From NCBI GenBank assembly GCA_000182565.2, contig KQ257455.1: a stretch of DNA of 64,000 bases; one strand, written 5' to 3'. The stretch is from Spizellomyces punctatus DAOM BR117. Its lineage: Eukaryota. A program made the position numbers and the translations under genes. This document shows, in pieces, positions 1-64,000 of the stretch; positions within the stretch are counted from its first letter, which is position 1; every line of letters begins with the position of its first letter. Below the pieces are notes generated by a model. It saw nothing but the letters and a program-made list of their open reading frames with translations. It ran no database searches and was not told the DNA's origin.

Positions 1-466
1 AGCTCCGAATGCTGGCGGAAAGAAGTCCTGCTCATTTGATGGGGTATATCAACCCTCCTTGACAGCCAGTTTTGCGGACAATGAGATTTATGCTTTTTCG
101 TATTTTTACGACAAATTTGCCGAACCATTTGGGCTCGTATCGGACCTTGGATTTTCAGTTGGCCAGATTCGGGCAGCGGCAGAAAAGGTGTGCGCGGGGA
201 AACTCTCTCCACAAGAGATTTCAAAGATGGCCGGTGAGGAAGCGGCGCAACTATTTTCGGATCCCGAGTGGTGTACGGATTTGGGCTTCATCTACGGCCT
301 TCTCAGCATTGGATACGAGATTCCAGACGATAGAGTATTAAAGACGGCGAAGAAGATCAATGGGGTGGAGACGGGATGGAGTCTGGGAGCGGCTTTGAAT
401 ATGGTAGACGGCTGGGGTAAGGAAGGCCGAGGATTGTGCGTGAAGGCTTTACCCGATGAATCATGA
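1..466 (+). CDS. GDA1: GDA1/CD39 family nucleoside diphosphatase (apyrase), 3' end only
   Basis: C-terminal motifs YAFSYFYD, WCTDLGFIYGLL.GY and KTAKKINGVETGWSLGAAL (apyrase conserved region 5). The gene starts upstream of the window. Confidence 0.88.
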   Translation, partial: APNAGGKKSCSFDGVYQPSLTASFADNEIYAFSYFYDKFAEPFGLVSDLGFSVGQIRAAAEKVCAGKLSPQEISKMAGEEAAQLFSDPEWCTDLGFIYGLLSIGYEIPDDRVLKTAKKINGVETGWSLGAALNMVDGWGKEGRGLCVKALPDES

Positions 467-553
467 TCACAAGGACAAGCCTGTGAAATATGTAGAATAT
501 GGCAAACCAAAACAGATGCAGTCCCTGACAGATGTTAATCATATATGTATCCA

Positions 554-2225
554 TCAGTCGTCTTCATCGCTTGAAATGATGTGACGCTTTTTCTTTGCTC
601 TCATCACATTGTCCTCCTCATCTACATCGTCATCCACGTCCATGGGGTCACTGGATTCTACATTTCTCTTCGGTGTTATGGTGGATTCACCCCGTCGACT
701 AGCCTCCCCGCTTTGCGATGTTCGCCGACTACTATCCTGTCTCTTAGCCTTCATGATACGCTCCCTATTTATCCGTTCCCTCTCCTCTTCTTCTTCGTCT
801 GCTGCATCATCTTCATCGTCATCGACAACTGTCCAATATCATTGCGTGAGAACAAACACACGACGCAGAAGGACACCTTCCAACTCACCAAAGTCATCTT
901 CGTATTTGTCAAGAGCTTGCCGAATATTAGCATTGCCTCGAACGTAGAGTTCATCATCTTCGGAATCGTCCTCGAGATCTCGGGATGTCAACCCCCTCGC
1001 TCCAAGCGTAGCGTTACGTCGTTTTGCCTCCAAACGTCGCCGCGCTCTCAATTTTTCCATTTCGGACTGAAAATCAGAGTACTGCAGTAAGTGTACAAGG
1101 TACTTTGATGATAACCATCAGAGATTAGTCCGACAAGAAATATGGGTACCTTTTCCAAAGCTTCTCTCTGCTTTTCGGGATCCATCATCGTTACGATCTG
1201 CTTCGTTTTTATTTTCTTCTCGTGTTTCTTTGCAATCTCGCGAGTGAGTTTTCTATGTACAAGTTGGTTGACACCATATGGCCTGAACATCATTGTGCGC
1301 GGGACCCGGCTCTGTGCTTGGAAAATGCCCTCGTCTGGGAATTGGACAGTAAGGTACTGATGTGGAGCACCTTCTGTGCAGTTCACGTCGAAAAACTCAT
1401 TGCCAAGGAGTAGAGAGTATGTGCCGTCTGACCATCGGACCAAACGGGCGTTCGACTCTTTAGTTTCCTAGCGAGTCTATTAGCCATGTTGGGCAAGGCG
1501 CTAATGAAACCCTCTAGCTTGCATACCTCGCCGTCACTGTTTCTCACAGTACGCCATCTAATTGTATTCTCTACACTCACATGGCTAGCTCCTTCTTCTT
1601 CCCGCCGCGCCGCTTCCCCCTCCTCGTGAAGGTACTTGAATCAAGGGTCGATACTCAACGGCCATGAAATTCGGAAGTCGTACAAGGTAGAGCTATNNNN
1701 NNNNNNNNNNNNNNNNNNNNNNNNNNNNNNNNNNNNNNNNNNNNNNNNNNNNNNNNNNNNNNNNNNNNNNNNNNNNNNNNNNNNNNNNNNNNNNNNNNNN
1801 NNNNNNNNNNNNNNNNNNNNNNNNNNNNNNNNNNNNNNNNNNNNNNNNNNNNNNNNNNNNNNNNNNNNNNNNNNNNNNNNNNNNNNNNNNNNNNNNNNNN
1901 NNNNNNNNNNNNNNNNNNNNNNNNNNNNNNNNNNNNNNNNNNNNNNNNNNNNNNNNNNNNNNNNNNNNNNNNNNNNNNNNNNNNNCTTGTCAATGTCCCC
2001 CGGCTGGGACCGAGAACTGGAGCGCGAGCGAGAACTGGACCGTGACCCCGGGGGAGACCGGGATGGTGATCGTCCCCGCGCTTCTTCCTCCTCCTCCCCT
2101 GACGGCTCGGGTGTGTTTCTGTCTTTGGTGTCTCCCTCTTCATCGCTCAAAGCAATACGCCTATTACCCGCCCGAGGTTTCGCCTGAACGTCCCCATCCG
2201 AATCTGAGCCGAACAAGTCATCCAT
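554..2225 (-). CDS. LEO1: Paf1 complex subunit Leo1 (multi-exon, spans the assembly gap)
   Basis: N-terminal MDDLFGSDSD, then VENTIRWR and NARLVRWSDGTYSLLLGNEFFDV (Leo1 domain), and an acidic/basic tail. A short upstream exon (ATG ~2353) could add MGSWFPTETEA in frame. Confidence 0.9.
1697..1985. other. Assembly gap (N run) inside LEO1
   Basis: Run of n characters. Confidence 0.99.
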
Positions 2226-2821
2226 GGCCTCTGTCTCCGTCTGGAGTTGGAAATGCAAAGCGACACACTTGCTAGTCAGCACGCATTTAAACCGGTTATA
2301 TCATAAAACCGGTTGAATGACCGGTCCAACCATACTGGAAACCAACTTCCCATCGCTGTGGTGTTGAGCCTATCCTCAACCTCACTCGCGGGACACTTGC
2401 TCTCGTCAAGTGTCGTATAGACATGCCAATTATATGATGGTAGCCCTTGAATGAAAGTAACATCCGGCATCAAACATTTTCAATGATAACTTGAGCAGTA
2501 TTGATACCCAGTCAAGGGTTTAACTGACTGGATCGCAATACAGATTGGAGCGTAAAGCTACGGTTCCCGTCACGACTGTTTTATAGACTATCACCCACTA
2601 TGTACTCGTTCGATGTCTTTCCAATTCAAGACTAGAAATCTTCCTCGTTCTCCTTACTTGAAACAGGCATCAATGGGCTCCTAGCTGTCCCAAAATGTGC
2701 AGCCACTTCATGTATGCTCTCCTTTGGTGGAAAAAAGGCTGGGCCAAGATACCTACAGTGAGATATCATTACTCCAGATACTGTACACATTTTGAATCGT
2801 AAAAGGATGGAAGCATTTTTC

Positions 2822-2828
2822 TATAAAA
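2822..2828 (+). promoter_or_regulatory. Putative TATA box (TATAAAA) upstream of a small signal-peptide ORF
   Basis: TATAAAAGG about 84 nt upstream of ATG 2906. Confidence 0.4.
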
Positions 2829-2905
2829 GGAGCCAATCCATCAATCAATGATCGATCGTACACAAGAAGCACCAGCTGTTCATCAATTAAGCAGCTACAC
2901 TCACG

Positions 2906-3092
2906 ATGAAGCTCTTCATTGCCCTCGCTCTCCTCTTCTTCGCTCTTACTCAGTGTATGATGTCTTTATCGTCGTTTACTTTCCGGGTGCCTCCTCATGC
3001 TAACGTTAGTTGTCAATATAAACCCCGTGCGACTTGGGCAAGAAAGAGGTTACATGCAGAAACGTACGCAGGCAAGAAAAACTAGATCGTGA
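2906..3092 (+). CDS. Putative small secreted peptide (~43 aa, 2 exons) or relic of one
   Basis: MKLFIALALLFFALTQ signal-like start; intron 2955-3009 (GTATGA...GCTAAC..TAG); spliced product continues FVNINPVRLGQERGYMQKRTQARKTRS*. Confidence 0.35.
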
Positions 3093-3236
3093 TGGGACTC
3101 AGACCAGAGTAATCAGTCAGTCACATGAGTGTCATGTGCCTTGATGCGTCATCCAGCACAAGATCAACTTTCCCCAGCAGAATGTTCCTAGTCTGAAAAA
3201 GACATATTCTAAATAGTTTACAAAACGATAGATAGT

Positions 3237-4293
3237 ATGGACCACGCAACGATACGGGCACTGAAGAATGCACTCCGCAAGGATATGAGGAAAAGACTAG
3301 CGCAAGTGCCAGCAGACATTGTCAGGAAGGAATGTGCGTAGGCAAAAAGGTCGCGTACAACCACCGAGCGTTGGTCTCAACCTAATATTTGTTCGAGTTC
3401 AGCCAATATCGTCATACAAAAGCTATTTGCAATGAAAGAATATCAGCAAAGTCGAAATATTAGCGTGTACATTAGTATGCCCTCTGGAGAAGTATCAACA
3501 ACGGAAATCATTAGAGATCTATTTGATAAAGGTAAATGCCCAATATCTTCCAGATACGGGACACCCTGGACTCATCCATTTTGATTTGGAAAGGCAAAAA
3601 ATGCTTCATACCGAGATGTGACGGTAACGTAATGGTAAGTTGGAACCAGCCCTTATACGCCTTATCATTCCACAAGTAATAAGTACCACTTCAGGAAATG
3701 GTACGGTTGGTTTCTTGGGACGACTACAAAGCACTACCAACCAATAAGTGGAATATTCCTGAACCACTCTTGGACGAGGCAAGAGAGAATGGTAAGCATC
3801 CTGAGCATTACATCACTGCGAGGCGTCTCGGTCTCACCAATTTGGGATCAACAGCCTTGCAAAGTGAAGGACTGGACCTTGTTATTGTACCAGGTAGTAG
3901 ACAGATGATGTTGGGATGAATAAACTAAGCTCATTATCTTGTTCCATCTTCATAGGACTCGCCTTTGATGGAGAGGGATGGCGTATGGGCCACGGAAAAG
4001 GGTGAGGATCTTCCTTATTTATTCTATATGCTACTCAGAGATTGATCGGGTTACGTCTACAGATACTACGACCGCTATCTTCGAAAAGTCGCGGACTGGT
4101 CCGCATCAGCAGGAAAACCACCACCAATTACAGGTATGTCTCTCAACGCAGGGAGTTCCCATACTGCTTCCCTGATTCTTGCGCAATAGTGGCGTTGGCA
4201 CTGTCTGAGCAAGTTATCGAATCGCCTGTCCCACGGGAGTCCTTCGACCAGAAACCGCATTACGTGATTACACCGACAGGCGTAATTGAGTGA
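3237..4293 (+). CDS. FAU1: 5-formyltetrahydrofolate cyclo-ligase (MTHFS/Fau1), multi-exon
   Basis: K.ALRK.MR at the N-terminus, ISVYISMPSGEVST, NKWNIPEP, GLDLVIVPGLAFD...GHGKG..DRY, VALALSEQ. Confidence 0.92.
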
Positions 4294-4344
4294 TCCTGTC
4301 TGCATTTAAGTGTTTCCCAATAATATATACAATGATTCCCATCC

Positions 4345-5740
4345 CTACTCTTCGTCATCGTTCGAAACATCCGCATCTTCATCGGATGCATCAACCCACC
4401 CTTCCCCTATTGCAGTACCCAGATCTCTCAACGCTGACTTGTACACATATCTACGATCTTTTTCAGCCACGCCAACAGTATCCGGTGGGGCAGATCCTAA
4501 AACAAAGTCTATGAGCCAATACCCTTCTGAAGGACTTATCCTCTTCGTTTACCATACCAACGATGTCATCGAACGCCGGTGCGATTGCACATTGCTCATC
4601 TGTCAATTGCTTTCCTAAAATCCAAATCTCAGTGTCTGGTCCAGTCAAATCTCGTCAGATTGTAGTACCTTTTGCTGAAGGTAAGAGATTCCGCATATAT
4701 TCTTGGGCCAGTATTCCTGAAAAAGCGCAAGCTCATATCATTAGTAATTTCCCACTTGTAAAAAGCTCTCCTGACAGATACGTACCCAGAGCGATCAAAG
4801 CCGAGCCATTCATGGAGTAAAACATATCCTGCAGTGTCCCATCTTCAAATAGGGGCAAATGTTCTGTATCAGTATTGTACAACTGAGAGGAGTACAGGTG
4901 GATGGCGTCCAAGAGCTCCTTTAAAAAGCGCCCGTTAGTACATTGCCCTGCGGTAGTCAAGCGTCCATTCACCCACAGAACTCGGCAACCGAAAACGGAT
5001 GGAGTCTACAGAAAGCCCCAATCAGTATTCCCTTCCAGTGCTTCTTCCAGACATTCAAGTCAGGTAAGTTACGCTCAACTCGCACCAAAATTTGGATTGT
5101 TTTGTGAAACGTCTTGTTGGTCTAGAACGGCCGTATCTATATCTTCCATCACGATCCTTTCGGCATCTTCAAGCTGGCCACTATCTTGAGGTCTAGTCAT
5201 AATTCGGTTGAAACATGCAGTGGATAGCATCCAAGTGTGTGCGTGTTCTTACCTTTCATCATTTGGCGCATTTGCAAGATTATCTGCTTCTCGAGGACCT
5301 TCATGGTTTTCGGAAGCCTTTCCACCGTGATGCAAAGTCAAAACAGGTAAGGGCTGCCCTCTGTCAGTGGGCAAGCCTTCCCAATTGCGGACTAGTGTAT
5401 TGAAAACTTGACGGCCTTTTAGTCCATTCTCCATGGATAGGCGACTGTACGTCGCGACTCTCCCGGCAACTTTTCGATCGCCCACCCTTCTTGTTCTGGA
5501 GGCATCCCCCGCCACAAGAACATCCACACGCTTCTTCCCCAGAAAAGCTCGACCATCTATTGCAGCCACGCCCGATGATCCTTTTCTGGTCGTGGACGTT
5601 ATCTTTGAAAAGTGGCATGGCCGGTTCTGTTCTTTGCAAAAAGTGCAAGGTACATTCGCAGGGCTCCCGTCGCACTTGATATTGCCATTCCTCGTGCGAC
5701 ACCTGTCGCACATTCGTTGGCGCCTCCGCGCCCGAGCCAT
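4345..5740 (-). CDS. Zn(II)2Cys6 cluster protein with C-terminal Rrn10-like (Pol I UAF subunit) motif
   Basis: N-terminal CDRCRTRNGNIKCDGSPANVPCTFCKEQNRPC; spliced downstream exons give LPSSELLDAIHLYSSQLY...MFYSMNGSALIALGILAQEY; acidic end with TAG at 4345-4347. Confidence 0.7.
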
Positions 5741-6241
5741 GGTGTTATGCCAGGCAATGCCAGTGGATCATTAGCGTGCGATCTGCTGTCCAGAAAGCGG
5801 ATCTTCACAACCAAGACTTACGTACAAAGCGCAGATCACCAGTATGACACGTGACAAATGTCAAGGTGACTATCCCACATATTTGGAGGCACAGTAATGC
5901 TGACAATTTTCTTCCAGCCAGAGTTTGTAATCTGTAGAAGGGGCGAAACGCCTTGAAAAGGTCCTTCTGCAGTTGTCAAATTTCCTTTGAAAATCAAAAC
6001 AAAAGGTGAGCGTCGATTTGCATTCGAGGGAACGAACTGACGATGGAGCGTGGTGAAAGGAATGGCTTTGTGCTCTGCCATGGGACTGGAAGGGCGATGG
6101 GGTTGTAGCGGACGGTGTTCATGTGGAGGGCATTGTATCGTTGGAAGCGGGAGGGAAATGAGGCGAGGACAATTGGAGGGGAGGTTCCACCGTCATGCTT
6201 GGTCTAACGCCGTATATGTGGTCGCTCTCCTCGTTCTTTAG

Positions 6242-7166
<925 letters not shown>

Positions 7167-7536
7167 TTTTGGCAAAATATTGTTGTAACCAATAAATATG
7201 AGCACGTTGTCTTCCTCGTAAATGCATCGTAAATGTTGTGATTTTTGTGAAATGCTCGAAGGACTGAGCAGAGACCCAAGAATGGGTTGAGCATGACATA
7301 GCTTCGTTTATCTAGCCAGTTGTTGCTGTTTGTTTATTAAACTATAGAGTGGCCTAAGTAGGTTCCTATCGCTAGATAGCTGCGAATGATGGCAATGTCA
7401 TCCACTATCCTATCTACTGCCGTTGTCCATGCTTCCAATCCTATTCGATTTCCCTTTGTGACAAAACTACTATCAGATTTCCTATGTCCCCGGATGTATC
7501 AAGGTTCTCAGCAACCGGACCTGATGGACTGGTCGT

Positions 7537-7989
7537 TCACCCGCCGTGCAACGTTGATATGAAGACTATCGTATCATCGTCCTTCAGTACATATTCAAGC
7601 TCCCCTTCCAATTCCCAGTCCGCGTCATTGATCAATACCAAGATTCCGGGGCGTCTACAGGAGCAAGAATTAACTGAGATTCCAGGCAATGTAAGACTGA
7701 TCTCTGTTCGGGTCCTTACACCGTGTCTCCTTGCATGAATAGTTCAGCGCGCTCGCTGAGCAGGTTGTCACGCATCCATGGTAGAAGATCCTTGAGGGTT
7801 GCAAGGGCTGGAGTAAAGGTATCTGGGAGAGTCACGGTCTTTTCCTTTTCGTTATTGAAGAGGAGTTCCATTCCTCCACTAGATCAGAAAAGTAAGCCAG
7901 GGCACATGTTTCTGGGACGATGGGAGGATCAAGTAAGGTACTCGTAGCCTCCGTACGCACCTAAATTGGAGATGTATAGTGAGGCCCAT
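7537..7989 (-). CDS. URM1: Ubiquitin-related modifier 1, 3 exons
   Basis: Spliced: [17 protein letters not shown]...[47 protein letters not shown]. Absent from the ORF track. Confidence 0.95.
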
Positions 7990-8192
7990 CGACAGTTCAA
8001 TCTCGTTGGAAATCCAAAAGATCTCAGAAGAATAAAAACAAGGCTGTCAGGATGACGGTATCGCGTAGCCATTTCAGAGATTGCTTACGTCGCCTTCAAT
8101 CCGCTCACCTGACGGCCGTGGGTTGCGGTTCCACCATTACTGAACACCATTTTCGACGGCAATCCTCAACGTACATTTATAACGCAAGGGCA

Positions 8193-9727
8193 ATGGAAAA
8201 CCAGGAGCAAGAGACTATCCAGCTAATTATAGACACGGATGTTGGTATAGATGATGCTACCGCCATCTTGGTTGCTCTGCAGCATCCAAAAGCTGTTGTA
8301 AAGGTACGATAACGGTCGTCGTTTGCAAATGTTGCACCCTGGAAGTCGTCAATCATAGAGTAACTGTATTATAAGGCTTTCACAATAGTTGACGGTAACG
8401 AAACCGTGGTTTCAGACGCTGATCTCTCGCCAGATCTACATGCTGATCTGGTTCCACGCAGGCAATGTCGACATGCGGCAGGCAGTAGAAAACTGTAAAA
8501 CACTCCTCTCAGTAGCCCATCGAAAGGATATTCCTATTTACCCTGGAGCAGACGGTCCCCTCGTTCGTGGTATTGTCAAAAAAGAGCTGTGGCCTGGTCA
8601 CGGCACCGACGGGTTGGGAGGCATCACGACTCATGAGGTATAAAGGGTTTATCCTCAGCATCACGCACGCTCTTGCTAACTATCCTGCAGGATTTGACAT
8701 TGCCTGGCGCACACGATATAAAGGAACAGAAGGAACACGCCGCGCTTGCGTTGATTCGAATGGTCAACGAGAACCCTGGTGTTTATTCGATTGTGGCCAT
8801 TGGACCATTAACGTGAGTATCATCCGTCAACCATCCATTTTTCGACGGTCCTATAAATTGACTCTTGGTAACTTCAGCAACATAGCTATCGCCATCACGA
8901 TAGATCCGACTTTTTTAACAAAAGTCAAGTCTGTTTACATAATGGGCGGATGCTTGTTCGCAAAGGGTAATGCCAATCGAGCGGGTGAGCATGATTGTGT
9001 GCTACGATGGCCTCTGCCTCATTAATTCTTACACATGTTCAGCCGAGTTCAACATTCATTGTGATCCCGAGGCGGCCCACATCGTTTTCCATTCATCATC
9101 ACAACTCTCCACCCCATCCAACCCTCCCAAACTCACCCTGATCACTTGGGAGCTAACGGTTGAACATGGCTTCCCATGGTCATTCTTTGACTACTTGACT
9201 CAGACTGCGCCAGTCAATGAATACGGAAAATTCTTGCGAACGGTCACAGGCTGTGCCGAGTCGCTTTCAAGAGCACAACACGAACTTCTTGCTGGTGGTC
9301 CTGGCCCCACCGTTCCGACCGCCGTACTAGTCAGCAAAGAGCAATTGGGTGTCTCTACGGATGCGGTTACGGGACAAAAGACAAGAATTAGAACACAGCA
9401 CGAGGATTATTTGTACGGCGCCAACTCGTTCTTGATGTGAGTCTTCCGACGTTGACTGTGTTTGACTGGTCACAAGTTGTCTCTAATTTCACTTTTTGTA
9501 GGCCGGACTTATACGCACTGGTTGCACTTCTCGATCCCTCGAGTGTTACCAGTTACAAAGATTGGGACGTTCAAGTAGAGCTTCACGGACACCATACAAG
9601 AGGAATGACGCATATGGATTGGTGGGGTGCTTCACCGGTGCCGGGGCCCAACGTGCGGGTTGTGCTCGCAATGGATAGGGAAAAGGTGAAAATGATGTTG
9701 GAAAAGTCATTCAAGACTGGTTTCTAG
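8193..9727 (+). CDS. Inosine/uridine-preferring nucleoside hydrolase family protein, multi-exon
   Basis: IIDTDVGIDDA (DxDxxxDD), HGTDGLG, AIGPLTNIA, IMGG, AEFNIHCDPEAA, HTRGMT. Confidence 0.93.
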
Positions 9728-9947
9728 ACAATCATGTGGACGCCTAGAATGCATGTAATGGTTGTCAGAACGGCCGAATCTGGCGATGTAAGTACATCTG
9801 GGACTGTTGAACTGATTTGCCAGATAACGATGTGCTTTATGGACTCTATTTAATAAACTAGAGAGAGATGCATTAAAGCTGCAAATGTCAGGTGCCAGCT
9901 CTTACAATCCACATCCATCTGATTTCCCTAGTCTAACTTTGTATTAG

Positions 9948-10637
9948 TTATGCCCGGCTAAGTGCAGACAATCTGCGGAGGCGCCAATGATATCAGCTGA
10001 CAAGTTGACAAGAAGGCACCGATGTCATGTACATACGCTTCCTCCACAAAGGTGTCGGATCGTATTCGGTTCTGATCCACACCACTTGGCCGCTGATTTG
10101 ACTTTTCCGCCGCGCCAATGTTTTTCATTGCTGTCATCGCATTCAAAATCATGCCATGAGCAGAGTATCGAGAAACCTTTATTATGACGTAGGGGACTGT
10201 CTTACCTGCGTCGTACTGCTCCTTTGTTATCCAACCTCGCCCAGTTACATCAAATATGCGAAACAATGCTTGTAGGTCGCCTCTCGTAAACAGTATAAGG
10301 GATTGACCTCTAGCCTAATGACGCCAGTGGTTAAGGCATTGTCGACGAAGAAAACTCTATCCTTTGTGTACCCTTGCACTCCGCATTTCCTCCAGTTTCC
10401 GGACCATGAACTCTCTTGGGTCATCTGTTAAGAGCGACGTGTAAAGATCAGTCTTATTTCATTATAGAGGGACCATACATCATGATTTCAAGACTGACCT
10501 GGTTGCTCGTAAAGACACGCACAAATGAGTTGCTGAATAATCTGCGGTACTTTGTTCTTGTTCAGATACTCGGCTGCTTCACGGGAATGTTCTGATACAG
10601 ACGCATTTCCAGATTTCGTGCTTGTTAATGATGGCAT
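9948..10637 (-). CDS. EFCAB10: EFCAB10-like protein (RIIa-like docking domain + EF-hand), flagellum-associated
   Basis: EAAEYLNKNKVPQIIQQLICACLYEQPDDPREFMVRKLEE, then LQALFRIFDVTGRGWITKEQY..AMKNIG. Confidence 0.8.
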
Positions 10638-11022
10638 GGTGTGCGTGCTATTGATCGGTTGACAAAAGGTAAACGCTTTGTGAAGGACGTCGGGAGTTGC
10701 TTTGGTAAGATGATCACGTGTCAGGCTCACGTCACGCGTTTTGCGACGATCGCCGCAGCCCAACCCAACCTTGAACTCTTTACTACCGACTGACCACGGA
10801 GGACACTCGAGTGATAGGAGGTTGGTACTATTGTCATCGCCTTAGCATAAAGGCTATTTGTAGTTTGCTGCGTAGATACTGATAGTGTTGGGGAGTGGGA
10901 ACTATACTGTTTGACAAAAGTTTGACATGTTTTGGAGTTTCCGTTGACTTTGTGTGAAGGTAACCGCCAACCGCAGCAGGGCTTTTAGGCATTTTGGCAA
11001 ACCTAGTATCCCGAGGATAACA

Positions 11023-12464
11023 ATGACGGTCATCAGAGATGCATCACATGCCGGGTCCTGGTACTCTGGTTCAGGTGCGCATCATCTTTTACTAGGCACT
11101 GTGTCCGTCAAAAATTGAACTGCTAAGGCCATCTATTCATTTTCTTGGAACATTAGGAAAGAGACTTTCAAGCGAACTTAATGGCTGGCTGGCTCAAGTT
11201 CCTACCTCTGGCAGTGATGGGTCGTTGAGTAATTTTCCTTTGCCTATAACAAAGTGTAGAGCAATCATTGCACCGTGTGTGTCATATGGGATGTTGTTCG
11301 AAACATACGTTATGAGCACATGGGGCTGATCTCTCGTTTCCGCAGACATGCTGGATACTCTTACAGCGGACCCGCTGCTGCATATGCGTACAAGTGCGTC
11401 GATGTAGAGCCCATGTAGGTGTCGCACAAGCATGGTAGTCATGGCACGCAAGCTTAATCTGCCCCGGACTTTTCATCTGCAGCAAACGAGTTTTTGTACT
11501 AGGGTAAGGAACTGAATATAACGTTTTCGGAATCAGAATCTCTTTCTAATATAGGAGCGTCCCTTTTTGTAGTCCGAGCCATCACTTCTATCTCGACGGA
11601 TGTGCCTTGTCACAGTGCGACGAGTACGAAACACCTTTGGGAAACTTGAAACTTGACAAGGATGGTACGCGCCGTCCAATAAGCAAAACAACCTGATGCG
11701 TTCGATTAAATCTGGCCCATCGCTCGTAAGTTATCGCTAAGCTCAAAGCGACTGGAGAGTTCTCCTTGATGAGTCAGCAAGTGGATGAGGATGAACACAG
11801 CATTGAAATGCACATCCCTTATGTGTACAAGATTTTTGAAAAGTACGCTGATACTGAGAATGGCACGAACTTCCTACCCGACTAATGAGACTGTTATAAT
11901 AGAAAGCAAGAGCCGTACACCATTGTACCGATTCTCGTCGGTGCCATTTCTGCAGAAAAAGAAGCAAAGTTCGGTCGACTGTTAGCATCTTACCTCGCAG
12001 ATTCTCAAAATCTGTTTGTGGTTTCCTCTGACTTTTGTCATTGGGGCTCACGGTTTTCTTACACGTACCAAGGAAATGGGAACAGAGACACCCCAATATA
12101 TCAATGTATTGAAACACTCGACCGTGAAGGGATGGAGATCATTGAAACGATCGACCCAAAGAGTTTTACGGCATATCTCAAGAAAACTCGCAATACGATT
12201 TGCGGAAGACATCCGATTGGCGTCTTACTTAATGCAGCAGCCATACTGATTAATGGTCAGACTGAAGATGAGGACACAAGCGGGAAACGGAAGAAACAAA
12301 AATCGGATGGCGCCGATAACATCGCCGGGAGAGCAGCTAACGGCAATGGTACCGTAAAAAAGGCAGAGATCAAGTTTGTTCATTATGCTCAGTCTAGTAA
12401 GGTTACGAGCACTCGTGATAGTTCCGTGTCGTATGCTTCGGCGTATCTGTATCTTGATCTGTAG
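11023..12464 (+). CDS. MEMO1: MEMO1/AmmeMemo family protein, multi-exon
   Basis: [62 protein letters not shown]...DSSVSYAS. Confidence 0.95.
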
Positions 12465-12628
12465 GGATTTTGTATCATTGCGCCCAAGATAAGACTGGGC
12501 GGCGTATTTGTTAGTAGCCTGATTCAAGTATAGCCATATTGTTCAGTTGAAGAGTTATGTTCCTCTTTACTTAATGAGAGCCTTTAAGTAAGGATCAGTC
12601 CCATCTATTAAAACATAATTAATGTTTT

Positions 12629-13263
12629 TTAATCTGCGGTTTGGACCGCACTGGCCCCCTCAGCGCCTTCTGGCTTCGTCTCCCACGGCTTTCTTCTTGG
12701 TGCTAAATGACTCTCACTAGGAGGAGCCTCATTGATCTTATTCGGTATCGTTCGTATTCCCGGAACTTCCTCCCCTCTTGCGACCATCTCGCAAAGTTCC
12801 TGAAAGCTGCGTGGATATTGGGGCTCTGAAACTTTCTGTTCAGAGGGTTGCGGTAATATATCGTTCTTTTCCTCCTTCTCGCCTGTCGAGCTTTGGCTGG
12901 CTACAGTTGGCATTATGTCATTGGACATATCCGGAGAGGGAGACGCCGAACTTTGGTCAGTTTTCCACTTTAGATATTGTAGGTAATTTATCGGACGAAA
13001 GAACCTATCAATAGGCGAGCGGGAGTGGTAGTTGTTAAATCGAATACATCTAAACGAAGAAAGCTCCAGATGCCTTACTTGGAGTAATAGAAGCATTTTG
13101 CTTTCTCAATAGCTTCCTCTTTCTTTGCGGAATCGTCATACGATTTCGTCAGTATGGACTGTAAGCCTTGCTGGAACCGTTGGTCCTTGTCCCAATTGTA
13201 AGCAGTAAACTCTCTAAAGATGGCATCTGGAGATGATGATGTGTGAGACTGAGTGGCCGACAT
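12629..13263 (-). CDS. PEX39: PEX39-like (DUF5572/C6orf226 family) peroxisomal PTS2 import factor, 2 exons
   Basis: FTAYNWDKDQRFQQGL...KAKCFYYS; YPRSFQELCEMVARGEEVPGIRTIP; C-terminal PRRKPWE motif. Confidence 0.78.
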
Positions 13264-13418
13264 GTCTGGAGAAGAAAGGTTTGAAATTCAAAAGCTGCAT
13301 CATCATCCAAAGTATGAATGACTCACGCGATCAGGGCAATTTGAACTTTGGAGATCACCAGAATTGTTTCTTTGGCGTCTTCTTTGTTGCTCTCCAACTA
13401 CCTCAAACTCTCCAAATC

Positions 13419-14355
13419 ATGTTCACTGGCATTGTTGAAACCATGGGGACGATCGCAGAGATTGTCCCAATGGATACCACCTCGTCTGGTGGAGGTGGTT
13501 TCTCCATGACCATTGGTAATGCCGATGTGGTCCTCTCAGACGTGCATATCGGCGACAGCATTGCGGTGAACGGTATGTCCATCTCATTAAGCAGGGTACA
13601 GCCCACTTGGAATCGATCCTTAAGTTTGCGTACCATAGGTGTATGTCTGACGGTCACAGAGTACAATGACGCTAGGACTTCATTCAAAGTAGGCATTGCG
13701 CCAGAGACCATACGGAAGACCAATTTTGGTCTGTAAATGACTATGATGGCTTTCTTTAGACTATTTGTTAATGCCATTTTTCAAATCAACAGGCGATCTG
13801 AAGACTGGGGAGAAGGTCAACCTTGAGAGAGCAATGTTGGCGAGTACCCGGTTCGGTGGACACTTTGTTCAGGTAAACTCTTGAGGGTTTCCAAGACATA
13901 TCTGGCACTGTGATTGACCCGGCTCATTGCGGATAAAGGGGCACGTTGACACAACAGTGCGAATACATTCCATAACACCTGACCCGCCAAACTCACTCAT
14001 AATGCGGTTTACCGTACCCAAACCATCTGAAACTGGCAACATCGATTATCTGCGGTACATCATACCGAAGGGTTTTATCTCGCTGGACGGGACATCGCTA
14101 ACAGTCGTCGACGTTGACAATGCCGATCGCACGTTTTCTGTAATGTTGATTGCGCATACGCAACAACATGTCATACTCCCTCAAAAGAAACCTGGTGAGA
14201 AGGTGAATGTGGAGGTAGATCAAGTCGGCAAATATGTCGAGAAAGTGGCGGTGGGAATGCTTCAAGGGAATGGGGAAGGAGACAGCGTCTTCTCTGAGAT
14301 GATAAAGAAAATAGTAGACGACCGCGTTAAACAACTACTCTCTGCGACGCAATAG
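13419..14355 (+). CDS. RIB5: Riboflavin synthase alpha chain, multi-exon
   Basis: MFTGIVE N-terminus, GDSIAVNGVCLTV, VNLERA, GGHFVQGHVD, KGFISLDGTSLTV, VNVEVD. Confidence 0.97.
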
Positions 14356-14450
14356 TGGTTGTATGCATCATTACTACGGGAATGCGTATCTATTTTACGA
14401 ACGCCTATGTGATAAGATATTCATACTTTTGCTATCATACATTCAACTTG

Positions 14451-15827
14451 TTACATCAAAATCTCATTGTGCTGGCTTGCTTTGATATCCTTGTGTGGCA
14501 AAACAATGCAATTCCGAATCGCAATCTCGTCTGCAATGGTCACGTCCTTGCCCAGAATCGTAGCAGAAGGGATCTTGTAACCCTTGACAGTGGTATTCAA
14601 GGCTGTACTCTCCCCTGGGGCGCCTTCTACACGCGACCAGCTTCCCACCTTCGAGTCCCAGCCGATCACAGAGTTTAGAATACACGAGTCATTTTTGATC
14701 TCGACATTGTCCAGCAGGATGGAATCACGCACACGCACACCGCGTCCAATCAGAACACGGGGGCCAATACTGACGTTAGGTCCAAGTCTGGCCGAGGGGT
14801 GGATGATAGCAGTTGGGTGAATGTAGGCGGGTTGAATCACTTCTGCAACTCCCTCGTCCGCTTTGTTCGTGATGTCGCTCAAGGACGGCTTGGGTGCGTT
14901 AGACAGCTTTCGTGGCGCGGTATGGAAGAAGTGCTGAAGATACAACCGGTTCGCAGGGATGACTGAACTCCCTGTCTTGATCTGCATCCAAAAGTCTTTG
15001 CCAGGCACACACACGTACGCGTAAAGCTTCTTGGCGGAGGTGAGCAAGCTAAGAACTTCTTGCTCAAGTTGAATTCGCTCTGATCCGCCTCGGATAGTAG
15101 AGTCGTCGATGCCCTGCTCCTCGAGCTTAGCTTGCCTCTGATCTATTGCCGCCCGCACCACCTCAAAAATCTCCTTGCGGAAGAGGTAAATACCACAGGA
15201 GATCATGTCCGAAAGGAAGGACTCTGGTTTTTCCACAAAATGAAGCACTTCGTGGGTTTCTGGATTGGCGACTACACATCCAAACTTTGACACCAAAGAT
15301 CGGTCAACTCTAATTCCCAAAATCGTGCTCACACCCTGATGCTTCAGGTGAAAGTCGAGCATGGCCTGCAATGGGAAGGAGGACGCGATGTCGGCATTGA
15401 GAACAAAGATTTGGTCAGGATCTCCACGGCTGATTTGATCACGGAAGTGGAAGAGACCGCCACCTGTACCAAGTGCCTGATACTCTCGTAGATATCTGGC
15501 GTTCACAATTTTTCAGTTAATACAAGCATGTCTTGCTGAATATCACCAAAGAGTCAAATGAGGCACTAACCTAATGGGCACATTTGGAAATTCCATTTGG
15601 ATCTCTGTCAAGAACCGATCAAAGATGCTGTTCTCAAAGAACCCAACAATTAAAATCTCCTTCATTCCAGGGAGCTTCGCGAGTGCCGCCACATGATGGA
15701 AAATCATTGGGCGTCCAGCAATTGGAAAGAGGGGCTTCGGACAGTCCATCGACAATGGTCTAAACCGAGTGCCCACCGACGGGCCACCAACAAGGATGAC
15801 TCCTTTGAGACTTGGAGTGGTCGCCAT
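14451..15827 (-). CDS. GMPPA: Mannose-1-phosphate guanyltransferase alpha-type subunit (GMPPA/Mpg2-like), 2 exons
   Basis: ILVGGPSVGTRFRPLS..CPKPLFPIAG with the alpha-type insertion in the GGxGTR loop; C-terminal hexapeptide beta-helix; RNCIVLPHK. Confidence 0.9.
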
Positions 15828-16127
15828 TAGATAGGAGGTAACAGTGCTGTCACGATAAGATGGAGTGAATTTTCACGTTCCTTTTCAAAAAGCCTGGCGT
15901 CCAACAAGCAGATATCTGTCTGGCCAATACGCTGATTCGAAACATCGCGCACTTACCAAAGAGTGGACGTTAGCTGTGGAGGTTTGATGAGAGATGGCAA
16001 TTTGCAGATGGACGGTGAAAGCTGCCGTCGCGTCAGGGCAAGTCTTACACGTGCAGCCGCGCCACATTTGGACTACCGGCCGCGCATTGGTTTTTGGAAG
16101 AACTCGCCAACGCAATTCGCAAAACAA

Positions 16128-17653
16128 ATGACACCGCCAGAGATCGTTTCGCCTTCGTTTATCCTGCGAGGACACACCGCACCCGTCTTGTGCTTGGACT
16201 TGTGCTCTAAAGCGACGGCCTCCAAAGTAGCGTCGGGGGCGGAAGACGGTACAGCGAGAGTTTGGTAAATATCGGTAATGGGCTGTACTCGGGTACACCT
16301 TACTTATTAGCCTCATGACCAGGGACATTGCTACGGCCAAATGCGTTCGAGGCTTGAGGGGGCTTGAAGAGAATACTGAAGTGTCAAGTGTTTGTTTTTC
16401 TGGGGACGACCTGCTGTATGTCGCTGCTGGCCACCAGGTACCGCGAGACATGTGGTCAAATTTCTGAAGCTTGGTCTGCTAACATGCAAGTGTCCAGGTG
16501 CGGCTATTTGACCTCAGAAGTCCTGGCCTTGTTTTGAACCAATCGACTCAGATCGGTGTTTCTGCAGAGGATGAAATAAATCATGTATGCTTCATGTCAA
16601 CTACAGCCCGTATATGTGAAAATTCAAGAACTCAGTGCCCGCTGATGTAAAAGAGTACTAGATCGCCTTGAACGAGAAACGAACCTTTTTGGCGACAGCT
16701 GACGATAGCGGACATGTAACCGTGACGGATCTACGCACAACTCGAGTATTCAAACGCTTCCGCCAGCGTCATGAAAACGTATGCACTGCATGGCGTGTCG
16801 TCAAGGGCTTCCTGCCGATTTTATGTTGAAGTACCACCTTCTTCTAGTTAGCCACATGCGTTCGATTTCAGCCAAACAGATCTTGGGACGTGTGGAGTGG
16901 GGGAATGGACAGCACGCTAATTCACTGGGATTTTTCGAAAGGCTGTCCTGTCGAACAATTTCCTTTTGGTAATGTCTTATTGTATTGCTATTGTAATAGT
17001 TTTCAAGCTAATCGGATGTCGTCAGCTACATCTGAACAATCGCAAAGCGCACAATCTGTCAACCCTCCCTTTGTGCATTCCCTCGAGTTTTCACCTGATG
17101 CCCGTTTACTTGCGGCCGGTCTTGGGGATGGTTCGGTAGCACTCCTCAATGTCAGTGGCAAGAAAAACGCCGATGCAGAGCGATCGACGCGGAAAGGCAG
17201 GTCGAGTTCTGCTTTGAAAGCTCGGTTAATGGATGGGCATAGCTGGGCTGTTAGCGCTGTGTGAGTATGGTGTCAGTTCACAGCCTGGCCTGGGACTCTG
17301 TATTCACTTGATTCTCTGACAGAACATTTCCACGTTGTGAGCGGGGACCACTACTATCGGGGGGAATTGACGGCAATATTGTACTGTGGGATATTCCAGC
17401 AAGCGATGGAGAAGGGGAAGGCGTCATTAAGCGGCGCTTGCATATAGGACGTAAAACTAATTGCCTAACTTCAGCATTTTGCTCTGCTCGAGGTTCTACA
17501 GAGGCAGCAAAGGACTCAACAAACCAGGCCGACGAATCGTTCCTAGTCTTTGGGGGAGGCACCTTGCTACCGGGACAACGCATAACAGACACCGGAAAGC
17601 GTTCTGAAGGAGATATTGACGTGTTTGCAGTTTCATGGCCTGGATCAACGTGA
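16128..17653 (+). CDS. WD40 repeat protein (WDR53-like), multi-exon
   Basis: LRGHTAPVLCLD, SGAEDGTARVWD, EDEINH, LATADDSG, WSGGMDS, VNPPFVHSL, LSGGIDG. Confidence 0.8.
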
Positions 17654-17914
17654 CTCGGGATTTGATGACATTTAGTATCATCCATCTGCTCTTGTAGAGT
17701 GGCATTTTACGCATAGCAGGAACTCGTCTGATGCATACCAATGCAAGTGGCACATGCCCTACTACTCTAGTTCTCCAGATTGAGAGATAGAATCCTAGTC
17801 TATGTACAAGTGTGCTAAAAACAAAATCCCCTTGCCATTGGCCTTCGCCACTCCATATGCCAGCATATTGTATCCCAAACGGTATACTCGTTTAATGAGC
17901 AGCTTAGCAGGATA

Positions 17915-18967
17915 TCAATTACTCTGAGTATCATCGTCAAAGAAGTCCATGGATGTATCGGGAGGACGAGTAGCTCGGGATACACTATTCGATCGAGCTA
18001 CCCGTTGTCGTGATAAGTCTCGTTTCGGTCTTATCATGCGCTTGCGTGGCGATGCCCTGTTCGGTTCCAGTCGCGGAGCTCGAGGTCTCACGACGGATCG
18101 TGGTACGGAAGAGTCAGTCGATCCACTGTCATCATCAGAATCTTGTACTTCCGTAATTCGGGGCCCTGGCGGATTCTTTGGTCGTACTTCTGAAGTGGTA
18201 TTGGCTAAATTTAATGCCACTTGCCCCTACGGGTATCTTTAGAATACTAGAAAGGGACGTGAGCTCCAACTATGCATGGACATACCGAAAGCACCGCTTG
18301 AATGATCTTGTTCCGGATGGTGTTAAATGCAGTTTGTCCCCATTGTATGACCATCTGTCTTGCTGCTTCTTGCGCCTTTCCCATTGCGCTATCAATCTCT
18401 GGTTCATGTTTTGCCAATGCTGGCTGCAGAAACTGATTGTACAGCACGAGTGATCCCTGAGCGTGTATTGAGGGAAGTAAATTTCAAGTCGCCAAGCCAA
18501 CAGAAGAATTGGAGTCTTACCTGAGTGTAAGGCAAGACCAACCATAAGATAATAATGAGCTTTAGCTCATAGTACAATGGAAGCCTGACGTAATTCGAAT
18601 GACGACAAATCAGTAACCCGCGCTCTGCGGTAGATTTCCTATTTGACTCACCAAAATAGAAGAGTATCTCCAGCAATCTCCAAGATGGTGAAAAAGCTCA
18701 TCACGATCCAATGTATGAGCCATCGGTCTAGTGCTCCTGCGTCACGGGCCTTAACAGCCTATATGAGAGAGTATCACTTAGAAATCCGACCGTTTTGAGA
18801 GAACGAGTGGGATCCTTTTCGACATACCTTGTATGAGAGGTAAGCAGGATACAGATAGCCTGCGAGATTCCTATACAAAGCCAGGGTTGAGCGACGTTTG
18901 AGGTCCCACCATGATGCTGCAAGCACACATACCCGACAACACGCGATAAATAATAAATGACAACCAT
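17915..18967 (-). CDS. REEP/DP1/HVA22 family ER-shaping protein (REEP1-4-like), multi-exon
   Basis: Spliced GYLYPAYLSYKAV...WLIHWIVMSFF...FWLPLYYELKLIIILWLVLPYTQGS..LYNQFLQP.L.KHEPEID, plus a disordered tail. Confidence 0.9.
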
Positions 18968-19687
18968 GACTACCGCAAGACGACCTTGTTTACAGCACCC
19001 TGTTGTTCGAACCCACCTTGCGTGGCGAACATGAGGGAACTCAATCCCACGATGGCTACTGGAGATGGGGCGGACGGACAGTGGTGGCTTCGAGGTCGGT
19101 GCGAGTTGGGCAAAGTTGGTCCCAATTTGGTTCCATCTGCGGACTTGGATGCTTAGCTCATGATACACGTGATTTAGTTTTTTTTTGGTTTTCAAAAGTC
19201 GCTCGGCCATCTTTTTGTTGAGCATCTCTTTAGCACTGATTTCATATCCCATCCCCCACAGGTGAGTTTATCTCAGTTCTGACAATGATGTGTGGTCGTC
19301 TGGGCGTACTCGCGCGCAGTGTAATGATTGCACAAGTTATATCCATTCTCTGACTGGGTCGCTGCCTTGCACCGCTTTTTTGGGAACGTTGGGATGAGGT
19401 TCTCTTATTTCGGCTTCCTCCTGGAAAGTTGGGGCATGGTGGGACGGGGTTGTTGAGGGGAATCAAACTTTAGAGGTGGTGGTAATTTCTGTCTTGCCGA
19501 TTGTGGGAAGATGGGGATTTTCCCTGTCTCAAGAGTAGGTTCTTTTCGTTTTCACCTTTGTTAATGGCTCAAAGACGATCTTACGGTTCTGAACATTGCG
19601 CGGGGATCCCCAGTTGACCTTCTCTGCACGCTTCAACATGCACTTTTCCTAACTCTCCTTTTCTGGCGACGTTTAGAGCCAATCACA

Positions 19688-19950
19688 ATGCATTTGATGT
19701 ACTATCTTGACGAGAGTGGCAAGCGTGTCTACACGCTAAAGAAGCTCACTCCCGAAGGTTCTGTCACCAAGTCCGCCCATCCAGGTTTGCATTATGATGG
19801 ATTCCGTGTTTTATTTTGTTAAGAGTACTGACGCAGTCCAATCTTCTAGCCCGCTTTTCCCCAGACGACAAATACTCCCGCCACCGAGTAACATTGAAGC
19901 GCCGATTCGGATTGTTACCCACACAGCAAGCGGCAAAAACCTCGTACTAG
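19688..19950 (+). CDS. NOP10: H/ACA snoRNP subunit Nop10, 2 exons
   Basis: [19 protein letters not shown]...[32 protein letters not shown]. Absent from the ORF track. Confidence 0.96.
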
Positions 19951-20547
19951 CGTAGCATGAACTCACCATATATGCGACCAGTTTGGCACGAGCGGGGACA
20001 AGCACAGGATCGTGGATCACCAGCGCTCGACTGATGACATCGACTGCTGGACGCAGTCCCGCCAATGAGAGTAGGCTGAAACTCTGTTGGGGTGGGATTC
20101 TTGGCCTGTCCCGCTTGGCAACGCTTCTTTTGTACTGTATTACTTGCATTTGATTGTATTTTTTTGTAATTAATTTATCATCAGGCTGAATTATTCCTGG
20201 TGGGCGGATGGCATCGCTTTTGAGATGATCCAACCGAATGTCCTTGCCGGCTTCATTCACCAGCCCAAGGAACGACTAGTAGTTTTGTAGTGCGTTACCC
20301 GGTCTTCAGACCGAGAAACCACACTAGCGAGCCTCTCCCTTTAGCCAAATAAACATCCACAGTCTTACGAGACTGTTTATAAATCAAAAGTTAACAACGT
20401 GTACTGAGTGCTGACGAGGAACCTTCAACCTAATTGCAGTAGACTCAAGACGATGACAACCGACACGCGAAACGTGATGGGACGTACAAGATCTGTGACG
20501 ATCATAACGCGCGAATGCACGCAACACCGCGAGGCAAGGAGCTGCAT

Positions 20548-21898
20548 ATGGGCAGCGCATTGCGCACCAAAACAACATTCGGTGTGGAAGGAGTCGGTAA
20601 GCTGCCCGTCAGTCAAGTGACTATTTTACTGTTTTCCTCATGCCCGCTACTTCCCAGGCGGAGGAGGAACTGGTTATTCTCAATATCTACCTAGGAATGA
20701 CGCCAGACTTTCGCTTTTCCCCAGTAGCCTCCCGAACGCCCCTCTGCCCGCCGCCCATGCAACCCCCTTATCAGAGCGCCCTCTCCTATGCCTCGACTTG
20801 CACCCTTCACAAAAGCATATAGTAGTCGGTTCCTCCGACCACGCGCTATATGTCCTTTCTCTACCCACTCTCAAACTCACGCGTACGCTTTACACCAAAC
20901 GCAGTGGACACACTGAGTGGGTAACATGCTGCGTCGCACTTCCGTCTGGCCGCGTTCTTTCGGGCGGAATGGACTCGAGGCTCCTCCTATGGGACGCGCA
21001 CGCGCCAGTGTGCTCCGAGCTGCGAGGGCACGACGGGTCAGTGACGAGTGTCAAAGTAGATAGAGGAGAGCGTATTGCTGTGTCCAGTTCATATGACGGG
21101 ACGGTACGTGCATGGGATTTGAATAAAGGCCGGCTAATGTCATCTTGGGGTGGCGATTTTGAGGGCAATTTGGCAAGCGGTGACTATATGGCGGCAACGA
21201 GGAATCCTATATTGGAGGTCCTATGGAGTCCGAGTGAGCAAAGTGCGGGAAACTCTGCGCCATCTGACCGATTGGTGGCATCTACAAGAGAAGGGAGATT
21301 ACTGGTTTTTGATATGGATGCAAAATCTTCTGCGCCTACAGCTGTGATTCGGGCACATAATGGTCCCGTTCGCCATGTGCTAGTGGGATCTCATCCATCA
21401 CTTATCATATCTGCGGGAAATCTGGACGGTGCAATAAAAACCTTTGATTTACGCATCCCGCCAGACCGAGGACGTTGTGTGCGCAAGATTGAAAATCTGC
21501 ATGCTGGCGGGGTGACCAACCTGGTCGCATGTGGGGACCAACTTGTTAGCACAGGAGGAGGAGACGGGACGCTAAAGGTCATGGATGGAAAATCGCTGCA
21601 AGTAACGAACACCATTATGGCGGCTCATGCACCAACTGGGTCTCCCGGAGCATCGGCATATGCAGTCTGTCCGTATCAAAACGGCATCTTGTCGTCCTGG
21701 GGGAATGGTAAATTGGTGGGCCACAATCTTGACCACGGAAAAAGGACTGTTGAGTTCGATGGCACTGCTCAAGGAATCAAAAATGCATTGAGAGCTCTTG
21801 TGGTGACAGGTAATGGAGAGGTCGGAGCTGTGATAGGAGCAGGCGATGACGGGGTCGCTGTAGGGTGGACGGCTACTCGTCAAGCAATCCCTGGCTGA
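20548..21898 (+). CDS. WD40 repeat protein, 2 exons
   Basis: Short exon MGSALRTKTTFGVEGV spliced (GTAAGC...CCCAG) in frame to the ORF with GHTEWVTC, SGGMDS.LLLWD, GHDGSV...SSSYDGTVRAWD. Confidence 0.8.
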
Positions 21899-22056
21899 AT
21901 CATCAGGGCACGAATAAACACATGTCGTACAATGCACACAGGATTTAATTTCTGCACGAATGCAACGAGGGAATATAGTAACAGATGAAGCAACCCGAAT
22001 GGCAACTACCACACACCATCATTTGCGTCCTAGGAAGCTACCCAACAATATGCCAA

Positions 22057-24299
22057 CTATTCACTATCTGACAGAAGCAAGTCACCAGCGTCCTCATCGT
22101 CGTGCACTTTCAGTCTAAACTGAGCGACTAGCGAGACGTGGTCACTTGGAACTCGAGGTGTGGGCAGCTTTCCGGTAGTTTCTTTCTCAGTCGGCGGTTT
22201 AAGGTATCGTAAACACTCAAGGACTGTCGAAGGTTTTTTAATGTTTCCTGGGTGGGAGCGAGCTTGAGCTCGCAATCCACCAATGAAAATGTAATCCATG
22301 ACTTCCTTGTCGTTCTCATGCCATGAGGTAAAATATGGCCGTTTTGTTTGGGGATCCACATATGGTGAGTACACCGACAGTAACTCAAATGGATGTCGCA
22401 CGAATCCTCCTGCCGTGTCGCGGTCCTGACGTCTCTGGAACGCTGGAGAGGCCTCCCAAGCCGTCCCTATCCACGGGGCAGAAGATTGAGTTACGGATTG
22501 AGCTGGCGGATCCTCAATGAATTCTGGAAGATCCAGATCAGCATCAATGTCCAGGTCCATTTTCACAACCTCTGAGACGGAAAAGGACTGTTGCAGATGC
22601 GTTGTTGTTTTGTGCCCCTTCTCCACTGTGATAGTGGCACTCGCACAACTTGTCGTAACCCCCATGCTCAGGGAGGACTGCTGTGACTGGCGAGGAAAGC
22701 TCGATTGCAGCAGGGGTAATAGTTGTGGCTTTTTGCCTTTTCTACTTTGCTTGTCAAATTGTCCTGACATGTTTTTAGGATCGGCGTCGGCCATATTCAT
22801 GACACCTAAGACACCAAGTCGGTTAGGATGACGTTATCGAGAAACCGTAGAAAAGATTGTTAATACCCGAAACCAAAAAATTGTAAAGAACGCTCCCCGG
22901 GTTCAAATTAAAGTCTCCGCAGAGCACTAAATGAATGGGGAAGTAGATAAGTACACCTTTTCCGGTCAATTCTGTTTACCTCCCATACCCAGCGGGACAT
23001 TGGCACCGGACTGTTTCTCATGGTCCTCAATCATTTCCTTCATGTATTGGGTCAATTTGAGAAATTGAGTAAGCTTGACGTCTCCGCGCGATGGTGACCA
23101 CAATAGATGCGTGGTAGCCACGCATATCTTCCGTCCTATGGAACAAGCTCCTTAAACGGCCCCAAATCCAACAAAGGTGTAACACTATATACCGAGGTTT
23201 GGGTCTCGAAGGATCATAATGATTGCTACGTTATCTTTGGCTGGATGATATTGGATATGTTGATAACACTCAACAAAGAACCTTTGCACAAATACTGTGA
23301 GCATCAAATGTCCATCAGTAAGCTTTCAGCAATCATTACCTCTTGGCCTTCACAAAGATCGCTACGCCGTCTGTTTTGGTTCCAGTACATCGTACATATG
23401 TGCCCTTGTACCCGTGTCGTGCAAGTTCTGGCTCGAAGAATGACCCAAAGTATCGGTCATCCACTTCCTTGGAATCGAGAGGTCAGGGACAATGACAAAA
23501 TAGCGGTTGAACAAGAGAGCAGTCTTACCTGTAGACACACAATATCACAGTTTCTGTCTAATGCCGGTTTAGTTGCTTGCTGATAGGCCGAGATCGCATG
23601 ACCGGACTGGACCGGCGACAAACGTACCAGCAATTTCCTTTACAATATTTGGTCCACGAACGGTCCACTTTAGAACTTGTTGCCCATATTGCTTTTGCTG
23701 CGATCCGTAAAGCCACGAGTGGGCATTTGCCAATGACGGGGCCAAACAGTTGTAGGTCATCAGTGTGAATGTGCAATCTAAATATCTCTTTCATTAGCAG
23801 CGTAATTGCATTAGATCCCTTTTAAATAGTGCAACATACCATTATCATCCTTCTCTGGGGGAGCATCAGGCATCCAAGTTCTCTCTAGGGGCTTGAACCG
23901 TGGTCGAACTTCTTCGTTGGGACTTGAAGATCGCCTTCTGCTTTTCGGCGAACCCTTCCGAGGGTAACTACCGGAGCGCTCAACGTCGTACTTGTTTCCT
24001 CGCGACTGTTTGGAAACATACTCTTGTCGTCGAGCGTCCCAAGCGGGGGATCTTGAACTTTCAGAGGACGAAGACTGTGAGTATCGACGGCGATGTGGAC
24101 CGGCGTCCCGCTGTGGCGTGCAAATGTCATCCTTTAGCTCTCTCGTTGTAGGTGTAGCCGAATGCCGCTCGTGCGATCGTCCTTTCCGGCTCTGCCGTGG
24201 GTGACGTCGACTAGCTTCATGGCCATGCTCGTCAGATGCGGTGCTTGTGCTACTGTACTCTCCAGTGCCCGATACTTTAGTATAATATCTGTCAGTCAT
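22057..24299 (-). CDS. Angel/Ngl/CCR4-like EEP family nuclease/phosphatase, multi-exon
   Basis: MTYNCLA, CLQEV, ATTHL, LCGDFN, MDYIF, PSDHVSL catalytic motifs; Arg/Ser-rich N-terminus. Start codon uncertain. Confidence 0.85.
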
Positions 24300-24979
24300 G
24301 TCAGAGTAGATTGATGTGATCCCAAAGGCAAGACGCTGATATGCATGAGGCTTAAAAGTTCCGTTAAACAACCTCGTCAACGACATGAACGTCGGGCAAA
24401 AGGTTGTGGGGCTCACTGATGACATGTCGATGACTAACGGGGTCACGTGCGTTATTTTTGTTTTTAAAAAGTCGATCGCCGCGCACTTTTTGGTCTCTTC
24501 AGCTTTTCTTCTCCAGCAGATGAAGATCGCCTCCATCCCTTCCTACAAGCTATGCGTGCAGTTGCCGTTGTTTTCGTAGGAAGCGATTACGATGATCTAC
24601 GTTTGCGGCAGTCTTTGCTACCAATGACATTGACATATTGGACTCTTTGGTGATGAAATAACTTGCTCCTAAACCCAGCTCTTCGAAATGCACACATTTT
24701 GTTGCGTTCGTGAGAAGGCAGTTTTTCTGAATCGAGTCGAAATGGTCTGCCATACACTCTGCTTTTTGCTCACGTCAGTGTCAAACTATGACCTGTCTGT
24801 CGAGTAGTTGAGAGCGATATGCCATATTTCATGTTACAAATGTAAATCCTATACTACAATTCTCGCGAGCACGGCCTGCCAACACGTATTGAAAAAATGA
24901 AAAACTGGCCAGTGCTCTCATGCTGCGCAAGCGATACACCATTCCTGCAGACCCATTCCACCTTTTAGCAGAACCATAT

Positions 24980-26045
24980 TCAAGGGCAATCCGGATCATC
25001 GTTCGTCATGAGCTTGGACCACTCTTTAAAGCCAACCACAAACATGACGAGGATCAATGGGAAGCTGCAAATCCCCATAACGGTTCTGACAATGGAACTG
25101 CTGATTGCGTCGACGGATGCGAGCTCCAAAACGAACCAAAGAAGCGTCAGGGCGATAAATACCCAACTCAGAATGGAAGTTCCCAGAGTGGTGCCATTCG
25201 AAAGACAAGTCCCACAACGTCCAGGTTCCGGCAGGGGCAAACCTTTGGGTTAAGAGTAACAGTTAGCGATAAACATCCACATAACAACATGGCATTCTTG
25301 ATTTGGTTCGGTCTCGTACCAGGTACATAGTGCGTAGGCGTCCGACAAGTATACGGGATAGGAACCGTAGTGAGGATTGTAGCTGCCAACAGCATCTACG
25401 CAAACCAAAGTCGATCGCAAGCACTACTGACAACGAGGACATCTGAACACTTACCAGGAAGGCATTGCGCAAAGCATCTGCAGCTTTGGCAAAACGGGGG
25501 GCCTGGGGGATTCATAGAATATGAGATGTCATTTCAAATGCACTATATGCCTCCATTTGGATGACAAGAACGCAATACGTACCCATTCACCAGCCTCCTG
25601 AGCTGCCCGGAATTCCGCAGGAGGTGTCCCTAGCAATGGGAGAGTCTCTCCTCTTTCCACAGCTTCCCCCGCACGACGCTCTATGTAAGAGGCGACATAG
25701 CGTCCGAGCAGCGTCTATTGCATTGTGACAATCGAGTTAGGGTGTACTGCTTCCACCATTGCCAGGAAAAGTTTGGATCCTCACCAAACCCCAGAGCAAG
25801 AGAAGAGTCGTCACTAGGGGAAAGTATCCCAGCACAATTATGGTTAGGCTTTGATTTCCCAATGAAAGAGAGATAAAAAATGGACATGCACCTGCAATCC
25901 ATTCTGATTTCGCATAATCATAACGGTCATAATATGGATGGGGAACAAAGAATCCAGACCGATTGGCATCCTTGTGGTGTTTGAGTAATCCGGCTTCGTC
26001 CCGGGTCACAAGGTTGGCGACAGTCCCAATGATATCGGCCGACAT
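24980..26045 (-). CDS. Uncharacterised multi-pass membrane protein, multi-exon
   Basis: ATG 26045, several exons bounded by GT/AG, and hydrophobic segments (FPLVTTLLLLWGLV; ILSWVFIALTLLWFVL; VMGICSFPLILVMFVVGF). No family recognised. Confidence 0.55.
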
Positions 26046-26745
26046 GAAGACTCTGTGATTCTGTCAGTATCTTCGGCGTTCCGTCTGCTACAGAGAAGTC
26101 TAATTGGACAAGACGAAAAAAAGTTGGATAGAAAACTTCTTATCCGTTCAGCAGAGAATAACTCTGGTCGTGGGAAAAAGGTTTCAATACGAGTGTTGCG
26201 ATGCGAGTTCATGTGAGTGCCCCAGCGACGTTGTTTACGTCAAAAGGGACCATACGGGGGGACGGGGGGCTTGCCTGCCTGCCAGCGTCCCTTTCAAAAC
26301 ATGATTTTTGAAGCCATTTAGGCCTTTCATACCATCGTTAAAGTAACCAGAATGAATCTGGTTTTCATCACAACTGCGGGAGCATCGTTCCATAATCTTG
26401 TAATATTTTATTCCTTGTATCAGCGCAATCCATCAAAATTCTAAACTGTTCTTGTTTGCAAAAGCAAGGACGTTGAGCAAGTTTGAAACCTTTCCGCCTA
26501 GCACCGCTACATTCAAGAGCGAGTTGGAAAAACACAGCGACCATCTGGTTAATCAAATACTATGAGGTTTTGGGACATCCCGCACCAGGTTGGATATCCA
26601 GCGAGAAAAGGAACTTGTAAGACTTGTCGAAGATCCAGACGATAGCATGACTGTGCCATTCACGAGTTAGATCGGGTTGTTGTCGGTCTCGCTCAACTCT
26701 TTGAAAAACATAAATGGTGAACAGCCTCCGCAGATCGAGCTTACG

Positions 26746-29700
26746 ATGAGGACAATGCGTGGGTGTCGGGCATACCTGTCCGCAGGGGTTGTGGACGGGA
26801 TTTCGCATGCGTCAACCGTGTCTTGCTCTTTTGCACAAAGGTTAAGACGACTCTTGCAAATTGCGTTAGCAGCGCTGATCTAACGAGTTCTAACCTATCC
26901 GGCTTTTATAGAAGGGGCTTGCATGCATCAGCTTCAAAAAGCGAGCGACATCTTGCAGAAAGTTTGTACATGTACACGCATAGGGTCGCAGGTCCAGGGA
27001 GGAAGTACTTTGTGCCACGCTTTCCATTGGCACATCCATTTTCGAAGCGGTTTTCTTCCGGTCCTTCTGAACCAGTTGAAATTTCCAGCGAACTTGTTCC
27101 CCAATTTCGTACTGCTTTGAAAGGATCGAATAATATGGAAGTGTGCTGGAAGCTCTTCCTGACTATCACTACCGCTGCAAGCACCCTCTCGGAGCTTACT
27201 CACGCTGATTACCGCCACTTACTTGTAAGGCTCCGCACATATGCTCACCGATCTAGACTGGAAAGACTTCGTCGCGTGTTGGACCAAATCCAGCTGGCAG
27301 GACTGCACCGGAGTGCTTTTGAATGGAATTCAGAGTTGGATGTTCTCGTCCACCATGGTCAATACGAGGAAGCTCGGGCAACTTACGATAAAATGATTGA
27401 GGCGAACATCGAGCCAGATGTGGATACGTATAATATTATGACTCGCTGTGAGGCTACGGCTGCCAATCCTGATGCTGCCAAGCACTGGATAAAAGAAATG
27501 AGGGCCAATGGTCACTCACCGCACATTATTGCCTATTCGAACTTGGCCAAAGCCTACATTGCTGCTGGCGACATCCATGGTATGATGCAAGTGTTAGACT
27601 TGATGAAGGAGAATGGGCTTACTCCTGGGCCGGACACCTACCATATTCTCGTGCGATATTGTATAACAAAGGGGAATGCGGAAGGGGCGATGATGCTATT
27701 AGGAATGTTGGTGGCGGAGGGCCATGTGCCATCCGTGGAGCTTTATAGTAGCCTTCTATCCGTCTATGTGGATAACGCAGACATTGAAAGCACGGAGCGG
27801 ATATGGAGAGGAATGGCAGATGTAGGAGTCAAGCCGGACACAGAGGCATACGAGGCATTATTGCGAGGTTACGTGGGACGGGAAGATGAGATGAAAGTTC
27901 GGGAAATATTATCTCATATGTCATCCCATGGGATGGTGCTATCGCTCCAAGCCTACATATCACTAATGGAGATGTACGGAAAGCTGCAGAATAATGGGGA
28001 AATGCGGAAATGGTACAAAAAGATGCGAGCTGCTGGAATTGCGCCGAATATCAAAGTTCTCCAAGTTTTAGATCGCTATCATTATGAGAGAAACGAATCA
28101 AAAGCGTTCGTCAGACTGCTCAAGGACATAGGGGATTCGCACATTGCTGGTACAGAGACCAGTGTGCGACAATTCATTCTCATGCGCCTTGACCGAGCAA
28201 GTGGTCGCAAAGATATTCGGTATGCTAAGTGGCTGTATGACATTGGCAAGAGATTGGGCTCTATGCCACCGGACCACATACACTTGAAAGTCGCGGAGAA
28301 GGCAGCCGCTGACGGACAGTACGATTTCGGGCTACGTTGTCTATCTGATATTCAGTTCCGAAAACGTCGAAATCAAATGTGTGAGGGTTACGATCGTGTC
28401 ATGCGGCTACTGTTACCGGGACTCGAATTGGAGGATCGCATACGGCTGTTTGAGATTGGCATTTCTGTAGGAACCACTTTGTCGATGAAATCGGAGGAAC
28501 ATATTCGACAAGTTCTTCATTCTGCCGCTCGCTATAGACAGTTGTTACCTGCCATACGTCGATACGTCCAGTCGTCTGGGGGCTTGCGACTGTCGAGGAA
28601 TATGCGAACAATGGTCGCCGAAGCATTGCAGGAGCATGATATAGATGGGGCCGCTGACTTACTGGGTGAAATGGGACCCCGCTTTTTTCAAAGTGAAGGG
28701 GTGCCCCTTTTGAACGGAAAGCAGATTCTGCAGAAGTTGCTGGAGAGCGGGGACATGCAGAAGACCTTCGATTGGTCACAGCGGCTAGCTCCTTTTGGTA
28801 TATACCTTACCACATGGCAGGCCAACAGACTCCTCGAATATCTTCTCGCTCATGGGCGTATTGATGATGTTAAGAGGTTAATGTTTAGGATGGACGAGGC
28901 AAGGAAATCCCACCAGATCGACGCTAGCCCAAACCAGATAACATACAACATCATCCTCAATGGTCTTGCAAGTCAGCATGATCATAAGTTATTCAACAAG
29001 TATTGGGCCCAGCTACAACATGCGACACGTTCATCCCCCGACCAATTTTCGTACGCCGCGAGGATAAAGTTCAACCTAAATAATGACGACATGCAAGCAG
29101 CCGAAAAGGATCTGAAACGTTTAGAAACGAAATTTGGTACTGTGGATATGCGGATCTGGACACTGTTTATATCGTACTACTTGAAACGTGGCGATATTGC
29201 TGGAGCCAGAGCGATTTTCAGCAGGATCGAACGAAGGGGCCAGGCTCCTAACACGGTGATGTTTACGATGTTGTTGAACTTCCACCTGAAGCGCGCAGAA
29301 TTTGAACAATTAAACGCTATTGCAGTGGAGATGAACGAGAAGAACGTCAAACTGAACCAGGTTTCGTACACTGCTCTAATCAGCGCAGCAGCGAAGCAGG
29401 GTGATCCAGCACAAGCGCAGCGATTGCTCCTTAAGATGAAAGCTGAAGGGCTAAAACCTGACGTAATTAACTACACCGCGATGATTGCAGCGTACGCAGC
29501 CGACAGAGATGCGGAGGGGGCTCGCACTGCATATCAACAACTCTTGGACGCTGGATTGACCCCTACAATGATGACTATGAACACGGTTTTATCTGCATCC
29601 GCACGAACTGGCGACGCTGCTCTCGTTCACTCCTTTCTAGTGCAGATGGAGCAACACGGCGTCACACCTGATAGCAGTACCTACGAGACCTTGTGGCAAG

Positions 29701-30764
29701 GTTACGCAGTCGCTGGTAATGTACCGGAAATGGAGAAGGCGCTCAACTCCTATCTGCGGATGGCGGGGCACGCGAAAGTGGATTTGGGTGTATTTAACAA
29801 GTTACTAAGAGGCCATGCACGGGCTGGAAATATCCCAGGTGCCCTCGAATGTCTCAAAGGGCTCTACGCAGCTGGCTGTACGCCAGATGCACGGACGTTC
29901 ACGGCCATGATGGAGGTCTGCGCTCGTGGAGGGGACGTATTGGGAGTCGGCGAGTGGATTGGCAAAGCTGAAATGGCTGGGATAAAGCTCGACGCCAAGG
30001 CCATTGCAATCGTCGTGGACGGATTTATCAAAAGCGGCAACGTGGATGCAGCGTGGTCTGTGGTGAGACGAGTCACTACAGTCAACCTTGATGCTGCCGT
30101 ATTCCATCCTTTTGTGGATCTCTATGCGGGTCTTCAAGATGTGGCGAAAATGCATGAAGTCCTACAGGAAATGTACGAACATGGAGTTAAACCGAACGTA
30201 GTTACTTGGACATGTGTAATCAATGGCCTCTCAAAGGCGGGCCTCGCCAACCAAGGTGTGAAGATCTGGAGTGCGATGAGGACTGGCGGGGTTGTGACCC
30301 ATGATACGCTTCAATGGAAAGTGGATCCTTTAGCGGATGAAGAGCTGCAAGCTGGCTGCGGTCCTTTGATCGCTGTCGTTTTTGATGCATTCGGGTTCGG
30401 CGACATGGTAAAAGAAGCCAAGCGGTATTGGGCTCAATTGAAAAGCGAAGGCAAAGCCTTGAATGAAAATCATCTTGCCAGTTACGTAGAGTGTCTCTCG
30501 CGGTGCGGCTTGGTCGATGAAGCTTATGATATTGTCGTGAAAGGCGACGGTCCACAGGCGGGAACGAAAACGTTTGGGACATTGTTGAGTATGCTGATGA
30601 GGGAGCAAAGATTAGATTGGGCTAGAGATGTTTTGAATCTTATTGAGCATCAAGGCGTGTGGGTAATGGATGCTGTAAAAAGGAAGTATCCTGGGTTAGT
30701 GGAGGACATCCTCAGTGTGGAGGTGATTGAAAATGGCACTAGGACCCATTATTATCCGGATTAA
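26746..30764 (+). CDS. Large mitochondrial pentatricopeptide-repeat (PPR) protein
   Basis: Many 35-aa repeats (PDVDTYNIM, PNTVMFTMLL, PDVINYTAMIAAYA, PNVVTWTCVINGL). Exon 1 MRTMRGCRAYLS... joins via intron ~26841-26910 to RRGLHAS, a presequence-like segment. Confidence 0.92.
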
Positions 30765-30833
30765 TCCAGTTAATCATATCGCATAATCAGCACCCCCTCT
30801 ATTGCTCAAAACGGTGTGGCAGGTATTGTAATG

Positions 30834-31457
30834 TTTTTTTTTTTTTTTTTTAAACTGCGGTGAGGCGCATGCTGAAGGTCTATAAAAGGGGACCTGCTCC
30901 CTCTTCCCTCTTGTTTCTTTACCCTCGACTCGAAGCATCTGCGCAACGCTCACGCAGCACTCTCAAGTCCATCATTATGAGAATACAGATGTGGTGGTGC
31001 CGAGGACCTCGCCCTCCCGACAAAAACAACATAACCCCTTGCAAATGCTGCTACTACTACATTGCTACGATCGCAGGTATGCATTATCTTTGTATTTTCC
31101 CACGCGGATTATCCAGTCTAATTCCCATTACCTTAGTATCTGAACATCCTCCGACTAAAGAATTTCGGAATCAAGGGCTTAGTAGGATTTCTCTCGTGGT
31201 GGTGGGCTTAGTTGCCCGGTTAGAACCAACCGTTATCGCATGTGTAATTAGGCCTCGTGGTAGTTAGCTTTTCACGTACCCCAGTTCAACCCAGGCTGGA
31301 ACCTGTAGCGAGTTAGGATAGGGGTGGGACTCGTTTGCAGGATAGGTTATGAAGGGTTGGACAGGCTGGCTAATTGTAAATTAGAACCGGCTGTAGTGGG
31401 TTGGAGGGAGAATCTGTCCCTAGTGACATTTTCTACCACCTGCACCCTAAAAAAAAA
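30834..31457. mobile_element. Possible repeat/mobile-element relic bounded by T18 and A9 tracts
   Basis: Intergenic block starting with T18, with TATAAAAGGG at 30881, an intron-like GTATGC..CTAAT..TTAG and a TAG-rich body, ending CCCT-A9. Confidence 0.35.
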
Positions 31458-31591
31458 TACATGATCGACCACTGCTTACAAAACGAATGGATCGGCTGAA
31501 GCCACACTTGTCTGGATCTAGCCATTTGATCCTGATATGATCGGAAGTGCTGAGGTGATGCCAGGCGTTTGCCAGTCCTCATCTTGGCATA

Positions 31592-33994
31592 ATGCTCCAC
31601 ATTGTGCCCCTCACAACGGCGGTACCGTCGACAGCTCGTCGTCTGTTCAGTCGACTACTTACAACGAGCGTCGCGGCCTCACAACTACCTGCACTCAAAT
31701 TGTTCAACAGTGCTGTGCGCCGTCAGCGCAAAACGGCAATAGTATCGCAAGGACAAGAGTACAGTTACGGACAGTTGTTGGAGGATGCAGTGGCGTTGCG
31801 CAATCGAGTAGGACATGGGTATGTACCTTTGAAATCGTTCCGCGTATCCAAGATTTGGTAAAACTAAAAATACCTGCATATATGTCAGAAAAGAAATTGA
31901 CCTGACATCTTCGCGACGCATAGCCTTCTTGTTTCCGCGAAGTTATGAATATGTTGTTGCACAGTGGGGAGTATGGAGTGCGGGAGCTGTCGCTGTGCCT
32001 TTATGTAGGTGACTGCATATCGATAACTTGCTCAAAAAAGTTTCCGGAGGACTAACATCGCCACAGGTACAAGTCATCCAGTTCCAGAACTCGATTACAC
32101 TCTTACGGATGCGGAAGCTGATACAGTTATCTTTCATCCGTCATTTCGGAATCGAATTGAACCATTGCGGGAGAAGCTGAGATCGTTGAATTGGATTGAA
32201 TTGGATGATATACCTGTACGCAACACCATTGACGATGTGGTCAGTATTGTCGCGCACAAAAGGGCGATGCTGGGCATACTGAATAAAGTACCATGATGTC
32301 AGGACAGCAATTTGACCAGGTCCCCTTCCTCAACTCAAATGGAGCTCTGATCATCTACACCAGCGGAACGACAGGTAGGTAGACGACCTGCATTTTGCGG
32401 TCTGAACATGGTAAATAAAACAAGTTGCAAGGAAAACCAAAGGGTGTCCTAACGACTCATGCAAACATTGAGGCACAAGTTGAATCACTCCTGGAGGCTT
32501 GGAAGTGGACTGAAGATGATAAAATTATCCATGTCTTGCCTTTGCATCATGTTCATGTGAGTAGTCCTCTTCAGCATGGGGGACTTCCTGAGTTTTTTTT
32601 AGCTTCTGTCCTCTGACTATTTTGATACGATACAGGGGCTTATCAACGTACGTGTAATCGCCGGTCGTTTGACAAACCATGGGGGGCTTTCCTAAACTTG
32701 ACTGAATGAAGGTCTTGACTTGTGCTCTATGGGCCGGCGCTACTTGTGAATTCTTGGAGCCATTCAATGCAGACGCTACGTGGCAGCGTTGGATGTCTGA
32801 GAAGAAGGACCTATCGCTCTTTATGGCGGTCCCAACAATATACTGTACGCTGTGAACACTAGCTCATAATTCACAACATCACACCATTAATACGTACGCT
32901 TCCAGCGAAGTTAGCGCACGCCTATCACTCCATGTCTCCTGAAGAACAAACTAAGGCAACAGAAGCCTGTCGTCCGTTCAGACTGATGGTGAGCGGTTCC
33001 GCCGCCCTCCCTGAGACGGTTTTCGCGGAATGGGAGCGTATAAGCGGGCATCGGCTGTTGGAAAGGTATTATATGTCATCGTAGTAATGGCGTATTTTAG
33101 GGACGGAGAAAATGAACGCCAGTTTCAGATATGGTATGACGGAGATTGGAATGGCTCTTGGGAATCCTTATGAGGGTCCACGTATACCGGTGTGTGACGT
33201 GAAACGGTTGACAGTATTTTCAGAACTCATAGTATTTGCTTACATGAGCAAAAGGGAACTGTAGGCCGCCCGTTTCCGGGGGTGCAGGTTCGTATCGAGA
33301 ACGAGCATGGACAGAACGTCGTTGACCAACCCGACGAGGCCGGAGAACTAGTCATTGGTGGACCACAGGTCTTTAAGGAGTATTGGAATAAGCCAGAAGC
33401 GACGCGCAAGGAGAAAGTGAACGGCTGGTAAGAACCATGACAAGTTGCACTGTCCATACTCCACACTCAACGATGATTTCTGGCCAGGTTTCGCACCGGC
33501 GACATTGTTTCGAGATCCCAAGATGGCGTGTTTAGAATACTAGGCCGGGCTAGTGTAGATATTATCAAGACAGGCGGCTATAAGGTATTTTGAAAACTGA
33601 TGTGGTCGACATGTCATCAATCGACTGGTGCATAATCTGTTCCACAGGTCTCAGCCTTAGACATTGAACGAGAAATGCTTGAGCATTCCGCCTTTCGAGA
33701 TGTCGCCGTGGTGGGACTGCCTTCAGAAGAATGGGGTGAAGTCGTGGGAGCAATGGTTGTGCTTCGTCAGGTTCGTTCTACACGTCCCCTGCGCACAGCG
33801 GTATCAGCAGATGAGCATTATTGATTCTTTCTATTCTCGCACAGGGGCATACTATAGAGTTAAGCGATCTCCGCGAATTCCTCAAAGAACGGCTGGCTTC
33901 TTATAAAATTCCTAGGGTGCTCAAGGTGGTTGATGAACTGCCACGTAACGCGATGGGAAAAGTTAACAAGAAAGCTTTGAGGGCATTGTTCTAG
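31592..33994 (+). CDS. ACSF3: ACSF3-like malonyl/acyl-CoA synthetase, mitochondrial, many exons
   Basis: [89 protein letters not shown]. Confidence 0.9.
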
Positions 33995-34232
33995 TGCAGC
34001 GCGCATTGTCCAGCTGATAATTAGCAGGAGTGACTGTATACCATAGCTGTCCTGTTGCTGTATCTAGGTCTTCTTGAGGCGGGGCGAGAGAATAATGACG
34101 AGGGTTTATTCGTTTGTTTTTAATGCTGACGGGATCTCGGAACTCAATGGTTTCGAACCGACTCCATCCACCACTCCATCCACCTTGCCAGCGGAGGTCG
34201 GCGAACTTCTATCTTGGCCGACTTGACGAAAA

Positions 34233-35501
<1,269 letters not shown>

Positions 35502-36600
35502 GGAAACGTCAAGATCTGCTGCAAATCATATTTATTCATCACTTTCTTACAATCTACCTTTACCTACAGTTTGTTTGTATTGCTTACCTCACCAATGACA
35601 CATGATTACGTGATAACTGCGCTGTTTTGATTGGCGTCACAAGTTGGTATCATGTGCCTTATCCATTGGCACTCCGCTCTTTAGCTTTCGCCTTCCCCCC
35701 GTGCGAGTTTTGTTGTGTGTTGGGCCCATCGATCCTTTTTTTTGCCCAAAGGTTTTTTTGGCTATTCCATGTTTACGGCAGGGCTTTCAACCCCGTCCGT
35801 CACACCTCCACAAACACCCCCCAAACAGTCCCACGTTGCAACTCGTTTGGCCATCATCCGAACATCCAATCGTCGTTGGCATCTCCACAACAAGAACCAA
35901 CTGACCTGCAGCTGTTTTCACTAGTCTATTCTTTTTTGCTTTTATTTTCCTCTAGCCTACTTTTCCTCCATCTCGTTTCTTTTTGCCTTACTTTTGAGAC
36001 AACGATTTGGGCGCTTATCACAGACGACAGGGGACAATCACGAGAACCTGGATCGCGAATTGGCTTTCTGTTGTGAATTATATCACGCTACAATTCCTAC
36101 GACGCTTTCTCCCTTTCTTTTCTCGACCTCCAGCGTTCTGTTTCCTTTAGCCTGTGCGCAGGGTGCACAAGGACGTTGATAGTAGAAGGATAAAAACTAC
36201 CTTTCCCTCCTTTCTCAACTGTCCGCTTGAGGTTGATGATTATCTGATTCTCGCTGTAAAAGTGAAGCGGCAGAACTTGTGAATCGATTTTCATATTCTT
36301 TGAAGTGACTTGAACCTTGCCGTGCTTCCTTGTTTTGGTTGTGGTGCATTCTTCTACCACGCCAATTTTTTATTTTTGTCGAACGTTGCTGTAGCCAGGT
36401 GTGTAAGTCCGTGTACGTTTTTGTATCAGATTGTTTGGACAGCGTAGTCAGCTATATCTGAATGTTCAGTATATTTCGATATTCCCTACTACGCTTAAGC
36501 AAAAGCTTTGAAATTTACTGACTTCCCTTCATTGTCTATAGCGTTTCGTATAGGATAACTGTGTCGGCAAGTGCCTTCCATATATTGTCGTTAACGTCGC

Positions 36601-39531
36601 ATGCTTGAAGTCATAAGCGGGGCGACGAAGCGGCACACAGGCATTCATCATCACATGCCGGCAGGTTTATCTGCGACGCAGAATACCACTGGCGTTGCCT
36701 CTTCAACATCAAGATCCTTTTCCCCGACACGCAAATTCAGCGCACCTGCAGAACATTTTGGAACAAGCTTCCCATCCCCTCCTTCACCAATTCGAAAATT
36801 CAGTGATGTGGAAGATGCCGGCTTGGCAACGGTGCGGGGATGGCGTGCCAGCATGCCATCCTCACCGACGACCGCGTTTCGGCGAGTGAGCGGTATGTAG
36901 TTTGTAATTTAATTAATGATTATATCAATTACATTGACACCGGATGTTTATTTTATAGAGGGCCTTCCTCTCTCTGTTGCTAGTTCACCATCATCTGCAC
37001 TATCGTCCGCGCTGGCTGCCTCTGCGCCGAAATCGGACAATTCCGGGATGGGTATGGACATTTCTAGTGCTGGCCAACTCGGCCTGCGGAAGGTGTATCC
37101 TGTGGACTCTGAGCCGCTCTCGACATCACAGTGTCCGTTGCAGGCACCTAGCGAAGATTTCCTGGCAAGAATTGTTGCAGGATCCCCAGGTGTTATTAGT
37201 ACTCGAGCTTCCCAGAGATCAAATGATGCGATGTGTCTCCGAGAAAGGGTACCATCCCATTCCTCTGTTGACTCTTCCGCTTCAACGCCTCCTGTACCGA
37301 TTCCGTTCTTGGGTGAGGGCATACATTCACATCGTAGTTCTTCCTCATCGAACGTGTCTCCAGCATCCAGCTGCAGGAATCTTCATCGATATCGCAGTGA
37401 TACAAACATCAGCCGGAGTCACAACACACCACGAACTCTACGAAAGTCACGACATGCGCGCTCAATGTCCTTCCATCATAGTGACGACGAAGATGATCTT
37501 CATTGGCGAGGCTTCCGCGACTCACCGCCCTCCCTGCCTCTTGTTCCCTATAAAAATCAGGTCGGAGGACACGCCTCATTTTTGCGCTTCTCCGACAAGG
37601 CAATATGCAAACCTTTGAATGCTAGAGAAAGGGACTTTTATGAGGTGGTGGAATCTACACATCCCGAAATCAAGCCTTTTATGGCAAATTATCTGGGTGT
37701 GGTAAACGTCACTTACAGCACCGCTTCGGCTGATGCCGACTACTATGGAGTAGCAGCTGGAACACCTGTTGTCATTTTGGAGGAGAACAAACACATTCTT
37801 CTGGATGATCATCATGACAATCCTGACTCGATGAACACCTCGGAGGAATCTGTTAACAGCATTCCCCCTTATAGTAAGCGACTTCAGCAACAAGTGTTCA
37901 AAGATGCTTTGTCCCCCCAGAGTTTGAGAGCCCGTTTCGCCCAGCTCAAGACCGCTATTGGCGCTATGAAACGACGGCATTCGATCACTGGTACGGAGCG
38001 ACCTGAAACCGATGATGCTGTTAAGCAGAGTGGGTTGAAGTGTCAGCAGGGACCTTGGTATTCGATGGATAACGTGGCACACGATTCCTCGCCTTCAGAT
38101 CCTGCAGTCTCCATTCCACCATCTGCCAACAATTTGGAAACTTCTGATGCTCCCTCGGATTCTTTGGCTCCCATTTTCCAAATGTCTGACGACGAAGAGG
38201 ATAAGGCTCCGGACGCCCATCCAAAACGAGATTCTTCCAACCCCCGTCACCACCCGACCCCACCTACACGTCTTACTCGATCTCCATCAACGCCAGTAAG
38301 ATGCATAGCCTCCGAATATCACGACGAAGGAGCAAATGCATCAGATGCGGACCAAGTTCCAGCGTCCGTGACTTACAATCCATGGTCACTTCACCTTTAC
38401 CATACAGCTATGTCCAAGCTGGCCGAATGTGATAACGAAGAGCGAAGAACGCATCAATTTTTGCTGCTGGAAGACTTGACGCAGGGCTTACGGTTTCCAT
38501 GCATTTTGGACCTTAAGATGGGAAGTCGTCAACACGGTGTGTATGCCACACCGGAAAAGCGGATATCACAGGAGAAGAAATGCGAGAAGAGTACCAGTAA
38601 GAAGCTTGGTGTGAGAATTTGTGGCATGCAGGTACGTCAATGGAGTGTGCGCATTTCGGTATCCCCATATACTGACTTTGTATTTCTGCAGGTGTATAAG
38701 GTGAACACGGGAACCTTTACATATCTGGACAAGTACATTGGACGTCAAATCAACATGTCCAATTTCAAACAGTCCCTTTTATCTTTCCTCGATAACGGAG
38801 AAAAGTACCTGGTCGGTTACATTCCAAAAATGTTGGAGAGACTTAAGGACCTGCATAGGGTAGTCTCGAAAATGCCATCGTACCGTTTTTACGCTAGTAG
38901 TCTCCTGATCTTGTATGATGGAGCATGGGCGCAAGATTGTGACGGGCAGGACCGGGCAAGCGTTCAATTGTCCCCTAGCAGCGCTGACGAAGGCACGGAG
39001 AGGGATCCATTGGACCCAACACCTCGCGAGGTCAATATGAAGATGATTGATTTTGCAAATTGTGTAGCGAATGCACACACTCTGCGGCGATTGGATGATT
39101 CTGAAACTGTGACGGACGACGGGCACCGCACACACCCCGTTCCCTTCCCACCTACCACAAAAGGGCCGGACAATGGCTATATGCTCGGATTACGTACTTT
39201 GATTCGCAGTTTTGAGGAACTGTACCGGGAGTTGGGGGGAGGTGGGCCTTACGTTGACGCGAATGGGCACGTCTCCAAAAGCGCGTTGACCGCCAGTCAG
39301 CGGATGAACGTTGGCGGATTCACCGAATCCAGCGATTTGCTGTCTCCTTCACCTCTTCTTTTGGCGGGGAGCGCTCCGACTGCTGGAGCTAATTCTGAGG
39401 TGCGAGGGCACAATACACCTTTTGTAGTCATGAGGTATAAGGATGGAACTAGTGCTGGGGCTCTTGAGGCAACAACAAAGGAAGAGCAGGGCGAGGGAGT
39501 AGGTCACGCATCGTCGCTACCCCTTTGTTGA
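36601..39531 (+). CDS. KCS1: Inositol hexakisphosphate kinase (Kcs1/IP6K), 3 coding exons
   Basis: NQVGGH, E.DFYE, QFLLLEDLT, PCILDLKMGSRQHG, GVRICGMQVY, RFYASSLL, KMIDFA, GPDNGY.LGL. Confidence 0.93.
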
Positions 39532-39919
39532 CATATTGGAGAAGGGTGGCTAGGAAAAGGATCAAGTCGCATAGGGTTAAGGCGGACTGGATTTTCTCTT
39601 CCAATCTTTTTTTTTTTCATGTAATTGTCTTTGTTGTGGATTATTGCTTTATATATTTTTCTGATTTTGTGTCAAGTTGACAATCTTTGTTGGCATTCAA
39701 TATCCTGTCCTAATGATAATATGATGTGGCATCCAAACGATATTGCTTGGGGAGGTCGCGCTGCTAAGCCACGCCATCTACTGGGGCGGGGAAATTGTCT
39801 GTTGAGGACCTGTAGATCTACTCTTCTTGCCGCGATCTCTAGCGGTTTGCCGTGTACCCATCTTGTGAGAGAATAGCCACGGTCATCCTTCATATGGTAT
39901 TTTGAGAGCGATAGGAATC

Positions 39920-41566
39920 ATGTCTCGTCTTCTCTCCCTCTCGAAACCGTGTTCCTTGCGCTGGCGAGCTCAGCAATCACCTCGGCCATGGCGTCCGCAC
40001 ATCCTCAGTTACTCAACGAATCAGAAGGACAATGGACCATCCTTATCAAAGCCACTATTAGTTCGGCAACGAGTACATCGAGGTGAAAATACGGTTTGGA
40101 CTGTCATGCAGATGCAGTCTCCCGCGTTCGTTGAACCTAGTGAGACTCTCTCACAACGCGGCTGGACCGTCGACCGACAAGTTATAAATCATCAAGTAAA
40201 TGCATCAACTGGCGCACACGTTGCATCAGCATCAACAGCGGTAAAGTTGTCCTCTCCCCGTTCCATTGCCAATTTCTTGGTTTCGCAAGTCCGCGATAAA
40301 TTGGCGATGGGATTCTTACCGAAAGGCTATCCGCATTCTGTGACGCCGGATTATACGCCCTATACCATTTATTCGTTCCTGCATTCAGTGTCTGGTACTC
40401 TGACAGGTACGCTATCAACGCAGGCCCTTTTGCACGCGCTAGGAATGGGTGCAGCAGCGGCCGCCGGTTTGGCTGCCACAACGAACTGGATTATAAAGGA
40501 CGGCTTTGGTCTTTTGGGTGGTGTCATATATGCGGGGGCGACCGCCAATCGCTTCGATTCTAGTCCGAAGCGATACCGATTTCTAGCTGCTGTAGCGATT
40601 CAGGTGGCGACACTTGCCGAGCTGCTGACTCCCCTCTTCCCGCACTTGTTTGTACCTATGGCCAGTGTATCAAATATCTGCAAGAACATTGGATGGCTGG
40701 CTGCGAGTGCTACACGTGCATCCATGCACAAGGGTTTCAGCAAGGAAGATAATTTGGGAGATGTCACTGCAAAAGCCGGAGCACAAGCTACGACAGCTGG
40801 TTTGCTCGGAACGGGCGGCGGTATTTTGCTGAGCTGGGCATTTGGAACAGCACCAATGAGCCTGATGACTATCTTTGTTCCTCTTTGTGCGGCAAACATG
40901 TGGTTTGCCTATCGAGCAAACGAAGCTGTCGTGACACGATCCATTAATTTAGAGCGGTGCGAGTTAATCATGCACGATCGAGTACGACATGCTTTGAACG
41001 GACATGATGCACCTCCACCACGTTTGCCGACCCCAGAGCACATTTCCGCGCAAGAGCACTTTATTTTCCCATATCGCTCCATCTTTTCCACACCGCTGTC
41101 ACTCGAGCCGTCCCTTCAGCGCCGTCTCAATTCCCTCTCAAGTCCATTAAACTGGCAAGCATTTCTTTCGGGAAGTATGTTTGGGTCACCTGGGCACAAA
41201 GAGGAATACCGGGTTCTTATTGTTCCAGGTCCTACTGGCGGCAAGAAGCAGCACAGTATATGGACGCGCTTCACATCTACCGCACCTTCCAATTCTGGAG
41301 TACACGTCTGCTGCTGGTACACCGAAAACGCGAAATCCGAAGATATGCTCAAAGGGTTTTATCATGCATGTGTCCTTCGAATGCTATGCGAGTCCAGGAC
41401 GGATATGTCGGAAGAAACTCGCATGCACCTCGTACGACAGGGCTACGAAGTGGTAGAGCGATCGTTTGGGGACTTGATGGAGAGCCTTAGAGCGGAGGGA
41501 TGGGAATTGTCGCACACGCATTTGGGTGATAGAAACGCAAGAATTGACGTTGGCCATTCAACGTAG
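39920..41566 (+). CDS. RUS1: RUS1/C16orf58 (DUF647) family protein, apparently intronless
   Basis: FLPKGYPHSVTPDY..Y, LSTQALL.ALG, NWIIKDGFG, FDS.PK.YR, ATRA, NLGDVTAK. Confidence 0.9.
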   Translation: MSRLLSLSKPCSLRWRAQQSPRPWRPHILSYSTNQKDNGPSLSKPLLVRQRVHRGENTVWTVMQMQSPAFVEPSETLSQRGWTVDRQVINHQVNASTGAHVASASTAVKLSSPRSIANFLVSQVRDKLAMGFLPKGYPHSVTPDYTPYTIYSFLHSVSGTLTGTLSTQALLHALGMGAAAAAGLAATTNWIIKDGFGLLGGVIYAGATANRFDSSPKRYRFLAAVAIQVATLAELLTPLFPHLFVPMASVSNICKNIGWLAASATRASMHKGFSKEDNLGDVTAKAGAQATTAGLLGTGGGILLSWAFGTAPMSLMTIFVPLCAANMWFAYRANEAVVTRSINLERCELIMHDRVRHALNGHDAPPPRLPTPEHISAQEHFIFPYRSIFSTPLSLEPSLQRRLNSLSSPLNWQAFLSGSMFGSPGHKEEYRVLIVPGPTGGKKQHSIWTRFTSTAPSNSGVHVCCWYTENAKSEDMLKGFYHACVLRMLCESRTDMSEETRMHLVRQGYEVVERSFGDLMESLRAEGWELSHTHLGDRNARIDVGHST

Positions 41567-41699
41567 AATTTCCATAGAATCATTGAGACTCACTCACTTT
41601 TCACACCGGTGCTGAACTCTTTCCTTCTGCGACTTTGAACTGTGCAGTGGGTCGTTTTGTTTATTGGTATTCCACGTTCTTTGCCCATCATCCTGCATA

Positions 41700-42150
41700 T
41701 CAAAAACGACTTTTGGTCGCCGATCATGTTACATAATCATGAGTCATGTAGCGAAATCCCCTCATGTCAAAAGGTTTGTTATTCACTTGCCATGAAAGTA
41801 TTCCAATGCCTCGTAGATCCCATAAAGGACTCGCACAAATCTGCTTTCTACCAACCGATCCGCCCTGGTTCCAAGCCCACCTCATAACGTCAGACTCTTC
41901 CTCCCTTTCCATTCTCGGCACCCCAGCACCTCCAGACGCTCATCCACCGATTCACAGTTGTTGCGCTCCCACACCCTTTTGGGCGCTTCGTATCCGGGAA
42001 TGGCAAAGTGATGAGGAAGCTCGATGTATTGTTCAGCAATGGGGAGGGTTTGAGTCGGATGTTGTGGAGCTGAGTAGTATTTTTGTGGGATGTGAGGGTG
42101 GACAAGAGGTTGAGGCGGATGAGGGAAGGGTGGAGTTTGTTACGAGTTTG
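41700..42150 (-). pseudogene. Possible decayed protein kinase fragment
   Basis: LNLLSTLTSHKNTTQLHNI..FLITLPF (like subdomains III-V) and, in another frame, VLYGIYEALEYFHGK* (like subdomain VIa), with stops and frameshifts. Confidence 0.3.
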
Positions 42151-42359
42151 CTAAAAGTTGAAGAGGTGAGTCAGCGAGTTTAAAAACTGGGCATACGCTC
42201 TGGACTCTTGTTAATGTATGCGTAGGATGCAGAGAAGCACATGAAGCGGTAAAACTACAGACATGTAACATGCTTTATTTGGGTGTGCTTACGTTCAGTC
42301 CTTCTAGATACTTTCGTCAACTCACACCAACGACCAATGCGACTATATGTCTGGGTCAG

Positions 42360-42760
42360 ATGTCTCTTGAAAATGTTAACTTTCAACCGTGCAGTTCACA
42401 TTCAGAGAGCGATGATATACCGGGAACCGTGGACGATGAAGATGAAAGCCATACTGAGTGTTCTATGGATGAGAGCAGGCATAATTCCGATGACAACAAC
42501 CGAGGATGGTCAGATCGTGAAGGATTTGACAAAAACGACATGCTCAATGCCAACTCTGACGACAATGATGCAGACAAGAGCGATACGGATCACTCATTAG
42601 CCCGACCAATGTGGAATGAGCTGGATGCCCAATTTTAAAACATCAAATACATTGCCTGAAATCTCTTGCAGCACGTCTTACCGACAAAGGTGGAGATAAC
42701 GGCAGTTGCAATTGAAGAATGCAGGAAGTGCACGAATTTTTATTATTTTTTTCAATGCAC
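42360..42760 (+). pseudogene. Acidic segment followed by a stop-interrupted NF-YB/DR1-like histone-fold fragment
   Basis: ELDAQF*NIKYIA*NLLQHVLPTKVEITAVAIEECRKCTNFYYF in one frame. Confidence 0.3.
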
Positions 42761-42869
42761 CTGTCGCCCTTGTGCACCCGTCACTTGCGCTAGTCATCGC
42801 CATGTGTGCATGCCCGCATTCGCACATTCAGTCCTTCTGTTAGTTCCATTTTACACCCAATTATAGTGT

Positions 42870-44609
42870 TCATTTTGGTCCCTGCGGATACACGTTACCG
42901 CCAACGCCCCCCATTGGCATCGTGGGGTTAACCGGACTAGTACCCATATACGACACATATGGGTTAGAAGGGAAACCGTAACCACCAGGCTGGAACATGG
43001 GCGAAAACATCCCGCCTCCACCCATCAACGGCGAGCTCAACTGCGGTGCTATAGCCATGATCTTGAATTGTATGGTCAGACCTCGAATCATACCAACGTA
43101 TAATCCAATCTCGGGGGGTGGAGGAACGTGGTTTCCGTATTTCTTCTCCATTTCCCCACGGAAGGGCCGCAGAATTTCCTCCAACTGCGTGCGGTATTCA
43201 TCGGGGATGGTCTTGAACAAGTCGTCCCAACATTCGGCGCTTGCTTGAACAGCTGATGGTGATCTTGGAGGAAAGAAATTGGACGGGATGGGTGCTGAGA
43301 GACAGATGGTCAGATAATGCCGAATACAGCGACATTTGAAAGATTTCAACACATACTTGCTACATAAAAGTTGCGAACAGAGTAAATTTTGTTCCCAATT
43401 TCTATGATTGGCGGGGGAATCGGCGGAGCGGGCATTTGAGCGTGGACAGTGCCCGTGGGCACTCCTTGCAAGTGCCTCTCATCAGGTTCTGCGGCCAGGG
43501 CAGAACTTTTCTCCTGGCTATCCTGGAGCCTGACGTGCGGCAGACGTTGCTGGACTTGATCAAATTGTCCGGCTGCTTGCTTGTCTTGCAGCATGCGATC
43601 CGTTCTTTTTTGTTGCGATGTCTCAGGAGTTGCAGGTGTCGCAGAGCTAAGATCCAGCATTGATCGCTTTCCTTTGTCCAATTTTGTTTCCAGCGCGAGT
43701 TCATCAGTAGGACTTAATTTTGACAAGTCCAAATCAACCTCATCTTCATCTTGGGGACTTAATTTTGACAAGTCCAAATCAGCCAAATCTTGGGAATTCA
43801 AAGCTGCGTCTTTGCCAGTCGTGGCGTTACGCGCTTGCACCTGGGATTGCGGCTCCACTTGCACTCTGCGCGTACTTTGCTCTGGCGATGCCGCCTTCTC
43901 TTTCAGACTCGGGATGCTCTGATCCAAAGTGGGTTTCTTTCCCTTCTCAAAATTTGATTTCAGCGCCGCTTCATCATTCATAGTTAACTTGGTTAGATCC
44001 AAATCAACCTCCGGGGAATTCCAAACTGTATAACATGAATTCTGTTAGTCACAGTTCTATGCGCTCCCATTCGCTTTTGACCAGTCGGACCTTGCTGTTG
44101 GGATAGTTCTTCCTTAATAACCTTACGGGTATCCTTTTGTTGGGCCATGTGCATTAAATCTGCATACTGCAAAGTGTTACGATGTTACTTGGGGATCAAG
44201 CGAATGTTCAAATGTTTAAAAACAGCTGTGGCGGAAAGCAACTCACGGTCATGCCCCCATGATCGGTAAGGGAAATGTCAAGTTTTGGCGCTTTGCCAGG
44301 GATTCTGTCAGCTATAATGTCAAACTCCTCAGCTCTCATGTAGACCTTGCCATGGGTTCTTGCGTATTCGTTCGAGTTGAAGGTAGCTCCCTCTTGAATG
44401 CCAGTGCCAGGACTGGAAGTGGAGTCACTTCTTTTGGGCCGAGTGGACGACCCTTTTGTTGGAGTTCCAGCTACACGAAAAGCCAGATCCGGGGGGCCCA
44501 ATGGCACACCACTCTTGCTCGGCAAAAGAGGTATTTTGATTGGTCTTGCAGACCGCACATTGTCGTCTTTTGACTGGGACACTTCTTCCCATGCATGTGG
44601 TTTGTTCAT
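42870..44609 (-). CDS. Orphan multi-exon protein with internal DLDL(S/T)KL repeats and a G/P/M/Y-rich tail
   Basis: Three collinear minus-strand ORFs (44208-44609, 43346-44002, 42870-43352) separated by GT-AG-like introns. Confidence 0.6.
43710..43781. repeat. Tandem repeat, 45-bp period, 27-bp identical core
   Basis: GGACTTAATTTTGACAAGTCCAAATCA at 43710 and 43755; a diverged third copy lies near 43985-44010. Confidence 0.9.
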
Positions 44610-45300
44610 GGCGATCTTGTGCTACTAATAAGCTAACACATACCGATTAAGTCTTTCTCGCTTTACACGGAGCTCTCAGACGCACAACAAAAGGCCAGCA
44701 TGGATAGAGAGCAATGCATTATGTCGCCTATTGCGAATTGAGAGTTTAGCTTACCTCGTAGTGGAGGACAAAAGGGTTGCCACGAACGTACAACCGTCAG
44801 CAGGATAAACGAAACCTGCACCAGGAGACGAACGGGCAGGTGAAAACGTTAGCCTGATGAAGTAGAAGCATTTGCAAAAGCACCTCGTCCTCAACTATTT
44901 ACCAACCCAAAGAAATAAGGCTTCCGGCGCAAGTTCTTGGGAGCGTGGGAACTTTTCCAGACTTTGGAGCTGTCAAAGACCCCAGGATGAGTAAGCAAGT
45001 GGCACAGTCATACACCCTTAAAAACGATGAAGACGACTGAATTTTGATCATTCGGCAGGAATTTTCTAGCATTTCAATATGCTACGAACGTAACTGCATT
45101 GGTGCACAATATCTGGAACACGCATGCTTATGTATTAGTGCTATCGCCGTCGTTGGGGTTTGGGGATAAAGATATGATCGGTTTGCTTACTCATCAAAGC
45201 AAGACGCGTAGAGCCGGGCGGGTTGGTAAAGTGAGCACGAAATCCATAGTCCTAATATATTGCAAAGTATTATGATACAATGATATGTAATATGTAAATG

Positions 45301-48300
45301 TCATTCCAAGTTATCCTCAAGTAGTCCCGATGATTCAACATCAAAGAGCACTTCATTGTCAGGTTGTTTCTGCTTACGATCCTTCTTTCCTTTGAATAGA
45401 GATGGCTTCATCATTGAAGGGCGCGGAGGGTGAGCTGGAGCTACTTGCAAAGTTTCGCTTTCTGATGGAAGGTTATGCTTGCGCTTCTGGAAAAGTTTCT
45501 CCCGAACTAAAGCTCCAGTATTGGCTAGGACAGCACGGAGAGCCTCTACGTGAGAGCATTGATGAATATGATGCTCTTTGTACGGAAACGAAATTACCAA
45601 GTGTGCACCTCGTTTAACGGCATCAAGAAAATCCAACCATGTCCAGGTCTTATTCCGAAACTCGAGGGTTGGCATTCTGAAAGCGAACATGTACAGATCT
45701 TCAATGTTTTTTTCTTTCGAACCCTAATTTACGACTTAGTCTTATTTCCAACACAGGACAGAAAAGATAACGAACGCACCCGGTAACTCAGGCAATGCTG
45801 TCCACCAGGCATCTTAATGTAAATGAAGGAGCGATTTTCGGATGCACGGGCTTGCATTTGCTTGAGCTCATTGACTTTATGCTCTGTCTGCGTCACTTTC
45901 AAAGCCAAGTCTTCGCGCGAATCACTCCGGTTGCTTCCTCCTCGTTGATGCCCGTAACTAGAAAAGGCGCCAGTTTTGAATTTTCGGCGTCGTTCAAAGG
46001 TGGGTGACGCTTCGTTCTCGGATGCAGAGCCGTGTTTGCTGCTCGTTATCGATGCGATATCCTCTATGGCGCCAGACGAATGTCGGGAAGACTCAGAAGC
46101 ATTCGACCGGATACTTCGCACGGTCAGCTGCTCTGGATCAACCTTAAAGCTCTTTCTCGAACTCCTATCCTCCGTATTACTGAGAGCACCATTGTCCTTT
46201 GCTTCAGCCCGAGCCCTTTTCTCGGGAAACAGATAGTAGACGATTTGTTTGGCCATATCGTATGTCACCTGAATCAGTAAGGGGAAAATATTGACTTCGA
46301 AATGGTCCACAACTTTGATTCCAGCGACAGGAGCCATCTCGCGCCAGTATACTCGCAACATTTTATGACGCGTAAAATCAACGTCACGCTTGTCCGGGTT
46401 GTAAGCGGCGATCACTTCTTTGAAGGCGTTTGGTGTTGTCATTTGATTCTCTACATGAACCTGATCGATATGCAAAGTATTTATGCTTGATTGATCTTCG
46501 TGTTGAATCCAGGTAAACTGTGCAACGTCCAGCGTCCACTGACACATAGGGGAGTTATCGTCCGCTAACATGCACCAGACAACCTTATCGACCGATACAA
46601 ATGTCTGCCAAGATATAGCCACTGATTTGCGCTTTTGCTGCAAAATTTGCAGTGTTTTCAGAGCATTCACAATGACAATGAGCTCGTCTTGATGGTGAAC
46701 CAGGTGACGTTGCAATTCCAAATTGCGGACCGCTAGTGCGCTTTCGTTTGGAGACTGTTTATCAGGCGTTGGAACTCCCCAACGAAGTAATGCATCAGCA
46801 TGCCGTATCTTTTGCTGAAGGTTAATTACCGTCTCTTGCACTTTATGCAGATCATCCATCTGCTCTAGAACAAGCATCATCTTCTTCAGGCGTTCCGTGC
46901 GCTCCCCTCGAACAGGATCTCGGTATATCAGCAGGTTTCCAATAACATCATGGATTATCATATACTGGGCAGCATTGGCAGAAATAATAAACGTTGGGAA
47001 ATTGACATGTAGAGTCTGGGTCAATTCGGGGCTGTTGATGGCTCTATCGGTCTTGAGATAGAGTGGGTTGGGCACATCTCGGTGGAAACTGGCAGAGGTG
47101 CGTTCCACCACCCTCTGAAGGTAACCAGAATGTGAAGAGTGATCGATAAGGCACTCGATCGGGACCCATACAGGCCATGGTCGTGCAGGGTCTTTAGCCG
47201 TTGCTGGATGTCGCTGCATGATGATATTGTCCAGGTCAAACTCGGGTGCCTCGTCCAGATCCGCCTTTCTCACGACAAAGAGTTGGGCATTTTGAATGCT
47301 GAGTATCGATCGCGTTTTGATAATTTGTTCGTTTCGATCACTGTACTCGTCAGGGGCTTGTGCAGAACAGGCTTGAGCATCAAGAACGAAGACGGAACGC
47401 AGCTGCATGCTTTCGGCGGCTACCACCACCGTTTCCAAATGGCTTGGATCGTTCTTTGGTTCCGCTTCCAGGTTCACCTGTGGATTAATAAGCTGGACGA
47501 TGTAGTTACTTTCATACGTTTGATTCTCGGCAACGTAATCGGGTGAGTCGGGCTCTCTTGATGGTATATAGGCCTTTTGACTAGTAAACGCCGACGCTGA
47601 ACCTCTGGTCGGGCTAGCACTGACGGATTCGTCGTCTTCGACTTCAGCTTCGTTCGGGACTGTGAAGTTTGTATCCAACTCTGACAAAAGCTTCAAGAGC
47701 AGTTCTTGCGCCATGGATGCATTCACATTCTTGACGGCCATCGTAGACCGCTTTGATCGTGATGGTGCTGGTGCCTTTGGTATTTCGAGAAGCGGATCAG
47801 AGAGATGGTCAACCAGCTCCGCGCCTCGCTTACGGTCTGCGACAGACGACACAAGTTGACTCATAATTCTTGTCGCTGTGCTGGACAGGCAGTACTTGAC
47901 CGCTAGGCGCTTCTCTTGTAGGGCGAGCATATTGAAGATCAGGTTTCGCACTGCTTTTTTCCAAAGGAAGTTCACGTTATGAACGATATAATGGTGTTTG
48001 AACAGCGCAGAGGGTGGTAATCGCGCATCTGTGCGACTGAGAGTGGAGAAATCAAGTCCATCTGTAGTAACAAACACATGAATTTGTGATTTGTGACGGT
48101 TCGAAACATGGCTCGAAATTACCTCCTGTGTCAATTTTCTTTTGACAGGTCCGTATATATCGCTCGATGACTACTTTCTTTTCATGTAATACCGCCATTT
48201 TTTCTACAATGATTTGTGATTGCTATCAATAGAAATTGTAGTTAGCGCGTTTGTTGCCAACTTCCAGATATTGCAAACGGCTTATACCTGTCGGAGAGAG

Positions 48301-51300
48301 TCGTCAAAGAAAACAGCCATTCGGTATTCCAGACCCTTTTGCACCTCCAAGTAATGTCGAATGGAAGATTCGATCTCTCGTAGCCGATTTCTGAAGAGCG
48401 ACATTTGCGCAGCGTAAACATCTATAACCAACAGAAAAAGGAATCAGATCAAGAGGGATATGAAAGGGGTCAGAGATCCAGAAATGCACCTCTCCGCATT
48501 CGCGTATTATCGTGTCCCGCCACCGTCGTTTGGTCACTACGTCTGAAATAAATGATTCGGGGAGACCATGCGAATGGAATCATCTTAACATTTTCCGCGC
48601 TGTCGCAATAACGGTAGTCCTGCGTAAACAGCCATTCTCGGGTATCATTCGCATCATGAGATGTATCCGGTGTCCCCTTTTCCGCGTCTCCCTCCATCCC
48701 CTGGCCCAATGATATGACCCTGACCTCGATTTCTGTGAATCCCATCTCTGACGCACTGAGATTCCATTTAATGGTAGACTTCCTAGTGAGCAGCTCCTCC
48801 TTTGGACGACGTTGCTTGATTAAATGTTGGATCCAAGTCATATCAACACCCATTTTTTCCGCACGACATCGAAGTCCAATCGCTCCGTTCCCTTCCTCGA
48901 CTTCAGCTACGAAGCCAAGTAACAGAGGGTACATCGTGGTTACAAGTTGCAAGGTGCTGATCACACGGCCAAGCTTTTGCTTGGAAGGAGCTGGCCCAGT
49001 GCCCTCTTGGAAGATCTTGCCTCGACGGATGGGAAGGCTCGTCAATACGGACTGATACACTTGAGTGACCATGAAAAAGCGTTCCAAAGTATGCACACTC
49101 AAATTCAGGCAATTCATCGGTTCTGCCAAGCCAGAATAGAAAGGTCTTGGTGACTCTATCTTCAGCGTAACATGAATGCTTTGGGTTCGGAAGCCTTTGA
49201 ACGAATCCCATATCTGGAGTAATCCACGTGGTAAGCAGAGTTATTAAAACATTGACCTCATCCACCGTGCGTATACCTCATATGGATGTTCAGAACGACA
49301 AAACTCTGGTGCCCGTAGCACCAGATCGGTGTGGACCTTCCGAACCAGCGCTTCTTTCCGACCTTTAAGCTTCTGCTGTGGAAGGAAGTCAAAACCAAGA
49401 GCGATCCGTGCTCCGCCTGTCATTCTTGCAATCACATCTGCCTGACCACAGTCGATTCCCGAGGAGGAAGCAATCTCATGTCGAGCAGTTGGGAGGGAAA
49501 ATGCCAATTCCCCACACTCTATTGTTATGTCTTCCCCAGCCTGCTCGCTACCGTTGATATCCACGCAAACACCGTCCTCCAAGCAAATATCCACGCCCTC
49601 GGTTCCCCAGTGCTTTCGTCGATCGAAATAAGGTGATGTCGAACCAAGGATGCGACATCGGATATCACCTCCTCCAGTGATATTGATGACATTATGACCA
49701 TGCAAAATGAGCCGAAGTTTATCCCACCAGCCGATAGGAGCACTAGGGTCGACGTTTGGCTTGGTGAATGTATCAAAGACGCCCATCACGTCGGCAATTC
49801 CGGGTTCGGTTGCAGCGCCCCAGCACAATTGGATAGTTGAGGATGTTGTGATCGTGGTGTTAAATGAGGTATACAACTTTGTCGGGTTCACGGTTCGGCC
49901 TATTCGCAGCGGTTCCTCCGCAATCGGGTCAAGAGGAATATATACGGTACGCTTTGACTCGGTTCCGGACGCTTGTTCAGCGATAATTAGCAATCCTTCT
50001 GTTTTCCAGCTGGAAGTAGCCGATTTTGGAATGTGCACGATGGGAAGCGGATAGTCTCTAATACGTAGAGACATTTCGCCTAAATTGATTGTGACATCCC
50101 TCGGGATGAGATCGTCATAGAGTGCTCGGGCAGGGGTATTGGGATCCATTTTATGTAGAGACTCTTCGACAGTCGATGCAGGAAGAGAGGGAGCTGACAG
50201 GCGAACAGATAGGTCGGTGAAAACAGCAGTCATCAGTGGAGGGAACCAAGCGTCTGGATGAGCGTGTGAGTTCCGAATACGATCAAGCCAGGCTCGTGAG
50301 TTGAATTCCTGTAGCATCCACCAAGCATTTTCAACTTCAATAGTTTTCCTGTGGAAACAGCATTATCAATAATTATAACGAAATGTTGCTCCCGATGAGC
50401 ACAAAAACGCACCCTGTTATGGGGTTATAGTGATATCGACCGTCATCCATGGCTCGTAAGGCGGCGGCTTTCTTCTGAAAGGCCTTATCACGAGCTAGGC
50501 GGCCTTCTTGTTCTTCGGATCCCAGTAGGTAATTTCGCGAGAGAGCTGATTCAAAAGGATCATCCATGAGTTTAACTACAATCCGAACAACGGTAATCAT
50601 GATCACGGGAATCTTCTCTGGCACGACATGAGTACGGCCATGGGCAGAACAGTGGGTTTTCGCGCGCATTCCCAAATGCCTGATGAGTAATAATTTAATC
50701 CCTTTTTGCAAATTGATGGAGTTTTCAATGATCGTTGACATTTTGAATCCATAGGGGACCGTGAAGTTTAGAAAGTTGATCTCGCAATTGACGACAGTTG
50801 TGTGTCTGACGCCTCCATTTATGGCCGGCTTCTTCTCAATCTGAAAAGTTGCATCCTTCACCAGCAGGATTTGGCCATGTTTGGGCTGCTCATGTTCTAG
50901 TAGTACATCCAGAGTGGCCTTACTGAGGTCCACACGTGTCGCACCGTCGTCCGTTAAAGTGATTGTAATGGGATCGAAGATCAGACGAACCGGCACTTCT
51001 TCTGGGAGGACAATGTTAAGTGTTACCCTATCAATAGTAACCATGCCTCGTTGCTTATTTCGCGACGGTACTGCTTCCACGTCATGGTTCTCCGCCTTCT
51101 CCACACTGAAAAGCTTCGCAAGCTTGACACAAAATAATGTGGCCATCAGACCTACATAGAATGTTTTCATACTAAAGTGTATGGTGACTTCGTCAATCTT
51201 TAAGTTTGGGCCGGTGGGAAACTCACTCGGCTCTGCGTCAACATATAACTCCAGTCGACGTACGTCCAAGACAACGTCTTCTCTGGTCCCAGTGGCGAGA

Positions 51301-53756
51301 GCGTTCGTATCAGAATGACCTTCTTCATTTAATTCACAATCACTGATACTCCGTAACCGGATATCATTCACCTCCAAGCGGCTCGAATATCGCGTCGCTG
51401 TTGTAGTTGTTGTTGTCCTTGCTGTTCTTGACTTTTCCCTTTTGTCGCCCTCTCCCGTGTTACGCGAGCTCTGCAACAATACGTTCTCTATCCGCAGAGC
51501 CAGCGCATTTTTCGTATCCTCCCCAACGACAAGGCAGCGGATTGGAGCGGTGGCGATTTGCGAATAGATGCTTATTTCGAAGTTGGATGGCTGATTGGGA
51601 GTTGGGCCTGCACGTTTCTTGGGCATAGGAGGAAGCGTCATGATCATAGAGCTGAGAGACGCCATAAGGGTGAAATAGTCGATACACCCTCCACATGTCA
51701 ACCGCGAAAGATCCACTGTGGTTTCCCCAATTTTACCGTTCACGTTAACATGGAACCGTGGAATGCCTTGGTCGTTTCCGCCGGGAGGTACTAAGTGAAT
51801 AACCAGATGTATGTTACGCATCGCAAATAGTACATCACGCAGTTCCGGTGGTGTTTCGTTTATATCATCGTGGCTTCCGCGAGTCACTGCTATTCGTAGG
51901 CGTTCGATATTAAAGGATGTCTCAACAACTAGTGGAAGTTCCTGTCCTCCACGGGTCTCAGAACCCTTGTGTCCCTCTTCCATGGACGCTGGTTGGGCAA
52001 CAACCTTGATTTTCATCTGTATGTCGTTCAGGGCAATCGCCACGAAAGCAGTCTCATTAGAGGTGATTGAGGTTTGATAGCTGGTAATTTCGGTCACTAG
52101 CATGGGACGCGACACTTCCAGATCGGCAGTTGGACGAAAATGGCGAAGTAAACCTATCGAGATCCTGATTATCTTGGCAGTACTCGTCTTTTTTATTGTG
52201 GTTGTAGGAGGTTTGGAAGGAGTGTGCGTTCGTTCTCTTGAAAGCCAATAAAAGAGGCATAACAATTCATCGGAAAGGGCAATCCGGGGGGTATCAATGA
52301 AGCATTTCATTCCGATATCGAGCCAATAAGGCGGTTCCGTATTCTCTCTTATTCGCCGTGGTTTCATATCCGGTAAGGGGAACTGCAGGTCAAGGCAGAG
52401 TGCACGAATGAACAGCAAGTGCCAAGTCGGATGGTCCATATTCTTAAAGTGGAACAAGTCTACATAGATGCCGCTGACCGCAAGTTTCAAGATGATGCAA
52501 CGAGGATGGCCACTCTCATCCTGTAAATTACATGACAAGGATATGTTGCTGGCCGTGATGAGTAACGACGGAAAAACGTTCTCTCTCTGGTAATCACGAA
52601 GCCCGTCCGCTGCTGACGGGTTGAATGTGACGGAGGTTCTCGTACACACAACATGAACAGAGGGCTTAATATCGACCATTGCAGCCAGCTTCCATGGGAG
52701 ACTCGCCAGTTGAAGGATCGCAACCTTCACGTCCATGTCTTCCTGCTCATCTCGGCCCACTGGCCCCGACATATGCAGCTGATCAGAATCCAGTTTTTCG
52801 AGACCGTGCCTATGCCTCGAAGTTGGTATGCTTTCCGGGAGATCTTCTCCGTTTTGAACCTCGTCGTGCAGTCTTCGACCGATAGAATCAATAATCCGTC
52901 CCAAATCACTGGCTGACACGCAAATGCCATTGAGTCGTATTTCCAGGTGAGGACGCTCAATACGGCCCAGCACTGAAATATGCGCTAAGAAGCTGATCGT
53001 GCTGGTGCTATCCGCAACGAGAAGTTGAATCGGCACCTCGGTCGAAGGAGAATGTCCTGTTACGACAAAGGGTGATATAGTGAGGATACACGAGAAGTTC
53101 GGTGGTCGCACTTTTGGTTTTACGGCATCCGCCGGTTCTTCCCATCCATCAGAATCCAAAGCAAATTCAAGACTATCTTGGTGGTAACGTAGCATCTCTT
53201 CTCCGTCCTGTCGGTGGATCGAAACATCCAAATCATCGATACGGATGTCCACTATTTGAGAAAAGATGTGTATAAAACTATTTCGCAGCATTCGCCCCAA
53301 TTTATCCAGACTCTGTCGTAAAAGCTGAACTCGAGCATATCGAGAAGGCTGTGATCGTCCAGATATGACGGCCTGGTCGGTTGTGCACAAGATCACCTTT
53401 GGCGTCGTCACCCGGAGACTGATCCAGGAAGATCGCTTTTTAGTAGGTCGGTGAAATTCCACCCACAAAAGATCTACATGTAATTGCACCAGTTGTAGAC
53501 GACGATGCCCATTATTCTTCCCTCCCCGTTTGGCTCTAGCATGTCGAATAGATTCAGCGAGACTCTGTTCAAATCCTGCGAATTGGTGTGATGGTGCATA
53601 CGATACTCCAGACACAGATGTCAAGCTGATGCCCGCAACGCTAAAGCCAAACCGGTTCTTGATTTCCTTCAACACACGGCTCCACAATAGTTTGAAAAAT
53701 ACATAAGTCACAAAACCCAGGGCTATCGGTAGAATGAAATGCGGTAGTGCCGCCAT
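45301..53756 (-). CDS. FMP27: FMP27/Hobbit/KIAA0100 (BLTP2) bridge-like lipid transfer protein, multi-exon
   Basis: N-terminal TM anchor; DDPFESALSRNY.LG.EEQ..RLAR; IGWWDKLRL (GFWDK domain); DSFKGFRT; WPVW (WPPW domain); Apt1-type MPTLEFRNKTWTWLD. Confidence 0.92.
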
Positions 53757-54389
53757 GTTTGTGGGCAGACGATCCGAGGATTATCTTCTAAAATCAACAC
53801 TTAATGGGCTGTAACGTGGAGCCGGTCGCTCTGGCCTCGCAGTGGGAATTACTCACATGTCATAGAGCTTTCCGTTTCCCCCAACCCATTCAACTGCCAT
53901 CTCTCCAAATCTTGTAATCCCACGAATAGGTGCAGGTTGGAACTTCTTGCTTGGGGGGCTCAGCTTCGCGTCTTTGACGTGATAATCAACCGATCAGCTA
54001 TGGAACCCTTAATCCTTTGGTTTACACATCATTGCCTAGTCATTCCGAATAAACAAGAGTTGCAAAGGCTGGGGAGGGCAAGGTTAAGGAGCGAACATAT
54101 TCGCATTTGCCAACAACAAAAACATCCAAAAAATCTTGTAATTTGAAAGGACGGGGATGCAAAGTGAAGAATGACCAAGTGGGTAAATTCATTGGAGCAT
54201 CAACTATCAACAAGCTGACTGTTGTATAGGGGTCTATAGGGGTCAATGACAGCAAAAGTCATCTAAACAAGAATAAAGTTGAACCTTAAAATAGATTTGA
54301 TTTGTGGCTAGACCTTTTAACTTGAGCTTAAAAACCAAATCCCGGTCCCCAGGAATTTGACCGACAAAAAAGCCCTGGGCAATCAAGAA

Positions 54390-55415
54390 ATGTACCTCGT
54401 TGATGATCCCGCCTGTGTCTATGGCCCCGCAACAAATAGCTCAACGTTTGAGGGACCTATTGGGTCTTATCACGGAGCCTCTAGAGCTTGTAAAGGCGTC
54501 AACCTTCGCTGGCTCACCACTCTTATTCCATGTATAACGATCGCTACAAACATCGTCAACGCTTACTTTTCATATCACCTTCTGCTGGCCCGACGAAGGA
54601 CTAAATACAACGGACTGCTGTTTCTGCTCCCAATCGTGGCAATTTGTGGTTCAATCTTTGACTTGATGGCGGGAATAACTTACTTTCATATGTGGGGAAA
54701 TCCTGACGTGTCCCACCTCTCTAAAGTTTGCTACTTCCTTGGCAGCTTTATGATTGCGTGGGTGCAAGAGTTTCGCATGGATTTCCTCCTTGTAGCGTAT
54801 GGGAGACCCAGGTCCTTTGCGCGAAAGGCAGTGATTGCCAACACTCTTATCGGCATTGTGCTCGCTGCGCTGACCCTCGCCTCTTGGTTTCTCGGAAGGT
54901 ACGGACGAGCCGTCCCTTTCGGCTACGGACTACCGTAAGTAGATATTGGGTTAACAGGAATTAATGGTGGCTAAGGATATCACTCTCTGATTTTCAGCTA
55001 TGCGATTTGGTTGGCTTGGGTCACAGCAATTGATTGCCTATTATCAGTAGCTTTGCTACGCATGTCGTACCAGCAAACGGCCTTGCTGAGATCGTATGAT
55101 AAGTTAACGATATCTGAAGTCCAAACCTTTGCGCATCGTTTCAAGATTGCCGCCGTGGCTCAACTGCTGGTCATCGTCATTGCGACTGTGTTCTTTCAGT
55201 TTTCGTCTGGGAACAATACGATGGGTTATAGTTTGGGGATGTTGACCACATTAAGTGTTCCAGCGCAGATATCGGTTATCATCTATTCAATATGGACTTT
55301 ACAATCCATGGAACGTGCTCGAACTGGTGCTCCTCGTGTGAACCCATCAACGAAGCGGTCACTGCAATTTCTGAACGTGACCGATTCCGCAAGGACGGCC
55401 ACCAGGACGACGTAG
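54390..55415 (+). CDS. Orphan seven-transmembrane (GPCR-like) protein, 2 exons
   Basis: Intron GTAAGT...TTTCAG joins the two ORFs in frame (GLP-YAIW); seven hydrophobic segments; N-terminal NSS sequon and Cys pair. Confidence 0.7.
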
Positions 55416-55680
55416 GATGCCTTGTTTGCTCACAAGTAACGCGCAGTGAGTGGTTGGGAGGCACGTGACCAAGCGTTTCGTCGTCGTCGTCGTGCTTTTT
55501 AAGAGCGTTGGCCGACGTTGTTGAAAAGGAGAACGTTGCCAGATGGGTAATGAAAGGAACGCTGCTGAGGGCTTTGGTTTGTAGAGATCTCGGGCTGGAG
55601 CAGGACATGCGAACGGCGATGGGCCACCAAATAGTGCAGTGTACTATGCATCTAATACCTTCATAATAGTTGATAATTAT

Positions 55681-56260
55681 TTAATAGCTATTCGCATCTA
55701 GTATTGTAGAGGCTTTCTGCCATATAGTTTCACCCCAACATTGCTGTGTATCTTTATCCATTCTGCATTTTCGATGCATGCACTCGGTTGGGGTAATGCC
55801 AGTATCACGTGATGCACCTTCCATCTCGCCCCAACAGTCTTCTCCTGGTTTCCCCTCGTTGCGGCCTTGCGAAAGACAACCTCGATAATGCAGCAGGATT
55901 GTTGCGTCTTGTAGGTATGTATGGAGTGCGTTCAGAGTAGCGCATGGTTCAATGCGGTCATAATAGCTTTCGCCTAACCTGCCGGCTATCGCCTTACTTA
56001 GGAACAGGATGAGTGGACTGTAGTCAAATAACAGATTCAATCAAACAATCTAGACCGAACTTACTCGAGAGAAGAGTTTGGCTGGTACAACGTGCCAACC
56101 GGGAGTAACCATTCTGGGTTATCTGGTGTGGTAGCAGGGGGCGCGGACGATCTAAGGTAAAGGACGTACAATTCAACTACTATCGAATACATTCTTGGGC
56201 AGTTCAGTCTGTAGCCAGTATGACCATAGTGGGCCGAGTTCGTTGTAACTACCAACTTCA
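55681..56260 (-). pseudogene. Possible decayed HNH endonuclease (HNH_2/Crinkler-type) gene
   Basis: TRRRLLGRDGRCI, then frameshifted TGITPTECMH, resembling R.RDGRCVITG..E.AHI; upstream PDNPEWLLPVGT. Confidence 0.35.
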
Positions 56261-56371
56261 TAAAGACATGAGCCGCAAATATACCTGAAACCACCCGTGA
56301 ATCGCGAATAGTCTCGACGACTGTGCTCACCCGCATCTGTTTTCTTTCCGTACTATGATAGGAGAGCGAAT

Positions 56372-59300
56372 ATGACAACGGCGCTTACCAAAACTATTTT
56401 GGCTACGCCAGAGACAGACCTCGACCATGTTCACTCATCCATCTCTTCATCTGCTGTCGGTCCTGGGTCCAGATTACGCGGTTCGTTAGTCCATCGTAAG
56501 GTTCTACAGTCCTCCTCTGGCGACACGGCCGTGCAGACGTCCACTGCGGGGCGTAGGGTGTCACGCTTACGAGCAGAGAGAGGAACTACGGTAGATTCAG
56601 AAGGGTCAAATGATGCATCTACATCCTCTTCCGTGTCTTGTGGGCGTAGACGGTTGGAATTTGTGGACCTCTCCGATTATGATGATGTCCTCTGTGACAT
56701 TCTTTTGGACTCGGTCTATCTAGGTTTCCGCACTCACAAGATGAACGGGGAATACTACGGGGTCCCTGAGCAGGGTCACGCACGTCTATCTAAATCCGGC
56801 TCAGAGGGTCAGAGGCAACGGCCTGCTGGGATTGATCGCACTCGGATTGATAGTGACGCCTTGGCAGCTGTAGTTGTGGATATTGTTAGGGACCAGATTC
56901 TTGAGAATAAAAGCATCGATAGTGCCTCTACAGCGCTAATGAAGTGCCTGATCGGACCGGCCTCTATCAAATGGTATGCTGGCTCAATGGTGTGGCCCAT
57001 ACCCTTATCATTATTATTCATTTTAATCTCCTTTCCAAAGTGACGGGGCGCCATCCTCCGTCATTAAACGGTCTTTTCAAGCTTTTCGGCCTTTTTTTGA
57101 AGGTAGATCTAGAGACCAGCTAGAAGACTTCCGAGAGTGAGAATGACAGTCTTTGTTTGGTTCTGAAAACGACCAAAAGCTGACGTTGAATAATACTTGC
57201 AGTCATGCAAAGCGGTATTTGGGCATGTATCATCCTGCTGCTGGTTACGAGATTGCGCAGACATCCCGGTATAAGTCATCGGGCAAAGTTGAAGCATGCA
57301 TTATAGCTACACGAGAATTCAATGCTGGAGATCAAATCCCACATTGCACTGGTGTTATCGCTGAGCTGGATGAGGATGACGAAGAGTACCTCGTGAACAG
57401 AGACTTTAGCGTCATGTTTTCAACAAAGAAGGATTGCATGTGTCTGTTCCTTGGGCCAGCACGATTCGTGAATCATGATTGCGATCCAAACTGCAAGGTA
57501 AATATGTAGAGATCAGAACTGAATGTGAATTTTACTGGGTTGATAACTGGTGATTTTGAACGTCCAGTTCATTTTGCTTAATGAGCGTGCCAATCTCATT
57601 TGCTTCAAAGTGCTGAGGGACATAAAAGTAGGCGAGGAATTAACGACATTCTACGGAAGTAACTACTTTGGAGAAGATAATAAGGAATGTTTATGTGAAA
57701 CATGCGAAAGGTACTTGGACACGAAACAGCTCTTGATAGGAACATCTTCTTATCCGGATGGTAAATAGACTTCAAAAAGGGGGATTCACACCAGCTGATT
57801 CACTGTCAGGCGTCCTTGGTGACGATGAATACGAGAAGCCCATAGTGGCTAAGCTCCGAAGGAATCAAGCCCGTACCCAAACCTGGTCCTATTATCGGAA
57901 TGTTTTCGCGGGTATTGATTTTGGCGATAAAGGCAATGGCAGTGATGTGGACATGGATGGTTCTGCTAAATGTGGCACCTGTGGTGGTGAGCTTACGGAG
58001 GACGATCTAGCTGCCCCTCATTTTCGTACGTCGAAGAATGCACCCACAGGCGCGAAAACGTTGGGTAGTAAAGAATGCCAGCGTTGCGTTCGTCATATGA
58101 GAATCTTTGGGGTGAAGTGGCCCACCCGAAAGACAAAGAAGGGGCGACTGCCGAATCTCTTAACGAACATGATCGAAAAGGTGCACATCCTACTCCGATT
58201 GAAGCTATCCTTGAATCCATTCTAATTCGTATTCTACGACGTAGAGCACTGGAATAAATCCAAGATCAGGCTCCCGAAGGAAGTCAAGTGGCACCCCAGC
58301 TACCTCACGAATCTCTGGAAAGCTACCCTCTCAGGCAATCGAAGGAAGAGGTCGGTCTCGATCACGATCAGTCATGACGTCTGAGGATAGTGATGGCCAA
58401 AAAGAACGCCGCTCGACTTCGGTTAGCCTAAACTCGTCAAGATTGCAAGCTGTCGAAGCGGCTGGTATGGACTGTTTCTCAGAGTGTTCGATAACATTTC
58501 TTCACACATTACTTTCATAGACGGTCTGAGAGACGATTTGGGGTCTGATATCCTCGATAGCATCCGTAGGGCGAGACGTACCAAGCGACAAGAGGGAAAA
58601 TATTTCGAAATGCTCCATGGACCAGAAACCAAAGTATGAAATTGTCTAGACTAAATTTGCACCTTAACATATTTCTCACAAGTCTGTACTTTTAGCGCAA
58701 GCGCGATGCCGCCATCCAAAAGCGGGAAGAAGTCGCAAAAGTACCCGGAAAACTTGTGCCAGACCGTGGGTGTTCCCTTCAAGTGCAGACTTCCCCATCG
58801 TTTTGCAGGTATTCACAGAAAATGGTTGCTTTTTCCTAGTCGATCAAGTACATGCTGTCTTCGTCTATCCGGACGATGCCGCTTACCCGTATTGGTGGCC
58901 AGCAATGGTGAGGTGCAGATGATCAGCTTCGTTATCATGAAACTAGCACTCATCGGATGCTTTACACCTCTAGGTGGTGCCGATTTCGGAGATCGATGAG
59001 AGCATGCCAGAGGTCGAGCGACCGAACCAGAGGATTGTTTCATACTTCGAGAACCATTCGTTGTAAGTCCGCGTGAGTTAAATGTGCAATATGGCCGATC
59101 TTCCTTTACAACTTCGACGATACAGTTCAGCGGTGGATCCGCAAGAAATACGCTTGTTCATCCCAGATGAGGAGCCATATCTCACGTTTTCAAAAATCCC
59201 CGGATTTGGTAATGACAAGGCGGTGAAAAAAGCGTTAAGATTCATCGAAACTGGAACGTGCAAAGGATGGCACTGGAAAAAATGGGGTCTCAGCGCAAAG

Positions 59301-62300
59301 CTGAAAACCGATGATGCCAACGGGAAAAAGCGATCTGGAAAGGTTCGGTCAAGGGGATGCCCAATTCCTTGCCCTTTCACTAATGATGGAACTTCCACTC
59401 ACTCCAGAGCGTGAGGAAAAGTGATCCTGGGTCCCTCCGTCGAGCAGTGCATAATAGCCGAGAATACTCTGAAGGTCCAGCTGCACTGATTTCTGGTTCC
59501 GAGAGTGAGGCTAGAATATCTAGACGGCGGCGAGGAGGACGTGCAGCAGAGACATCCGGAAAGAGTGCGTGTTGAAGTTTAATTCTTCTTTTTGTGGATC
59601 CCGTTTTGAAATGTCCAGGTTCTATCCTGCAGATAAGAGTGCATCCGCTACTCCACCTGAACTTGAATCTGTGGATCAGGCCCAAGACAATGTGTCTGAC
59701 GGCCCTCTGCCCGTCTTGCGAACCGTTCCGCGACGCTTGCGGTCGTCATTGCAGATGGGTGCGAGCAATCATGGCAGAATCTCTGACGTCGCATCCATAG
59801 ATGGTGGGGACTTTCATGGTGAGGAGCTGGTTGACGTGGAAGGCATTTCCGACAGTGCAACTCCTGCCGATGAAGAACATGCGACATTCGAATCGGCCGA
59901 TGTGTCTGCGTCTGGGCTTATTATTTCAGACGTTGCCAGGGATACGATTTCTGCCGAACAAACTGGTTCATCCTTCATAGCAGAAAACAAAGCGCTATGC
60001 ACCGTTTCGCCGTCAAAACAATCAGACGGCTTGTTCCCTGAGACCCTTTCTTCAGACGAGGAAGAGGAAGAAGATGAAGTGGTTCTAGTTCATGTAAAAA
60101 CATTATCACAACGATGGGACGGTCTAGCGGCGCGTGGTCGATTCAGGGACGTCATGAATTCCCCCTTCACTCAATTTGCGCCGATCTTGGCGAAGCATGC
60201 CAGCCGGCGCCCTGCGCGTGTGTCAACTGCACAAACACTGGAACCAAGTCAGCCAGTGGATGAGAGTACTATGCTGACTGCCGCTGGAAGGCAGGTTCTT
60301 CCGAATGTTTTGCGACGGTTGACATTGCATGACCATGACAATAAGGGTCCTGGTGGTGACGATGTCCTATCTACATTTACCGTCTACCAATCTAGAAAGC
60401 CGGCTGTCGCTACCGAGAGTTGTCCGGTGAGGAATTCACCAGAAGGACGCTTTGCCCTGCAAAAGGATGGGAACGATGGAGATGTTCCTTGTTCTGGTGA
60501 TATGGCACTTGCTCACAATATCCGTTGTACACAATCCCGACCATTTCAAATCGATCAATTATCAACGTCCTCTCAGTATATGACCGAGCGCACATCAAGT
60601 CAAAACCAGCCATGTTATCGAAGAGGAGACTGGGTGATAGCAGAGATAGACGTCAAGTGGTACGTGGCGCGAATCGTTGATATTGCTGTCAACGATGAGT
60701 CCTATCTGCTGCACTTTTGGGGCAAGCCAGTTAGGTAAGTTATCGCAGATCCCTTATATCAATCACGGCTATTGTAAATATATGTTTCCGTACAAACAGC
60801 GCTGAGAAATGGGTAAGCTCTCTCTTCATGCGCCCGTTGAAAGAGCGAGTTGTAGCAAAAATGCAACCAGAATGCGCAGATGGTAACGTAACGCACGGCC
60901 CTCCTGTAACTTTGCTGGCCCTTTTAACACAAAATTGCGGCATAGGGTTTCAGACGTGCCAGGTGGAGCAAGAGCTCGATCGGATTTGGGACAGCATGTC
61001 GTCCGCAGGTACGTCTCAACCTTTCTTCAGTCTCGTTGCATTGTCTCATACATGTGTCAGTACCGGCTAGCGGTTGTGATAGAGGACTGATCAATGTCAG
61101 TACTGGAAGTAGCGGCAAACAGCGGTCTCGTTTCTGCGACGGTACATTAGTCAGTCCACAGCAATCTGGTCGAAACGACTCTGATGGACCTCACCGCGAT
61201 TTGACAAAATGCTCAGGAAGACAGGAGAGTCTCGATCGAAAATTGAAAAACATTACAGCTGCCGACGTTTTATGGACTCGCGGTGATTATGGGTTTGCGA
61301 AGAATCCCCGGAACAGAGCCATACGCTGGCGTCCAAGTACGGCATATGCACAATACCTACGAAAATGGCAGCAGAGACCGGAAAAGGCCTCGAGTGATTC
61401 AGAGGATGAAGATGTTCGGTTTACACAAACTCGTTCAAACCAATATCGTTGTCGTTCACGGAGCGTCAGTTCGGCGTCTGACGATGGGCGGTGTGCACGA
61501 TCGAAGCGCTTGAGGCATTCTTCTAGAGAACAATATGGTAACTCATCCATACCCGGCAAATCCCAAGGCAGAACTGCTGATGAATCACCTTATGTTATTC
61601 CACCAACGTGCCTTCAAGGCGGAGTACAACGTAAGCGATTTTAGCCAGACGCCCTTCTTATCTGTACCTGGATTTGACCCGAGCTCTCCTACAGCGAGAG
61701 ATAAAGCACGAATTTGCAGATTCTATTCCGGTCATCCAAAATCCTGTAAATATGGAGAGCGCTGCTGGTATGATCCTTTGGTCCGTCAGCTGGTGTGACA
61801 GGCAGCGGCTAATGAAGCACTTTGGTCACGTCACAGGAATCGTCATCTGGAGCCCAATGACTCGATCAATCCTGGGACTCATCATAGGATGTCTTCTGGT
61901 AGAGCACAAGAAGATCTAATGGAATCCGATTCGGCGGTACTGAATATCGAGGCGTGCTTTCCTCTATCCCATGGAACTGAACCAAATACCCCGTCAAGAC
62001 TATCTAAATTGACTGCTGTCAATGTCGCGGATGCACCAGCTGCATTTCCGGTGGCGCTTTTGATTCCCGAATGCACCGACGTTATAGACCCTAGGACATC
62101 CACCGCATTCGGTCCGGGGTATGTACCCAATCCAGGACCGATTGCAGTGCAGAACGGCAACATTTCAGCATGCAACGACTCACCGATCAAAGAGGACCGA
62201 TATGAGAAGAACAAGCAGGTTTTTTACCAAGCGGTACCTGAGATAGACCCGGATCAAGAGGTGTCTACATACCTCACTCAGGTACCGGAAGCTCCCACAG

Positions 62301-63469
62301 AGGTAGAGATCCATAATCCTGGAAACCACAATACGTGTGTTCCTTTCACCACCACCGCTCTCAATGAGCATCATGACGACAAAGCGACCCGACCCGCATC
62401 GTCACATTTGCCTGGAGAACTCGCGATGAATTCGGGCAAGCAATGTGATACTGGCAGTTGGACGGTAGCGCTAGACGCTTCACTCCGGTTGCCCCAGGAT
62501 GCATATATTGAGTCAAGCAAACTCGCGAATATTCCTTGTCAGATATCTGGAAGAGATCCGACGGGGTCATCACCTCTTCACGCCGGGCCGTGGAGCGCAT
62601 ACACTTCGTCGCACAGTAATACTTTGACGGTAGGAGCTCCTCGTGAGTCCGTATCGTTCTGTACGCCTTGTACACCACCTGGAACACGTCCCATTCTACT
62701 TCCCGACCGCAAACGAGCAAATAGTACGAAATCCTCGATCCCGAGAGCAGTAGTAGGGTCTCCCACCCCGGTGCGATATCATGGGATATCTTATTCTGTT
62801 CCTCCACGACTGCAGCTACCTCATGATTACATGGACGTTTCTGGTGGCCAGCTAGAACATCGCCGCAAATCATCAGAGACTGGCTGTGGAGGCGGACACA
62901 AGCGTCGAAAAACAGAGGTCTACCTTGAGGAACTATCCTTTGCCACCCTTCCGTCACCGCGTACCGATACTCCGTCCATCAGACACAAAAAAGCCATTAT
63001 TCAAATCAACTGTGAATCAGCGTTATTTAGTCCTGTCGAAGCCCCGATCTCGTCCATGGTGCACGACGCAAGTGAGTCGAAACTTGATTTCTTAACGCGG
63101 GACCAGGAGCTCAAGTTGTTGGATTCACCGGGGCGGATGTGCTATAGGGGGATGACAAGACGTCAAATTGACACGCCAATGGAAGATGATGACGCCTCCA
63201 CTAGCAGGAAGACCATAGGAGCTTTGCCGAATCTGACATCGCAGAGTGATGGGAACGACCCGGACGTACCGGAAGACAATGTGGCATTGTCAAGCAAGAT
63301 GGATGCTAATGTCGCAGATACCAGGGACACAGTGAACGCACATACGCCCTCCCAATCTGTATTGCATGGAGATCACCGTGGTAGTGTCCGTCGAAAGCGT
63401 GGTAGCACCTTGGAAATTGTCATTGATGTGTCGGATCGGCCAAAGCATTATACAAGAGCTTTAGTATAG
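56372..63469 (+). CDS. SET9: Histone H4K20 methyltransferase Set9/KMT5 with PWWP, Tudor-knot-like and CCCH domains, many exons
   Basis: [77 protein letters not shown]. Downstream exons splice in frame through to TAG 63469. Confidence 0.85.
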
Positions 63470-64000
63470 AGTTGTGTGCACCTGGTGGTTTTTTGCTGCA
63501 CGTCCGGAGATGATTGTAAATAACCTGTAAGACTAATATTTATGTAAAAAGAACAAGTAAATTCTAATTCCTTTAAGCAATATTTTCGCTGTTTTTATAG
63601 GTGGGTAACGAGAGAGAGAGTGTGTGTGTACTACAATTCCCGGTTACTACAAAAAAAGAAACTCAAAAGAAGCTACCCTTAACCCTAAATCTAAATTCCT
63701 AAAAACTTACTACTAAATCTACGAATGAAATGGGAGGTAATGATCATGTTTTTTTAATGGAAGCAGGTATTGCGCAAGCCTATAAAAAAACAAAGGAGGA
63801 GGGGCATGAGCTTCTTGGACACACCAAGAACAAAACTACTTTTTTTCTTGCCAAAACTTACTCTGTTCGTGCACAGGCATCTCATGCTTCTTGAAAGTAT
63901 TCAATTCCTCCCTAATCTGCACTTTCATCTGTGGTGTCAACTTTCTGAACGTGGCATTTCCGTCCGGTTTCCTATTATACTCGCTCTTCCTAAAGGTCGG

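Follow-up and report, generated by a model that had tools for sequence, protein, structure and literature searches.

A Spizellomyces gene of the Set9/KMT5 type that likely joins a methyltransferase to PWWP, chromo-barrel-like and CCCH domains in one polypeptide

The route by which a fungal Set9/KMT5 enzyme reaches chromatin is, to our knowledge, known for fission yeast only, where it runs via a separate PWWP protein, Pdp1. A locus of Spizellomyces punctatus DAOM BR117 raises the question of whether such an enzyme can carry its readers within its own polypeptide. The window, i.e. the whole stretch of DNA analysed here, comprises 64,000 nucleotides of contig KQ257455.1 (assembly GCA_000182565.2), and an initial annotation made from its letters had proposed a SET enzyme fused with PWWP, Tudor-knot and CCCH domains. 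We consider it likely that the locus is one gene for a protein of about 2000 residues, in which a Set9/KMT5 enzyme is followed by a PWWP domain, a divergent chromo-barrel and a CCCH finger, with reader-writer coupling in cis.

Homology-guided splicing, with the sister-species protein P0001 as guide, yielded a plus-strand model from an ATG at 56372 to a stop codon at 63467-63469, with 18 exons, 17 introns (all 52-74 nt, with GT..AG ends) and a coding sequence of 6006 nt for 2001 amino acids. The coding features are as follows.
56372..63469, plus strand: Set9/KMT5-like coding region (homology-guided splicing; match to P0118 residues 73-2073)
56372-56973, 57041-57136, 57203-57497, 57568-57710, plus strand: exons 1-4 (homology-guided splicing)
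57769-58180, 58245-58464, 58521-58633, 58696-58765, plus strand: exons 5-8 (homology-guided splicing)
58840-58907, 58974-59062, 59126-59342, 59408-59564, plus strand: exons 9-12 (homology-guided splicing)
59633-60734, 60800-60882, 60946-61008, 61061-61630, plus strand: exons 13-16 (homology-guided splicing)
61695-61767, 61837-63469, plus strand: exons 17-18 (homology-guided splicing)

Residues 73-2073 of the public protein SPPG_09168 (P0118, Spizellomyces punctatus DAOM BR117) match the resulting protein at every position. The gene is already public as an uncharacterised model, in which SET and PWWP are flagged by Pfam. The claim that the frame can be kept open from SET through every downstream exon to 63469 is borne out by this 18-exon model; the peptides and coordinates quoted earlier are all present in the window, and the junction at 58766-58839 that had been doubted is intron 8 of P0118. 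An independent prediction for the sister Spizellomyces species (P0001) arrived at this exon structure as well, and the two proteins agree at 1678 of 2008 aligned columns with 7 gap events only. Together with long open exons (single ones of 367 and 544 codons), this identity places the gene model beyond chance. Retention of any one of the 17 introns leads to a stop codon within 1-62 codons, and the gaps between the coding pieces are too small for a terminator and a promoter. Exon 12, between the PWWP part and the long exon 13, has no Met in its frame, is open in both species and is conserved better (48/52 identical to P0001) than exon 13 (75%), so that splicing to the PWWP exon is required.

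With regard to the enzyme itself, three features were assigned.
56507..57793, plus strand: KMT5B/C-like catalytic module, with N-terminal helical part, SET and post-SET Cys cluster (phmmer against PDB)
57297-57657, plus strand: SET core (Pfam), interrupted within the module by introns 1-4
57769..58180, plus strand: exon 5, behind SET, with conserved Cys pairs and a C-x-R-C-x-R-H...W-P-x-R motif common to Set9 homologs (alignment A1)

The best phmmer match in PDB was KMT5B/SUV420H1 (E 2e-43), with P0118 residues 118-459 aligned to chain residues 29-334. KMT5B/C chains as a group scored from E 2e-43 to 2e-40, and the next families, SET1, MLL and ASH1L, followed at E 5e-5 or worse. Pfam PF00856 covered P0118 residues 337-433 with 51.5 bits (cut-off 22.4). 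The Set9/KMT5 assignment of the initial annotation is supported. When the window exons were taken singly, SET gave 29.1 bits (above the cut-off) and 20.1 bits (below), and nothing beyond SET and a weak CCCH was found by Pfam. A profile of the 38-sequence Set9 alignment A1 matched KMT5B at 1.1e-85. The alignment to 3s8p keeps the stretches DFSVM, LGPA-F-NHDC-PNCKF, GEE...YG and C-x-C-x-x-C-E-R, whose cofactor, catalytic and post-SET Cys columns are invariant across the 38 homologs; we take these to be functional (cofactor, catalytic and zinc-binding) residues. Exon 3 is identical to P0001 at 99/99 positions. The exon 5 region can be aligned with Coemansia Set9, and C330, C333, C362, C365, R367, W376, P377 and R379 (P0002 numbering) are nearly invariant in A1 (n=38). 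When the AlphaFold model of P0002, an ortholog, was laid over 3s8p, 4au7 and 4bup, TM values were 0.71-0.72 by target length. As judged from sequence, the N-terminal module is of the KMT5/Set9 (Suv4-20) type, and specificity for H4K20 would be predicted for it.

The PWWP domain was assigned next.
58857..59288, plus strand: PWWP domain over exons 9, 10 and 11, with introns 58908-58973 and 59063-59125 (Pfam, profile search, ortholog model)

An earlier placement of this domain at about 58840-59260 holds. Pfam PF00855 passes marginally on P0118 (26.2 bits, cut-off 25.6); orthologs score 26.1-28.9 bits and stand-alone relatives 30-38 bits. Exons 9 and 10 show no difference from P0001 (100% identity), and in the AlphaFold model of P0002, which is 60% identical in the PWWP, residues 500-640 form five strands (533-536, 547-551, 569-574, 580-584 and 588-590) and then helices, with pLDDT 85-97. 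Foldseek of the P0002 model against PDB is uninformative on the PWWP, since the best 50 matches listed were all SET chains and included no PWWP chain. A profile built from 14 such domains, compared with solved structures only, matched DNMT3B at 8.5e-9 (tandem chain) and at 0.0026-0.0031 (single domains). W22 and P23 are invariant in the 14 domains, W21 and Y49 are nearly so, and Y49 is aligned to a Trp of DNMT3B; the W-W-P motif residues and Y49 presumably form a methyl-lysine cage.

Which mark this domain would read is less clear. One gene whose readers are not for H4K20me is a serious alternative, and we put its chances somewhat below even: the PWWP would bind H3K36me or DNA, the third domain would be a degenerate barrel, and H4K20 methylation would be tied to a different mark, or to chromatin in bulk, instead of to the product of the enzyme itself. 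Among the solved structures, S. pombe Pdp1 (2l89, E 0.019) ranked sixth, behind the DNMT3B and ARID4A chains, and a phmmer search of PDB with the PWWP protein that stands alone in Basidiobolus yielded weak ARID4A matches only and no Pdp1. Hence the link to Pdp1 suggested earlier stands insofar as Pdp1 is the PWWP partner of Set9 in the literature, but the window PWWP is not specifically closest to it. The same alternative gains from the PWWPs of DNMT3A and BRPF1, which are reported to bind H3K36me3 (PMC3119473), and from the hhalign alignment of the third domain (see below), in which the Trp of the Kickxellales G-W motif is unmatched in Spizellomyces. It also gains from Zymoseptoria, where H4K20me3 is linked to H3K36me3 via the chromo-barrel protein Eaf3; the study in question located no Pdp1 ortholog and indicated Eaf3 instead (PMC10553808). 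Against it, the one fungal PWWP known to act together with Set9, that of Pdp1, is reported to bind H4K20me1 and to recruit the enzyme (PMC3119473), and both Pdp1 and the MSL3 chromo-barrel are described as binding H4K20me (H4K20me1 for MSL3) and DNA (PMC6222470).

Beyond the PWWP, two further features were assigned.
60607..60830, plus strand: Tudor-knot/chromo-barrel-like domain in exons 13 and 14, split by intron 13 at 60735-60799 (hhalign)
61715..61846, plus strand: single CCCH-type zinc finger in exons 17 and 18, split by intron 17 at 61768-61836 (spacing, phmmer)

For the first of these, Pfam PF11717 and PF22732 gave no match on P0001 at E up to 1 and none on P0118 at E up to 0.01. Comparison by hhalign with the Tudor-knot profile of Kickxellales Set9 gave a probability of 77-79% (E 1.6e-5 to 1.9e-5, 43-44 columns) and 61% with a third-domain profile of 13 chytrid Set9 proteins; hmmsearch for the third domain was weak (E 0.12 and 0.01). 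Three of 97 sliding hhalign windows reached at least 67%, all over the Tudor-like spot, and an unguided full-length MAFFT alignment placed this segment on the Tudor-knot columns of Kickxellales and Fonticula. A single-sequence AlphaFold model of the 331 residues of P0001 that reach from the Tudor-like domain to the CCCH was unusable (mean pLDDT 32.5). The same residues matched only their own cluster and one CCCH protein among 1.84 billion representatives (phmmer), and protein-atlas feature matches were mostly to Royal-family barrels, with scores of 0.76-0.83 (below 0.9, a lead only). The third domain is probably a divergent chromo-barrel resembling the Tudor-knot of Kickxellales Set9; of the Tudor-knot proposed initially, the profile-profile likeness remains, but the domain lies below Pfam detection and gained nothing from AlphaFold.

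The finger shows the spacing C-x9-C-x5-C-x3-H, a pattern present in 2 of 117 proteins, both from Spizellomyces, and all its Cys and His are kept in both species. By phmmer among 1.84 billion proteins, the region matches P0117 (E 8.6e-5), a multi-CCCH protein (Pfam 60-72 bits) whose fingers are spaced likewise. The finger itself stays under the Pfam cut-offs for PF00642, PF18044 and PF18345 (11.5-14.9 bits against 24.6-29, E 0.03-0.26), so that the intron-split CCCH of the initial annotation is upheld by spacing and by P0117 but is sub-threshold in Pfam.

These shortfalls, namely the Tudor-knot absent from Pfam, the CCCH under its cut-off, the low pLDDT of the region alone and the protein-atlas matches below 0.9, would fit a protein that past its PWWP is only a fast-evolving disordered tail, with the Tudor-like and CCCH likeness arising by chance. 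We regard this as improbable, because hhalign gives 77-79% at this spot, while 8 shuffles stay at or below 8% and windows of the protein that do not overlap the spot at or below 3.4%, because the finger keeps all its Cys and His between the species with the spacing of P0117, and because exon 14 is 86% identical to P0001 as against 75-76% in the linker exons 13 and 18.

The domain order recurs outside Spizellomyces. A PWWP lies behind SET in 57 of 116 Set9 homologs, from chytrids, Kickxellales, Mortierellaceae and Fonticula, and a chromo-barrel is often next. Pfam gives the order SET-PWWP-Tudor-knot in Coemansia and a Tudor-knot of 22.7 bits (cut-off 20.8) in Fonticula; Dissophora Set9 has an MSL3-chromo-like domain, and 13 of 115 non-Spizellomyces proteins, all chytrid, share a conserved third domain after the PWWP. 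In Glomeromycota, Basidiobolus and Smittium the same PWWP type occurs in proteins without SET. Shorter models in related Spizellomycetales speak against the long protein: that of Phlyctochytrium P0002 (856 aa) stops just beyond the PWWP, and those of Powellomyces P0003 (499 aa) and of Fimicolochytrium P0005 (520 aa) stop without reaching one. So does the fact that merged models are found among chytrids, several of whose Set9 models include unrelated domains (Ras/Roc, CKS, RPEL). The earlier call for a survey of this architecture is answered in that it recurs across non-Dikarya fungi and is not unique to Spizellomyces.

In a FastTree tree of the 71 PWWP domains covering at least 75 of 95 profile columns (shorter ones, including that of Fonticula, were left out), the clades track taxonomy and stand-alone PWWPs fall between fused clades; unlabelled rows were marked 'Kickxellales_F', including P0131, P0132, P0133 and P0135 without SET, which are partly incomplete models. 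As the tree has no outgroup and its supports were not read, it does not prove fission.

The transcript side of the locus is thinly covered, and two features were drawn from it.
55915..56001, plus strand: probable 5' UTR intron, ahead of the start codon (RNA joint 55911 -> 55999)
63470..63632, plus strand: 3' UTR region (the only clear plus-strand RNA peak near the gene end)

One RNA run gave 1917 reads across 8.3 kb, with almost none on the gene body; two further runs had 0 reads on the region, and none of the listed datasets containing the stretch is recorded as RNA. The upstream joint (GT..AG with the cut at +3) is carried by 3 reads from 3 start places. No splice joint within the coding sequence, and thus none of its 17 introns, was seen among the reads of the one run. 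Its plus-strand depth stood at 3.8 across 56708-56984, where exon 1 ends, fell to 0 in the following bin with exons 2 and 3, and stayed within 0-0.27 over the whole of 56985-63078, a drop that makes a short 5' transcript possible. It rose to 14.2 in 63356-63632 from 1.5 in the preceding bin and 0 in the one before. The RNA check proposed earlier for 57700-62000 returned no joints, and also no 3'-end peak at 59201-59754, around the end of the PWWP part and ahead of the Tudor-like part. Since the reads are too sparse for the coding introns, a single transcript for the whole coding region is proposed from gene structure and comparison.

Very improbable in our judgement is a merger by the predictors of a SET-PWWP gene, with its stop at 59412-59414 (intron 11 retained) or 59573-59575 (intron 12 retained), and a Tudor-like/CCCH gene from ATG 59612: the poor intron 11 donor (GTTCGG), the in-frame ATG just within intron 12, the early end of the Phlyctochytrium ortholog, the chimeric look of other chytrid models and the missing joints of the one RNA run speak for it, but the space from stop to next ATG would be 197 nt or merely 36 nt, exon 12 lacks a Met, is open in both species and is conserved above the flanking linker exons, the depth at 59201-59754 (0.13-0.18) shows no 3'-end peak as against that at 63356-63632, and a barrel behind the PWWP is also present in Set9 of Kickxellales, Fonticula, Dissophora and 13 other chytrids.

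With one gene as the preferred reading, the N-terminal third would be a Set9/KMT5 (Suv4-20 type) histone H4K20 methyltransferase, followed in the same polypeptide, amid long disordered linkers, by the PWWP, the probable divergent barrel and, in Spizellomyces only, the putative CCCH finger. The PWWP, and perhaps the barrel, may tether the enzyme to nucleosomes by contacting methyl-lysine and DNA, by which reading and writing would be coupled in cis; in fission yeast Pdp1 performs this task in trans and brings Set9 to chromatin with H4K20me1. The read-write H4K20 function and the RNA guidance that had been proposed are predictions from this domain content, as are the ligands of the readers and any part played by RNA.

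More tentatively, and in our view rather unlikely as it stands, the ancestral KMT5 of Holomycota (fungi together with their nearest kin) would have combined reading and writing in one enzyme of the order SET-PWWP-chromo-barrel. This layout would persist in chytrids, Kickxellales, Mortierellaceae and Fonticula, and the PWWP would have split off as a separate protein in Glomeromycota, Basidiobolus and Smittium. Trans-acting remnants of the layout would then survive as the Set9-Pdp1 pair of fission yeast and the Kmt5-Eaf3 link of Zymoseptoria, and the finger would be an addition in Spizellomyces that might bring in RNA. Enzyme, PWWP and chromo-barrel being fused in several early lineages and split in others, they form a "Rosetta stone" that predicts reader partners of KMT5, and the fusion offers a compact model for testing read-write coupling in H4K20 methylation. 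The layout seems widespread in early fungi and undescribed: our literature search retrieved no account of a Set9/KMT5-PWWP or Tudor-knot fusion, of SPPG_09168 or of Coemansia Set9, with the domain tables of preprint 10.1101/2021.11.30.470311 as a place that may contain it. It seems to have been overlooked, as a survey of fungal SET proteins lists the Suv4-20 group with a SET domain alone (PMC9692433).

Compared with known systems, the Spizellomyces protein shares its catalytic module with human KMT5B/KMT5C (SUV420H1/H2) and S. pombe Set9; its NHDC and C-x-C-x-x-C motifs align with KMT5B chains. It differs from Schizosaccharomyces Set9 (4 rows of 116, 433-506 aa, no PWWP by profile search) in being about 2000 aa long, with PWWP, barrel and CCCH in cis. 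Like the S. pombe Set9-Pdp1 pair, it brings a predicted H4K20 methylase together with a PWWP, but here enzyme and PWWP share one polypeptide. The same general logic of a SET enzyme with a Royal-family reader is found in the writer-reader fusions of SUV39/Clr4 with a chromodomain and of NSD with PWWP, which belong to other SET families and concern other marks. The closest resemblance in layout, SET, PWWP and then a Tudor-knot or MSL3-like chromo-barrel, is to Set9 of Kickxellales (Coemansia, Linderina, Kickxella and others), Fonticula alba H696_04933 and Dissophora ornata Set9. Most of these have a length of 600-870 aa, with a Pfam-detectable barrel at the extreme C-terminus, whereas in Spizellomyces the barrel has diverged beyond the reach of Pfam and some 800 further residues, including the CCCH finger, lie behind it.

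The open exons on the plus strand of this eukaryotic window between 56372 and 63469 form a chain. A search with the SET exon identified P0001, a protein of 1995 residues from the sister species Spizellomyces sp. 'palustris' that is 100% identical over this exon and carries Pfam SET and PWWP domains. With P0001 as guide, candidate GT/GC..AG introns were compared at each of the 17 junctions, and the one giving the best alignment was kept. The resulting homology-guided model runs from an ATG at 56372 to a stop codon at 63467–63469 and comprises 18 exons; the 17 introns are GT..AG throughout and 52–74 nt in size. Its CDS of 6006 nt encodes 2001 residues, and 1678 of 2008 columns are identical to P0001, with seven gap events. 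A second search retrieved P0118 ('uncharacterized protein SPPG_09168', 2073 residues, Spizellomyces punctatus DAOM BR117), of which residues 73–2073 equal our model letter for letter. The frame that the initial annotation had spliced from raw sequence is therefore that of the public gene model, and the junction it doubted, 58766–58839, is intron 8 of that model.

The proposed Set9/KMT5 identity of the SET module was borne out: Pfam scores the SET domain at 51.5 bits, and the nearest solved relatives are KMT5B/SUV420H1 and KMT5C (E 2e-43 to 2e-40). These matches run from the N-terminal helical part through SET to post-SET, whereas other SET families gave E 5e-5 or worse. Aligned with KMT5B/SUV420H1, the module retains both the NHDC motif and the C-x-C-x-x-C cluster. 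In an AlphaFold model of P0002, the Phlyctochytrium ortholog, based on a 38-sequence alignment, the SET module reached pLDDT 85–94, and the model superposed on the SUV420H1/H2 structures with TM 0.71–0.72 by target length. The PWWP domain, also claimed initially, held as well: Pfam was marginal (26.2 bits, cut-off 25.6), but the meaningful PDB matches of a 14-domain profile were PWWP-type chains only, and the P0002 model shows a five-strand barrel plus helices (pLDDT 85–97). Among the 14 domains, the W-W-P motif and a Tyr in strand 3 show little or no variation.

PDB matches of the PWWP profile (E-values)
DNMT3B, tandem construct: 8.5e-9
DNMT3B, single domains: 0.003
ARID4A: 0.008
S. pombe Pdp1 (2l89): 0.019
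1h3z: 0.8

The third domain, initially called Tudor-knot/chromo-barrel-like, gave no Pfam match at E up to 1 and was weak by hmmsearch (E 0.12). When the two Spizellomyces sequences were compared by hhalign with a profile built from the C-termini of 25 Kickxellales Set9 proteins, in which Pfam calls Tudor-knot and MSL3-chromo-like domains, the probability was 77–79% (E 1.6e-5 to 1.9e-5). Eight shuffled controls scored at most 8%, and of 97 sliding windows covering the entire protein just the three over the third-domain spot gave 67–79%. Unguided full-length MAFFT likewise placed the domain on the Tudor-knot of Kickxellales and Fonticula. AlphaFold without an alignment was unusable (pLDDT 32.5). 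As judged by these comparisons, the domain is likely to be a divergent chromo-barrel. The CCCH finger is itself below the Pfam threshold, but its spacing, C-x9-C-x5-C-x3-H, is common to both Spizellomyces species, and it matches P0117 (phmmer E 8.6e-5), a protein with six identically spaced fingers that pass Pfam. Since it occurs in only 2 of 117 Set9-related proteins, both from Spizellomyces, it is a lineage-specific addition.

Expression was examined in one RNA run with raw reads, mapped over 55600–63900.

Plus-strand RNA depth
55600–56430, plus strand: depth 3–11
56708–56984, plus strand, end of exon 1: depth 3.8
56985–63078, plus strand: depth 0–0.27
63079–63355, plus strand: depth 1.5
63356–63632, plus strand: depth 14.2

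The 3'-end peak at 63356–63632 was seen, but no joint within the CDS was listed in this run at the low depth across 56985–63078, and the run therefore speaks neither for nor against the 17 introns. Within 56708–57261 the depth falls from its exon 1 value to 0 in the next bin (exons 2 and 3). A truncated 5' transcript, transcription ending early near intron 1 or an artefact of read pile-up could each account for this fall.

That the Set9-like model merges neighbouring genes is an unlikely reading, for which the only plausible boundary lies behind the PWWP. The Phlyctochytrium model terminates after the PWWP, those of Powellomyces (P0003) and Fimicolochytrium (P0005) terminate before any PWWP, and several chytrid Set9 models hold plainly unrelated domains, showing that mergers occur. 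However, all gaps between coding pieces are intron-sized with canonical ends, and retained introns reach a stop within 1–62 codons. Retention of intron 11 gives a stop at 59412–59414, and an ATG is present at 59612. Exon 12 (59408–59564), between this stop region and that ATG, is open without a Met and identical to P0001 at 48 of 52 positions (75% for the adjoining linker exon 13); splicing must therefore connect it with the PWWP exon, and a stop and the ATG after it could then be no more than 36 nt apart. In the single RNA run there was no plus-strand peak at 59201–59754 (depth 0.13–0.18), whereas the far 3' end does show one. Moreover, in other lineages a single Set9 protein contains the PWWP and, following it, a barrel, so a downstream domain is expected in Spizellomyces. 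Gene structure and comparison with other Set9 proteins, although indirect, make it very likely that 56372–63469 is a single gene. Intron 14 (60883–60945; 63 nt, a multiple of three) has no in-frame stop, and its retention would add 21 residues and keep the frame; it is spliced out in the two public models.

P0118 carries 72 extra N-terminal residues from an ATG at 55812, via an intron at 55915–56053. Three RNA reads favour an acceptor at 56001 over that of the P0118 model, and with this splice the upstream frame hits a stop after three further codons. What lies upstream of 56372 is then probably a 5' UTR that contains a small upstream ORF, and ATG 56372, as in P0001, the probable true start. 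At the other end, the final ~30 residues (63380–63466) are well conserved against P0001, the tail before them being ~76% identical, and include a hydrophobic-then-acidic stretch directly before the stop; they may form a short binding motif. A highly expressed convergent gene (depth 50–232) lies on the minus strand at 63568–63900, with a poly(A) site at 63568, marked by 17 reads that contain a T run, and an intron at ~63779–63860 (CT..AC, 77 reads). Its 3' end is ~100 nt or less from the Set9 stop codon, and the two 3' UTRs therefore probably overlap.

An iterated profile run on 116 Set9 homologs placed a PWWP behind SET in 57 (nearly all chytrid rows, Kickxellales, two Mortierellaceae and Fonticula alba) and in none of the Schizosaccharomyces, Dikarya, Mucorales or Entrophospora rows. 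Precomputed Pfam annotation marks it in just five of the 116, so this domain is easily missed. The SET–PWWP part of the layout first proposed is hence recurrent, whereas the CCCH finger is not. Pfam gives the order SET–PWWP–Tudor-knot in Coemansia, a Tudor-knot in Fonticula and an MSL3-like barrel in Dissophora Set9. A conserved domain of ~59 residues follows the PWWP in 13 of 115 non-Spizellomyces proteins, all chytrid Set9; its profile, built with Spizellomyces excluded, matched the Spizellomyces barrel with an hhalign probability of 61%, but the Kickxellales Tudor-knot with only 18%. Six other chytrid Set9 models (P0004, P0008, P0009, P0011, P0013 and P0016) hold unrelated Pfam domains (Roc/Ras, PF25372, CKS, RPEL) beside SET; in these draft annotations, adjacent genes have probably been joined into one model.

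Searching a database with the profile of the PWWP yielded 53 proteins, among which nine Glomeromycota rows, two from Basidiobolus and one from Smittium lack SET. The Pfam scan covered 12 of the 53; the nine stand-alone proteins scanned have PWWP and no SET, two of them under the PWWP cut-off. The stand-alone proteins (P0119–P0130 and P0136, from Glomeromycota, Basidiobolus and Smittium) comprise 370–770 residues, and their PWWPs are 35–44% identical to the Set9-fused PWWP. Set9 of Entrophospora (by Pfam) and the Glomeromycota Set9 row P0029 consist of SET only. In an unrooted PWWP domain tree the stand-alone domains fall between fused clades in roughly taxonomic order, which fits, but does not prove, that they may have arisen by gene fission.

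From its family membership, the Spizellomyces enzyme should methylate H4K20; an RNA role of the CCCH finger is possible from its domain type. The gene model and the SET and PWWP annotation are already public, and the literature searched contained no paper describing KMT5/Set9 fused to PWWP or a chromo-barrel. A survey of fungal SET proteins states that the Suv4-20 group carries SET only (PMC9692433). According to a preprint on chromatin evolution, KMT5B/C arose in Opisthokonta; its supplementary tables list architectures and may already include this layout (10.1101/2021.11.30.470311). A real alternative for the readers is that they bind H3K36me or DNA alone, in which case they would link H4K20 methylation with a different state, in the manner suggested by the Zymoseptoria Kmt5–Eaf3–Ash1 link (PMC10553808). 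The MSL3 chromo-barrel is described as binding H4K20me1 jointly with DNA (PMC6222470). Recruitment by a methyl mark would have the PWWP, perhaps with the barrel, tether the SET module to nucleosomes already bearing that mark, which would favour stepwise methylation or spreading. According to the fission yeast studies, the Pdp1 PWWP binds H4K20me1 and the C-terminal part of Pdp1 binds Set9, concentrating it on chromatin for higher methylation (PMC3119473), and H4K20me2/3 maintenance requires DNA binding by this PWWP (PMC6222470). The main interest of our finding is the evolutionary pattern of a fused and a split form, and on the simplest reading the chytrid protein would have Pdp1-type recruitment built in.
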